Of a stretch of 64,000 nt of DNA, positions 1 through 64,000 are shown one piece after another. A program made the translations under genes and the position numbers. Positions within the stretch are counted from its first letter, which is position 1. Each line of letters opens with the position of its first letter. The notes beneath the pieces were generated by a model. That model worked only from the letters and a program-made list of their open reading frames with translations. It did no database searches and was not told the origin of the DNA. Source of the stretch: Negaprion brevirostris (lineage: Eukaryota); contig JARDVH010000073.1 of assembly GCA_030324005.1 (NCBI GenBank), positions 67,763,748-67,827,747 on the forward strand, given 5' to 3'.

Positions 1-160
1 ATCCACATCATGACTTCTATGAGACAGCCAGTTGCTTATCCAATTGGCCAAGTTTCCTTCTATCCCACACCTTATCTTCTTCATGGAGAACCATGGGGAA
101 CCTTATCAAACGCCTTACTAAAATGCATGTATATGACATCAACTGCTCTACCTTCGTCCA
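1..160 (-). mobile_element. CR1-clade LINE RT fragment
   Basis: Minus strand reads AVDVIYMHFSKAFDKVPHG. Confidence 0.7.
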
Positions 161-194
161 CACAAATCCGTGTTTGTGAAAAAGGACAGAAATG

Positions 195-1130
195 ATCCGC
201 CGGTGAAGGTGTTAAACTGGAAGAAGGCTAACTATGACATTAGGCAGGATCTGGTGAATGCAGACTGGGGAGGCTGTATGAGGGTAAATTGACATACGAC
301 ATGTGGAGTCTTTCAAATGTCAATTGATTGGAATTCAGGATTGGTATGTACCTGTGAGGAAGAAGGACAAGTGTATAAAGTATCAGAACCCTGGATAACG
401 AGGGATGTCATGAGCCTTGTCAGAAAGAAAAAGAAAGCATTTGTAAGATCTAAAAGGCTTAGGACAGATGAAGCCCTTGAAGAAAATAAAGAAAGTAGGA
501 AAGAACTTAAGGAAGGAGTTAGGAAGACCAGAAGGGGTCAGGAAAAGTCCTTGGCAAACAGGATTAGAGAAAATCCTACCGTATTTTATACATAAGTAAA
601 AGAGCAAGAGGGTAGCCAGGGGAAGGGTTGATTCACTCAACAATAGTGGATGGAATCTATGCATGGAACCAGAGAAAATAGGTGAAATACTAAATGATTA
701 CTTTGCCTCAGTATTCACCAAAGGTAAGGACTTGGTGGATGAGGAGCCTTGGGTAGGATGGGATAGATATTCTGGATCAAATCGCTTTCAAAAAGATGGT
801 GTTGGTCATCCTAAAAAGCATTGAAGTAGATATGTCCCCAGGGCCTGATGGGATCTACTCCAGAGTACTGAGGGAGGCAAGGGTGGAAATTGCCGGGCCC
901 TTGACAGAAATCTTTGTATCCTCACTGGCTACAGGTGAAGTTCCAGAGGACTGGCAAATAGCCAGTGTTGTTCCAGTGTTTAAGAAGGGCAGCAGGGATA
1001 ATCCTTACGTCAGTGGTAGGGAAATTATTGGAAAAGATTCTTAAGGAGAAGGTTTACTCTCATTTGGAAACAAATACTATTATTAGTAATAGGCAGGAAG
1101 ATTTTGTGAAGAGGGGTCATGTCTCATTAA
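195..1130 (+). mobile_element. CR1/HER1 LINE, decayed ORF2 fragment
   Basis: ORF pieces LANRIRENP, SPGPDGIYSRVLRE, VPEDWQIASVVPVFKKG. Confidence 0.85.
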
Positions 1131-1134
1131 CTTA

Positions 1135-1925
1135 CCAATGAATGTGAGATTATTCACTTTGGAAGCAAAAAAAAGAAGGGAGATTACAATTTCAATGGCT
1201 ATAGATTGGATGAGTGGAATGTGCAACGGGACCTGATGTCTTTGTATACCAGTTGCTGAAGGTAAGCGTGCAAGTGCAGCAGGCCTTCATTGCGAGAGAT
1301 TTCAAGTTACAGGAGCAGAGATGTGTTGCAATTATACAGGACCTTGGTGAGGCCACACCTAGAGTAATGTGCGCAGTTTTGGTCTCCTTCTCTGACAAAG
1401 GCTGTTCTTGCTCTTGAGGGAGTGCAACAAAGGTTTACCAGGCCTATTCTGGGGATGGTGGGACTGATGTATGAGGAGAGATTGACTGACTGGGTTAGAA
1501 TTGCTTTTGCTGGAGTTCAGATGAATGGGGAGGTGTGGGGTGGGAGGTGGGAAGGGATGGGATCTCATAGAGGCTTATAACATTCTAACAGGACTAGACA
1601 GGGTATATGCAGGGAAAACATTCCTGGTGGTGGGGGAGTCCAAAACCAGGGATCACAGTCTGAGGATTCAGGGTAGACCATTTAGGACAGAGATGAGACA
1701 TTTCTTCATCCAAAGAGTGGTGAGCCTGTGGAATTCGTTACCACAGGAAGTAGTTGATGCCAAAACATTGAATGTATTCAAGAGGTGGNNNNNNNNNNNN
1801 NNNNNNNNNNNNNNNNNNNNNNNNNNNNATTGAGTTGGATGATCAATGATGGTCATGAATGTCAGAGTAGAATCAAGGGGTCAAATAGCCTTTTCCTGCT
1901 CCTGTCCTCTATGTTTCTATGTTTA
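1135..1925 (+). mobile_element. CR1 LINE 3' fragment
   Basis: FRTEMRHFFIQRVVSLWNSLPQEVV; ends in a (tctatgtt)n tail. Confidence 0.8.
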
Positions 1926-1929
1926 ACTT

Positions 1930-3085
1930 AATCAAGTTTCTGAAGGAAATGATAAAAGGCAAAGGCAGTGGACTTCACTAAAGCCTTTGACAAGGTACCT
2001 CATGTTAGACTGCTGTGAAAGGTGAAGTCACATGGGATCAGAGGAGAGCTAGCTAAATGGATATAGAACTGGCTTGACCATAGAAGATAGAGGGTAGCAG
2101 TAGAGGAATGATGTTCTGAATGGAAGGCTGCGACTAGTGGTGTTCCAAGGGGATCAGTTCTGGAACCTTTGTTGTTCATAGTATATATGTGATTTGGAGG
2201 AAATGTAGCTGGTCTGATTAGTAAGTTTGCAGATAGCACAAAAATTGGTGGAGTTGTGGATAATGAGGAGGATTGTCAGTGGATACAGCAAGATATTGAC
2301 TGGTTGGAGACTTGGGCAGAGAAATGGCGGATGGAGTTTATTCCAGACAAGTGTGAGGTAATACATTTTGGAAGGTTGAATGCAGGTAGGAATTATACAG
2401 GAAATGGCAGAACCCTTAGCAATGTTGATATGTCAATAGAGTAGTCAAGAAGGCATATAGCATGCTTGCCTTCATTGGTCGGGGCATTGAGAATAAAAAT
2501 TTTAGGTCATGCTGCAGCTGTACCGAACCTTAGTTAAGCTTCATTTGGAACATTGTATACAATACTGGTTGCATGCTATCAAAAGGATGTGAATGCTTTG
2601 GAGAGGCTACAGAAGATGTTTACCAGGATGTTGCCTGGTCTGGAGGGTACTAGCTTTGAGGAGAGGTTGGATAAACTCAGTCTGTTCTCACTGGAACAAT
2701 GGAGCTTGAGGGGTGACCCTCAATGGAGGTTGAGGGGTGAGATTTACAAGATTATGAGTAGCATGGATGGAGTGTATAGTCAGTTGCTCTTTCCTAGGTA
2801 GAAAAGCCAAGTGCTCAGGGATGTTGGTTTAAAATGTGTGGGGAAAAGTTTAGAGGAGATGTGTGAGGCTAGTTTTTTTGCACAGAGGGTGGTGAATGTC
2901 TGAAACGTGCCAACCTGGAAGGTAGTGGGAGTAGGCATGATAGCGGTATTTAACGGGCAATTAGACAAATATATGAATGGAAGGATACAGACTCAAGTGC
3001 ACACGGTTTTAGTTTAGACAGGCATCAAGATTGGTGCATGCTTGGAGGGCTGAAGGACCTGTTCCTCTGCTGTTTTGTTCATTGT
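1930..3085 (+). mobile_element. CR1 LINE 3' fragment (RT to 3' UTR)
   Basis: KAFDKVPH, GVPRGSVL, WAEKWRMEF, ERLQKMFTRMLPGL motifs, plus a CR1 3' tail. Confidence 0.85.
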
Positions 3086-3094
3086 TCTTTGTGA

Positions 3095-3456
3095 ACGTAG
3101 CCCTGATTCCGTCTATACTTCCTGCTGTCTTGGAAAAGCAGCCTGCATAATAAAGGATCCCTCACACTCCAGATGTATTCTCTTCTCCCACTTTTTGTCA
3201 GGAAAAAAGATACAAAAGTCTGAGATTGCGCACTAACTGACTCGAGAACAGCTTCTTCCCTGCTGCCATCAGACTTTTGTACGGACATACTTTATCTTAT
3301 GTAGATCTTTCTCTACACCCTAGTAATGACTGTAACACTATATTCTGCCCTCTCTCCTTGCCTCCTTCCCTGTGTACTCTAACAGTATGCTTTGTGTAGT
3401 GCGTGGTACTATTCACTGTATCCCAATACATGTGACAATAATAAATCAAATCAAGA
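3095..3456 (+). mobile_element. Rex1/Babar-like LINE 3' end
   Basis: Decayed IIKDPSH...SGKRYKSL...LENSFFPAAIRLL; ends aataataaatcaaatcaa. Confidence 0.65.
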
Positions 3457-3944
3457 ACTGTGCCAAAAATTTACATTTTAATCAAAGGTTTTATTGTAAA
3501 GTATACAACAAAACGCATCCTATTAACAACACTATATCTTGTAAATACTCTAAATCCAAAAACTCAACAAACCACTTCATGTATTTTTATTTCCATCCAG
3601 TTGTTTCCCAAGCTTTACAGGATCTTGAGGGTTCCTTCACTTCTACTGGCATCAAACCAACCTGTTCCACAGCTTTCATATAATCATTTTGACTCTCCTC
3701 ATTTCCCTCCATTCTCTCAGATTTCTTTTGGGGTTCTTCCATGAGCTTCCATGAGCCAGGTGGCCCTCCAATTTTCTTAAAACTTCATGATTGTGGACAA
3801 CTTAACTCAAGCATGGGCCTCACTGCACTCTTGCTTAGTGGCACCCTTTGCGTGTGATGGCTCTCAGCTACTGTCTACAGTTCCTGGCAGATTCTCAACT
3901 TGTCTCAAAGCTGCTTCCAGACTAACTAGATTTGTCTTTCTGTT

Positions 3945-4195
3945 AGAAATAAGAACATAAGAAATAGGAGCAGGAGTAGGCCATCTAGCCCTTCGAGCCT
4001 GCCCCGCCATTCAACAAGATCATGNNNNNNNNNNNNNNNNNNNNNNNNNNNNNNNNNNNNNNNNNNNNNNNNNNNNNNNNNNNNNNNNNNNNNNNNNNNN
4101 NNNNNNNNNNNNNNNNNNNNNNNNACAGTACTCCAGCTGCGGCCTCACCAGTGCCCTGTACAGTTGCAGCAAGACCTCCCTACTTTTATATTCAA
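3945..4195 (-). mobile_element. CR1 3' end spanning an assembly gap
   Basis: aagaacataagaaataggagcaggagtaggccat tail; the same tail occurs at 53648 and, inverted, at 62160-62227. Confidence 0.7.
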
Positions 4196-4611
4196 TCCCC
4201 TAAAAAAAAGTTTAATCTGAGAGATTAAAATTTTAAACTTAAAAAAACTCCCTGCAATCTATCCATGCCATGCCAATGTGCCACACCTGGGATGGTTGAG
4301 TGAAGATTAAAGTCATTATCTCCAACTTTAGACCTTCCCTTAGTTACCAGTTGCTTTCAAACGCTTCTTTGATCTGGAGAAGTTTTTACCCCTTATTGAG
4401 ACAGCTGCAGACTTGTTGTCCCCGTCACAAACTCAGAATGGTCACTCCTTCCACTTCCAATTCCAATTCTGGCTTTATTAAATAAACAAAGGTAACCTTT
4501 TCAATTGCAATTACACTAAATCAATTTCCCAACTTTCCAAACTAGATGTTTCCATTTATCTTAACACTCTCAAAATTTTCAATACTCAAACTAAAAGTTA
4601 TATTCCTAGAA

Positions 4612-4770
4612 CGTATAGAATCATAGTGCAGAAGGTGGCTATTTGGTCCATCGAGTCTGCACCAACAACAATCCAGACCCAGCCTTTCCCCATAACCCCA
4701 CATATTTACCCTGCTAATCCTCCTGAAACTAGCAGGTATTTAACATAGCCAATCAACCCATCCAGCACGT
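4612..4770 (-). mobile_element. HE1-like SINE 3' fragment
   Basis: Similar to the 3' half of the copy at 44945-45257. Confidence 0.6.
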
Positions 4771-5336
4771 CACATGAATCATGAAATTACATATAATGAG
4801 ATTAAATATGTAAATTCAGAAATGATTTAATTAAGCCTTAGTCTCATGAAAAAAATAACTACAGCATCTCATTAGTACATATCGTCTCTCCAGTAAAGAA
4901 CATCCCATTTTTAAAATTTTGTTATTGCATTTGTATTTTCAAGTACTAGACAACATCCTGATGAATTTACACAGAATTGTCTATATTGCTGCAACATCCA
5001 TTCTGTAGGATCGAGCCCAAAGCTGCATACAGTTTTCTAGCTAATCTTACTAAGTCTTCTAATGTCTTGTGAACCTTTACCACCAAATCCCTCTGCTCTT
5101 GTGTGGTAGCCAACTTTCTTCCATTCAAAGTATAATTATCACTTTTTTAATGAAATTAATAACCTCACATTTATTGCCAGTGAATTCCATCTGCCATAAT
5201 TGGTGTCGTTTTCAAAGACTGGTATGAGGGCTAATATGGAGTACCCCAAACCTGGATANNNNNNNNNNNAGATTACATGGAGAATAGAAATGGAATTGAA
5301 TTTTTTTTTAAAGTAGTAAACTTTTCTTTTCTTTAG

Positions 5337-5555
5337 AGATGTATGGAGACCAAGAACACGTTACTTGCCCGGCAAAAAGATATGCAGTCCTCGTTGGAAA
5401 AAGTGAAACGGCTTATCCATCTGATCCAGGGTATACAACTCTCAAAAAATGCCACACTGACAGATGAGGCGATCAACAACCCCACAGACTGCGTGAACTC
5501 CCCCACCACTGCATCTTCGCCAGTGAACTGTGACAGTAACTCAGAGACCAAGTAG
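5337..5555 (+). CDS. PHF21A: PHD finger protein 21A-like (BHC80 family), terminal coding exon
   Basis: Polypyrimidine tract and AG at 5335-36, then RCMETKNTLLARQKDMQSSLEKVKRLIHLIQGIQLSK...NCDSNSETK*. This matches the recalled PHF21A C-terminus ([37 protein letters not shown]...EETK). PHF21B or another paralogue is not excluded. Confidence 0.85.
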   Translation, partial: RCMETKNTLLARQKDMQSSLEKVKRLIHLIQGIQLSKNATLTDEAINNPTDCVNSPTTASSPVNCDSNSETK

Positions 5556-6505
5556 CTGAAAGAAAGGGCTGGATTCTGTAGAACTTGTAAACCTTTCTGG
5601 GAACAAAATTGTGACAGGCGGTTCCTGATTTGCCAATTTAAGGGGGATTCTGTGCTGGATTGTGTTCTTTTAGATCCATATTGGGAGTACCAGCTGGGCA
5701 AGAACCAGCATCAAGCCAAGTGAAAATACCAGTGTGTGCCTGCTGCCACCAGTTTGGTTTTAAGTTTGTCTACTCTTCAGGGAAATAGGTAGAAAACAAT
5801 GGCAGAAAATTAGTGAGCTGTCCTGGGCTTGAATTGCAGTCTCACAATTCCCAAGTCCAGGATTATTTGAGCAGAATAGCAGACATTTAGACAATGCAAC
5901 ATGATGGGAAAAAAATGTGCAGAATTGAAAGGATCGGAGGCATGAGGACAGAGCGGTAGCAATCATTGACTGACTGAAGCTGTGAAGGTTGAATCAGAAG
6001 TACGGACAGAGACAGGTACATTGTGTAATGAACACAGCACAAAGTACAGAGATTCTCTTATTTTAAATACAAAAAACAGAAATGTAGGTTTATTATTGGG
6101 ATTGGTAGGCGGTGGCACCAAAACCATGCATGGCTTATGATGAAGAGTATTTCTTTTTTAATTTAAAAAAAAGTAATGTGCTTGTTCATTGTGCAAGTAA
6201 GTTTTTCAGTGTCTTGGGCACTGGAAAGACATAAAAGGGACAGACTGAATTTGTCCTGAGATTTTTGGGTTTTTAAAGCTTAGGGAAATATTCAGGTCTT
6301 CCTAGTGTNNNNNNNNNNNNNNNNNNNNNNNNNNNNNNNNNNNNNNNNNNNNNNNNNNNNNNNNNNNNNNNNNNNNNNNNNNNNNNNNNNNNNNNNNNNN
6401 NNNNNNNNAGTGTTACAGAAATTAGATCAAGTGAACTGTTGAGTGCTTTTATTTCCTAACGAGGTGATTTATAGAAAACAAAGTGTTAGAAATTGAGCAG
6501 ATTCT

Positions 6506-6572
6506 GTATATATAAATATATATATATACACACAGACAAACACACACACATATATTAAAAATTGTGTATATA
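6506..6572. repeat. (TA)n/(CA)n compound microsatellite
   Basis: Directly visible. Confidence 0.7.
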
Positions 6573-8879
6573 TAAAAAGAAAAAAAACACAAATCTGTTA
6601 TCGTCTGAACTGCCAAATGCTTCTATATTGAACCTGCAGGGAATGATCTTCAGTTTACTGGGGAATATACTGGAACAATTTTACAGTTCTTACTATTTCC
6701 ATCTTTTCGAAAAGTGGATTGAAGGTCACAGGTAACAAGATCAGTTAAATAAAATGGTCATAGGTCATCAGTTGTGTAAAGAATGCAAAAGTCTGTTGTC
6801 TGTTGTGCAAGTACAGCCAGAATGGAAATTTATATTATCTTTGCATTAATATTTAATGTTGGTTGTACTTATCTCACATATCAGGTGTGCTTGCCTTTAC
6901 ATTTGGCACCAGGTGAAAATTTCAGCCATTTATACTTACATTTGTAATTATTAGCCAAACAATGTGCAGATGGAAGAGACTATTAATGATGAGTTTCTTC
7001 TAAATCAGTTATGCGGGGAATTTAGTTTTCCTTATTGATGCCTGCCCAACTTTACAATGGTACATATACAGAACAGGGCTTTGGCAAGGCCGTGGAGATA
7101 AGGAGGGATTCATCTAGATACAGTCACAATATTCTGTTGTTATTTAGTGATGGTCTTTTACAATGTTTTTAACCCAATTCTGGAACATAACTCATTAAAG
7201 ATATTTTTAATAGAATTGATATTCAGCACAAGTGATTTAAAAAAACAATCAGGCAAACAAAGAAAACTGTCTTAAAACCAAAAGCTGAAAGCTCTTTCAA
7301 AATTAGTTGACAACCAAATGACTGCTGGTGAGAACTGAAATAGTAATTTAAATAAATGAAAATGGTTGCAGAAACATTTCTGAATGTAAATCAAAATCTT
7401 TCTGTTTTTCTTTATTCTCTATCCCCTTGATATTGGTACTTCTCTCAATGCTCCCACATGCATTTTCACACTCCCTTTTCTTTTCAACCAGGCAGTCCAG
7501 TATTGCAGGTATCTCATTGCTTTCTTAGGACTGTTCCAGTTCATCCACCAAGATGCCTAGTTAAGTAGGAAGCTAGAAACTGATATTCAGATTAAAGATT
7601 TGATACATCATGAATTTGTTTCAAAGTTGACTTTAAATATCTAGCAGTTGATAACTGCAATGAGCTGATAAATATTTCTCCTTAAGTTCGACCATAGCGC
7701 GTTTGTGTTGATGTTGTTTCCCTACTGATCTTGGTCTGTCCTCATCATGGATGTATCAAGATTAGCTCATCCCTGACCTGTTGCCAGAAGAAATGTCAAA
7801 TATGCCATGTACCTTCCGTTCCTATGTTATAATCATATTTAGTAGTCCTGCATTACGATACCACTTTTTACAGCACAATTTTTGTATGTCAAATATATAG
7901 TAATAAACAGCTGGCCCTGAATTTAAGGCTATAAATTGATCAGCATGTTTTGCTAATGTTCTCAAACCATCTTTCATTAAAGTTATCTTCAGTAACCACT
8001 TGAGTCAATAGCTTTTGCAGCTCATTGTCAGCTCTTCACCACCTATTAATTTCAATTATCTTATTGTTGATCATTGAAGTAAACTAACTTTACAGTTATT
8101 TATTCATTCAGAATACTTTCCAGAAGCTTTCTAGATGACTTGTTTGGTAAAACTAATGTTTTAGTTCAGAGGTTTATGCTAAGTTAGTGAATGGTGCTAG
8201 AGAAATCGGTTGTTGAAGCCTGTGCTACAGTATTCGATACTTCTAAGGAAAGGAAAATCAGGTAATATTTCTGCCTTTTACTCACCAGTGTTTTCTCTTG
8301 GAAAGCATAACTGTGCAGGCATTAGAAACCTACAGACCATGGCTTGACTACAACGCCCTCTATAGTCATTCACTGCCTAGGCTAATGCATAAGGATGCAA
8401 CTTGCTTGGGTCAGTGGTACCTAATGATACTCTATGGAAAGGACTAGAGGTGTAAAATTGGAAAAGAACAATCGTAATCATGTTCAGANNNNNNNNNNCT
8501 GCATCTAAGGTTCTGGTTGAAATTTGTATATTTCAGAAAAATTTGTTTTGCTTTTGAGCAGTGATTTTTTTTTAACTTGTAGATATAACTCCCAGTCGTT
8601 GCAATTCAATCATGCTTAACAGTTTCTGCCAATGAACTTGCATTTGCTATGAAATGAAACCGGATCTGATACAACAGAAACAACTTGCATTCATATATGG
8701 GAAATAGACAACTAATCCATCTGCTGCTGCCAACCTAACCCCTCCCTCCTTGTTACCGTGTGCCTGTATAATGCACAGATCCTGCATCACTTGCGACAGG
8801 TAGCATCAGCAATGTTCAACATTTTTCATGAGGCTAAAGTATTGAATAAACAAGTTTGTTCATGAACATTAATCTCATT

Positions 8880-9965
8880 ACCATCTTTTGCCTTGCAGCA
8901 TCAATATTTTTGTCATATCTCTCTATCTTCCATCCTATCACAAAACTTTAACTTTGTTCTTTCCCCTTCCCCATTTATTCCCATCTTACTTGCTTAAAGC
9001 TTATACATCTTTAACAAGTACAGATGAAATCTCATCAACCTGAACATTAGCTATTTCCCACCTGACTGATGTTGCTTGATCTGTTGAGTGTTTCCAATAT
9101 TGAATAGAATTGCTGAGAGAAGCAAGCAGTGCAAATGAAACATTGAACAGTCCAGTATAATATGAAATTTGTGGGGAAAAAAAATCATAATTAAACAAAC
9201 CACTTGTACAAGATCCTGTGATATCTTTCAGAAATTGAGGTAAAAGGATTTTTAGAGAAATTATTAATCAAGTCTTTTCAGCAACAGTTGCATACTTTGA
9301 AAGGCTGTTCACCAGAATTAAACAGTTGATTAATCAAACTTTTACAACCTATAAACAAACGCGTAATATCACTTGAGGGTATTGCAGAGAACTGCAGACG
9401 TATGAACGAATATGTTGTAAACTCTCAACAGATCAGGCAACTTCTGTAGAAATAGGATTAATATTTCTGATTGCGAAACCCTTTGTCAGAACCAATTTTT
9501 GTTTTACGATGAAGACTGCAAAACTGGGAGAGGAGAATGGAAGTGAAATAGAATTATAATAAGGTAGTTGTGGGAGTCGAAGTAGTTGAAATTGTTAGCA
9601 GTTTATTCCTGCAGGTAGAGTTAGAGGGGTTGAGAAAAAGATAAGGTATGAGTCAGAGATGAACCAGAAGGGAAGGGATGGTGGAATTTAGAATCAAAAT
9701 GTATAAATCCAGCTCGGCAAGAATAGAGACTGCACCAGAAAAAGTCAAGGAAGGCACCGGAGTAGGATTGGAGTGAAAAATGTCAGGCATAGCTTGGGTT
9801 CTGGGCTCCCTTGGCAACATATTTCAGAGGAAGTGAGTGGAGTTAAAGGAAATGTTGTCAGCATGACAAAAAGATCGTAAGATTTGAAAAATTAACTCTA
9901 CCTAGCGATGAGGCCAAGTTCTTCCAGCTTTTTCTGTTTTTATTTAAGATTTTCAGTCTCTAATA
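8880..9965 (-). mobile_element. Decayed Penelope-like element cluster: RT fragment (-, ~9500-9862) with terminal-repeat remnants
   Basis: Minus strand gives NISFNSTHFL / VAKGAQNPSYA / QSYSG, resembling the PLE RT motif NFSFNSTHFLQxKGVAMGTRMGPSYA. Flanking repeats resemble 19385-19586. Confidence 0.55.
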
Positions 9966-11379
9966 TTTGCTTTGCTATGAGTTTGGACAGTTTGATACAA
10001 ATTCACCCTCCAGTGTCTATTTGAACACATTCCCTAGTGCCGTACTTGAAGTGCGTCTGACTTCATTGATTTTCAGAAACATCCAGCCTTCGGCTAACAG
10101 CCTGTCCAGCTGGGATGGATGAAGTGGCATTGTCAATCAGCACATTATCATGTCAAGCTTTTACTATGGCCATAAACAACACATAGCTCATCCAAACGAA
10201 CATGGTGGTATTTAATGGCAATGTTCACTTTATCTTATGTGATGTTTAATACTGTTTAGAAAGCAGTTAAAAAGAGGTTTCTTGAGTTCTGCTTCATTAT
10301 TGCTGGTGAAAATTCCAATTGCATTTAATCTTAAATGAAAGCATGTTAGGATTCCTTTTCTGCCAACAATAAAGGTGCATCTTGCACTGCTTCTGTGTAA
10401 CAAGGAATTGTGGTCAGTTTATACAGGAAGGGTTGCCCTAGATCACATAGGGACTACAACTATGCAGTGCCAATATAATGTTTCAGTATTCTTTCAGCAT
10501 TAGTCACTGTGCAATGCTTTGTGACCATACTCTTTACTGTGCAGGTAGAGAATCAGGTTATTCAACAGAATCAACAGAGAACCAGTATTCCTGTTCAGTA
10601 TCTTCTTGTGTACGGTAATCTGAACTGTGTAATACTTTATCTGCATGTAACATGTCTTTTACAATTATGTTCTCAATATTAAGGTGCAAGATTACCTGGT
10701 TTGGGCTTTGTCTTGTGTGGAATTTGCAAATAACACAGCTATGCCGCTAAACTTCACTAAAGACAACCATCTCCTATCCTCCCACCTGCCACTTTTCTAA
10801 AGAATGCATGAATATATTTGTTTCATTGTGTAATAGGTCCATTTTGGATAATTTTTCGCCAATCAGGTTTGTTTTCCCCATCCACATGGAAACCAGGTTC
10901 CCTGCAGTTCTCTTATCTAGATAACATAAGTAGGTGTTTGTCACAACCCAACTAAAGTAGCAATGCCATCTGCCATAATGCCACAGTTAATCAATCCATT
11001 ACTGGAGTATATGGATCAATATTTCTTCCCAAATGGCATGACAATAAACTCTCTCAATGCCATGCAGTATAGTAAGCAAAATATAACTGTACCACAGCAT
11101 TTAGTAGAACCTTCTAACAGTATTAGATGGTTAACATTCCATACTTTCTCCATATCATGAATAGAAAGTACATTACCTCTCTTTCTATTAGTGCATACAG
11201 AACCCTGTGCCTTATTTTAGAGACCAAAACATCTGGGGATCTCCAGGGTGTCTCAGCTGCATAACATATCAGGTATAACATATTTTCTTCTCTGCCTTTG
11301 TATCTCATCACAATGTATGGCATGGGTAAATGCACCAACATTGCTATACTTACATCAACTAACCGTTAAATCATTACAA

Positions 11380-11865
11380 AGAATGTACAGCACAGAAATT
11401 GGTCGATGTTGGTGTTTATCTTCTCACTGAATATCAGATAGTCATATTACCATAGCTCACCATTCCATTCCCCCTCTTGTACTTGACTAGCTTCCTCTTA
11501 AACGCATGTATGCTGTTCACCTCATTTACTTCATGTGATGTGTTCCACATTCTAACTACTTAGTCAAAGAAGTTTCTTCCTAATTGGATATATTAGTGGC
11601 TACCTGATGTTAATTCCTAGTTTTGGACTGCCTGTCAAGTGGCACCATTTTCTAAATGTCAACCCTATCTAATCCCTTCGTTCTTTCAGAGATCACTTAC
11701 AGGCCTCTACCCCCTCTCCACCCCAAAGCCCCAAGTTGTTCAATCTTTTCTGATAGTCATAGTGCAACAGTTCTGATGTAATCCTTGTAAATCCTTTTTT
11801 GGCATATTGGCCACACCTTTATCCATTTTACAATATGGAGATCAGAATTGTGCCCAATACTGAGT
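11380..11865 (-). mobile_element. Old CR1 3' fragment
   Basis: gttccacattctaact, atccttgtaaat and cagaattgtgcccaatact hallmarks of reversed CR1 3' ends. Confidence 0.55.
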
Positions 11866-13947
11866 AATAAAACAAGCTCAAACTATTTCACACCATATAG
11901 TTTTTCTGAGAAAGTAGCAACATTTAATTTATCATTTTGCCTTTTCTGTGCAGGGAACACGTGATCTCGGTTTGCAAGTCTAAGGTATGTGTGTCTACTT
12001 CAATAGACATACTGTGCCATTTCTTAATGGGCAGGATAAAATTTCAGCATATCCATGTACCAGATTGGCTGATTAAGTATCCCAACCAGCCTACTTTTTT
12101 TTGCAGCTGATGTGTGCAAGTGGATGGGCTTTTAAATTTTTTTTCATAGCTACTGATGCAGTAACTTAAGCTAACTTATGCGTGGCTGACGCAGGAACCC
12201 TGCAGTTTTGAGAACGTTGATCCCAGCTAAGTACTATTACTCATTATACTTTTTCATCCATGTAGCTAGACCTGCAGCTTGGCCTGTTATTGGTTTTGTA
12301 TTAACATAACTCACTTGCTCTGGTACGTGGTTTTTTCTGACAATCTGTACACAGCTATCCTGGTCAGGAAAGTTTTCACTTAGGGCTTGTATCTAATATG
12401 TTGCACTCTTCAGAAGTTCCCCTTGGGATACTTCCTTGATTAATATTTAATAGCCTGTACATTCTTGATTAACAGTTCAAATGTTGGGAACCCCATTGAT
12501 TCTCATGACAATGCTTTTATAAAATAATCAACTCGTAGTCCTGGAATTCCATTCCACATACATTCCGGGTACTGTTGTCCAATAGACATTATTGACTAGC
12601 CACAAATGTGGCCACACAACTTTGTTCAGCAAAGTGCACTAATTTTAGCATAAAACATCTTTCATTCACACACGCTTTGCAGATGTATATGTACTTAGAA
12701 ACATCTAACTCATTTCAGTAACCAAGGAAGTAAATCACCCACAACAATAAAAAAAATCCACTTTTAGTAATGCCATTTTCCCAACAAATGCTTCTGCAAT
12801 CATTAAGTATTAACATTACGTAACTACTGAGATTACATACCCAAAGACAATGTGGAGCTGTATGTGGCTATTGGCTAATTCTTTCATGGAACGTGGATGC
12901 TGCTGGCTAGGGTTGCCCATCCATAATTTTCCTTGAGATGATGATGGTGAGCCACTTTGTTGAACCCTACCCATGTGGGACCAATATGTTTGATTTAGGC
13001 GTCCTCAATTTAGATAAATGAAAAGACTGGAAGGATCTGGTTCTGCTATGTAATTGCTTTTTGCTGTGGTTACCTGCTGATGGCCCTAATTAACTAGGAA
13101 AATATGTAAAGAATGAAGTCTTGAACAAGGATTGTGGATGATTGCCTTTTGGGCGGAGGGGGGCATGGGGAGAGAGAGGGGTGCACTAGTAAAAGAAGAA
13201 CAAATCTATTTCAAATTAACAATGATGTGCATGGTGTTGGATTTTATTTTGCAATCCTTTCAGTTGGGATCATTTTGATGTTTCTCTCATGTCATTGTAG
13301 TTTTCTAAAAATTAACTACTTACACCCAACTTCAAGCAATTGCTGAAGTCTATTGAGTTTGAACTCTGACAATTAGCTGGAAGATTGCCCAAAGACGTTT
13401 AATTGAGGAGTCCATAAAATTTTTCAGAGCTGGATCAGTACTAGTGCAAGAGTTTATGATTCTGAAAGTAGCCTCCTCTTTACGGTGGTCAGATAACCTG
13501 CTGACGTTGGCTCACGTAAAAAATGCCCACTTGTGAAAATTACAGGTAGTCAGGTGCCTGATGGAACTATATGTCAATCTGAGTCAGTATTTTTTCAAGA
13601 AATGAAGCAGGCTTGGAAGTTATATTGGGTTACGGTGCAGATACGTGTACATTTTAGTCTTGTGCATGTGCATTGAAAGGTATATTTACCCCACTAATAT
13701 TGTACTGGTATTTTACATTCAAAAATGTTACATTTACATGAGCTAGAAATCTGAACCTATCCATTTTACTGGAATGATTATAGAGGATAATGCAACAGTG
13801 ATTCCTTCCAGCATGCCCTCTCCAGAGCATTGAAAATGTGGCTCTATTAATGATCTGTTTTCCATTCTTGCCCTTCTTGGGATTTTTGTTTTAGAAAATA
13901 AAATGTTATTTTTAGAACGTTATTTCTATCTGTTTTTTGATGAGTAA

Positions 13948-14186
13948 TGATGTGGAGATGCCAGCGTTGGACTGGGGTAAACACCGTAAGAAGTCTCACA
14001 ACACCAGGTTAAAGTCCAACAGTTCTATACGGTAGTAAACACCACTACCTTTCAGAACACTGTTCCTTTGTCAGGTGAGTGGAGAACTCTCCACTCACCT
14101 GACAAAGGAACAGCCTTCCGAAAGCTAGTAGCATTTATTACCAAATAAACCTGTTGGACTTCAGCCTGGTGTTGTGAGACTTCTTA
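13948..14186 (+). mobile_element. Palindromic non-autonomous Penelope-derived element with hammerhead-type motifs
   Basis: ~100 bp inverted arms with a perfect 26 bp core (14060-85 / 14088-113). 10 bp TSD tgatgagtaa at 13938-47 and 14187-96. Confidence 0.8.
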
Positions 14187-15164
14187 TGATGAGTAACACA
14201 GCATTGGGCCAATGCCAGAGATGCACCAAGTTCTAATCTGAACCCCCAAACCAGGTTTTAATTACTTTTACAAACTTTTGTGGAGAATCAGTGAATAGCT
14301 TTGCTTTGGTTCGAAGATGGTGTACTCAGCAATGCAAGACTGAGAATTGCTATAGCAGACTCAGTAAGTCAAGTTGATCAAGTTCAGAGTAGTCTAGATT
14401 GTAATTGACCACCCCCAATTAGTACATTAATGAGATCTAGAGGAATAGCCTTGTAATGAGACGACTGAGGTCCCAAGCCCATTCTGCAGCAGGTAGAATA
14501 GTTTTGGATGGACAGGTAGTGGACAGTTTACTAATGATCTGTGCAGTTAAGTTGCATGCTTAAACCAGGAGAAAAATAAGGCATGACAATGAATCAGAAT
14601 TGGTGAAATGTAAAAATGATGCACATATCACTAACATGGACTGGCAGCCAAACTCTGAGTGAGCAGAATTGCATTTGCTCTTTCACTGATCTGTTTCTCA
14701 GCAGGAAACATGACCATCAGTGATAAACATTAGAACTGTCCTATGGTTATTTAGAAAGTCTTGGGTTCTTTCTTTCCAACCCACATCCTAACTCTCTCTC
14801 AAACTTAAAACCTAACTTCCCATAGAGGCATTGAGTAATTTAAGCAGGTTATTTGTTTGCAGACTTAATCACACACTATTCAGTGACACAGCCATTGTTC
14901 TTTACCGCTTTAAGGGATATATTTGCACAGCAAACACAACTCTGAATATACACATTAATTTCTTGTAACTAGAGTTATGCACTCCATAGGTAGAGTGTTG
15001 ATTACATTTTCCAGACTTGGAAATAAATTTTTCTTGCAACAAAACAATGCTTGCAGAGTGAGCAAAAAGGGGTTTGTAAACATTGATTTGTTTGTGAGTT
15101 TTCAAATTTGGGAGATCTCCTTGGTTTTAGAAACATCACACGTGTATATATGAACATACATCTC

Positions 15165-15750
15165 TACTTTCCTGTCTGTCTCTGATAACCTTTAACTCCC
15201 TGGTCAAGTAAGACACTATTTCACTCCGCCTCAAAAAATATTCAATGACCCTGCCTCCACTGCTCTAGANNNNNNNNNNTCTTAAATGAGAGCCCTCTAA
15301 TTGTTAAACTATGTCCCCTAGTTCCAGTCTGTCCTGTAAGTGAAAACATTCTGAGCATCTATCCTCAGTTCATCAGGCCCTTGTATGTTTCAATACAATG
15401 ACTGAATAACTCCAATAGATGCAGGTCTAACCTGTCCAACCTTTCCACATAAAATAACCCCATCGTCCCAAGAATCAGTGAGGTGAACCTTCTCTGAACT
15501 GCTAATACAATTATATTCTTCCCTAAATAAGAGATTAAATCTGTACACAGTACTCCAGATTTGGTTTACTAGAGCCTTGTACAACTGTAGCAAAATTTCC
15601 CTATATTTATATTCCATTCCCTTAAAATAAACATCATTACTCCATTTACCTTCCTAATCACTTGCTGTATGTGCAGATTGACTTTTGTGATTCATGTATC
15701 AGGACACCCAGATCCCTGTGTACCACAATTCTAAGATCTCACTCCATTTA
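15165..15750 (-). mobile_element. CR1 LINE 3' fragment
   Basis: MEYKYREILLQLYKALV on the minus strand. Confidence 0.8.
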
Positions 15751-18594
15751 GATATGTTGCTTTTCTCTTCTTCCTGCAAAGTATCTGTACTCTCTTTTAA
15801 CTTCCAAAGATTTTTTTAAACCAATCAAATGGGGATGAGCAGAAATAAATTTGTAAGATTGACTGGATATATCACATTGATTATAGCACTGCCACATTAA
15901 CAATAACACTGTGATACAATGTATGTAAATCAAATCAGCACATTGTGGAAATCCAATCCAGAAGCAAATTAGATTAGGAGAGCGCTCCAAGAGTAGCTGG
16001 TGTGTGTCTATACAGTGGGAATCACTTTTTGGAGGGTAATTAATTGCAGAGGAACAGTCTCGGAATGTGGGTAAGTGGAAGTAATAGGGATGTGAGTATA
16101 GGAGTCCCAAGTAAGCCATATAGCCCCTCGAGTAATGAAATTAAACTGTGTAAGATGAATGTGCTCTTAGTTGTCATGTTTTGCTGTCAAACATATCTTT
16201 CCCAATTTTTTTGCTATGATGCCTGATCCATCTGCCTGTCATTCATTAAACTCTGGAGTTCAGTAGAACAAGGGTTTTATCAAATGTACAATCATGGTGT
16301 TGCCTGACCCTTGGCCAGTTTCCTTAATCTGAATCATTGAACCCTGCTGCAAGGGAAAATATATCCATTCATTATTCCCACATGCTCATAGTATGATTTT
16401 GAAGGTTGCTTATTTATTATTTTTTAATATTATAATGTAACAGATTGATTTAGTTTGTATTTTCCACAAGTTTAACTGAATGAATGTGAAAATCCTGTTC
16501 ATTTTCATGGCTATGATTGAGCTAAATATAACAACAGCGTAGGTTCTGATAATATTTTTTAAATCTACAAAAATCATCTCTTTTCCAAACTCGAAGTCTG
16601 TTTTGAAGCTTGCTAATTGAATCTTGCTATAGAAAGCGTGTGTGTAACATTCAATTGATTTATTTGCACTGGGAATCAGTGAGTGCCTTCTATAGAGGAT
16701 TGCTGTGCCCATTAAGGGAGATTCCCATAGCTACACCACTGGTGCTCATTTAACAGACAAAAGTTTGATTTTTAACTGAATTTAGCTCTTGAGGAATCCC
16801 AAAAGTAGAAATTTAGCTTTTGGTTGAATCATCTATGAGAAGATGAAACCGGATTGGAGAGAGCTGTCTTTTGACTAACTAGACATTGTAAATGCTAATG
16901 GTATTTTAATCACCCTTCAAAGACTATAGCCACAATTTCAGCTGTCTTATTCTCCAGATTGAGAATCAACAACACATGAAAGGGAGGGAGAAAAATATTT
17001 ATATTGTTTCGTGTCAATTATGAGGGAAATATTGGTACATCAGACCAAATTATAATTTATCCTCTTTCCCCTCTCCCTTATCTGTACAGTGTGTGTGGTG
17101 TCTGTATTTTCTAATCTTGTAGCTGAGTGCTGCAAGCTGCTTCTAATAAAGTGTATATGGAGCTGGCGCTATACAGAACTAATGTTGCACTAATTAAATA
17201 ATAAGATATATGCTACATATCTTGCACATTATCTTCTCCTCCTGCTCTCCACATTAGCAAAGCAAAACAATCCCACCTGCACTGTAAAATGAGCTGAAGT
17301 ATGCAAATAAATCTCTTCAGTTATGATGAAAGCGGTGTTGTCCTGGATACCACAATGCGTATCCAGTACTTTTTAAAAAGATACGTATATTTAAAACATC
17401 CAAGAACTCTGGATCTATTTGCGTACAGTTCACTAATTTTATTTTTTTGTAATTTGAGGAATATACATTGATTATAGCTTCCAATAATTCATGATGGATG
17501 GTATCTCAAACTTTTTAAGAAGGTTTAAAAAAGCGTAAGAGTAGAATAATAGATAAAAACTCAGTGCAAGATCTAGCCATTAGAACATTTTATAAATTGC
17601 ATCGCTGCACTATTGAACCATAGAATCTCTACGTTGCAGAAGGAAGCCGTTTGACCTTTTGAGTCTGCACTGACTCTCTGAAAGAGCATCCCACCTGTGG
17701 TGCAGCACAAATGGGCTGCTCAGATTTTTAAAATTTCCAAACTGAGCATTCCTAAGTATGAATTGCATTGACCCAATATTTGGGCTGGTTTGTCAAGGGG
17801 TGAGAGTTTTAGCTTTAGATCACATGCCGTCAAGTAACCTCTACAATAGTGTTAAGAATGAACCAGGGTGTGGAGCTTGTAAGATTTTCCCCATGTCTAA
17901 GTTATGCATCAATCACCAAAACTGGAGGCCATGGACAATTTTATAGCAAAAATTGCAGGTTGATAGAACAACTGAACCTTTGCCCAATCCTGCTCGTGAT
18001 TGCATGTAAACCTGGAATCAGTTTTATTGCCCTAGCTTCATTGATCTTGTAATAAAGTTTGATCCTACATTAAGCATATGCTTGGATCAAGAATCCTCAG
18101 GACTCTTTTTTAACCATTGACTGCAGGTATAGCCCTCAGAAAAAACCTTAGCAAAACCAATGTGTGCGTGTTTATTTGAGGTAGATTATTTCCTTATAAG
18201 AAAAGAAAACAAGTTGCATTGATACATGAATCCCCAATATTTGGAGAATACTAAAAAACAGGAATAGTTATAATGTATTTTGTGACAATTGTGGCTCTCT
18301 CAACATTAGCTGTACTAATATTTTGTTTAAGTCTGCTCATGTTGTAATATTTAACGGTTGCCTCTATAACATTGCTTCAATCATGTGTTATTTCTATTTA
18401 ACTATTCCTAAAGTTCATTGATGATCCTGACTTCATAAATGGGTAATTCTGCAATAATGGTTTGACACCTAGATTTAGAAGCACTGGCGAACTTGTTTGA
18501 GGTTTTAGTCCCAATCTTTCTCTAATCTATAACAATACTTTCCCTCTCCGTTGGGTAGTGCTCAAAGTACAAGCCATGGTTACAGAGCAAAGTA

Positions 18595-18963
18595 TGATGT
18601 GGAGATGCCAGATTGGGGTAGGCACATTAAGAAGCCTCACGATACCAAGTTAAAGTCCAACAGGTTTATTTGGAATCATGAGCTTTCAGAGCTCTGCTCC
18701 TCGTTCATTCACCTGCTGAAGGAGCAGTGCTCTGAAAGCTCATGATTCTGAATAAACCTGTTGGACTTTAACCTGGTGTTNNNNNNNNNNNNNNNNNNNN
18801 NNNNNNNNNNNNNNNNNNNNNNNNNNNNNNNNNNNNNNNNNNNNNNNNNNNNNNNNNNNNNNNNNNNNNNNNNNNNNNNNCTGATGAAGGAGCAGGGCTC
18901 CGAAAGCTCATGATTCTGAATAAACCTGTTGGACTTTAACCTGGTGTTGTGAGACTTGTTACT
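18595..18963 (+). mobile_element. Palindromic Penelope-derived element (same family as 13948) spanning a gap
   Basis: Same tgatgtggagatgcc leader and inverted arms; the right arm appears twice, once on each side of the N gap. Confidence 0.8.
18881..18915 (+). ncRNA. Minimal type I hammerhead ribozyme motif (PLE-type)
   Basis: CUGAUGA-A-GGAGC(AGG)GCUCC-GAAA-GCUC: intact core boxes, 5 bp stem II, palindromic AGCU at helix III. The 5' strand of stem I falls in the gap. Confidence 0.6.
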
Positions 18964-19384
18964 GGGAGTAAACTATGGCATCTTAGATGAGAGGAGGAAT
19001 CAGTGCATCCCTGTCTATCTTTTTGCTTGTTATAGAGCAAAGTTGGTTAGACGGCAACTGTGAATCACATCTACTATGTAGCGGTGATCTTATTAATTTG
19101 CTCATTCAGCTGGAAATGAAATTACAATCTATTCAATCCTCGTTTTGATGAAACTCCTTACTACTAATTTAAGTAGGTTGCCCTTCTTCAAAAATGTTCT
19201 CCACTGATAAAAAAAAAATAACTTCAGCTACTATTGACCAATTAACTGGTGTCAACTTTTGTTACAATTTCTGTCGCCAAATACATAGGATTTTCAAGTA
19301 ATCATTAAAACCTTTTAAATTAAATGCTGTACAGTAATCTTTTACTGGTAAAGAAGGTTTTAAAATACTATACAATAGCAAAAT

Positions 19385-19586
19385 AGAGCAGATGCTGAAA
19401 ATCTGAAATGACAGCAGAAAATACTCAGCATCTGCGGCAAGTGAAACAAGTCAATGTTTTGGGTCAGCGACCCTTTTAGCAGAGCTCAGTCACAAGCCTG
19501 AATCATCGACTGTTTCTGTTTCTGCAGATGCTCCCAGACCTGCTGAATATTTCTGGGAATTTCTGTTCTCATTTTAAAATCCAGCA
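19385..19586. mobile_element. Decayed palindromic element, second Penelope-derived family
   Basis: Imperfect inverted arms: gatgctgaaaatctgaaat...tactcagcatctgc vs gcagatgc...ctgctgaatatttc...aaatccagca. Confidence 0.55.
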
Positions 19587-20655
19587 ATGTACCAATACAT
19601 TGGTTCCTTGCCCTGCAGTAGTTAATGGTTAGCACAAAAAAAGTGACCCTGAATGAAAAAATATCTCTGCTTTTTATGTTTTTTTTGAGGTTGACAGGAT
19701 AGGAAACATTGAATCAAATTATCTGTGACAGTATCAATGGTATGCTAAAGGATGTGACTGCTCATTTTGTCATAGTGCCCCGATATCTTGTCACATTTTC
19801 TGTTCTGCATTTGCTGTTGGTCTTGTTCTTTTAAACAAGAAAGCAAGTAAGTGGCAGCAGTCTAACTTTCTGTAAATTGGAATTGAGGTGAAACCAACAT
19901 CAGTATTATAACTGTTTACTGTGTGTATGAGAGAGAGAGAGAAAAGCTGAACCTTTTGAAAGGTGTATAACTATGGTACATTATAATTTGCACATACTTG
20001 TTTCTTTTCAATTATAAATTATTTTGCCATCACTGGTATTTTTTCCTGCTCTTTGAGACTAGCAGGACAAAAGTTAAAATAGGCTTGTCTATGAATATTA
20101 TGTTGTCGATTCCTGCTGCTTGAAACAGCCATGCTCAAAGCTCAACCTGTGCTCCAAAGCAGGCAAAATAAAAAGCATTCCAACTTGTATGAAAGGAAGA
20201 TCTTTGCTTTTAAAATTGCCATTACTGTTTTTGGAACCTGTCTTAAACAGTAAAAGGTATCTGAAAGCATCATTTACCTCTTAAATTTAATCTGGAAATT
20301 ATCAGCTCATTTGAGATTATATTTTTCACCATCCATTTCCCATTTTGTATATTTGGATAGAATAAAGTAGAGGGGAGTAAATAATTCTCAGGACTTTATA
20401 GGAAAGATTCAAGTCTGAAGCCTAAAGAACAAATGGATCAATACTGCATGACATGGGATGAATTATCTTACCCCATCTCACCAGAGTCAGCTACACTAAA
20501 GTTTTGTTTGCTACTGCAAGTGCTGAATTAGATAAAGATTAGGAGTTCCATGGATGCCTCGGGCTTACCTCACCCATGTGAGCAATTCTTGAGTCTGGAC
20601 CATAAATATCAGCAGGTTATTTATACTTGGAAGAACCTGTCTTCTAATGTCTGCT

Positions 20656-21003
20656 TGAACATACTCGAATACACAANNNNNNNNNNNNNNNNNNNNNNNN
20701 NNNNNNNNNNNNNNNNNNNNNNNNNNNNNNNNNNNNNNNNNNNNNNNNNNNNNNNNNNNNNNNNNNNNNNNNNNNNNNNNNNNNNNNNNNNNNNNNNNNN
20801 NNNNNNNNNNNNTGAGACCATACATGCTGATAAGGGTACATGATAGTTCACACGTAAATAGATGTACATCATACATGCATGCAGACAGATGTATGAGCGT
20901 GCACACGTCCTGACACACATTCACATGCACCCAGATGCATGCAAACTGAAAACATGCAATGAGAATGCATACAGATAGGCACTCGTATACACATCTGCAT
21001 AAC
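20656..21003. repeat. CA/CAT-rich low-complexity tract next to a gap
   Basis: acatgca/cacac-rich degenerate repeat. Confidence 0.5.
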
Positions 21004-24000
21004 AAAACAAAAAGTTGTCACTACACAGCCAATGAAAACCAGAATCATCACTCTCCTTTTTTCCACTTGCTCTTTCTACCCAAAGGTGAATTGTAATGTA
21101 TTTGTTACTACCCTGCACATGTCACAGATGCAACCTTGGACCTTTGTCTTTAAGGACCAAGTACCATACTAAACAGTTTACTTAATTCCTGAGTGCTTGT
21201 AATGGTGTTAGGGGGTGCTCTCTGTTCCTAGTTGTTCTATGGAACAAAAATACTGATGGTAATTAACTGCATGTGACCTGAGATAATTATATTATCCTTG
21301 AAATTATTCCTTTTAAATTATATCCTTTTAAAAGAAACACCTACTAATAGTTTTTGTTGAGAATGTACCATTACCAACAGTGAATGACCAAAAAAAATCC
21401 CCTATTCACATGGGACAAGATGAATCGTACTTTTATAAATAAATGTTTAACTGACCAATTTGCATGTTGTTGGTCAGTATATCTCCCTTTAATTTGAAAA
21501 AAGCACATCAAGTTAGAATTTAGTTAGTCATAAAAAAACGGCAGCAGGAATCACTTTTTCACAGCCAGATATCCTTAAAGCAGTAGGTTGGAAAGTGTTG
21601 GTTCTGTTGGCTTATGGAGATCAGCCTCTAACAAAGTAACTAACTGTTTACGTTTGTCATATTTTAAAAATAGACACTTTTACCTCATATGCACAGTACC
21701 TTTACTCTCCTATTATTGTTTCTATATAAAAGGTGGGGGAACAAACAAAATGAAACAGGAAAACAAAATGAGCAAAAATGCTTTTGAGATTATTTGACTC
21801 ATGCTTCCAGACTTAATGCAGATAATTAAAGGGGGAAGCGGCACCATACTATATCAATCTATTTAGGAGAGCAAAACAAACACTAGAACTGTTTGAATGT
21901 GCTGCAAATTATGTAAAATGTATCACAACACTGGTTTACTATCAGTGTTAATTTTATTGTAAAATAGTGGTGTTCAGCTTTTTGAAAACTGTATAGATTT
22001 TTTTGAGGTTGNNNNNNNNNNNNNNNNNNNNNNNNNNNNNNNNNNNNNNNNNNNNNNNNNNNNNNNNNNNNNNNNNNNNNNNNNNNNNNNNNNNNNNNNN
22101 NNNNNNNNNNNCCTTGATCCCTTATCCATATTCTCCTTCGGGAATGATCTTTATCTCTTTAGATCCTTGTCTTTTTTAATGTAATTGTTTTCTAATATTG
22201 TTTAAGATCCTGTGCTGAATAATTTTCATTTCTACACTTTCACCGACTTATTATTAGCCATTTATTGCCTCTTATTTACTCACATTTCCCTTCTGTTTCA
22301 AAGCCATTGTGATTTTTAATTAGTGGTGTATCTAGACAATAGCTGTGTGAAAAACAAAAAAGGACAAAAATTGAGATGCATCTGAAGCCTTTTGGATCAA
22401 TTTGTATTTATTTTATTCTTTGCTAAGTAAAGATTGTACACATGATGCTTTTTGGACTGTTTTGACCATGTCTTTTTGTATGATGTAAGCCTGAACCAGC
22501 AGAAATATTTTTAGGATGACGTATTCTTTGTTTTTCTTATTTTTATTTTGTTTTTTCTCTGAGGAAATGGTGGCCAAAATAAATTTTACTGGAAATTATA
22601 ACCCAGCACCAATTGTGCTCCTTTGTATAACATTTTTACTTGTGTTTGGGAAGATCTATGTACATATTGACAATTATTGCTTTCCCTCTTCACATATGCC
22701 CAATGGGGGTATATCCCATTCTGCTAATGTGCATCAGAAATGCCTAAAGAGCAGTTAGTGTAGTACACTATTTGCTAACTTACGGATTTTATTGTTTGTA
22801 GGCAAATTATGTAATCAATTTTGTTAAATCCTGAAGATACCTTATACGTTAGCCTCCTGGTGGGTCTTACCTTACTTTGCTGCTTTTCCCATTGCTGTTT
22901 TCCTCTCCTGATCATACATTTTTTTGGTTCCTATGAAAGGAAATTGGATAAAGGCTTGAAAAAGAAAAAAGTTGCTCAGCTATGGGGAAAGGGAGTGACT
23001 TTAATTGGATAGCTCTTTCAAAGAGCTAGCACTAGCATGATGGGCTGAATGGCTGCCTTCAGTGTTGTCATTCTATGATTCACTGTCCCTAAATCTTTTC
23101 CAGCCCTCCTCTGCTTTTTCTCATCTTCCTTTCCGCTGGGACATGGTGCAGAGAGAAAAGAAGCCAACCTTGGCTGCAAACTGCATTTGAAGTGGGGTAT
23201 GATGGAAAAGTTACATTTAGTTGACTCCTTTCCCCTCCACTTAGGTGCTCATCGTTCACCTTCAATCAAGATGAAGGTGTCTCGGATCAGATTGTAGCAG
23301 CTGCACCATCACTGATGTTGATTCTATGATTCCAGTATTATAATCTGAAAAGATCGGGGAGCTTTAGAATATTAAGTTCATCATGACTTCTTCTTGGTCA
23401 TCGCTATAATTATGGTACATTTGGTTACGATTTGTTCATGCAGATTGCAGAAAAAAATGGATCACTGATTCTTTTCAGAAGAGACAAGTAAATAATCCTG
23501 TAATCCACTTCTCTTTTCAGGCCCTTGTACACCAAATGTTTATTTCTCAATCAATCAGAATTATGAAGCAATTTCTTTGTGATAACATAACTGTTAGATT
23601 TTATTATGTATTTTTCATTCTCCTTTAGGAAACAGGTAGCTAATTTGTTTGCTAGAGTTGTTGATGAGCTACTGGTTGTTTTCATATTTATCTTAACCAT
23701 GGTGTGAATGAGACTTCATCATATTTCACTTTGCCACTTCCGACAAAAAAGCTACAAGAGCAAGATGATCAATTGGTGACGAGTATATGTATGATATTAA
23801 TTTATTTCTTTTAAATGATACGCAGATCTTTATAGAATCTTGGATGTACATGACTCAGTAATTTTTGCACACATCTGTGGAGATATAATAGCTCTCAGCA
23901 TCTGTTGTGTAGAAAGGGCAAAATTGTCAGCCTGATGGATTCCCCTCTGCAGCCAATTATCCTGCAAACAAACCGTGGGCTCCTACGTGAATGATTGCTA

Positions 24001-24302
24001 CTTCACCAAGGTACCAAAAGGACAACAGCAATCGTTGGACTGTATGCAGAGCTAGGAGGCTTTTTCAGGAAAGAAATGAAAAAATGTACTTTTAGTGGAA
24101 ATAGCACAGCTTTTCTAAGTTGCTCTCACTCGACCTGTATTTCTGAAGTGGTTACTGAATTGGCAAGCAGTCAACACTTGCTTTGCAATAAAATACCAGA
24201 GTACAGCAATTTGAACAGGATGCAAATGTTCTCACTCTGAGAAAAGCAAGTTAATGCAATTAAGGAAAGCTGATTTATAATATTAACTATTAATATTATA
24301 TT

Positions 24303-24492
24303 TGGGCGTGGAATTCCCTGCCTGCAGCAGTTGTGGACTCACCAGCTTTAAGGGCATTCAAATGGTCAGTGGATAGGCACATGGATAACATTGGAATAGC
24401 TTAGGTTAGAGGGTCATTAGATTGGTTCCACTGGTCGGTGCAACATCAAGGGCTGAAGGGCCTGTATTGCGCTGTAATGTTCTATGTTCTAT
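24303..24492 (+). mobile_element. CR1 3' tail
   Basis: gggctgaagggcctgtattgcgctgtaatgttctatgttctat. Confidence 0.75.
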
Positions 24493-24954
24493 TTAACAAA
24501 GCCTGTTTCACATTTCTTTGCTGTTTTAAAAATTTTGCTCACTCTTTCCCACATGCACACACATGCATACTCTTCCAGTAAGAAGCACTTTGAACTGTCA
24601 TTTCAGTATGTTTTAAAAAATCACTGAACCAATCAACAACCTATACAAGCAGATCAATAAAGCTGTCCTTAAAGAATGAAGATTAAAGTGGCCATGTTTT
24701 AAGACTATAATGTATAACAGCAGAGAGTGCCCCACTGTCAGCGCAGCTTGGTCAAATAGAGATACAAAGATTGAACCAAGTCCATTGATCAACTTCTTTC
24801 AATGACCCTCTACAAGCTATTTTAGACACCAGCTAAACTATTGTAAGCAATATTCTATTTGACTGTTTTCATCTGTTATAACTGTACATATATAACAACA
24901 GTATAGTCTAGGCCTTTTCCTTCACCATTGAACATTCCTCTTCCTTTCACCAGT

Positions 24955-25632
24955 GATAGACCGTAGAGCAGTACAGCACAATATAGGCCCTTCGGCCCTC
25001 GATGTTGTGCCAAGCTATGTCTGAACCCAAGATCAAGCTATCCCACTCCCGATCATTCTGGTGTGTTCCATGTGCCTATCCAATAACCGCTTGAAAGTTC
25101 CTGAAGTGTCCGACTCCACTATCACAGCAGGCAGTGGCATTCCATACCCCAACCACTCTCTGATTAACGAATCTACCTCGGACATCCCTCCTATATGTCC
25201 CACCATCAACCTTTATAGTTGTGCCCCCAGTAACAACTACATCCACCCGACGAAAGAGTCTCTGAATGTCCACTCTATCTGTCCCCCTCATCATCTTTAT
25301 AAACTTCTATTAAGTCACCTCTCATCCTCCTCCACTCTAAAGAGAAAAGCCCCAGCTCCCTCAACCTTTCCTCATANNNNNNNNNNNNNNNNNNNNNNNN
25401 NNNNNNNNNNNNNNNNNNNNNNNNNNNNNNNNGCCAGAACTGAACATAATATTCCAAATATGGTCTCACCAATGTCCTGTATAGTTGCAGCATAACTCCA
25501 CGACTCTTAAGCTCAAACCCCTTTTAATAAACACTAACACATTATACGCCTTCTTCACGGCTGTATCCACTTGAGATCTGTGGATATGAACCCCAAGATC
25601 TCTCTGTTCCTCCACATTCCTCAGAACCCTGC
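24955..25632 (-). mobile_element. CR1 LINE 3' fragment
   Basis: [38 protein letters not shown]. Confidence 0.85.
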
Positions 25633-28600
25633 ATAAAGCATTAATAATGTTTTCTCTTCCAGTTCCATGTATAATTTTCAAATTAAATGGCTGTAATATA
25701 AAACTGCATCTGAACTGCCTTGCATTCTTATCTTTAAATTTCTCCAGAAATGTTGATGGATTATGATCAGTGTAAACAATAGTCTCCAATGCATTGCTGG
25801 CAACATAAGCGCTAAAATGTTGCAATGCCAACACCAATTTCAATGTCCTCTTCTCAATGGTCAAGTATTTAATTTGATGACCATTTAGCTTTCTGGTAAA
25901 ATACCCAATAGATCTTTTCTAACCTGTTGTCACCGACCTGTAATAGTACAGTACCAACACCCAAATCTCTTGCATCAGTGGTCACCTTTAAATGGTTTTG
26001 CATAATTCAGTGTTGCCAAAACAGTTGTGGTGGTTAATACAGCTCTCAAATTGTAAAATGCCTTCAGGTTCTCAGCCACTCATTGGAATTTTCTGCACTT
26101 CAGCAGGTCAGTCGGTGGAGCAACTACAATGCTAAAATTTGACATTGCAGTACTCCCCTTTTTGTCCACGGTTTTGGGAACTCCCCAATAACAATAATTT
26201 TCAAAGTCCATAAGGTCATTTGTCCATGTTCAAATGAATGGTTTAGGAACGTGACTTGGGCTTCCACAAATTCGTTCTTAGCCATGTTTACCAGCAAGCC
26301 TGCATCCTGAAGTCAATCGACCAATTCCATTAGATGTTTTAAATGTTCCACCCACATCTGACTAAAAGTCACCAGATCATTTATGTACACTACACGATTA
26401 GTACAGCAATTACCTTATTGGTTAAACTTTGGAATGTGACTGGTGCATTCTTCATTCCAATCAGCATGACTTTAAACTGGTACAGGTCATTTGGTATCAC
26501 AAAAGCTGAAATTTCCTTTGCTTTTTCAAATAAAATATCCTTTAAATAAGTCAAGTTTGGAAAGGAAAGTCATTTGTCCCACCTTCTCTGCGCAATCTTC
26601 CAAATGAGGAATAGGGTATGAATCTGACTTTGTAACTGCATTGACTTTTCTACAGTCAGCACACAATTGTTGGGTATCATCTGGTTTTGGTACCATGACT
26701 ATGGGTGAGCTCCACTTGTTGCAACTCACTTCAATTATGTCATTTTTGAGCATACTACCAATTTCTTTTTGGACCTGTGCCTATTTTAGTGGGTTGTCTA
26801 CATGGATGTTGCTTAATTAGAACAGCATTTCTGACATCCATATCATGCACTACTATTTTAGTATTTCCCAGTTTATTACCTCATATCTCTCCATGAGATT
26901 GTAATAACTCTTCCAGGTCATTTTGATTTTCTGCCAGAAGGTAACTCAATAATTTATTTCAATTTCTGGTAACTTCCTCATTATCCAACCTAATTTGAGG
27001 AATGTTAAATTCAAAATCATCTGGATTTGTTTCTTCACTGGGTTGTAACAACTGTTATATCTTTTGCTTTTCTTCCTTATCAAAATATCATTTGAGCAAA
27101 TTAACATGGCACTGACTTTTCCTTCTATCTGGCATTCTAATCAAAACACTTCAATCAATTATCTTTTGATTTGATCAGGCCCAGTAAACCTTTTTAATGG
27201 TTCACATGCAACTGGTAATAATAATAATACTTCACCCCCAATAGCACAAGTACAATTTTTTGATATCTTGTCTGCTTCTTTGTTTCATTGCATGCTGGTC
27301 AACTCTCCAGACCTAGCTGATCTCTCCCTGAAGTTTGACACACAGTCGAGCAATGTCTCAAAACAATGACTCACCAGTTTTCTTTTGATCAATTGGTCCT
27401 GTTATCTCATCACAAAAAATCAATTCAAGTAGACTTAATTTAGTTGCATCCCTAATTGCCAAAAGTACAAATGAAGTTCCTTTATCCCAATCCTCTGGAT
27501 TATCGTGACTATAGATCTTTAAAGTTTGATGTCACCGTTCCGATGCTTCCTGTGATTCTGGATGGTGTGCAGTTGATTTAAATTGCTTTACTCCAAAGCT
27601 ATCCACAACTTCCCTGAATAACTTTGACATTCAATTTAATCCTTGATCTGATTGGATTTCTGTGGGTAGATTGTATCTAGTAAATAATTTAAGTTGCTCC
27701 TATACAATCCTTTTAGCTGAAATATTATGAAATCGAATGGCCTTCAGAAATCTAGTAGGCACATCCATTATAGTCAACAAATATTGATTCCACTTTTCAT
27801 TGTAAGCAGGGGTCCACACATTCAATTAGGACCTTCGTTAAAGGTCATCAAATGCTGAAAAGGTATTAATGATGCTGGCTTTATTTCCACTTGAATTTTT
27901 CTACTACCTGACGTGTGACAAAAATTTGCTACATCTTTTTGTAGTCCAGGCCAATAAAAATGTTTTGTATTTGTGATTGAGTTTTCTGGCTCCTAAATGA
28001 CAACCTACTTGTACTTCATGTTACCACCTTTCTGCAACTCACCAGTAATACTACTTGATGAACTTCTGCCCATTTTCATCAGCCTGAAAATGTAAAGGTC
28101 TCCATTTCCTCATTACAACATGATTTTTAATGTAATAACACTCCAGTATACACTCAGATTCTTCTTCTATGTATGCTTTCTGATGCATCTGCTTTATCTT
28201 TGCATCTTTATGTTGTAATTCTGCCAACTTTCCTGAGCTAAAAGTATTGGCTTTGTCCACCACTTTCTCAACCATCTGGTCAAAAATGGTTTCTGATAAC
28301 TGAACTTCAGTCTCTTTATCTTTATTCTTTGATTTCTCTTCCCGTCTCAAACTGTGGCTTTGTGATCTTGTTGTAAGACAGGAAATATCCCAGGATATTT
28401 GTCCTTCAACATCTCAGTCGTTTGATTTTCTGTTGGCTTTCCATCACATACAGCATCACTCTGCCCGGTGATCCAACTAGATTGTTATGAAGGATAAATT
28501 GTATTCCCAGAAAAGATCATTTCTCTATTACTCGTACACCACGTTTCATCAGACTCCAACCTCACTGTATATAATGGAACACTATTTCACCATGTTACCT

Positions 28601-28731
28601 CTGGCATAATCCTTCTGAACTACAAATCTCATCTCTCACCATTAAAGATTTGACTTGCTCCCACATCTCTCAAGATTTTAACTTCTTTACCTACTCCTCC
28701 ACGTACACACGAGTAAACTTTACTCACACAA
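25633..28731 (-). mobile_element. Decayed Gmr1-type gypsy LTR retrotransposon, internal pol region (PR-INT-RT-RH)
   Basis: Minus-strand order: KILRDVGASQ (protease, ~28660); HFYWPGLQKDV, YLLTIMD..TRF and EIQSDQG (integrase, ~27400-28050); WSSPIVMVPKPD..RKVNAVTKSDSYPIP and KLDLFKGY (RT, ~26200-26850); TIEK..IVYTDHNP (RNase H). Many frameshifts. Confidence 0.9.
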
Positions 28732-30170
28732 GAGGGCGGCAAATGTTGTGCTATTGTTTAAAAAGGGCTGCAGGGAAAAGTCTGGGAACTACAGGCCAGT
28801 GAGCCTCACATCTGTAGTGGGTAAGTTGTTAGAAGGTATTCTGAGAGATAGGCATTTAGAGAGGCAAGGACTGATTAGGGACAGTCAGCATGGCTTTGTG
28901 AGTGAAAAATCATGTCTCTCAAATTTGATTGAGTTTTTTGAAGGGATAGCCAAGAAGCTAGGTGAGGCCAGTACAGTTGTTGTCTGTGTGGACTTTAGCA
29001 AGGCCTTTGATAAGGTACCGCATGGTAGGTTGTTGCATAAGATTAAATCTCACAAGATCTAGGGTGAGGTAGCCAAATGGATACAAAATTGGCTTGATGA
29101 CAGACAGAGGGTGGTTGTAGATGGTTTTTCAAACCGGAGGCCTGTGACCTGCGGTGTGTCTCAGGGATCAGTATTGGGTCCACTGTTATTTGTCATTTAT
29201 ACTAATGATTTGGATGAGAATTTAGGAGGCATGGTTAGAAATTTGCAGATGACATCAAGATTGGTAGCATAGTGGACAGTGAAGAAGGTTATCTCCAATT
29301 GCAATGAGATCTTGATCAATTGGACCAATGGGCTGTTGAATGGCAGATGGAGTTTAATTTAAATAAATGTGAGTTGATGCACTTTGGTAGATTGAACTAG
29401 GACAGGACTAATTCAGTTAATGATAGGGTGTTCAGGAGAGTTATAGAACAAAGGAATCGGGGTATAGGCTCATAGCTCACTGAAAGTGGAGTCACAGGTG
29501 GACAGGGTGGTGAAGAAGGTATTCAGCATGCTTGGTTTCATTGTTCAGAACTTTGAGTACGGGAGTTGAGACATCTTGTTGAAGTTGTACAAGACATTGG
29601 TAATGCCACTCTTGGAATACGGTGTACAGTTCTGGTCACCCTATTGTAGAAAAGATATTAAACTAGAAAGAGCGCAGAAAAGATTTACTAGGATGCTACC
29701 GGGATTTGATGGTTTGAGTGATAAGAAGAGGCTGGTTAGACTGGGATTTTTTTCTCTGGAGCACAGGAGGCTTAGGGGTGATCTTACAAAAGATCCTATA
29801 TGCCCCTTATTAAAATAATGAGGGACATAGATCTGCTAGACAGTCAATATCTTTTCCCAAAGGCAGGGGAGTCCTAAAATCCCGAGGACATATGTTTAAG
29901 GTGAGAGGGGAGAGATACAAAAGGATCCAGAGGGACAATCTTTTCACATTCAGGATGGTGAGTGTCTGGAACAATCTTCCAGAGGTAATAGTAGAGGTGG
30001 GTAGAATTTTGTCTTTTAAAAAGCATTCAGACATCTGAGTAAAATGGCTATCGAGAGATATGGGTCAAATGCGGACATTTGGGGCTAGCTTAGATGTCAA
30101 ATAAAAAAGAGCGGCATGGGCAAGTTGGGTCAAAGGGCTTGTTTCCATACTGTAATCCTCTATGACTCTT
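28732..30170 (+). mobile_element. CR1/HER1 LINE, RT to 3' end
   Basis: NYRPVSLTSVVGKLLE, DSQHGF, DFSKAFDKVPHGRLL, LYKTLV. Confidence 0.9.
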
Positions 30171-30171
30171 T

Positions 30172-30502
30172 AGTGGAAAAGTGGTTAGCACTGCCAGGTG
30201 GCACCAGGGACCCAGGTTCAATTCTGGTCTTAGACACAGGGAGAATGTGAAATTCCACAGGCACCTGTGGGTTTTCTCTGGCTGCTTCGGTTTCCTTCCA
30301 CAGTTTAAAAGATGTGCAAGTTAGGTAGATTGGCCATGCTAAATTGCCCCATGGTGTCTCAAGATGTGTAGATTAGATGGATTAGCCTGGTAAATGTGGT
30401 GTTGGTGGGATAGGGTAGGGGAGAGAGCCTGAGAAAGATGCTTTGTCGAAGAGTTGATGGAGACTTGATGGGCCAAATGGCCTCTTCTGCACTGTGGTGA
30501 TA
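30172..30502 (+). mobile_element. HE1-like tRNA-derived SINE
   Basis: gtggttagcactgcc A box, ggttcaattc B box, V-domain ggtttccttccacagt..aaagatgtgc, CR1-like tail. Confidence 0.75.
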
Positions 30503-30702
30503 CTAAGATCTCCACCAGGCCTTTGACTACGATGGGTTCATTCTTTCTCTCTATCCTCATCCCTACTCCCATCTTTTATCTTTACCTCACCATTTTAAAT
30601 TGGCATTTGCTTTTCAGTTCCAGTTTCTAAAGTTCAAATTCCCTTTGTTCTGCCAAAGCTAATATTTCTCTGTCTTTGGCCTCTAATTCAAGCTATTTCA
30701 TT

Positions 30703-31069
30703 TGTAACCCCAGAAGGGTTAAAAGGCTGGAAACATAGCTCCTATGTGAGCTTTTTTTTTGTGTCAACTGATTCTGAAGAAGGTGCATGTCCATGGGGAT
30801 ATTGCTTAAATTGGAACTATAGAGATAGCTAGCTGTAAGAATTATACTTTGTCATGTTTAGTATTTTAATTGATAAAAGTTTTGCTCATTCTTTTTGTTA
30901 TATTTTAACTGTGTTAAATAAAGTTTGTTTTGACAAAAGCTTTCTAATGTGTCAATTGAATCATACCTGGAGTGAAACAGCTTACATTCGCCCTAATGCC
31001 AAAATCAAAACAAAAGGTTGAGGTCTAGGCTAACTTCATAATATACCTTGGAGTTTCTGATCTGAGACA
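30703..31069 (+). mobile_element. Possible solo LTR remnant
   Basis: Starts TGtaac, ends CA, with an internal aataaa at ~30917. No TSD confirmed. Confidence 0.3.
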
Positions 31070-31435
31070 GAGATGTCCCATGTAACTTCTGTCCTTGTTC
31101 AACTAGGTGTTGAGATTGTGAATTTGGAAAATGCTGTTGAAGGAGCCATTCACCCTAACAGTCTTTATTTATCATCACGCATGTAGGTCCTTTTGGAGAG
31201 TTGTGGGGAGGTAGTGGAAGAATTCCCTGGCTGATTATCAACCTATTGAACTATCATGAAAACCCGTACCATGTTCTGGTGTGGGACTTGAACCCAAAAT
31301 TTCTGGCCTAGAAATGGGAACAGTACCACTGCAGTGAGGCCTGTTGATGGTACACACTGAATTCACTGTGTATCAGTAGTGGAGAGAGTGAATGCTTAAG
31401 GTGTAGGACAGGGTGCCACACACAAGAAACAATTG

Positions 31436-31810
31436 CTTCTTGATTCTTTCATGGGATGTGTCACTGGTAAGGCCAGCAGTTGTCCATCCCTAATTGCCCT
31501 GGAACTAAGTGATTTGCCATCACAGCTTCAGAGAGCAGTTAAGAGTCAGCCACATTGCTGTGGATCTGGAGTCTCATGTAGGTCAGATCAGGTCAGGTAG
31601 ACATCCTTCCCTAAAGAACATTAGTGAACTCATGGGATTTTACAACAAAAGTTTCGTGGTCAAGGTTACTAAGACTAGCTTTTCAATTACAGATTATTAA
31701 TTGAATTTAAGTTTTTACCTGCTGTGTTGGAATTTGAGCCCCTGACCATAGAGTCATTAGGTGCCTGGGCTTCTTAATTACTAGTCCAGTACATTACCAC
31801 TACTCCACCA
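31436..31810 (-). mobile_element. tRNA-derived SINE, second family
   Basis: Minus strand starts ggtggagtagtggtaatgtactggactagtaat. Paralogous copies at 53140-53490 and 57690-57845; tail only at ~12878-12965. Confidence 0.7.
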
Positions 31811-31855
31811 TTTCCCTCTAAATGTCAACTTCAAGAGGGTTGGAGCTGCACTCAA

Positions 31856-33025
31856 TTGTAGAGGTTTACAGCTTGGAAACAGGCCCTTTGGTCCAACTTG
31901 TCCATGCTGCCCAGTTTTTACCATTAAGTTAGTCACAATAGCCCACATTGGGCCCATATTCATCTATATCAATCTTACCTGTATAACTGCCTAAATGCTT
32001 TTTAAAAGAGAAAATTGCCTCTACCGCTCCTGGCAGCTCATTCCGAACACCCCACCACCCTGTGTGTGAAACAGTTGCCCCTCTGGACCCTTTTGTGTAT
32101 TTCACCTTAAACCTAAGTCCTCTAGCTTTAGAGTCCCCTATATTTGGAAAAGGTGTTGATTATCTACCTTATCTATGCCCCTCATTATTTTATAGACCTC
32201 TGTAAGATCACCCCTAAGCCTCCTATGCTCCAGGAAAAAAAGTCCCAGTCTATATCTCCTTATAATTCAAACCATCAAGTCCAGTAGCAAAGAACAAAGA
32301 ACACCACAGCACGGGAAACAGGCCCTTCGGCCCAACGCGCCTGCGCCGCCATTTTAACAATGTGCTTTTCCTCTTCCACCCTTGACCCATGTCTGTGCTT
32401 ATGGCATCCACATTGGAAATCAGATTCAGGGGAGAATAATTTAGGGACAATTTGTTACACCAATCAGCCTAAGAGCACATCTTTGGGGTGTGGGAGGNNN
32501 NNNNNNNNNNNNNNNNNNNNNNNNNNNNNNNNNNNNNNNNNNNNNNNNNNNNNNNNNNNNNNNNNNNNNNNNNNNNNNNNNNNNNNNNNNNNNNNNNCCG
32601 CCAAAGCCATTTCATGCCCCCTTTTCGCCCTTCTAACTCCCCTTTTGAGCTCCCTCCTAGTCTCTCTATATTCCTCCAGTGCTCTCTCCTAGCATCCTAG
32701 TAAATCTTTTAGTTTAATATCCTCTCTACAGTAGGGTGACCAAACCTGTACTGGTATTTCAAGTGTGGTCTTATCAATGTTTTGTACTTCAACAAGACAT
32801 CCCAATTCCAAATAAATGAAACCAAGCATGCCAAATGCTTTCTTCACCACCCTGTCCACTTGTGACTCCACTTTCAAGGAACTGTGAGCTTGTCTCTTTA
32901 TTCTATAATGATCCTTGATGGCTGACCATTAACTAAGTGAGTCCTGCCCTGGTTCAATCTACCAAAACGCATCACCTTGCATTTATCTAAACTCCATCTG
33001 CTATTTATCAGCCCACTGGCCTCAT
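31856..33025 (-). mobile_element. CR1 LINE 3' fragment with nested insertions at ~32289-32690
   Basis: KVESQVDRVVKKAFGMLGFI. Same subfamily as 28732-30170, in the opposite orientation. Confidence 0.8.
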
Positions 33026-33077
33026 CCAAGCAAGTAAATATTCCATCACAATTCTGAACTGTGCCTTTTAAATGGTT

Positions 33078-33358
33078 AACACATTAAGAAGTCTGACAAC
33101 ACCAGGTTTAAGTCGAACGGATTTATGATAGTAGACTCACAAGCTTTCGGGCTTCCTCCTTTCAGCAGGTGAATGGAGCGTTCGGGCTTCAGACAGAGCA
33201 TGTAACAGCACATTCGGTATCTTGTCTGCTTTCTTGCATCTTTGTAAAAACTTGCTGTCTGTGTCAACTTTATCAAATAAATCGGTTAGACTTACTTAAA
33301 CCTGGTGTTGTCAGACTTCTTACTGTGTTTACCCCAGTCCAATGCCGGCATCTCCACA
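33078..33358 (-). mobile_element. Penelope-derived element with inverted terminal arms (third copy of the family)
   Basis: Reverse complement of the atgtggagatgcc leader at the right end; inverted arms taagaagtctgacaacaccaggtt; TSD ttttaaatggtt at 33066-77 and 33359-70. Confidence 0.8.
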
Positions 33359-33609
33359 TTTTAAATGGTTGACAGGCTTTGAGGAGTCAGGAGGTGAGTT
33401 ATTCATTGCAGAATTCCTGGCCTCTGACATCAAAAGTTACTGTAAAAGCTTTAATCATCATGCCATCATTGATGGCAATGTTTGCAGAAATTCCTCTTGT
33501 TAGTTAAATTGTGCACAGCCACTTATGACTGGATATGGCAAGATTACAGAGCTTTGATCTGATCTACTGGTTGTGAAATTGTTGAACTGGCTCTGCTGTT
33601 TAGCATTTG

Positions 33610-35472
33610 TGGTATAGGGCAAAGGCCCATTACATCCAAATTAGAAAGGAAATGGGGAACGTGGATTGGGAGTGGCTATTTGAGGGCAAATCCACGTCTA
33701 GTATGTGGGAGGCTTTTAAAGGCCATTTGATTGAAATGCAGGACAGGCGTGTCCCAGCAAAAATGAAGGATAGAAATGGCAGGATTCAGGAACCATGGAT
33801 TAAAGGGAAATTGTAAGGGAAAAGGAAACATATAATCAGTCTAAGCATCTAAAAACTGACAAAGCCGTTGGGGAATACAGTGAAAGTAGGAAGGAACTTA
33901 AACATGGAATTAAGAAGGCTAAAAGGAGCCATGAAATGTCTTTAGCAAACAAGGTCAAGGAGAATCCCAAGACTTTTTATGCATATATTAGAAGCAAGAG
34001 TCAACCCACTCAAAGACAATGGGGGGAAGTTATGTGTGGGACCACAGGAATTGGTTGAGATTGTTCATGAGTACTTTGTAACAGTATTCACCAAGGAGAT
34101 GAACATGACAGATATTGAGGTCAGGGATAGATATGTGGACACTCCTGAGAACATCAACATATACAAGGAGGAAGGAACCAGATGGGATCTATTCCAGGCT
34201 ACTGCGGGAGGCAAGGGGAGACATAGCTGGGACCTTGACGGATATCCTTACATACTCTTTGATCACAGGTGAGGTTTCAGAGGTTAGCTAATGTTGTTCC
34301 CTTGTTTAGGAAAGAAGCAGGGATAATCTAGGAAATTATAGGCTGGTGATTCTGACATCAGTGGTGGGGAAGCTTTTGGAGAAGATACTGAAGGACAGGA
34401 TATATACACATTTGGAGAAAAATGGACTAGTTGGTGACATGCAGCATGGTTTTGTACAGGAAAGGTCACCAACTTGATTTGTTTTGAAGAGTGACAAAGA
34501 ATTGATGAGGGAAGGGCTGTGGATGTAGTTTCTATGACTTTAGTAAGGTGTTTGACAAGGTCCCACATGGCAGACTGGTTCAAAAAGTAAAAAAATCAGA
34601 GGTCTGATTAGATGGATATAGAACAGGCTTGATTACAGAAGACACAGTAGCAATGGACGGGTGTTTTTCAGGATGGAGATCTGTAGCTAATGATGTTCCA
34701 CAGTGATCAGTGCTGGGACCTCTGTTGTTTGTAGTGTCTGTTAATGATCTGGAAGAAAATGTTGGGTATCTAATTAGTGAGTTTACAAATAACACACTGG
34801 CGTTGCCAATAGTGTTGGGGATTGTCAGAGGATACAACAGGATACAGATTGGTGACTTAGGCACAAAAATGGCAGATGGAGTTTAATCTGGATAAATGTG
34901 AGGTGATGCATTTTGGAAGATCAAGTTTAGGTGTGAATAGCACAACTCTTAAGAACATCAACATACAGAGGGATCTGGGGATGCAAGTCCACAGCGCCCT
35001 AAAAGTGGCACGTGTGGCCAAGGTGATTAAGCAGGCATATGACATGCTTGCCTTTATCAGCTAGGGCACTGAGTACAAGAGTTGGGAAATCATGTTGCAG
35101 CTGTATGAAATCATGGGTAGGCTGCATTTGAAGTATCGTGTGCAGTTCTGGTCACCACATGAGCAGGACATGGAAGCTTTGGGGAAGAGTGCAACAAAGG
35201 TTCGCCACAATGTTGCCTGGCCTCAAAGGTGGTTGGTTATGAGGGTGAATAAACTAGGATTGATTTTCACTGGAAAGACAGGCTGAGGGGAAACCTGATA
35301 AAGGTTTACAAAATTGAGAGGCTTAGGCAGGGTGGATAATCAGAGGCTTTTTCCTAGAGTGGAAGCATCAAGTTTAAGGTGATGGGGAAAGCTTAAAGGA
35401 GAAAGGCAGGGCAAGTTTTTCACGCAGAGAATAGTGGGTGACTGGAATGCTCTGCCAGAGGAGGTGGTGGAT
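33610..35472 (+). mobile_element. CR1/HER1 LINE, decayed ORF2
   Basis: MWEAFK, EYFVTVFTKE, MEFNLDKCEVMHFG, MLQLY. Confidence 0.88.
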
Positions 35473-37229
35473 TCCCAGTTTTGACCTAATTTTTTTCTGC
35501 ATCTATCCCATTAGTCCACACAGAGAACATCTCCATATGAAGACAAGGCTGCTTCCTCAAGGACTGTGCAGCAATCACTTCTACCATGGGTAGACTTATC
35601 AGCAACAAATAGATTGGCATGGATGAGGTCAAGTAGATTTTTCCCTCTTTTTAATTCCTTTGCTACACAATCACACAGATATGCTCTTCAAAACACAGCC
35701 AGCTGTGGTGAATAGTAAAGATCCTGCCCATACTAAAATTTGCCCTTACTATCCTCCATGCCTTCTCTCAAATGGTGTTCAACATGGAGAAGTACAAATT
35801 CACCAGGTGGAAACAGATGGTGGCTGGTAATGAAGTTTCCCTGTCCCATGTTTGACTTGATGCCATGAGTCTTAACAAGAGTCTGAAGCCATCTCCCTAG
35901 AATACATATTTTCTTCAGTGTGTGCATTAGGTCACATTTAAAAAATAAATGTGTCACTCACATCTCACAAATGAGTTTTTAAAAATATAAATCCTCAGCT
36001 TCTTGCTTCAATCTTCCTCTGCCAACAGAACTGCAAGTGGTTGTTAGGGTGAATTTATGCAATATACTTCATTAGTATCATACAGTTCAACTCTACAATA
36101 GCTCCTGATTTCAGCTGAGGGGGGCAGTGGGTAGTGACTGTGTAAAGATTTTTCACACTTCTGTGCAGGCGGATCCTAATTAAACTATTTTACAGTTGAG
36201 CAGACTCTGAACTTCCTTTTTCCAGGTCTGTACATTGAAGGTGGTCAGAATGTCTTGCTCCACTGATCATTGCTGTATACGTTCCTTTTTAAAATGATTT
36301 CAAATGTTCTTCATTAGCGTAAAATACACAACAACATTAGCTGGTTCTGAGCTTAAACAGAATAGACACTTGCTATGTTCAGAATTTTATGATATAATTC
36401 ATGTAAATATTTTATTTTAAAGTCACACACTACACTATAAAACAAATAAAATTACATGAAATGTGATGTGAGGTCTTCAGAAACTGAAATGGACCATCAC
36501 CTCTCACCATACAGCAAGATGTACAAATATCATCTGCTTTACACACACATCAAAGCATAAAGCAGTCAACAAGTGATAGCAATAAATTTCAATATTAAAC
36601 ATACAATAAACTATTTGGTAAAGAAAGTGTCACACATTGTAATTCAAGAGACAATTCTGCTTATCAGATGATTTCTTTTAGCTACACCTAAGATAGGATA
36701 TAAGTAAACCTAACACCCCAATTTTGCATTTTCCAGGCAAGTATTGTAAAGGCACAATTAAATACTAAAATGTACCATTATAAAGGAAAATATTTGGGTG
36801 TTGGGTAAGGAATCCAAAGCATTCCTCATTGCAGCTGCCTAAGCAATCATCCATTAACTTTCAATGAACCTGTACTTATAACATTTTCCAACTCTGGGAT
36901 GAGCAAGAACAAAACACTGGCTCCACTTGGGTACCAATTTATACAATGTCAGCTGGTATAGACTGTTCGAGGGAAGCACTTAAAGAAAGTTGTCCCTTTC
37001 AGAGGGCAATTACTACAGATCCATACCAAACAAAAGAGCCTGCTTTCAGCTCGGTATCTGATGATAACTCTCACTATGCTGTTATCTTCCCTTGTGCACA
37101 ACCACTTCCTATCTACCCACCCTGCAACAGGGGAAATCTCTCACTCCTTTCCTCCCCAGTTAGAAAATGTATGTAAACTTAACATAGCTGGGTAAAAAAC
37201 ATGGAAGTAAGCAACCAGAATAATAAAGA

Positions 37230-37688
37230 AACCAAATGTGGTACTTTGAAGTGAAAGAATAAGTGAACTCAGGTTGATCAAGAAGAGGATTGAAAGTAAG
37301 CTACTGAAGAACATTAAAACTAAAACTTTCTATAGGTATGTAAAGAGAAAAACCTGTTTGACAAAAAATGTAGGACCCTTACACTCAGCATCGGGTGAAT
37401 TCACAACAGAAAACAAAGGAATGGCTTCCTTCGTGGAGACAGAAGCAAAGCACATGAAGTTCTGAGGAACCCAAGTTTTAGTGAGGAGCTGAAGGAAATC
37501 AGTAATAACAGCAAAATTTGAGAAATTGATGGGATTGAAGGCAGATAAATCTCAAGGGCTTGATAATCTTAATCCCAAAGTTGTTAAAGGAAGTGGCCCT
37601 AGAACTTGTCCCATTGGTGGCTATTTTTAAAAATTCTTCGCACTCTGGAATGGTTCCTACAGATCGGAGGATAGCTAATGTAAACCTG
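37230..37688 (+). mobile_element. Old CR1 ORF2 fragment
   Basis: NIKTKTFYRYVKRK, NVGPL, GMVPTDRRIANV. Confidence 0.7.
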
Positions 37689-37696
37689 CCCACTAG

Positions 37697-37882
37697 ACAG
37701 CACAATGGTTAACTTGCTCCCTCACAGTGCCAGGCACTCGAGCTCAATTTCAGTCTTGGATGTCTTTGTGTTGGACTTTGCACATTCTCCCCATGTCTGT
37801 ATGGGTTTCCTCTGTATGCTCTGGTTTCCTGCCACAGTCCAAAAATGTGCAGGTTAACTGGATTGGTCATGCTAAATTGCCG
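37697..37882 (+). mobile_element. HE1-like SINE (5' part)
   Basis: A/B-box remnants and V-domain ILPMSVWVSS-type sequence. Confidence 0.75.
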
Positions 37883-39849
37883 TTGAAAACCTTCAACAAA
37901 ATAATTTTGTAATGGTACCAGACAATTCCAGAGGTCAAAGCAGGGGTGGTGAAGGAGAAGAAATATGCGCTGGTGCTTATATTTGGATATTAGGAAATGA
38001 TTTTTTCAGGGTGGGCCAAAGGTTATCCAGAAAGAAAAGGCTTGCATTTAAGTATCCCAAAAAGCTTCAGACACAATGAAGTATACAAATTGTTGGGAAT
38101 TGCTCACATTGCTGAGCTTTAACTCTAGGTGTTTATGTGGATGTGTCCACAAGGGAGAAACTGAGAACAAGGTTACAACAAGAAATGTCTCTTGCCAACT
38201 GACAACCAATGAGCTACACTCTGTATATTAAAATCTTAGGATTTATGGTTTAAATTAAATTTGCTCGATCCTAAAGTCGAGGTTACTGTCCTCACATTTT
38301 CCAACTATTTTAAAACAAACTAAACCAAGAATATTACCAAATACTTGCATTAGAATCCTGATCTTTATTTCAACAGAAAAACTGCTCAAGGAGCAGGAAG
38401 AAAGATCCTCAAGGAGAAGATGGCAAGGTTGAATAAAACTCATGAGACAATAGCCTGGCACATTTAAATTTGGAATTCTCTAAGAAAATGCCCTTCTCAG
38501 ATAATATGATCCTGGTCACAATATTTTTCAAAAAATTGCTTCTATTGGTGAAAAGCTTCACAACAAAAATTTAGATTAATAGTTGAAAATTAGACCTCAC
38601 CTTGTGAAGGGAAAAGGCACGACAAAATTTGAAATGGCTGGATGTACAAAGAAAATGCCTCAGTATAAAGTGTTTACAGGAAAATCATTGATGTTTGTGG
38701 TTGTTAGTTTATCATGAAATCTTAGTCACTGTTTAATGCCTCAAATACGGGTAGTTTTTTTGTTCTAAAAAACAGAAGGAGCTGTCACAAGATGTGCTTA
38801 ATCTCCTTTCACAAACCTTAAATCAAGGGCAACATTTGGCATCATAAATGAATCCATTACCTGGCAATTTAGCTGTTTACTTACACACTTAAAATGAGCC
38901 CTAAATGTCACGTACAGGTTTCAGAAATCAGCTAGCTGGAAAAACATTGTATCTTTATAACATTATTTTTTATCTTTATGATGAGCTTTTGACTGAGATT
39001 TTTGTGAGCCATGTGAACTGGCTTACAGTTTTACCTAGTGTTCTCTCCTAGTCATACTATCCCAATAAGTAATCCAATGTATAAAAAGGCACATCAGACA
39101 GTCTCCGATTAATAGACAGCACAGGCCCACTTCAAGTTAGATGGAGTTGTCATGGAAATACGGAAATGGATCAGCTTCCAACACAGATTTTCCCTTTAAT
39201 ATTGTGGTGGATTCCACAACAATTGTAGCCACGAATGGAAGCCTTTGCATGCAATCTTGCAGATACTCAGCTAAGTCTTTATTGGAGAACAGGTTTTCTG
39301 GATAATGAACCATTAGCTGATGGAAGTCCATATAGACCAAACAAGAAGTTTCTTCAAAAGGCTAGCACAGAAAGGCTCTGACACTCCAGTCAGAAAGGAC
39401 ACCCATCTCTTCCCCTCTTCTGGAGTGAATCTAGTGAATTTTGCCAGCCAGCTACATGAGTCTAAACCACAGCGGCAGCAATGATACTTTGTACAAGTCC
39501 AAAAGGGGTCAGATGTCCCTGCCACAGTAAAGCGAATAGAGTTGTTTAGACTTCTGCTTTTTAACAGGTGAAACGAATCAGAATAATCTAAGCAATACAT
39601 TTTGTGGAAATTTCAGTCTTTACTATGGAATATCAATTTAAGCAATAGATTTCTGTCAGATAAGAAACAGGGCTTCAATGACCCTGGTCATGTTCACCGA
39701 TTTTTAAAAAGATGCCAGCAACAAAAATATGAAAATATAAAAACACAAGATGACAAGTTCACTAAAATATTTCAGGCTATGTCTGTATCTTCCTGTCAAT
39801 TTAGGAATGTTCAGAGCTGATAAAGACAGTTTGGAACTTAATCCAAATC

Positions 39850-39851
<2 letters not shown>

Positions 39852-39882
<31 letters not shown>
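39852..39882. repeat. (CA)n microsatellite
   Basis: Directly visible. Confidence 0.9.
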
Positions 39883-39888
<6 letters not shown>

Positions 39889-41992
39889 TCTATCTGGATT
39901 CATAGGCATGGGCATCTCAGCCAGGAGCTGGTGCCTCCAGAAGAGAAAAGGAAACAGAGGGAAATCATTGAATTTCTTGTTAATGGTCCCTGTTTCACCC
40001 AACCTCATCTCACACAAAAGGATTAAAATATTATCAGTGACACAAACTTCTAATTGGAGAGTTTGTAATGGATTAAACCTCATGGTTTCCTTACAGGCAA
40101 TGGGAACAAGGTTACTCAGGGAAGTTTAAAACCTGGCCATTTCAATCCTCTCCTTATGCTGCAACATCAAAATACTTCTAAAGTCTAAACCTGCCAGGTT
40201 GTGACCTATGGCAAATAGTACTTCTTTCTTCCAAAAAATATCCTAAGATCATGGAGAATAAACTACATTATTTGTGGTTACTTGCAAAATAATTAACATG
40301 CTGTAAAGCAAACAGAAGAGGACATGTGCTATCTGCCACAACCTTGTTTTAAGTTAAGTATGATTATAGTAGTGCCAATTCAGAATGGACAGGCTCTTAT
40401 TAAATTGTTGGGTTGCATACCTTGAAAAAAAATAGCACCAATAACAAACAGCCAGGAATGAGGCACTACAACCACCCACTAATGAACGATATGCAAAAAT
40501 GCAAGCTTGCTGTCAATGATAAGTCATTTAATATTTTTGTTTTTCTATTTTTAAACAGTGAACATTAAAATAAGAACTTAGATGACCAGTTTCACACTGC
40601 CAATGATGCATAGCAATACCAATGTTGCAAGCTCCAATATAAATGATTCAAAAATGGAAAAATTGCAGTCAGTTACCACAAAGTTTCCAGGTAAAAGCCG
40701 AACCAGGTTTCCTCCCTTTGAAGAAAATGGATTAAGTAGCTCTCCTTATTTATTGTGAAATGCCAGCTGGAAAGGAAGTTAATAATGGAGTGCCAATCAG
40801 GGCTTACAGTACTTGTCTAGACCACTCTTACAAGTGTACAAAAATCTCAAGTCCGACAATAGACAGTTAAAAGAGCATGACAACCTGAAGTAGGCCACAG
40901 ATTTATAATTCCATTGTCAGTCCAACTTCCACAAGCATCTGGAATTGGTCACTCTCTCTCTGAACAAGTCAGTTCCCTCATAGTGCCACTAATATTCCAG
41001 AGAGGAAAAGCTCCCTCTCTAAACAAAGCATTTTTTAAAAATTAAAATGACGCAATTTAGATTGCATCTTAATATTCTTAAGCTTTTAAAACTTTCAAAG
41101 CTGATCCAACAAATGGCATTTTTGATATCCTATTTCCACAGGGAGAGCACTTTGCACATTAGAATGAATTTACAATATCTCAGACTAGTCACATGAATGA
41201 AATGTTTCTCCGCACCCACCCCACCCCCCAACTTTTCAGATCACGTGGACCTGCACGGATTCTGTGAAACCAGTACAGAGATTTTAATTGTGAAATACAT
41301 ATGCTGCATTGTTAACAAAAAATGGCACACAGCACCATGAAACTGAAAATCTTTTGACAAATCCATTTTCTCACAAGGCAATCAAAAATGTGTAACACTG
41401 GCACCATTACAATGTGCGTTTCTCTTACATACTCACACATATATATATATAAAAATCAGGTTTGGGTGTTCAGTAAAAACATCATCTGCAAAATTCAGTT
41501 TCAGGTGTATCCAGCATGGAAATATCCCAGCAATAGAAATTCTCTGTAAATGTAGCACTATTGAACAAATTTATTATTTTTTAAAACTGATTTAATTGTC
41601 TGTCTCATGTGCTAAGAGTACCAGGATAGGGTAGGAAAAGAAATATTCAGAATTTAAACCACAAGAGGTCAACACAAAAGACAAGTTCTCCATCTGCATT
41701 CCCACCACAGTGATTATCAAGTCTACAAATTAACAAAAAGAGCCACGGAATCCAGCCCCGGACTCACAATGATTTAACCCCATCCCTAATGCCTGTGCAC
41801 GTATACGGAGCCACAAACTCCACACAGACCAAGCAGGGTACAACCCCATCCCTAACTAAAAGGGTGCACCCTATAATTTGATAACATGTCTCCTGTGTGC
41901 TGCCACACAAAGTACATTGCCATGAACATTTAGAAAAAAGTAGAGCAACCTGATTTGACTCCAGTAGTGGTTTAAGACATTAATGCTTTATC

Positions 41993-42166
41993 CTATTTGG
42001 CTGAAAAGATTTCAGTATAATTTTCAAAGAGTAATTGAGTGAAGTGATTAATGGGGTTGATGGCATTAAGTGAAATTGCAGCATCCTTTGACCACAAGAG
42101 AGCGGGTCCAAACACCAAAGCCAAATTGGACGCAGTCATTTTATTCAGGTCACTGTTGTCAGCAAT
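41993..42166 (-). CDS. ARHGAP1: ARHGAP1-like terminal coding exon
   Basis: ttcccAG| then IADNSDLNKMTASNLALVFGPALLWSKDAAISLNAINPINHFTQLLFENYTEIFSAK*. All 11 exons join in frame (1163 bp). Confidence 0.92.
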   Translation of the reverse strand: MADNSDLNKMTASNLALVFGPALLWSKDAAISLNAINPINHFTQLLFENYTEIFSAK

Positions 42167-42539
42167 CTGGGAACAAACAGAAAACACAATGAGGTCATGT
42201 TAATAAATCAAACACCTGGGAAGGACTTTAAACATTTATTCTTCNNNNNNNGAAGAATTAAAACCTCTTTTTCAGATTTCCTCTTGCTCAAACTACCCAA
42301 ACATATCAGAAAGGAACTCTACCTTTGCTGAAGTATACGAGTGCCTAGTATCTGCACTGTGAAAAAACATTTATTCTTTTAATTGTTGTACCGACCCACG
42401 AAGGACATAACCTAGCTGACCCACCTGGCAATGAATCAATCGCAGGTGTAAAAGCTTTGACACTAGAATATTAATATTCCTCCAGTCTGTGCTACCAGAG
42501 TCAGCAATCTTGATGTTAGCTGAATACCTGCTCAGTTAG

Positions 42540-42725
42540 GTCACAGAATTCCTACAGTACAGAACAAGGCCATTCAGCCCATCAAGTCTGCATCGACTCT
42601 CTGACAGAGTATTTTACCCTGGCCCCCCACTCTATCCTTGTAACCTCACACATTTACCATGGCTAATCCATCCAACCTACACACCTTGGGGCACTCGGAT
42701 TGGCCATGGTGAATTTCCCCCACCT
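42540..42725 (-). mobile_element. HE1-like SINE 3' fragment
   Basis: ggccattcagcccatcaagtctgca...catttaccatggctaatcc. Confidence 0.65.
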
Positions 42726-44701
42726 AAACGGCTATGGATCAAGGCTTTCACACATGATAAAAGCACACAACTTACTCCCAAGTCATTTTTATGTATATAG
42801 CATGGATCCTGAATCAAACACATTGGCTGCAGCACATACAGAATATGCTCTAACTGCTCTGAAAGCCACTGACCATTCAGAGAATAACAAAGTGCAATAG
42901 TCTACTGCTTAATGTGCTAACCTTTGATTAACATTTTAATGAACTTATCCAACCTTTACTCTATATGATGCCTTATACATCAATAGAATGATAATTCCTT
43001 TCAATGGAAACATGTTGGTGAAACACTTAGTGGCCATCCTACTGACATTGATTAAGATGTATTAGGTCAAGCACTGAGGCTTGAGTTGTGCCTTGATGGT
43101 CTTAAGCAGGAAATCTATTAGTTCAGTATGTATTTTCCATATAGAACAAGATATTAAAGGAATTTTTAAAATGTAAAACATTAACACGCATGCACGTGTA
43201 AATAAATTATTTGAAAATATTTCTGCTGCAGCTCTAAGCTCATGGTGATGAAACATCAGCACAAAGTAAATCTTATTCACCTTGCATGACAATAACACCA
43301 AGGTTCAAATCAATGTACTCAGCAGGCAGGGACATTTAGCACAAAACTGAAGTCCCAGGCAGAAATTAACTGCTCACATGGCTTTTGACAAGCTAAGCTC
43401 ACATGAAGCTCATTAGCTGAGCTTCGTCAGGCCAATGGACAGGCTCCCACAGTGGGCAAAGGTTAGTTACAAAGGCCAGGTGCTCTGAATCATTGTCCCA
43501 ACTATCTCAAGACACAGAGGTTTTTTTAATGCTCACAGGTTGAAAGCCCCTAACAGTACATCCAGAGTCAGATTCTAGGGCCTTCCTGGCAAATATCTTA
43601 GTAGACTACCATTTTACAACATCAAGTACCTCCTGTTGCATCTGAAATAAATATACCCTGGGTGTCATTTTACAAGGTGAAGTGACGAAGCATTAGATTT
43701 TTCACAGTGCACTACTTCTCCTAAAGAAACTCCTGATTGCACTAAAATTTGCCACATTCTGAAGACAAGCTGGACATCACAGATGATGGTTCTGGTGGAG
43801 TGTGCATGTATGTGGACAGAATGTCCTTTTCCTTAAAAACTACAAAGCACATCTTGAGACCAAAGTCAAGCAACACAATGTATGAATACACCCAAGCTAG
43901 AAATAATAATGTTTTAAGCTCATCGGGGCATCTGGAATACAATCTCTCAAAATAGGGGCAAACCTTTGCATTGGCTCTCTTAAATGTTTGCTAAATTTTC
44001 AGTAAGGTTTCAATTTTCCCAAAGGCTGAGATTCAATTTGTAATAGATTAAAAATAATTCTAAAACTTAGCTCTTTGTAATTCTAGCTAACAGGCTTGGG
44101 GGTTGGTGGAAGAGGAGGGCTTTGTATGAGCACATATAAGCTCAAAGTTTATTAAACTAAGGTTTAATAGTCACAAGTAGGCTTACATTAACACTAATGA
44201 AGTGCTGTTGACTGTGTCAGCGTAATAATCATAGCGCTGAGCCCATCTGCAGATTAGGAAGGTGCAAAGATCCTCAGCCCACTACTATTGCCTTATCATA
44301 TAGGTCTGTGTAGAATACTCTTCATATTGCAACTCAACTGGGCACTGCCACCACTGGTCTTGACTTACTGCTCAGAAACTTTACTAGTCAAGGTGAAAGA
44401 TGTCAGCTTTGTTGGGGGTTCAGTTCCCATCTCTCAAGTTTTGAGATTAACTACACAGAAAAGCTCCTTGCAGAAGTTTCACAAAGCAATGAATCCCCCC
44501 AACACCAAGCTTACAACAATCACTATCCTAAGAGGGTGGAAGAATCTACTGCACAAGAACCTTTTGGGCAGAGGAAAATCCACTGCATTCAGTGCCCTGA
44601 GTCAATGCTTCCCATCAGCCAATCAAAAATACCTTTAAAAACTATTTGTCTGGGCAGATGTGACAAGGGATAAGTTCCAATGACAACACAACTAAACTTA
44701 C

Positions 44702-44805
44702 CACTCCCAGTAATTTCACCAAATAATGCAGCACCGCATAGTTATCCTGAGGAAGAGACTGAATCATCTCACCAATGGTTTCAATCTGTTTATTCTGTGG
44801 CACTT
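44702..44805 (-). CDS. ARHGAP1: ARHGAP1-like exon (104 bp), RhoGAP domain
   Basis: attAG|...|GTaagt. Encodes KVPQNKQIETIGEMIQSLPQDNYAVLHYLVKLLGV. Confidence 0.9.
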
Positions 44806-44944
44806 CTAATTCGTGAGGGGAAAAAAAACAAATAGTCACAGAAAGTAAAGAAGGAACAACCATGCATGTACTTGCAAACAAGCACAACTGGCTTAAGTCA
44901 ACATTGTGCACCACCATAAAGATGCTAATTCACCAAGATATATT

Positions 44945-45257
44945 ATAGAATCCACACAGTCCAGAAGGAGGCCATTCAGCCCATCAAGTCTGCACCAACC
45001 ACAGTCCCACCAAGGCCCTATTCTCATAACCCCACATACTTACCCTGCTAATCCACCTGACACTAGGGGTAACTTAGCATGGCCAATCAACCTAACCTGC
45101 ACATCTTTGGACTGTAGGAGGAAACCAGAGCACCCGGAGGAAAAACACACAGACATGGGGGAGAACTTGCAAACTTCACACAGTGACAGTGACCCAAGGC
45201 CGGAATTGAACCCGGGTCCCTGGCACCATGAGGCAGCAGTGCTAACTACCATACCAC
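44945..45257 (-). mobile_element. HE1-like SINE, near full length
   Basis: Minus strand: gtggtatggtagttagcactgctgcctca...gggttcaattcc, V-domain, CR1-derived tail. Confidence 0.85.
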
Positions 45258-46261
45258 GTTATATGTATTAATCTAAGTTGGAATTTGTTCACCACTTTCC
45301 ATAGCATTGCACAGATTTGCCTGAAGGTCTGAAAGCAAAGCAATCTTTTCAGGCCGTTGCTTAGTTTAGCGATGGTGGAGAACTGATAATATGGCAGGGC
45401 TTGAGTGAATTCTGTAACTGTGTTCCTTCCAGCAAAGTAGTGAGCTACATAACAAGTTCCAGGCTTTATCACAAGATCACAGACATAGAACCAGAAGTAG
45501 GCTATTCAGCTATTGAGTCTGCCCCGCCATTCAATGGAATCAAGATGATCTTTGATGGCAATTTCAATTTGGTCTTTTAGAATGTGTTTTGCAAATTTCT
45601 CTCTCTTACCACAGAGTGCCCTCTAACCTGCAGTATAACAAACAATCAGCTCCCATACCTCAGCACATTACATTCTTCAATCTATAATAATGTCACACTG
45701 GGGTTGCTTGCCCTCAGATTAATTCTTTCCCTGTTTTCATCGGGGTTGAGGATGGGATGGGGTCAGAGAGTGTGGTTCCGGCCTCCACTCAATGCCTTTT
45801 TTCCTAAGAGTGTGCAGTTGAGAATGAGAAGCATGTCAGGTATGTTCAACGACAAGGAATCAAGCTTATGTGTGCAAGCATCTAGTTTTAGCACTCTTTC
45901 TGCAACACATACTCCAGTATGTAACAGTCACCATCGCACACCTCCACTATGACTAGGTTTGAGATGGGAAAGATTCTTCCTGCGATTGGTTTATTTAGAA
46001 CTGGAATGTTGCTTGGGGTGCATTAGTGAGCTTAAGTTGGAGCCTGGTGAGTGAGGGAGCTTGAAGGGTTAATTTCTATCTAAAGTCTCGTCTTTTCTTT
46101 AAATTAGCAATTAATGGAAAGTTGTTCTTTGGGTTGGGTTTTAAATCAGGGGTTTTCAGGCTCAGCTTGGAGCTACAGCGAATTAATTTGACAACTGCCT
46201 TAAACTAGTTTTCAGAGGCTTGAGTCAGGAAGCATAAAAACAGCCTTAAGTGCTGCCTTGG

Positions 46262-46915
46262 TGTGCATGTACATAAATATTCAAGATGGCAGGGCATGTT
46301 AACAGAGCAGTTAATAAAGCATATAGCATGTTGGCTTTATTAATAGGGGCATTGAGTACAAGAGTAAGGATATCATGTTGAACTTACATAAGACACTAGT
46401 TAGGCTTCATCTGGAGTTCTGCGTCCCAATCTGGGCACCACACTCAATGTAGGGAGTGAAGGTATTGGAGAGAGCACGGAGGAGATTCACAAGAATGATT
46501 TCAGGGATAAACAACTGCAGCTGTGTGGATAGACTGAAGAGGTTGGCACTGCTTTCCTTGGAGAAAAGGCTGTGAGAGGAGACATGATAGAGGTATTCAA
46601 GATCCTGAGAGATATGAACAGGGTAAATGGAGAACCTGTTCCCACTCAGAGCATCAAATACTAGAGATCCTGATCCAAAGTAAATCGGTAAAAGGAGTAA
46701 AAGTGATACAAGTGTGGTTGGGGTCTGGAATGCTTTTTCTGAGGGTGGAGGAAGGTTCAAGGATGTATTCAAAAGGGAATCAGACTGCTACCTGAAAAGA
46801 ATGTGCAAGGTTTCAGGTGGGGAGTGGGACTTGGAAGAATGCTCTTTGAGAGCCAGAACAGGCTCAATGGGCAGAATGGCTTCCTCCTGCACTGTAAAGA
46901 TTCTATGTGGTGTAT
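46262..46915 (+). mobile_element. CR1 3' fragment
   Basis: MLNLHKTLVRLHLEFC, RRFTRMISG, VVGVWNA motifs. Confidence 0.8.
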
Positions 46916-47344
46916 GATACTGAGCCTTGAGATCATTTCCAAAAGGTTATAACCTCAGCATGCATGGAGAGAAAAGGAGATATTTAAAGTAAAGCTTATT
47001 TATTAGTCACAAATAGGCTTGCAACCTGTTGTAAATGCTTTAAATAATAAATACTTTTTAGTTAATATTGTGCTTTTTAAGGTAAGAGAACTAGAAACTG
47101 GTGAATGGAACACCTTCAATTTTTGATGATTGAGCACTCCCGCGTCAAGTATAATACAGAAAGTAAAGTTCCCCCTCATCAGTCTCAGTTTCGGAAAAAC
47201 ACCAGCCCAATGAATCAATGAGACTCTTCCATTCTTCAGATCTGTCTTTGTAAGAGTTTTGACTTAGTTTGGCACTAATTGACACAGACTAGTTCTGCGC
47301 CTACACCCATTAGAAAATAGATCAAGTCTACAAACAAGCTCATT

Positions 47345-47985
47345 ATGTCAGAAGAGACATTACACAAAAGCTCAGTCTGCTCTCTCTACTTTATGTAAAA
47401 GATCTCATGGCTCAATTTGAAGAATTGGGAGTATCTGGACCAACAATTATCCCTCAATCTTATCAATAAAGTTTGAAATGCTGCAGCTTTTTGCTGTAGA
47501 AAAGGATATGGGGTAACCCGAAAGAGGTCTAAAAGATAATGAAAGAGTTTGACAGGGTAGAGAAAATGTTTCCACCTACAGGGTTGTCCAAATTAGAATT
47601 CAGAAAGATATCACCAACAAACTGCAATAGGGAATACAGGAGAAACTGCTTTGCCCAGAGAGTAGGAAGAAACGTGGAACTTATAGGGAGTAGCCACAGC
47701 GAATAGCATAGATATAATAAAGGGAAACTAGATAAGCACGAGGGAGAAATGAACAGGCCATGCTGATAGTGTTGGATAAGGGTGAGAATAGGTTCTTGTG
47801 AGTGTAATGCCAGCACAGAGAAGTTAGATCATCTGTGTATAGACTTTATATCATGTGAGCAACACCACTGATGTAGATTACCTGGTTGCTATGGCATTGC
47901 GGCATTGCTGCATTCCCCACATTACAACAGTGCCTTAAGTGAAAAGCACCTCTGATTGTAATGACTGTGGAACATGCTAGAAAGA
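47345..47985 (+). mobile_element. DeuSINE-like remnant interrupted by a CR1 3' fragment (~47510-47830)
   Basis: gaagagacatta...gtctgctctc...gtaaaagatctcatggc...ccaacaattatccctcaa resembles the recalled Deu domain. Confidence 0.45.
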
Positions 47986-48466
47986 AATTACATTATTTAA
48001 CATCTTCCATAACATCAGGTGCTTTACAACTGGTGAAGTATTTCTGAAGTGTAGTCACTTACATTGTAAGGAAGCGCAGCAATCTAAGGTAACCTAATCA
48101 GGACATTCAGAATAAAAGGTGAAACCATCCCAAACAACGGTAGTCATCTATCAACGTGCATTATAAACAGTGACCTTTGATTGTTTGATAACTCAATAAA
48201 ATTATTGCTTTCTGGAGACTGTGTAGTTAGCTGTGCTATGATATCTGAAACTGTCTACAAGGTGTAATGTTTCATTATTTTAAACGTAGCGGTTTTGAGT
48301 AGCAATTAAGGACCAAATCTAGCCAGACTGTTTAATGTAATTCTTTCCAAATAGCAATTTTTCAAAGGGAAGCTTGCTAGATCAAGACAATAAATATTCT
48401 GGAAAATTCAAAGTAGCAAAGGTTATAACACAATGCAAGAGGCTGGCTCTTAAGTGTAAAACTTAC

Positions 48467-48595
48467 TTCCAAATGAGATCACTCGATCATACAGACTGTA
48501 GGTCAGCAGAGGCTGAGGCAATTCACGAAGGAAGGTCTTTAGCATTACAGCTGCCAAGTGAACATCCTTGTAGGCGTCAAAGTCCACAGGAACAC
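48467..48595 (-). CDS. ARHGAP1: ARHGAP1-like exon (129 bp), RhoGAP domain
   Basis: tgcAG|...|GTaagt. Encodes [43 protein letters not shown]. Confidence 0.92.
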
Positions 48596-49994
48596 CTGCA
48601 CAACAATGGAAAAGTATTTCAAACAAACATCTCTCACTAAATGCCAAGTGATAAATGGACAGATGCTCAGAACCAAGATCCGTAATAAGGTGCAAATGTA
48701 CAGAGCACGTGTGTAAACTGTGACACTGTGGCTCACATTTCATATATTAAACTTATAATTCACACTCTGCATTCTGTACAAACATGGCTCTGAGCAAATA
48801 CTTCACCAGGACATTTCGGTTTACATGTTGGATTGATTTAAATAAAGCCACATGGACTGTGACATTTAAAATTCATTTGTCAAAAGAAATGCCAGGTAAC
48901 TTGTCTGCTTTGATGAATTCCATTTCATGTGCAATGAAATGACCATGGATAATCACCACTGCTCTTCACTGCTGTTTTTAGTCTCACTTTATGTTGCTGC
49001 CTACATGAAATTTTTAGTTCAAAGTTGAAAATCTGACTTCTGATTTGACTTCTGGCTTTTGTGTCAGCATTTNNNNNNNNNNTTTTATCTGATTCTTCCA
49101 CTTTCCTCATGCAATGTAGACTGGCATCACAGATTTTTTCATGATGCAGTGTACACAGGAAAGGGGGCAATCTAACTTCTATTTCCCAATTTCATGTTGA
49201 AAATGTTTCTAAATTGGTGCAACACCAGAAAATCTGACAAAACTCAGCAAACCATAGTCAGGAGGATGCCAAATCCCATCCCAACCTTGTTCGATGGTCA
49301 CAGCACAGATCACTGTACTAAACCACAGGAGTACCTGAGCTGCAAGTACCTACAATCAAGCCTAGCGCCACTTGCGGCTCCTTTGCATCACCTGTGACCC
49401 TTGACAGATTACATGTCTGGATGGAAGAGGGCTTTCATTCACAATATCCGGCCTGAATTAAGATATAGCATTTTCTTTCTCTTATTCACTAACAGAAAGC
49501 AAGGAGAACACAAACATATGGGAATAGTTGATGTAACAGAATTACAGATCTTACTTTCCTGCCTTCGTGCTGAAAACCTTGATAAGTGTTGAAGTAAAAG
49601 TGAGGGTATGATACAGATTCATGAGAATGCTGCATATTATGAAACACAAATACAAAGAAAGTTTATAAAAATTGGGAGTTTTGGTTAGAAGAGTACAAAA
49701 GGATGATTTGATAAACATGCTAAAAATAATGATAGGTTGAGACAGAAGAATTGAGAAAAAGACATACATTTAAGATTTCTTACATCTAAGAGAATTAAGA
49801 CAGGAAGAGAAATCTTATAACAGTGGGAGTTGTCACATTGCAGAATCCACTACTGAAGTTAGTGGTTGCAGCTGATACCATCATTCAAGATTAGGTTCAA
49901 AAGGAAATTGAAGGAAAAGTGGAAAAAAAAGGACAAAGAAAGAAAATAGGTACAAGGGACTGAGACTACAAGCACATTAGCAGCAATTTCTTTG

Positions 49995-50282
49995 CGACAC
50001 GATGGCACAGTGGTTAGCGCTGCTGCCTCACAGCACCAGAGACCCTGGTTCAATTCCCAGTTTGGGTCACTATCTGTGCAGAGTCTGCACGCTCTCCTCG
50101 TTTTTGTGTGGGCTTCCTCTGGGTGCTCCAATTTCCTCCTGCTGTCCAAAAGACGTGCAAGTTGGCTATGCTAAATTCACCCTCAGTGTATCCGAATAGG
50201 CACCGGAGTGTGGCAACTAGGGGATTTTCACAGTGACTTAATTGTAGTGTTAATATAAGAGTATTTGTGACACTAATAAATG
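49995..50282 (+). mobile_element. tRNA-derived V-SINE with alternative 3' tail
   Basis: gatggcacagtggttagcgctgctgcctcacagc...ggttcaattcc; tail ends ttgtgacactaataaa. Tail fragments also at ~51190-51285 (-). Confidence 0.85.
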
Positions 50283-50339
50283 AACTTCTATTCATCTGGC
50301 ATCTTTAACATAATAAGATACTTCCACAGCCATGTTAGA

Positions 50340-51030
50340 AAACAATTAGAAATTGAGCCACGTAAGATCATATTAGGCCAGATGACCAAAAACTGAACAA
50401 AGAGGCAGGGTGTCAGTCTTAAACAAGGGGACAATCTTAGATTTAAGGAGGGCATTCCTGAACTTAGGTCCTAGATTCAGCAATTAAACTCAGGTTGCTC
50501 AAAAGGTCAGAATCAGATGAGCAAAGATATCAGGGAGGGTTGTGGTGCCAGAGGAGTTTACAGAGATAAGAAACGGCAAACCCTTGGAGAGATTTGGGAA
50601 AAAAAACACGGTTGAGAATTCCAAAATCCAGGTATATTGCTCAACAGGGAGCCAATGAAGATCAGCAAGCAGGAGGGTGATCAGGACATGGGACTTGGTG
50701 CGAGTAAGGAGGCCACTTAGGATGACCCCAAGTTTCTGGAGGATAGAATGTGGGTGATCTGTCAGACGTGAGCTGGAATAGCCACATCTAGAGATAATAA
50801 ATACATGAATGGGGGCTTCAGCAACAGATGAGCTAATCAGGGTCAAAGTTAGAGGTGGAAATCAGCAGTATTACTGATATTTTGTTGACGGTATGTCTCA
50901 TGGGTCAAATATGCCACCAAGTTTCCAAACATTCTGGTTGAGATTAAACCAGACTATGTGGAAGAGGGATAGAGTCATTAGGAAGGGAACACAGTTTAGA
51001 GCAGAGAGCAAACACAATGGCTTCAATCTT
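50340..51030 (-). mobile_element. L2-clade LINE 3' ORF2 fragment
   Basis: HVFIISR..Y, LLTRTKSHVLITLLLADLHWLPV, typical of the L2 C-terminus. Confidence 0.75.
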
Positions 51031-51560
51031 CCAAATATTTAATATTACAACGCATGAGTAGCAAAGGCCAGCTAAGTGGGCCAATACCTGTTTCTGTAAA
51101 TCTGTGTTATTACTGCAGGAAGCATTATTGGAATTATAATATTAATGTGGAAGTATTTTATTATATTAAAGATGCCAGATAAATAATAGTTTATTTATTA
51201 GTGTCATAAGTATGCTTACATTAACACTACAATGAAGTCACTGTGAAAATCCCCGAGTTGCCACATTCTGGTGCCCATTCGGATATTAAATTATAATATT
51301 ACTGCAGGAAGATTTATATGCTGCTTAGATGGAACTGGATCAACATTATCCTAACACTGGATTTTGGCTTGTAGGGAGTTAACAACTCCTCTGCTGAGGT
51401 GAAAGAAGACCAGCTTGCTAAACTGGCAAGCCATCGTCAACTTTTGTTCTGTGACAAACGTTCCACATATTATTAATACGTGGGTCAAAAGATCACATCT
51501 GTAATTTTAACTTAAAATACACAAGTACATGCAATGTGATTTGTATAGCTGCCCACTCAC

Positions 51561-51638
51561 CATTATTGTATTTTTCCAGTACTTCCTTTACCATGTACAT
51601 GTTAGCGGACCTGCGGAATATCCCTTCCTTGTTCAGAC
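51561..51638 (-). CDS. ARHGAP1: ARHGAP1-like exon (78 bp), contains arginine finger
   Basis: ccttAG|...|GTgagt. Encodes GLNKEGIFRRSANMYMVKEVLEKYNNG. Confidence 0.92.
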
Positions 51639-52365
51639 CTAAGGAAGGCCAGACAGCAGATCATCAAATAAAACTAACACAAATATTTTAACTCTTTCAA
51701 CACTGGCAATGAGATTGGAAAACAACAGATTATATATGGAAAAGGACATGGTAGAATAAAAATACTGAATTTGAAGGGGGGCAAATTTCAAGGCAATGAG
51801 AATGGATTTAGTCCTGGTAAATTGGAATCAAGGACTGGCGGGCAAAAACTGTAAAAAATCAATTAACTGCCTTTAAATAGGAGATGGTTGGGGTGCATTT
51901 CCAGAAGGGAGAAAGACTAAGTCAAACAAAGCAAATGCAATGAAGCAGATAGAAATGGGGTGTACGAGATGTGACAGGTTAATACAAATGAAAATCAGGC
52001 TGAATATTCAGGAGGAAACGAGGTTCCATCCACTGATTCTGATCTGTATGACAGACTGAAAGGTACCAGCTTTGGTCTGATTGTTTCGCGGTCATTGCCC
52101 AACTGCCGGAAATGTATATTTGTGGATATCAGGGGAGCGGCCGATTAGGCTTGGTTGCAATAACCCACTATACATGATCAAATGACCTGCTGCCACTTAG
52201 CATCATGACTCGTACATGATTAATAGCAACTTTGGTTACGTAATAGAAGGCTATTGAACTATATCCTATTAAGGAGTCAATGCCCTCAATAAGCAGGGAA
52301 AAATGGAACAAAACATGTATCATGTCCACCAATGATTCCCTCTGGTTTAAGAATAGATCACTCAC

Positions 52366-52442
52366 CATTTTTCATGATGTAACTGGCTGTCTGTTCTACC
52401 ACTAATGGGATGACCTTGTGATCAGGGTCCTTTTCTTTGAGT
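52366..52442 (-). CDS. ARHGAP1: ARHGAP1-like exon (77 bp), RhoGAP domain
   Basis: tttcAG|...|GTgag. Encodes LKEKDPDHKVIPLVVEQTASYIMKNG. Confidence 0.9.
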
Positions 52443-52891
52443 CTGAAACAACAAAAAGTTTAAATCATTAAAAATGCAAACTAGACTCTTACACAACTCA
52501 GGTATTGTATACATCCAAGTTTATCTGCTGTCACACAACTACAAGAAAGGTGACTATATTTAACAAAGATGCAGCCTGAAATACACTGCCTTACCCACAT
52601 ATTTCCTGTAAACACACGTGGAACAGATAAAACAGCTCAGCAGCTCCTGGTTCAGGCAATTCTGAGAAAGAGTGCACTTTATGTACGTTGTATGGGGGTA
52701 AGGGGNNNNNNNNNNGGAATCAAATCTAATCTCTAATTAGCGATGCTGCCTGATACAGCATGCATATGGGGCATTAAACAGAATTGATTCTGCAACTCCA
52801 ATGCCAATCCACACTGAGTTCACCCTAAATAATCCAGGTGTTACTCCTGTCCACGGAACCACAACTCAAAGGAGTCATGGGAATTACTTAC

Positions 52892-52984
52892 TCTTCAAGT
52901 GAGACTCCAAATTGTTGATGAGGCATTTTCTTCTTAGGTTCTGGTGGTACTGGTTTCTGTGCTGTCTGTAAATGCTCATCAAAC
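52892..52984 (-). CDS. ARHGAP1: ARHGAP1-like exon (93 bp), linker into RhoGAP domain
   Basis: tttAG|...|GTaagt. Encodes FDEHLQTAQKPVPPEPKKKMPHQQFGVSLEE. Confidence 0.9.
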
Positions 52985-53139
52985 CTAAAGTAAAGATGAT
53001 ATCACAAGACGATAAGAAGCCCCATTCAATCACTTGCTACCACGCAATGAAATCATAGCATCAATTCCAAACAAAAGACATAAATACACACATTCTATGA
53101 ATGTTCCGAAGTCCTTTCAAGGCCATTGATCACTTTTCA

Positions 53140-53490
53140 TTTTATTCTTTTCATGGACAAGTACCGGTAGAAAGGCCAGTATTTATTGCCATCCCAAAGC
53201 TCTTGAACTGAATAAGTTATTAGGCCATTTCAAAGAACAGTAAAGAGTCACCACACATTACTGTGGAACTGGACTCATGTAGATCAGCCCAGTAAGAATA
53301 ACAGATTTCCTTCCCTAAAGGATATTAGTGAACCAGATATGATGAGAATCATCATGGTCACCATTACTGAGACTGGCTTTATATTCCAGATTTATTAATT
53401 GAATTTAAATTGCACAGGCTGTTGTGATGGGATTTGAACCAATATCCCAGGAACAATAGCCTGGACCTCTGGATTACCAGTCCAGTGCAT
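53140..53490 (-). mobile_element. tRNA-derived SINE, second family
   Basis: Paralogous to 31436-31810. Confidence 0.7.
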
Positions 53491-54149
53491 TACAAATGGG
53501 AGATACGAGGCGTAGTGGTAAAGTGTAGTCACATATCATGCATACAAAGCAAGCAACTAGCACCAGGAACAGGAAATGACTGTCTAGATAATGTTTCTGG
53601 TGGCACTGGCCAAAGAATGATTATTAGCAGGGACTCCCAGAGAATAACATAAGAACATAAGAAATAGGAGCAGGAGTAGGCCATCTAGCCTTTCGAGCCT
53701 GCTCCGCCATTCAATAATAAGGCTTGAGAGTATGGCGTTAACCCCATCTTTCAGTTTTTTAGTCCACAGCATGATAGACAGAGTTGACAGCATTTACTTG
53801 TCTTTTCTTTCCAATATGGGGCTGATGGCCAATGGCCTCCTCCTGTGTCGCAATGACCGGAATTCCCCAATATCGTTCACCCCGCCACCACTGCTGATGA
53901 GTACAGAGAATTTGGCATTTAGCCAACTCTTCATTCACAGCAGCAGGACTGGAGAACCCCACCGATGGACAAGGTCAGTGAATCCCAGACGGTGATTCTA
54001 AAAAAGTCTTTCCCACCTCAGTCATCACCAATTAGCATAAATGAATTTAGACACAGAAAATGGTCTGTTGTATAAATAAAAATGTTTTCAATTCCTTCAA
54101 AAAAAAGATTAAAAATTAACCCCCCCCAAAGGAAACATAATTACAATCC

Positions 54150-54615
54150 TTCAGAATCAAAGAACTGTTCCAGCGCAAGACGCTGCCACTTAGCTTATGT
54201 CCGCACCAGCTTTCCAAATGAGCACTGTCACTTAGTGACATTCCTCTTCCTTTTCTCCATACCCCTGCATATTGTTTCTATTCAAGTAATCACTTAATGC
54301 CCTTTTGAATGTCTTGATTGAATCTGCCTCCACTACAGTTCGAGGCAGTGCATTCCAGTCCCAAACCACTCGCTATGTGAAAAAGATCTTTTCATATCAC
54401 ATTTCCTTCTTTTGCAAATCACTTCAACTCCGTGCCCACTCGTTCCTGATCCTTTTACAACCAGGAAGAGTTTCTCACTATCTACTCTGTCTAGCCATCT
54501 CATGATTTTGAACATTGCTATCAAATCTTCTCTCAGCCTTCTCTTCAAAGAGAACATCTCAACTTCTCCAATCTATTCTCATGACTGAAGTTTCTCATTC
54601 TTGGAACCATCCCTC
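54150..54615 (-). mobile_element. CR1 3' fragment
   Basis: FSLKRRLREDLIAMFKIMRWLDRVDSEKLF. Confidence 0.8.
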
Positions 54616-54709
54616 TGCCAAACTGGTCCAGTAGAAATTTTAGTTACCTATACCTAAAAATTAGGAATTGAACACCTCTCAGCTAGGGATATGATTTAGA
54701 CGGATCTAC

Positions 54710-54808
54710 CTTTTCACACACGCTGGGATCACCATTCGCTCACACTTCAGGTAGTGTTCAAGTTCATCCAAATGATTAACGTAAAAGATCTTCCGACCAA
54801 ACTTCATA
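54710..54808 (-). CDS. ARHGAP1: ARHGAP1-like exon (99 bp)
   Basis: tgcAG|...|GTagat. Encodes MKFGRKIFYVNHLDELEHYLKCERMVIPACVKR. Confidence 0.9.
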
Positions 54809-55696
54809 CTGCATCAAGAGTATAAGATGGAGAAGAATGAAATGGAAACATTAAAGTACAATTGAGCCTGCTGCATTGTTTACCAAATCTCTCCACACAC
54901 AAGCATTTTCATGACATGTTTCAATAAGCAAATCCTAAGTGACTTCCTACCTTTGATGAATACAAGCCAAGCAGAGAAATCAGAGGAACAGAATGCCTGT
55001 CTCATATGGTTTAGTGGGTAAAAGCTCCACAATGACCACCAGTCATACAGCCCAATAAATTCAATCAGTATCCTTTGTTATGTTACCCAGTGTCCATTCT
55101 TCATGTTTGAGTCTGGGTAGCATGTAAAAGCATGAGAGGGACTGTCAGCCTGGAGTGCAAGTGAACAGATGTTATATAACCAGATAGTGGGCATGCACGA
55201 TGAACCCTGCCTACAGTACTTGTTTGCAGGTAACTGAGCAAATAGGCAAATAAGTGGGTGTGTGTGTTAAGGGCTAGCTAAGAGAGAATGCGCACATACA
55301 TGTGGATATTTGCAAACTTCAATTAAATGACTAGCCTCCCAGCCTCAGTAGAAAAAATTATCTCTTCCCACCTTACAACTCAGATTTCTGTATTCCTCCA
55401 ATTCTGACCTCCTGCATATCCTATTAGTGGCATTTCTTCAGCTATTGAGGTCCTAATCTCTCAACTTTCCTCCCTAAACTTGTCTTTCCAAATCTCGTCT
55501 TCGTTAACATGAGCCCTTTGAAATGCCTTGGGACATTGTACTATACTTAAGTGCTACATAATTCAAGTTGTCATTGCGGCAGAGATGTGAGAGAGCATGG
55601 TAAAGCATTTCTTTGCGTGTGTCTGGATTGTTAAGTCCATGCATGCCTACTGTCTACGTGTGTCTGTGGGGACAGGCAATTCATCATGAAATAGTT

Positions 55697-55848
55697 ATTT
55701 GATTTAGTACTGTCACATGTATTGGTATACAGTGAAAAGTATTGTTTCTTGCATGCTATACAGACAAAGCATGCCGTTCATTGAGAAAGAAACGAGACAG
55801 TGCAGGATGTAGTGTTACAGTCATTGCTAGGGTGTAGAGAAAGATCAT
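55697..55848 (-). mobile_element. Rex1/Babar-like 3' tail
   Basis: Reverse complement of the 3303-3456 tail. Confidence 0.6.
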
Positions 55849-56256
55849 TGTTAGAAATTTAAGGAAGAGTTAGAATGAAGTTTTAGAAGCATAGAACAAG
55901 AGTAAAAGTTAGAATTAGAAGGCATGTTGGGCACAGCTTGAAATAAGTTGCCTTGCTCTAGCGCCATCTTGGAGTTTTTTTTTCCAGTTCAGGCTGATCA
56001 TTACAGCCAAGCAAAATCCTCACATTTATATTTTCTCAGTTTCCAGTGGACACTAGTCAGGATCAGAAGCATGACTAATCTTCCCCTTTTCTAACTATAG
56101 TATTCCTCTGCTGGCCAGAATGAGGTCAGGCATGACAATTCTGACCAACTCAAGAGAAAACTATGGCAGAAGAGCAAGACATCATCAGCAATTTTCACAA
56201 AGCAATTAATTAATTATTAGTTTTTTATTGAGAATAATCAGCAGGCATGGACTGAC

Positions 56257-56343
56257 CTGATTATGGGTTTGAAGACAACAAGGAAGGCCTTGATGAGTCT
56301 AGTAGGATGGACGATGTACAGAGCCTTTATGTTCTTCTTGTAC
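56257..56343 (-). CDS. ARHGAP1: ARHGAP1-like exon (87 bp), BCH domain
   Basis: aacAG|...|GTcagt. Encodes YKKNIKALYIVHPTRLIKAFLVVFKPIIS. Confidence 0.92.
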
Positions 56344-56954
56344 CTGTTTTGGATGGAAACAGTCCAGTTTTCTGAATACAGTTCACTATGTACTCTTTTC
56401 ACCTTACTGATTTTACAGGGAAGCATTGACAGCTCATCCCTCAAGGTCAACACGAACAATGGTGCTAGTTCTTCCATCACTGGGGAGCGATGAATGATAA
56501 TAAATGTTAATGACAGGCTGAGATCCTTCTGGACTGTTAGTGATGGGGAAGTGATACAGCTCTCCCAGCAGGAAGCTCTTATATACAGTTCACTCAAAGA
56601 CCCACTGCCCGGAATAGTTTGGAAATGCCAAAGATCTTCAGTTTACTTTTGGATACCCTAATATTTGGTTTACTAAAACTCCATGCATTTGTGAATATCC
56701 CATGAGATTGGAATTGGTGAAGGTTACACCATTTTTTAAAAAAGGAGGAATAGAGAAAACAAAGAACCCTGACCTAAACACCGCTCACCCCCCAACCACC
56801 CCCAATGGCCGCCTATATTCATGGAGACTTAAAATGTATGCATTTTCCTGTTACAGTAAGTATAACGAAACAGCAAATCACAGAAGAATAGGGGAGAACC
56901 AATTTCACATGACTGAAATATACAAAAGCCTAACCAAGGCACAGACACACTTAC

Positions 56955-57086
56955 TTCCTGTCAAACTCCTTGTAGGCTTCCACTAACCAAGCAAATGAAG
57001 GTTTATTCTGACTGTTGAGTCCATAGTGAAAGTATACAACTGAGTAATCGCTCTCCACGTATTTGTCCAGTGTGTGCTTCAGGTAT
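56955..57086 (-). CDS. ARHGAP1: ARHGAP1-like exon (132 bp), BCH domain
   Basis: ctAG|...|GTaagt. Encodes [44 protein letters not shown]. Confidence 0.92.
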
Positions 57087-57689
57087 CTAGTGTAGGGGAG
57101 AGAGAAGCAGACTCAAAACCATCAAGACCTTAATACTGCAAGCAGGAACCCCATTGTTAAAATGGCAGATATTTATGTAATTAAGCTGAAGATTCAGATA
57201 AATACAACACATTAACACCAGAAAGAGAAGTAAAGCATGTGGCCTATCAAGCCTGCTACACCATTCAACATGATCATGATTGATCACTAATCACTTTTTT
57301 ACTCGTTCCCCCATACACCGCGATTCCTCAAGACATCAAATATCTGTCTATAAATATACTGAGGCCAGAATTTTACTTAGATAGGTGTGTGCCTGACAAG
57401 CATGCATGTAAAATCACCAATGTCCCTTGGTTACCCTCTGTAACGTATGNNNNNNNNNNNNNNNNNNNNNNNNNNNNNNNNNNNNNNNNNNNNNNNNNNN
57501 NNNNNNNNNNNNNNNNNNNNNNNNNNNNNNNNNNNNNNNNNNNNNNNNNTACCCTCTGTAACGTATGTCTTGTATTGGTAGAAAATATTTGTTTAGTGTC
57601 TCTGTCATTTAGACACAGATGGTCACCATAGCAGTGAGTGGAATTCTTATTTACTGGTTAGATTGAAGGTCCTACAGTTAACATTGGTT

Positions 57690-57845
57690 TCAAGATCATA
57701 ATTAGACTTTTAATTCCAGAATTTTTTTTATATATTGAATTAAAATTTCACCATCTGCCATGGTGGGATTCAAACTCCAAACCCCCAGAGCATTATCCTG
57801 GGCTCTGGATTACTAGACCAAGTGACAATATCACTGCACTCACTC
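57690..57845 (-). mobile_element. tRNA-derived SINE, second family, 5' part
   Basis: Paralogous to the 5' part of 31436-31810. Confidence 0.6.
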
Positions 57846-58854
57846 TCCTTAATACCAACAATCTGCACTCAAATGAACAGTCCCCAGTATTATCAATGTT
57901 GTAATAAAAAGCAAAATTCAGGATCAGTTTGCTTACATCTGATTTCAGTTCAAACAGAAAGATGAATATGGTTACGATGACGCAAGATCAAAGTAGCTCA
58001 TCAGCGCAATTGGGTTAACCCTCACAGGAAGTCTAACAACTGGCACAGGAAATACTGGCCAAAACTAACCTTTGAGAATTGAAGATAGAGCATTCATCTG
58101 ACTGCCTGGGCAATAATGATTGGGGCTTTTATTTCTTCCGTGTGAGCCACTATCTGCCTGCATGCCAATTACTCCAGCAGGCATTCTCAAAGGAATTCAA
58201 ACTTCTCTCCTCAAATTAATCAGGCAACCAGGAAGGAATCAGGGAAGCCAGCTATGAGCAAACTAGCTGCTGACTCAGATTCAGTTCAATAATGCACGCT
58301 CACTGATTAGTCAAAGCACTGGATTACTGGGCAGGTTAGCACAACAATATCATATCCACCACACTGCCACAAGTTCAACTTTATGAGACAGTCAATTTTG
58401 TAACACTACTCACTCCTCTTCCCTGCAGGCTCTCCTCACTGTTGACTTATGATGGAGGCTGAGTAACACACACAGTCAAGCAGCCATTATGCACAGGTGA
58501 ACCCAAGGCAAGTGAGGTGTGAGTTACAGTTCAAGTTACCTTAGTCTGTACATGCTTCAGTGGGCAGCAAACAACAGCAAGAATGCTGCCAAGATATTGT
58601 ACTGGGTTTGTTTTATGTCACTGCGTGTGTGGGGGTAAAGTCCATTTTGAAGCTCTTCCAACAATAAGTTTCATTAAAGTTGAATTTGATCTGAAAATTC
58701 TACTTGTTCCTGAATGTAATGCTCTCTGAAAGGAAATGGCTGTGACTTGTACCAATCCATGCACAAATTCAGCTTTACATCAGGTACTTGGTCATACGGA
58801 GAGCCGACTAGGTTGTTATCAGATGAAAATAGATAAATAAATAATAAATAAATA

Positions 58855-60377
58855 ATAGATAAATTGCTGGGACTGGATGGGATGTATCCCAGGTTACTGT
58901 GGGAGGCCAGGGAAGAGATTGCAGAACCTCTGGTGATGATATTTGCATCGTCAATGGAGACGGGAGAGATTCCGGAGGATCGCAGACGTGGTCCCTATAT
59001 TCAAGAAAGTGAATAGGGATAGCCCAGGAAATTACCGACCGGTGAGTCTAACCTCAGTGGTTGGTAAGTTGATGGAGAATATTCTGGGGGACAGGATTTA
59101 TGAACATTTAGGGAATTTTAGTATGCTCAATAGTAGTCAGCACAGTTTTTTCAAAGGCAGGTCGTGCCTTATGAGCCTGGTTGAGTTCTTTGAAATTGTG
59201 ACTAAATACATTGACGAAGGAAGAGCAGTAGATGTGATTTATATGGACTTCAGCAAGGCATTCGATAAGGTCCCCGTGCAAGACTTCTTGAGAAAGAGAG
59301 AGGGAATGGAATCCAAGGGGCTGTTGCATTGTGGATCCAGAACTGGCTTGCCTGCAGAAGGCAGAGAGTGGTTGTAGGTGGGTCTTTTTCTGCATGGAGG
59401 TTGGTCACCAGTGGATGCCCCAGCGATCTGTTCTGAAACCCCTGCTGTTTGTAATTTTCATAAATGACCTGGATGAGGAAGTGGAGGGATGGGTTGGTAA
59501 GTTTTCTGACGACACGAAGATTGGTGGTGTTGTGGATAGTTTGGAGGGATGTCAGAAGTTGTTGCGTGTTTGCAGTGTGACATAGATAGGATGCAAGGCT
59601 GGGTGGAGAAGTGGCTGGTGGACTTCAACCTGGATAAACGTGTAGTGGTCCATTTTGGCAGGTCAAATGGGATGAAGAAGTATAATATCAAGGGTAAGAC
59701 TCTTAGAGGTGCAGAGGATCAGAAGGACCTTGGGGTCCGGGTCCATAGGACTCTCAAATTGGCCTCGCAGGTAGAGGATGTGGTTAAGAAGGCGTATGGT
59801 GTACTAGCCTTCATCAATCGAGGGACTGAGGTTTAGGAATCAGGAGATAATGCTGCAGCTTTATAAGACCCTAGTCAGACCTCTCTTGGAATACTGTGCT
59901 AAGTTCTGGTTGCGTCATTACAGGAAGAATGTCGCTTGGGGGTGCAGATTGAGTTGTANNNNNNNNNNNNNNNNNNNNNNNNNNNNNNNNNNNNNNNNNN
60001 NNNNNNNNNNNNNNNNNNNNNNNNNNNNNNNNNNNNNNNNNNNNNNNNNNNNNNNNNNNNNNNNNNNNNNNNNNNNNNNNNNNNNNNNNNNNNNNNNNNN
60101 NNNNNNNNNNNNNNNNNNNNNNNNNNNNNNNNNNNNNNNNNNNNNNNNNNNNNNNNNNNNNNNNNNNNNNNNNNNNNNNNNNNNNNNNNNNNNNNNNNNN
60201 NNNNNNNNNNNNNNNNNNNNNNNNNNNNNNNNNNATTTGATAGGGTCTTTCAAAAGACTTCTGGATGAGTACATGGGACTTAATAGGGTTATAGGTAAGC
60301 CTAGTAGGTATGGATATCATTGGCGCAACTTGTGGGCCGAAAGGCCTGTTTGTGCTGTATTTTTTCTATGTTCTATG
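58855..60377 (+). mobile_element. CR1/HER1 LINE, RT to 3' end (antisense in ARHGAP intron)
   Basis: PGNYRPVSLTSVVGKL, DVIYMDFSKAFDKVP, FINDLD, FSDDTK; tail ttctatgttctatg. Confidence 0.9.
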
Positions 60378-60546
60378 AAGAATGCTTTACCTCCCGATAC
60401 CTTAGTTGTTAAAGTGCATCTTGTGCTTTCAACAAAATAAGGAGGGAGAAAAATCAAGATGCACTCAAAGGATCATTCAAGTTGCACTTTAAGGAAGTGG
60501 AGTTTTACAAGACTAAAGGACAAGGTATATCTATTGGCAAACTCAC

Positions 60547-60634
60547 TTAAGCAGCAGGGAGTGGTCCATCTGGTAACTGGGAGGCATCCGACAGGCGCTG
60601 AACACTATCACCTTCCTGCCAAAGTTATCATCCC
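60547..60634 (-). CDS. ARHGAP1: ARHGAP1-like exon (88 bp), CRAL-TRIO/BCH domain
   Basis: ctacAG|...|GTgagt. Encodes [30 protein letters not shown]. Confidence 0.92.
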
Positions 60635-60932
60635 CTGTAGGAATAGACAGGATGAGTCAGCTTATTTAACACAAACCAGTGCTTTCTCCTGCAAACTAGT
60701 CAGAACTAAAGCATTGGTCCTTCCACAGGAAAGTGAACCTTTCAAAGTCACACATCAAAACAGAAAATTCTGGAAATATGCAGTTCTATGGATTAGTTTT
60801 CCTTTTTAATCTCACACTCAATCATCAAAAGAGTTTCTTAATGCTTTGGTTAATCTATAAAGCTGTCAAAATCAAAGACCAACTCCCATCTCAATGTCCT
60901 ACTACCCTGATTCCACCCATGTGCTGTGTCCT

Positions 60933-60971
60933 ACACACACACACACACACAAACACACAAACACACACACC
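60933..60971. repeat. Interrupted (CA)n microsatellite
   Basis: Directly visible. Confidence 0.8.
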
Positions 60972-62559
60972 ACCCCGCCATCAGCTTTCCAGTACTGTAA
61001 TGCCTCGAGATGCTGCTGCTCCACTGCCACAACTACACAGGCATTTACACAAGAGTTCACTATATTTAAAAACATGCTTGCTTGTGGAAAACAGTGCACA
61101 GGAGCAATGGAAAATTGTTTCATTTTGAAGTGGGGAACAAATCTTGATGTTAACAAATACATGGTAGTTAAGGCAATGATACAGTTATGGGGAAGCAAGC
61201 TAAGCAGGGAGTGGATAGAAGGATATATTGAAGGGGTTAAATGAAATAGGCTTGGAGGAAGCTTCTGACAGCATTACAGACCAACTAGACCCAATGGTTG
61301 GTTTTTGTCCTGTACAATCCTGTGTAATTATTTCCTCCATACAAAACCAAAAGAAATGCAATATACTGATTTGACACAAGCACTTCAGCAAATTACGGAT
61401 CAGTTCCACAACACTTCCTCAACAAAAGTAGTAAGGTTTTCATGAGCTTTGAAAAATATGAAAATGCTGTGTACGTAAGACTCTTGTGGTATAAAAACCT
61501 GACAGGAAAGAGAACAGTGCTCTTACAGCATCAGTCTGGCACAACACACTGAACCACAAAGGACAGGACTCAGCCTGCTCCTCATCACATGGTAAAAGGT
61601 TGGTGTGACCAAAGAGGAGACAATGTGTAAACAACATCAAATGAATAGAAAGTCTACCAGCGTAGATTATTCAACAACCAGATTGAAGGATTGTTCCTCC
61701 AAGTGGTAGCATTTCAATTAATGAGAAAGGTTTGAATCTCACACCAGATATTACTGGCGACAGTAGCCCAGTCTAGCTTTGAATTCTGGGGCAATATCCA
61801 GTGAGATACCAGCATCCAGTGAGTCTGAGTGCGTCCCACTCCTTTCAAAGTATGGGTTCAGAGTCAATCAAAACCTTCTTCCAAAAAGGACAAACTGTAG
61901 ATAGCTACTGCCACGGAGGCACGGTTCACATCACAGCCTATCAAACTGCTCATCAAGATCCAAATCCTTTCATAATTTGCAGGGTGTTAGCGATGGAAAG
62001 GTGGTAGGACTGGAGGGTCTCAATGACATTATTGTTACTAGAGAGGTGGTGCTCGACANNNNNNNNNNNNNNNNNNNNNNNNNNNNNNNNNNNNNNNNNN
62101 NNNNNNNNNNNNNNNNNNNNNNNNNNNNNNNNNNNNNNNNNNNNNNNNNNNNNNNNNNTCTTATTGAATGGCGGGGCAGGCTCAAAGGGCTAGATGGCCT
62201 ACTCCTGCTCCTATTTCTTATGTTCTTACGTTCTTTCATGACTTCACATTCTACGAGGGGGAAGAATGAAGACATGGGAACAAGTACAATTTAGTCAGGA
62301 GACACTACAGACACGGTGATAGTTTCTGCCTGCATGAAATACCTCATTAACCAAATAAATATTTGGAAAGTGGTAATTGGTTTCAGAGCAATAAGACAGA
62401 TTTCCACATTCTCCATTCTCGGTACACTTAGGGATAAATTGGAACACCAGCAGAAGGTGAGGGGGTGATCCACTAAGAAGGCTATAAGATTTTCAGAGTG
62501 GATAGAGAGCGAGAGCATTTCCCCTTGCAAGGAAAGCATAACGAGAGGCAATCAGCATA

Positions 62560-62900
62560 ATGGCGGCACAGTGGTTAGCACTGTTGCCTCAGAGCTCCAG
62601 GGACCCGAATTCAATTACGGCCTTGAGTCACTGTGTGTCGAGTTTTCAAGTTCTCCCTGTGTCTGCGTGGATTTCTTCTGGGTGCTCCGGTTTCCTTCTA
62701 CTTGCAAAGATGTGCAAGTTACGTGGATTGGCCATTCTAAATTGCCCCTCAGTGTCCAAAAATGTGCAGGTTAGATGGATTAATTATGATAAACATGGAG
62801 TTACAGGGGACAGGGTGGGGGAAGAGGGCCTGGGTAAGAGAGTCAGAGCAGATTCAATGGCCCAAATAACCTCTTCTGTACTGTAGGGATTCTATATTCT
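62560..62900 (+). mobile_element. HE1-like SINE inserted in a CR1 fragment (~62370-62940)
   Basis: ggcggcacagtggttagcactgttgcctca..., V-domain and tail; CR1 sequence resumes after it. Confidence 0.82.
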
Positions 62901-63184
62901 GATGAGACAGTCAACAAGAAATCCATTAGGGAATTTAAAATCTGTTTAAGGAGAAGCAGAGATAAGCGGTAACTTAAAGAATTCATTTTCCATGAATAGA
63001 AACAACTGGAGTAAGAGCTCATAGAAAATAATATTCCTTCATTTTAATACTACAGACCTGACACGCACATGCAGCTCTCTCAAAAATGTTTCATTTGGAG
63101 TGGTTCTTTTTCTTATCCCCCTCCCTAATTCTATTCTGAACAACCAGATGGTAATTACAGTTCCGGATTATTTTATAGGCCTAC

Positions 63185-63286
63185 CTGCTATCTCCACAAT
63201 TTGGCGTCTTGCAATGTCATAGTATGGATCATCCCACTTCAAATCAGCGGGAGGATCAACAATTTCAGGTGAGTATTCTTCTTTAC
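63185..63286 (-). CDS. ARHGAP1: Rho GTPase-activating protein 1-like, internal exon (102 bp); upstream exons outside window
   Basis: ttttaaccAG|...|GTagg. Encodes GKEEYSPEIVDPPADLKWDDPYYDIARRQIVEIAG, matching ARHGAP1 LKWDDPYYDIARHQIVEVAG. Confidence 0.9.
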
Positions 63287-64000
63287 CTGGTTAAAATTAA
63301 ACAAACAAACAGTTAATGTCCATACATGCTAATCAGATTTCTGTCTGCTCAATTTTCCACTCCCCCCCCCCCCCACATTAACGTACACATGGGGTGTGTT
63401 TTCTTAGGATGTCTTCAAGGATAGCTTCTATATGGAACAAAGTGCAGCTAGGTGCTAGTTAAGTAAAATCAGGGTGAATCCAACTACCATTTAAAAAGCT
63501 AAAAACATCTGTAGTAAGTACTTCTGGAGAGTCCCTTCGTCTTCTCCCTCTTCGATATTCATTTCTTTGAAGTTTGAACTTAAAAGATAAAAAATGTGTT
63601 AGATGTTTTGGGTCAGACCTGCCGATGCTTACAGATGCGCAAGTTGACGGGTCTGCTACTGTTGTCCTTTGGGACTCAGAGGTCTTGACATTTATACAAG
63701 GATTGTAATTACCTGAATGTTTAAACTTCTAACATGACAAATTTCACTACCCGGGACACTGAACAGATCTCAGGTTGGGAGACTTGGACTAGATAACTAT
63801 CCTTGAATTGTTACACTGTTTATTCTTTGATATACTTGCTGATTAACAATGTAACTCAACCATCACACACATCTCCCTATACAGCCAACCAAACCCCCAA
63901 ACAATCCCACCACTGCCTGATCCCACCCATCCAACCACAACTGATATTTTGCCCAATGTTGTTAGTTTGTCAGCTTATAAAAGGACAATATTTGCACCTT

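Follow-up and report, generated by a model that had tools for sequence, protein, structure and literature searches.

A probable inverted insertion of a Penelope-like element behind a hammerhead-bearing fold-back in Negaprion brevirostris

A fold-back element of about 240 bp with a hammerhead-type motif on each strand lies at positions 13938–14196 of a 64,000-nucleotide stretch of the Negaprion brevirostris genome (the window). The locus raises the question of whether such a compact palindrome travels as a unit or is made anew at each insertion of a larger element. A preliminary description of the sequence favoured the former, proposing a retrozyme-like miniature, non-autonomous and mobile as one unit, with its own target-site duplication (TSD), three copies in the window and a link to Penelope-like elements (PLEs).

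Architecture of the fold-back element

The exact 10-bp TSD reported for the element is confirmed: TGATGAGTAA is found on the + strand at 13938–13947 and again at 14187–14196, bracketing 13948–14186. The inverted arms of ~100 bp are equally real, with 13987–14085 pairing to 14088–14186 as one long fold-back of ~200 bp, and the predicted fold of the − strand reaches −163.2 kcal/mol compared with −66.9 ± 4.7 for 200 shuffles (z −20.4). The segment between the left TSD and the arms had been taken for a 40 bp leader; the segment stands, but it is a PLE tail of ~39 nt on the − strand (13948–13986), and its outer end is the A of the ATG of the parent open reading frame (ORF). This assignment draws on family copies that continue into the ORF N-terminus and on the PLE tail as described in PMC11167929 and in the available part of PMC8557442. 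The adjoining tailed arm (13987–14085, − strand) appears in the family alignment as a 5'-truncated copy of the parent terminal repeat, and together with its tail it is identical to the family majority at 126 of 135 nt. The other arm (14083–14186, + strand) is tail-less, with an outer end that belongs to the internal end class of the family, at unit position 96. The two arms meet in a head-to-head junction at 14083–14090, where a 3-nt overlap, AGA (14083–14085), fits both of them next to a 2-nt loop.

Each arm carries a decayed minimal type I hammerhead. On the + strand, the layout CAC-CTGACAA-A-GGAA(CAGCC)TTCC-GAAA-GC-TA-GTA is read at 14096–14130 as described, with a predicted cleavage site after 14127, and the mirror motif occupies 14043–14077, running from 14077 to 14043 on the − strand. 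The G8 to A change, previously thought to be the only departure from the core, is present in both arms (14104 on the + strand, 14069 on the − strand), but each arm has one further lesion, a stem I G to A at 14130 and a stem III C to G at 14048; at both of these positions, the contig majority in four public runs has the intact base.

The loose-end peaks listed for each of the four public runs include the element boundaries 13947/13948, 13986 and 14186, and no empty-site allele is found among the joints listed for these runs. In three other runs, two of them labelled as other organisms, contigs cross from the flanks into the element, and the flanks differ by a few percent, suggesting that the insertion is old and shared. 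In the single-copy flank 13400–13900, 11–13 letters differ per ~570 in contigs of other runs, and four frames of this flank have no Pfam match. Pfam on 32 frames identified no host gene near the element. A frame at 56241–56642 (− strand), ~42 kb away, has a CRAL_TRIO_2 match (E 7e-06) that suggests a host exon, and remnants of LTR-type RT-RNase H and other reverse transcriptases (RTs) are found at 25469–25918 (−), 28682–29059 (+) and 58940–59374 (+).

The two further copies noted in the window are indeed related loci; their arm lengths and centres are different, however, so that they are not copies of one unit. At 18595–18964, family alignment delimits a second inverted insertion, of another subfamily, with a shorter tailed arm and an N gap inside. 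The third, at 33074–33359, has its tail on the right, a 12-bp exact TSD and, in its centre, a piece of the 5' end of the parent ORF in antisense (33195–33275). Pieces of the ORF start also lie between the arms in L124, L125, L128, L131 and L135, and such rearranged centres suggest template jumps on tandem RNA.

The parent element and its hammerhead

The parent was found by walking upstream from longer copies. Beyond a 3' UTR, the walk enters an ORF at its C-terminus, which has a CX4CxxC linker and a GIY-YIG-type core with two cysteines, and then reaches RT motifs; at locus L119, a 407-aa open frame has RT motifs running into the nuclease part. Pfam assigns RVT_1 to the L119 frame with an E-value of 8.6e-05, under the curated gathering cut-off, and gives no GIY-YIG match in the parent frames and no match at all for two L079 frames. 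The nuclease alignment reads VVYLIxCRKGCPEAWYIGET, preceded by the linker CHSNLCKTC, and Atlas grouped the nuclease part with GIY-YIG clusters (0.96); a PDB sequence search with the parent protein returned no match. Downstream, the terminal repeat passes straight into the ATG and the N-terminus of the ORF, in the head-to-tail pLTR arrangement, so that the supposed leader proves to be a 3' tail, which stops at the start codon of the tandem unit that follows. Judged by its sequence, with RT, GIY-YIG nuclease, pLTR and hammerhead all present, the parent is an autonomous, endonuclease-bearing (EN+) PLE, which upholds the PLE link of the preliminary description and supplies the autonomous partner that it called for, abundant, with matching terminal repeats and with RT plus a C-terminal GIY-YIG. 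A CX2-5CxxC linker before the nuclease defines the Neptune/Nematis clade in the accessible text of PMC8557442; CHSNLCKTC agrees with it, and by these motif definitions the parent would be of the Neptune/Nematis type.

The hammerhead itself is to be regarded as genuine in the family, on the evidence of an excess of intact motifs, covariation in stem II and a base 17 that is rarely G. Intact minimal type I motifs number eight in 913.7 kb compared with 0–1 in five Markov controls; stem II varies in sequence across the family and retains its pairing; and base 17, in arms reading GAAAGCT-N, is A, T or C in 60 and G in two. The CUGANGA core that a family consensus was expected to have is borne out, as CTGACGA or CTGATGA, in 50 of 85 family arms, and another 15 of the 85 read CTGACAA, which would fit CpG decay. 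Differences in stem II and in the cleavage base (A, T or C) separate at least four subfamilies while pairing is kept, which we take to indicate selection acting on the ribozyme of the source elements. Both hammerheads of the 13938–14196 copy are very likely silent, since both have CTGACAA as their core, a second, private lesion is present in each arm and the hairpin is the predicted fold of any read-through RNA. Taken in isolation, the two motifs fold no better than shuffles (z 0.8 and −1.45). The suggested Rfam scan gave no support either: the element has only generic hairpin (miRNA) matches below gathering score and none to the hammerhead models at E up to 10.

Ends, arms and centres across the family

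In the 2.69-Gb genome, 4,464 first-look candidates were obtained and 40 were scored; the best 30 of these 40, selected by likeness to the query element, have both outer ends in common and differ in their centres. A sample of 1,064 kb (913.7 kb non-N), with the window included and positions chosen regardless of repeat, holds 47 loci, or about one per 19 kb. Twenty-six of them are outward-facing inverted pairs, and the remainder are single, tandem or gap-cut. Extrapolation from these 47 loci in 914 kb gives a family of ~10^5 loci in the genome, about half of them inverted pairs. Many family copies adjoin or hold N gaps (L031–L195 sample, L071–L120), and the assembly probably under-represents long palindromes.

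The constant boundaries expected of the family exist at the outer ends, which fall into two fixed classes with frequent TSDs, but not at the centres. The 73 arm ends clear of gaps comprise 39 at unit position 125 or beyond, 27 at 93–110 and seven below 93, and the interval 111–124 is empty. An exact flanking repeat of at least 8 nt occurs in 27 of 40 testable copies, as against 15 of 1560 mismatched flank pairs, and TSD lengths range from 8 to 15 nt. Target microhomology, which by eye seemed to be present at the internal end, was considered as a source of these ends and rejected: at the internal end of 27 copies, mean ambiguity is 1.11, compared with 1.09 ± 0.28 in simulations without homology, and at the tail end the mean of 2.3 is driven by two outliers, the 5-base match being 1.81 vs 1.53 ± 0.18. 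A template cut at the hammerhead was likewise set aside, as arms often read through the cleavage site with no pile-up evident by eye.

The two end classes are paired within insertions. One tailed and one tail-less arm are found in 20 of 21 clear inverted pairs, one pair is without a tail and two-tail pairs do not occur (P 4.3e-5); the test drops five of the 26 pairs, namely the window copy and four with ends touching N gaps that could hide a tail. Keeping two gap-cut arms, the one-tail pattern holds in 22 of 23 pairs. Pairs of two tail-less arms do exist (CONT 182162, L080 and probably L091), and tail-less arms are also found alone, without a partner. Insertions of 65–80 bp that lack a hammerhead (L054:3985–4063; L070:7644–7709; the B161 block of L165, at about 8610–8675) still combine a tailed with a tail-less arm and have a TSD.

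The two arms of one copy have 152 of 338 non-majority alleles in common, against 17% (maximum 23%) when shuffled, and they should thus derive from one source or have undergone later conversion between arms. Arm lengths in the family run from ~25 bp to more than 1 kb. Extension into the parent is greater for the tail-less arm in 11 of 22 pairs, greater for the tailed arm in six and equal in five, with arm starts being noisy where subfamily indels break the alignment. Long arms are tail-less in 22 of 32 and in six of six classified cases, with P only 0.05 and 0.03 and in sets picked by upstream queries, and the tail-less arm is the longer one in the gap-free long copies L078 and L098. Near-equal arms, within 10 nt, make up nine of the 22 pairs compared with 3.3 expected (P 0.002).

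The centres bear most directly on whether the element moves as a unit. A 240-bp palindromic miniature, retrozyme-like or MITE-like, transcribed or excised, could account for the at least 30 near full-length look-alikes that have the same outer ends and TSDs, and for the ten loci with the exact centre of the 13938–14196 copy. The look-alikes, however, were chosen by query similarity, and their centres still differ; none of the 25 other sampled pairs has this centre. Genome-wide, the 20-mer spanning it occurs 10 times, compared with 1,226 occurrences of the uninterrupted parent 20-mer at the same point, and the ten matches belong to at least three subfamilies, with the tail on the left in four, on the right in two and unclear in the others. 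An internal structure kept constant by descent, the mark of a unit element, is thus not what was found. An exact centre that is rare, occurs in several subfamilies and appears in both polarities argues for fold-backs made anew at insertion, and the junction of the 13938–14196 copy recurs independently, with the 3-nt pairing of AGA and TCT as the probable cause. The TSD, once cited as a sign of unit mobilisation, marks one insertion event rather than a unit-length master. Its length of 8–15 nt, together with a 39-nt tail at one end only, is unlike the fixed TSD and symmetric terminal inverted repeats of a DNA-transposon MITE, a match that would have counted against the preliminary description. 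The two hammerheads lie on opposite strands of a single insertion, so that one RNA cannot be excised between them, unlike the head-to-tail, same-strand hammerheads of retrozymes. For this copy, a miniature moving as a unit is largely refuted and highly improbable.

Origin of the inverted form and relation to known systems

We consider it probable that an EN+ PLE gave rise to 13938–14196 as an inverted insertion with extreme 5' truncation, likely formed in one on-site event in which both nicked target strands primed reverse transcription. In a scheme whose steps are all inferred from old copies, staggered nicks 8–15 nt apart would provide two 3' ends, one of which would start its cDNA at the far end of the tail and the other at an internal site just before the tail. 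Both cDNAs would copy uncleaved RNA of one source and stop early, in this copy just past the hammerhead, and their ends would be joined head to head by a few complementary bases, here AGA/TCT at 14083–14085. The inserted copy would afterwards have decayed, leaving hammerheads that are predicted to be inactive and locked in the hairpin. In vitro, the protein of an Anolis PLE cuts both strands and extends each of them; reverse transcription begins at two sites, one on either side of the tail, and uncleaved RNA is the preferred template. Both strands are alike in start site in that assay (PMC11167929), which does not therefore explain the one-tail rule. The more general proposition, that double priming is built into PLEs, with each nicked strand assigned to one RT start site beside the tail on the same stretch of one RNA, seems to us evenly balanced.

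Alternatively, in a de novo truncated insertion, the second arm could have been made when synthesis primed itself or folded back at a small palindrome, with central deletions reshaping the arms later; a first strand or antisense RNA copied back on itself has been proposed for rotifer Penelope (PMC3846280, in the part available). The excess of near-symmetric centres (9/22 vs 3.3) would agree with such copying, as would the alleles common to both arms, the several junctions that lie, by eye, at short self-complementary words of the element, and the single tail per insert if copying halts at the tail. A fold-back copy of the tailed strand, however, cannot extend 5' past its template, yet the tail-less arm is longer in 11 of the 22 pairs and in L078 and L098, and lone tail-less arms imply that the internal site acts as an independent start point. 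Together with the one-tail pairing and the alleles common to both arms, the longer tail-less arm favours priming from both nicked strands without proving it, and self-priming, while conceivable, is rather unlikely. The same data also carry points against priming from both strands: near-equal arms in excess fit fold-back synthesis or later central deletion as well, later deletions in palindromes could give either arm asymmetry, and allele sharing could come from later conversion. Two independent events, in which the first insertion was hit by another or was later duplicated in inverted orientation, are very unlikely. PLE endonucleases can target their own repeat (PMC11167929) and partial tandems occur at L081, L123 and L131, but 27 of 40 testable copies have both arms enclosed by one TSD, the arms are subfamily-matched and two-tail pairs are absent.

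The locus itself is ordinary, one of ~10^5 decayed PLE stubs and an insertion of a known kind, since TSD-flanked, inverted pLTRs that carry the tail at only one end have already been published (PMC3846280 and PMC8557442, each in its accessible portion). In the literature searched, whose coverage was incomplete, we found no PLE study that puts numbers on a one-tail rule or invokes double priming, and the origin of tandem and inverted PLE structures is called undefined in the consulted part of PMC8557442. The locus offers a statistical handle on that origin. If built-in double priming holds true, it would give the rule of one tail per insert and explain head-to-head PLEs without antisense self-priming, and a family on the order of 100,000 loci, about half of them inverted pairs, would be its natural read-out. 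The one-tail rule, the subfamily-matched arms and the longer tail-less arms translate into specific predictions for the in vitro assay already available for PLEs. For annotators, PLE stubs mimic MITEs, retrozymes and miRNA hairpins, and many lie at assembly gaps.

The closest published structures are Pen2a_Av and Pen2_Av (PMC3846280, PMC8557442), which, in the sections available, have head-to-head inverted terminal repeats with a palindromic junction, a tail of 30–40 bp at one end only that extends to the ORF start region, and a TSD of 8–10 bp. Unlike them, the shark element has no body, and the inverted form predominates in its family, at 26 of 47 sampled loci. With the minimal hammerheads of metazoan PLEs, as given in the accessible part of PMC4209133, the shark motif shares an extra base after A9, a G-C at the base of stem II, palindromic positions 15.2–16.2 and a short stem I; it differs in the 13938–14196 copy by a broken C3-A8 pair in place of the covariant U3-A8, and by further lesions. 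The same text ascribes opposite-strand hammerhead pairs 100–700 bp apart to truncated PLEs. Poseidon_Ac in vitro (PMC11167929) is similar in having two RT start sites that flank the tail, extension of both strands, use of uncleaved RNA and no homology to the target, but it belongs to another clade and its ORF starts inside the hammerhead, whereas the shark parent ORF starts ~100 nt downstream, at the tail end; the pairing of one tail per genomic insert is not among the measurements in the portion of PMC11167929 at hand. In L1 twin priming, as far as the available text of PMC2912911 describes it, both target ends likewise prime, the cDNAs anneal at short complementarity and the TSD is kept. The internal priming site of L1 is described as set by annealing to the target, while that of the shark PLE is nearly fixed and has no excess microhomology, and the two shark cDNAs, unlike those of L1, would copy the same stretch and so give a palindrome. 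Non-LTR retrozymes (PMC7229834 and bioRxiv 10.64898/2026.07.22.740005, both in part) resemble the element in their type I hammerhead, non-coding nature and relation to PLEs; they form head-to-tail tandems with same-strand ribozymes and circular RNA, whereas 13938–14196 is a single head-to-head insertion.
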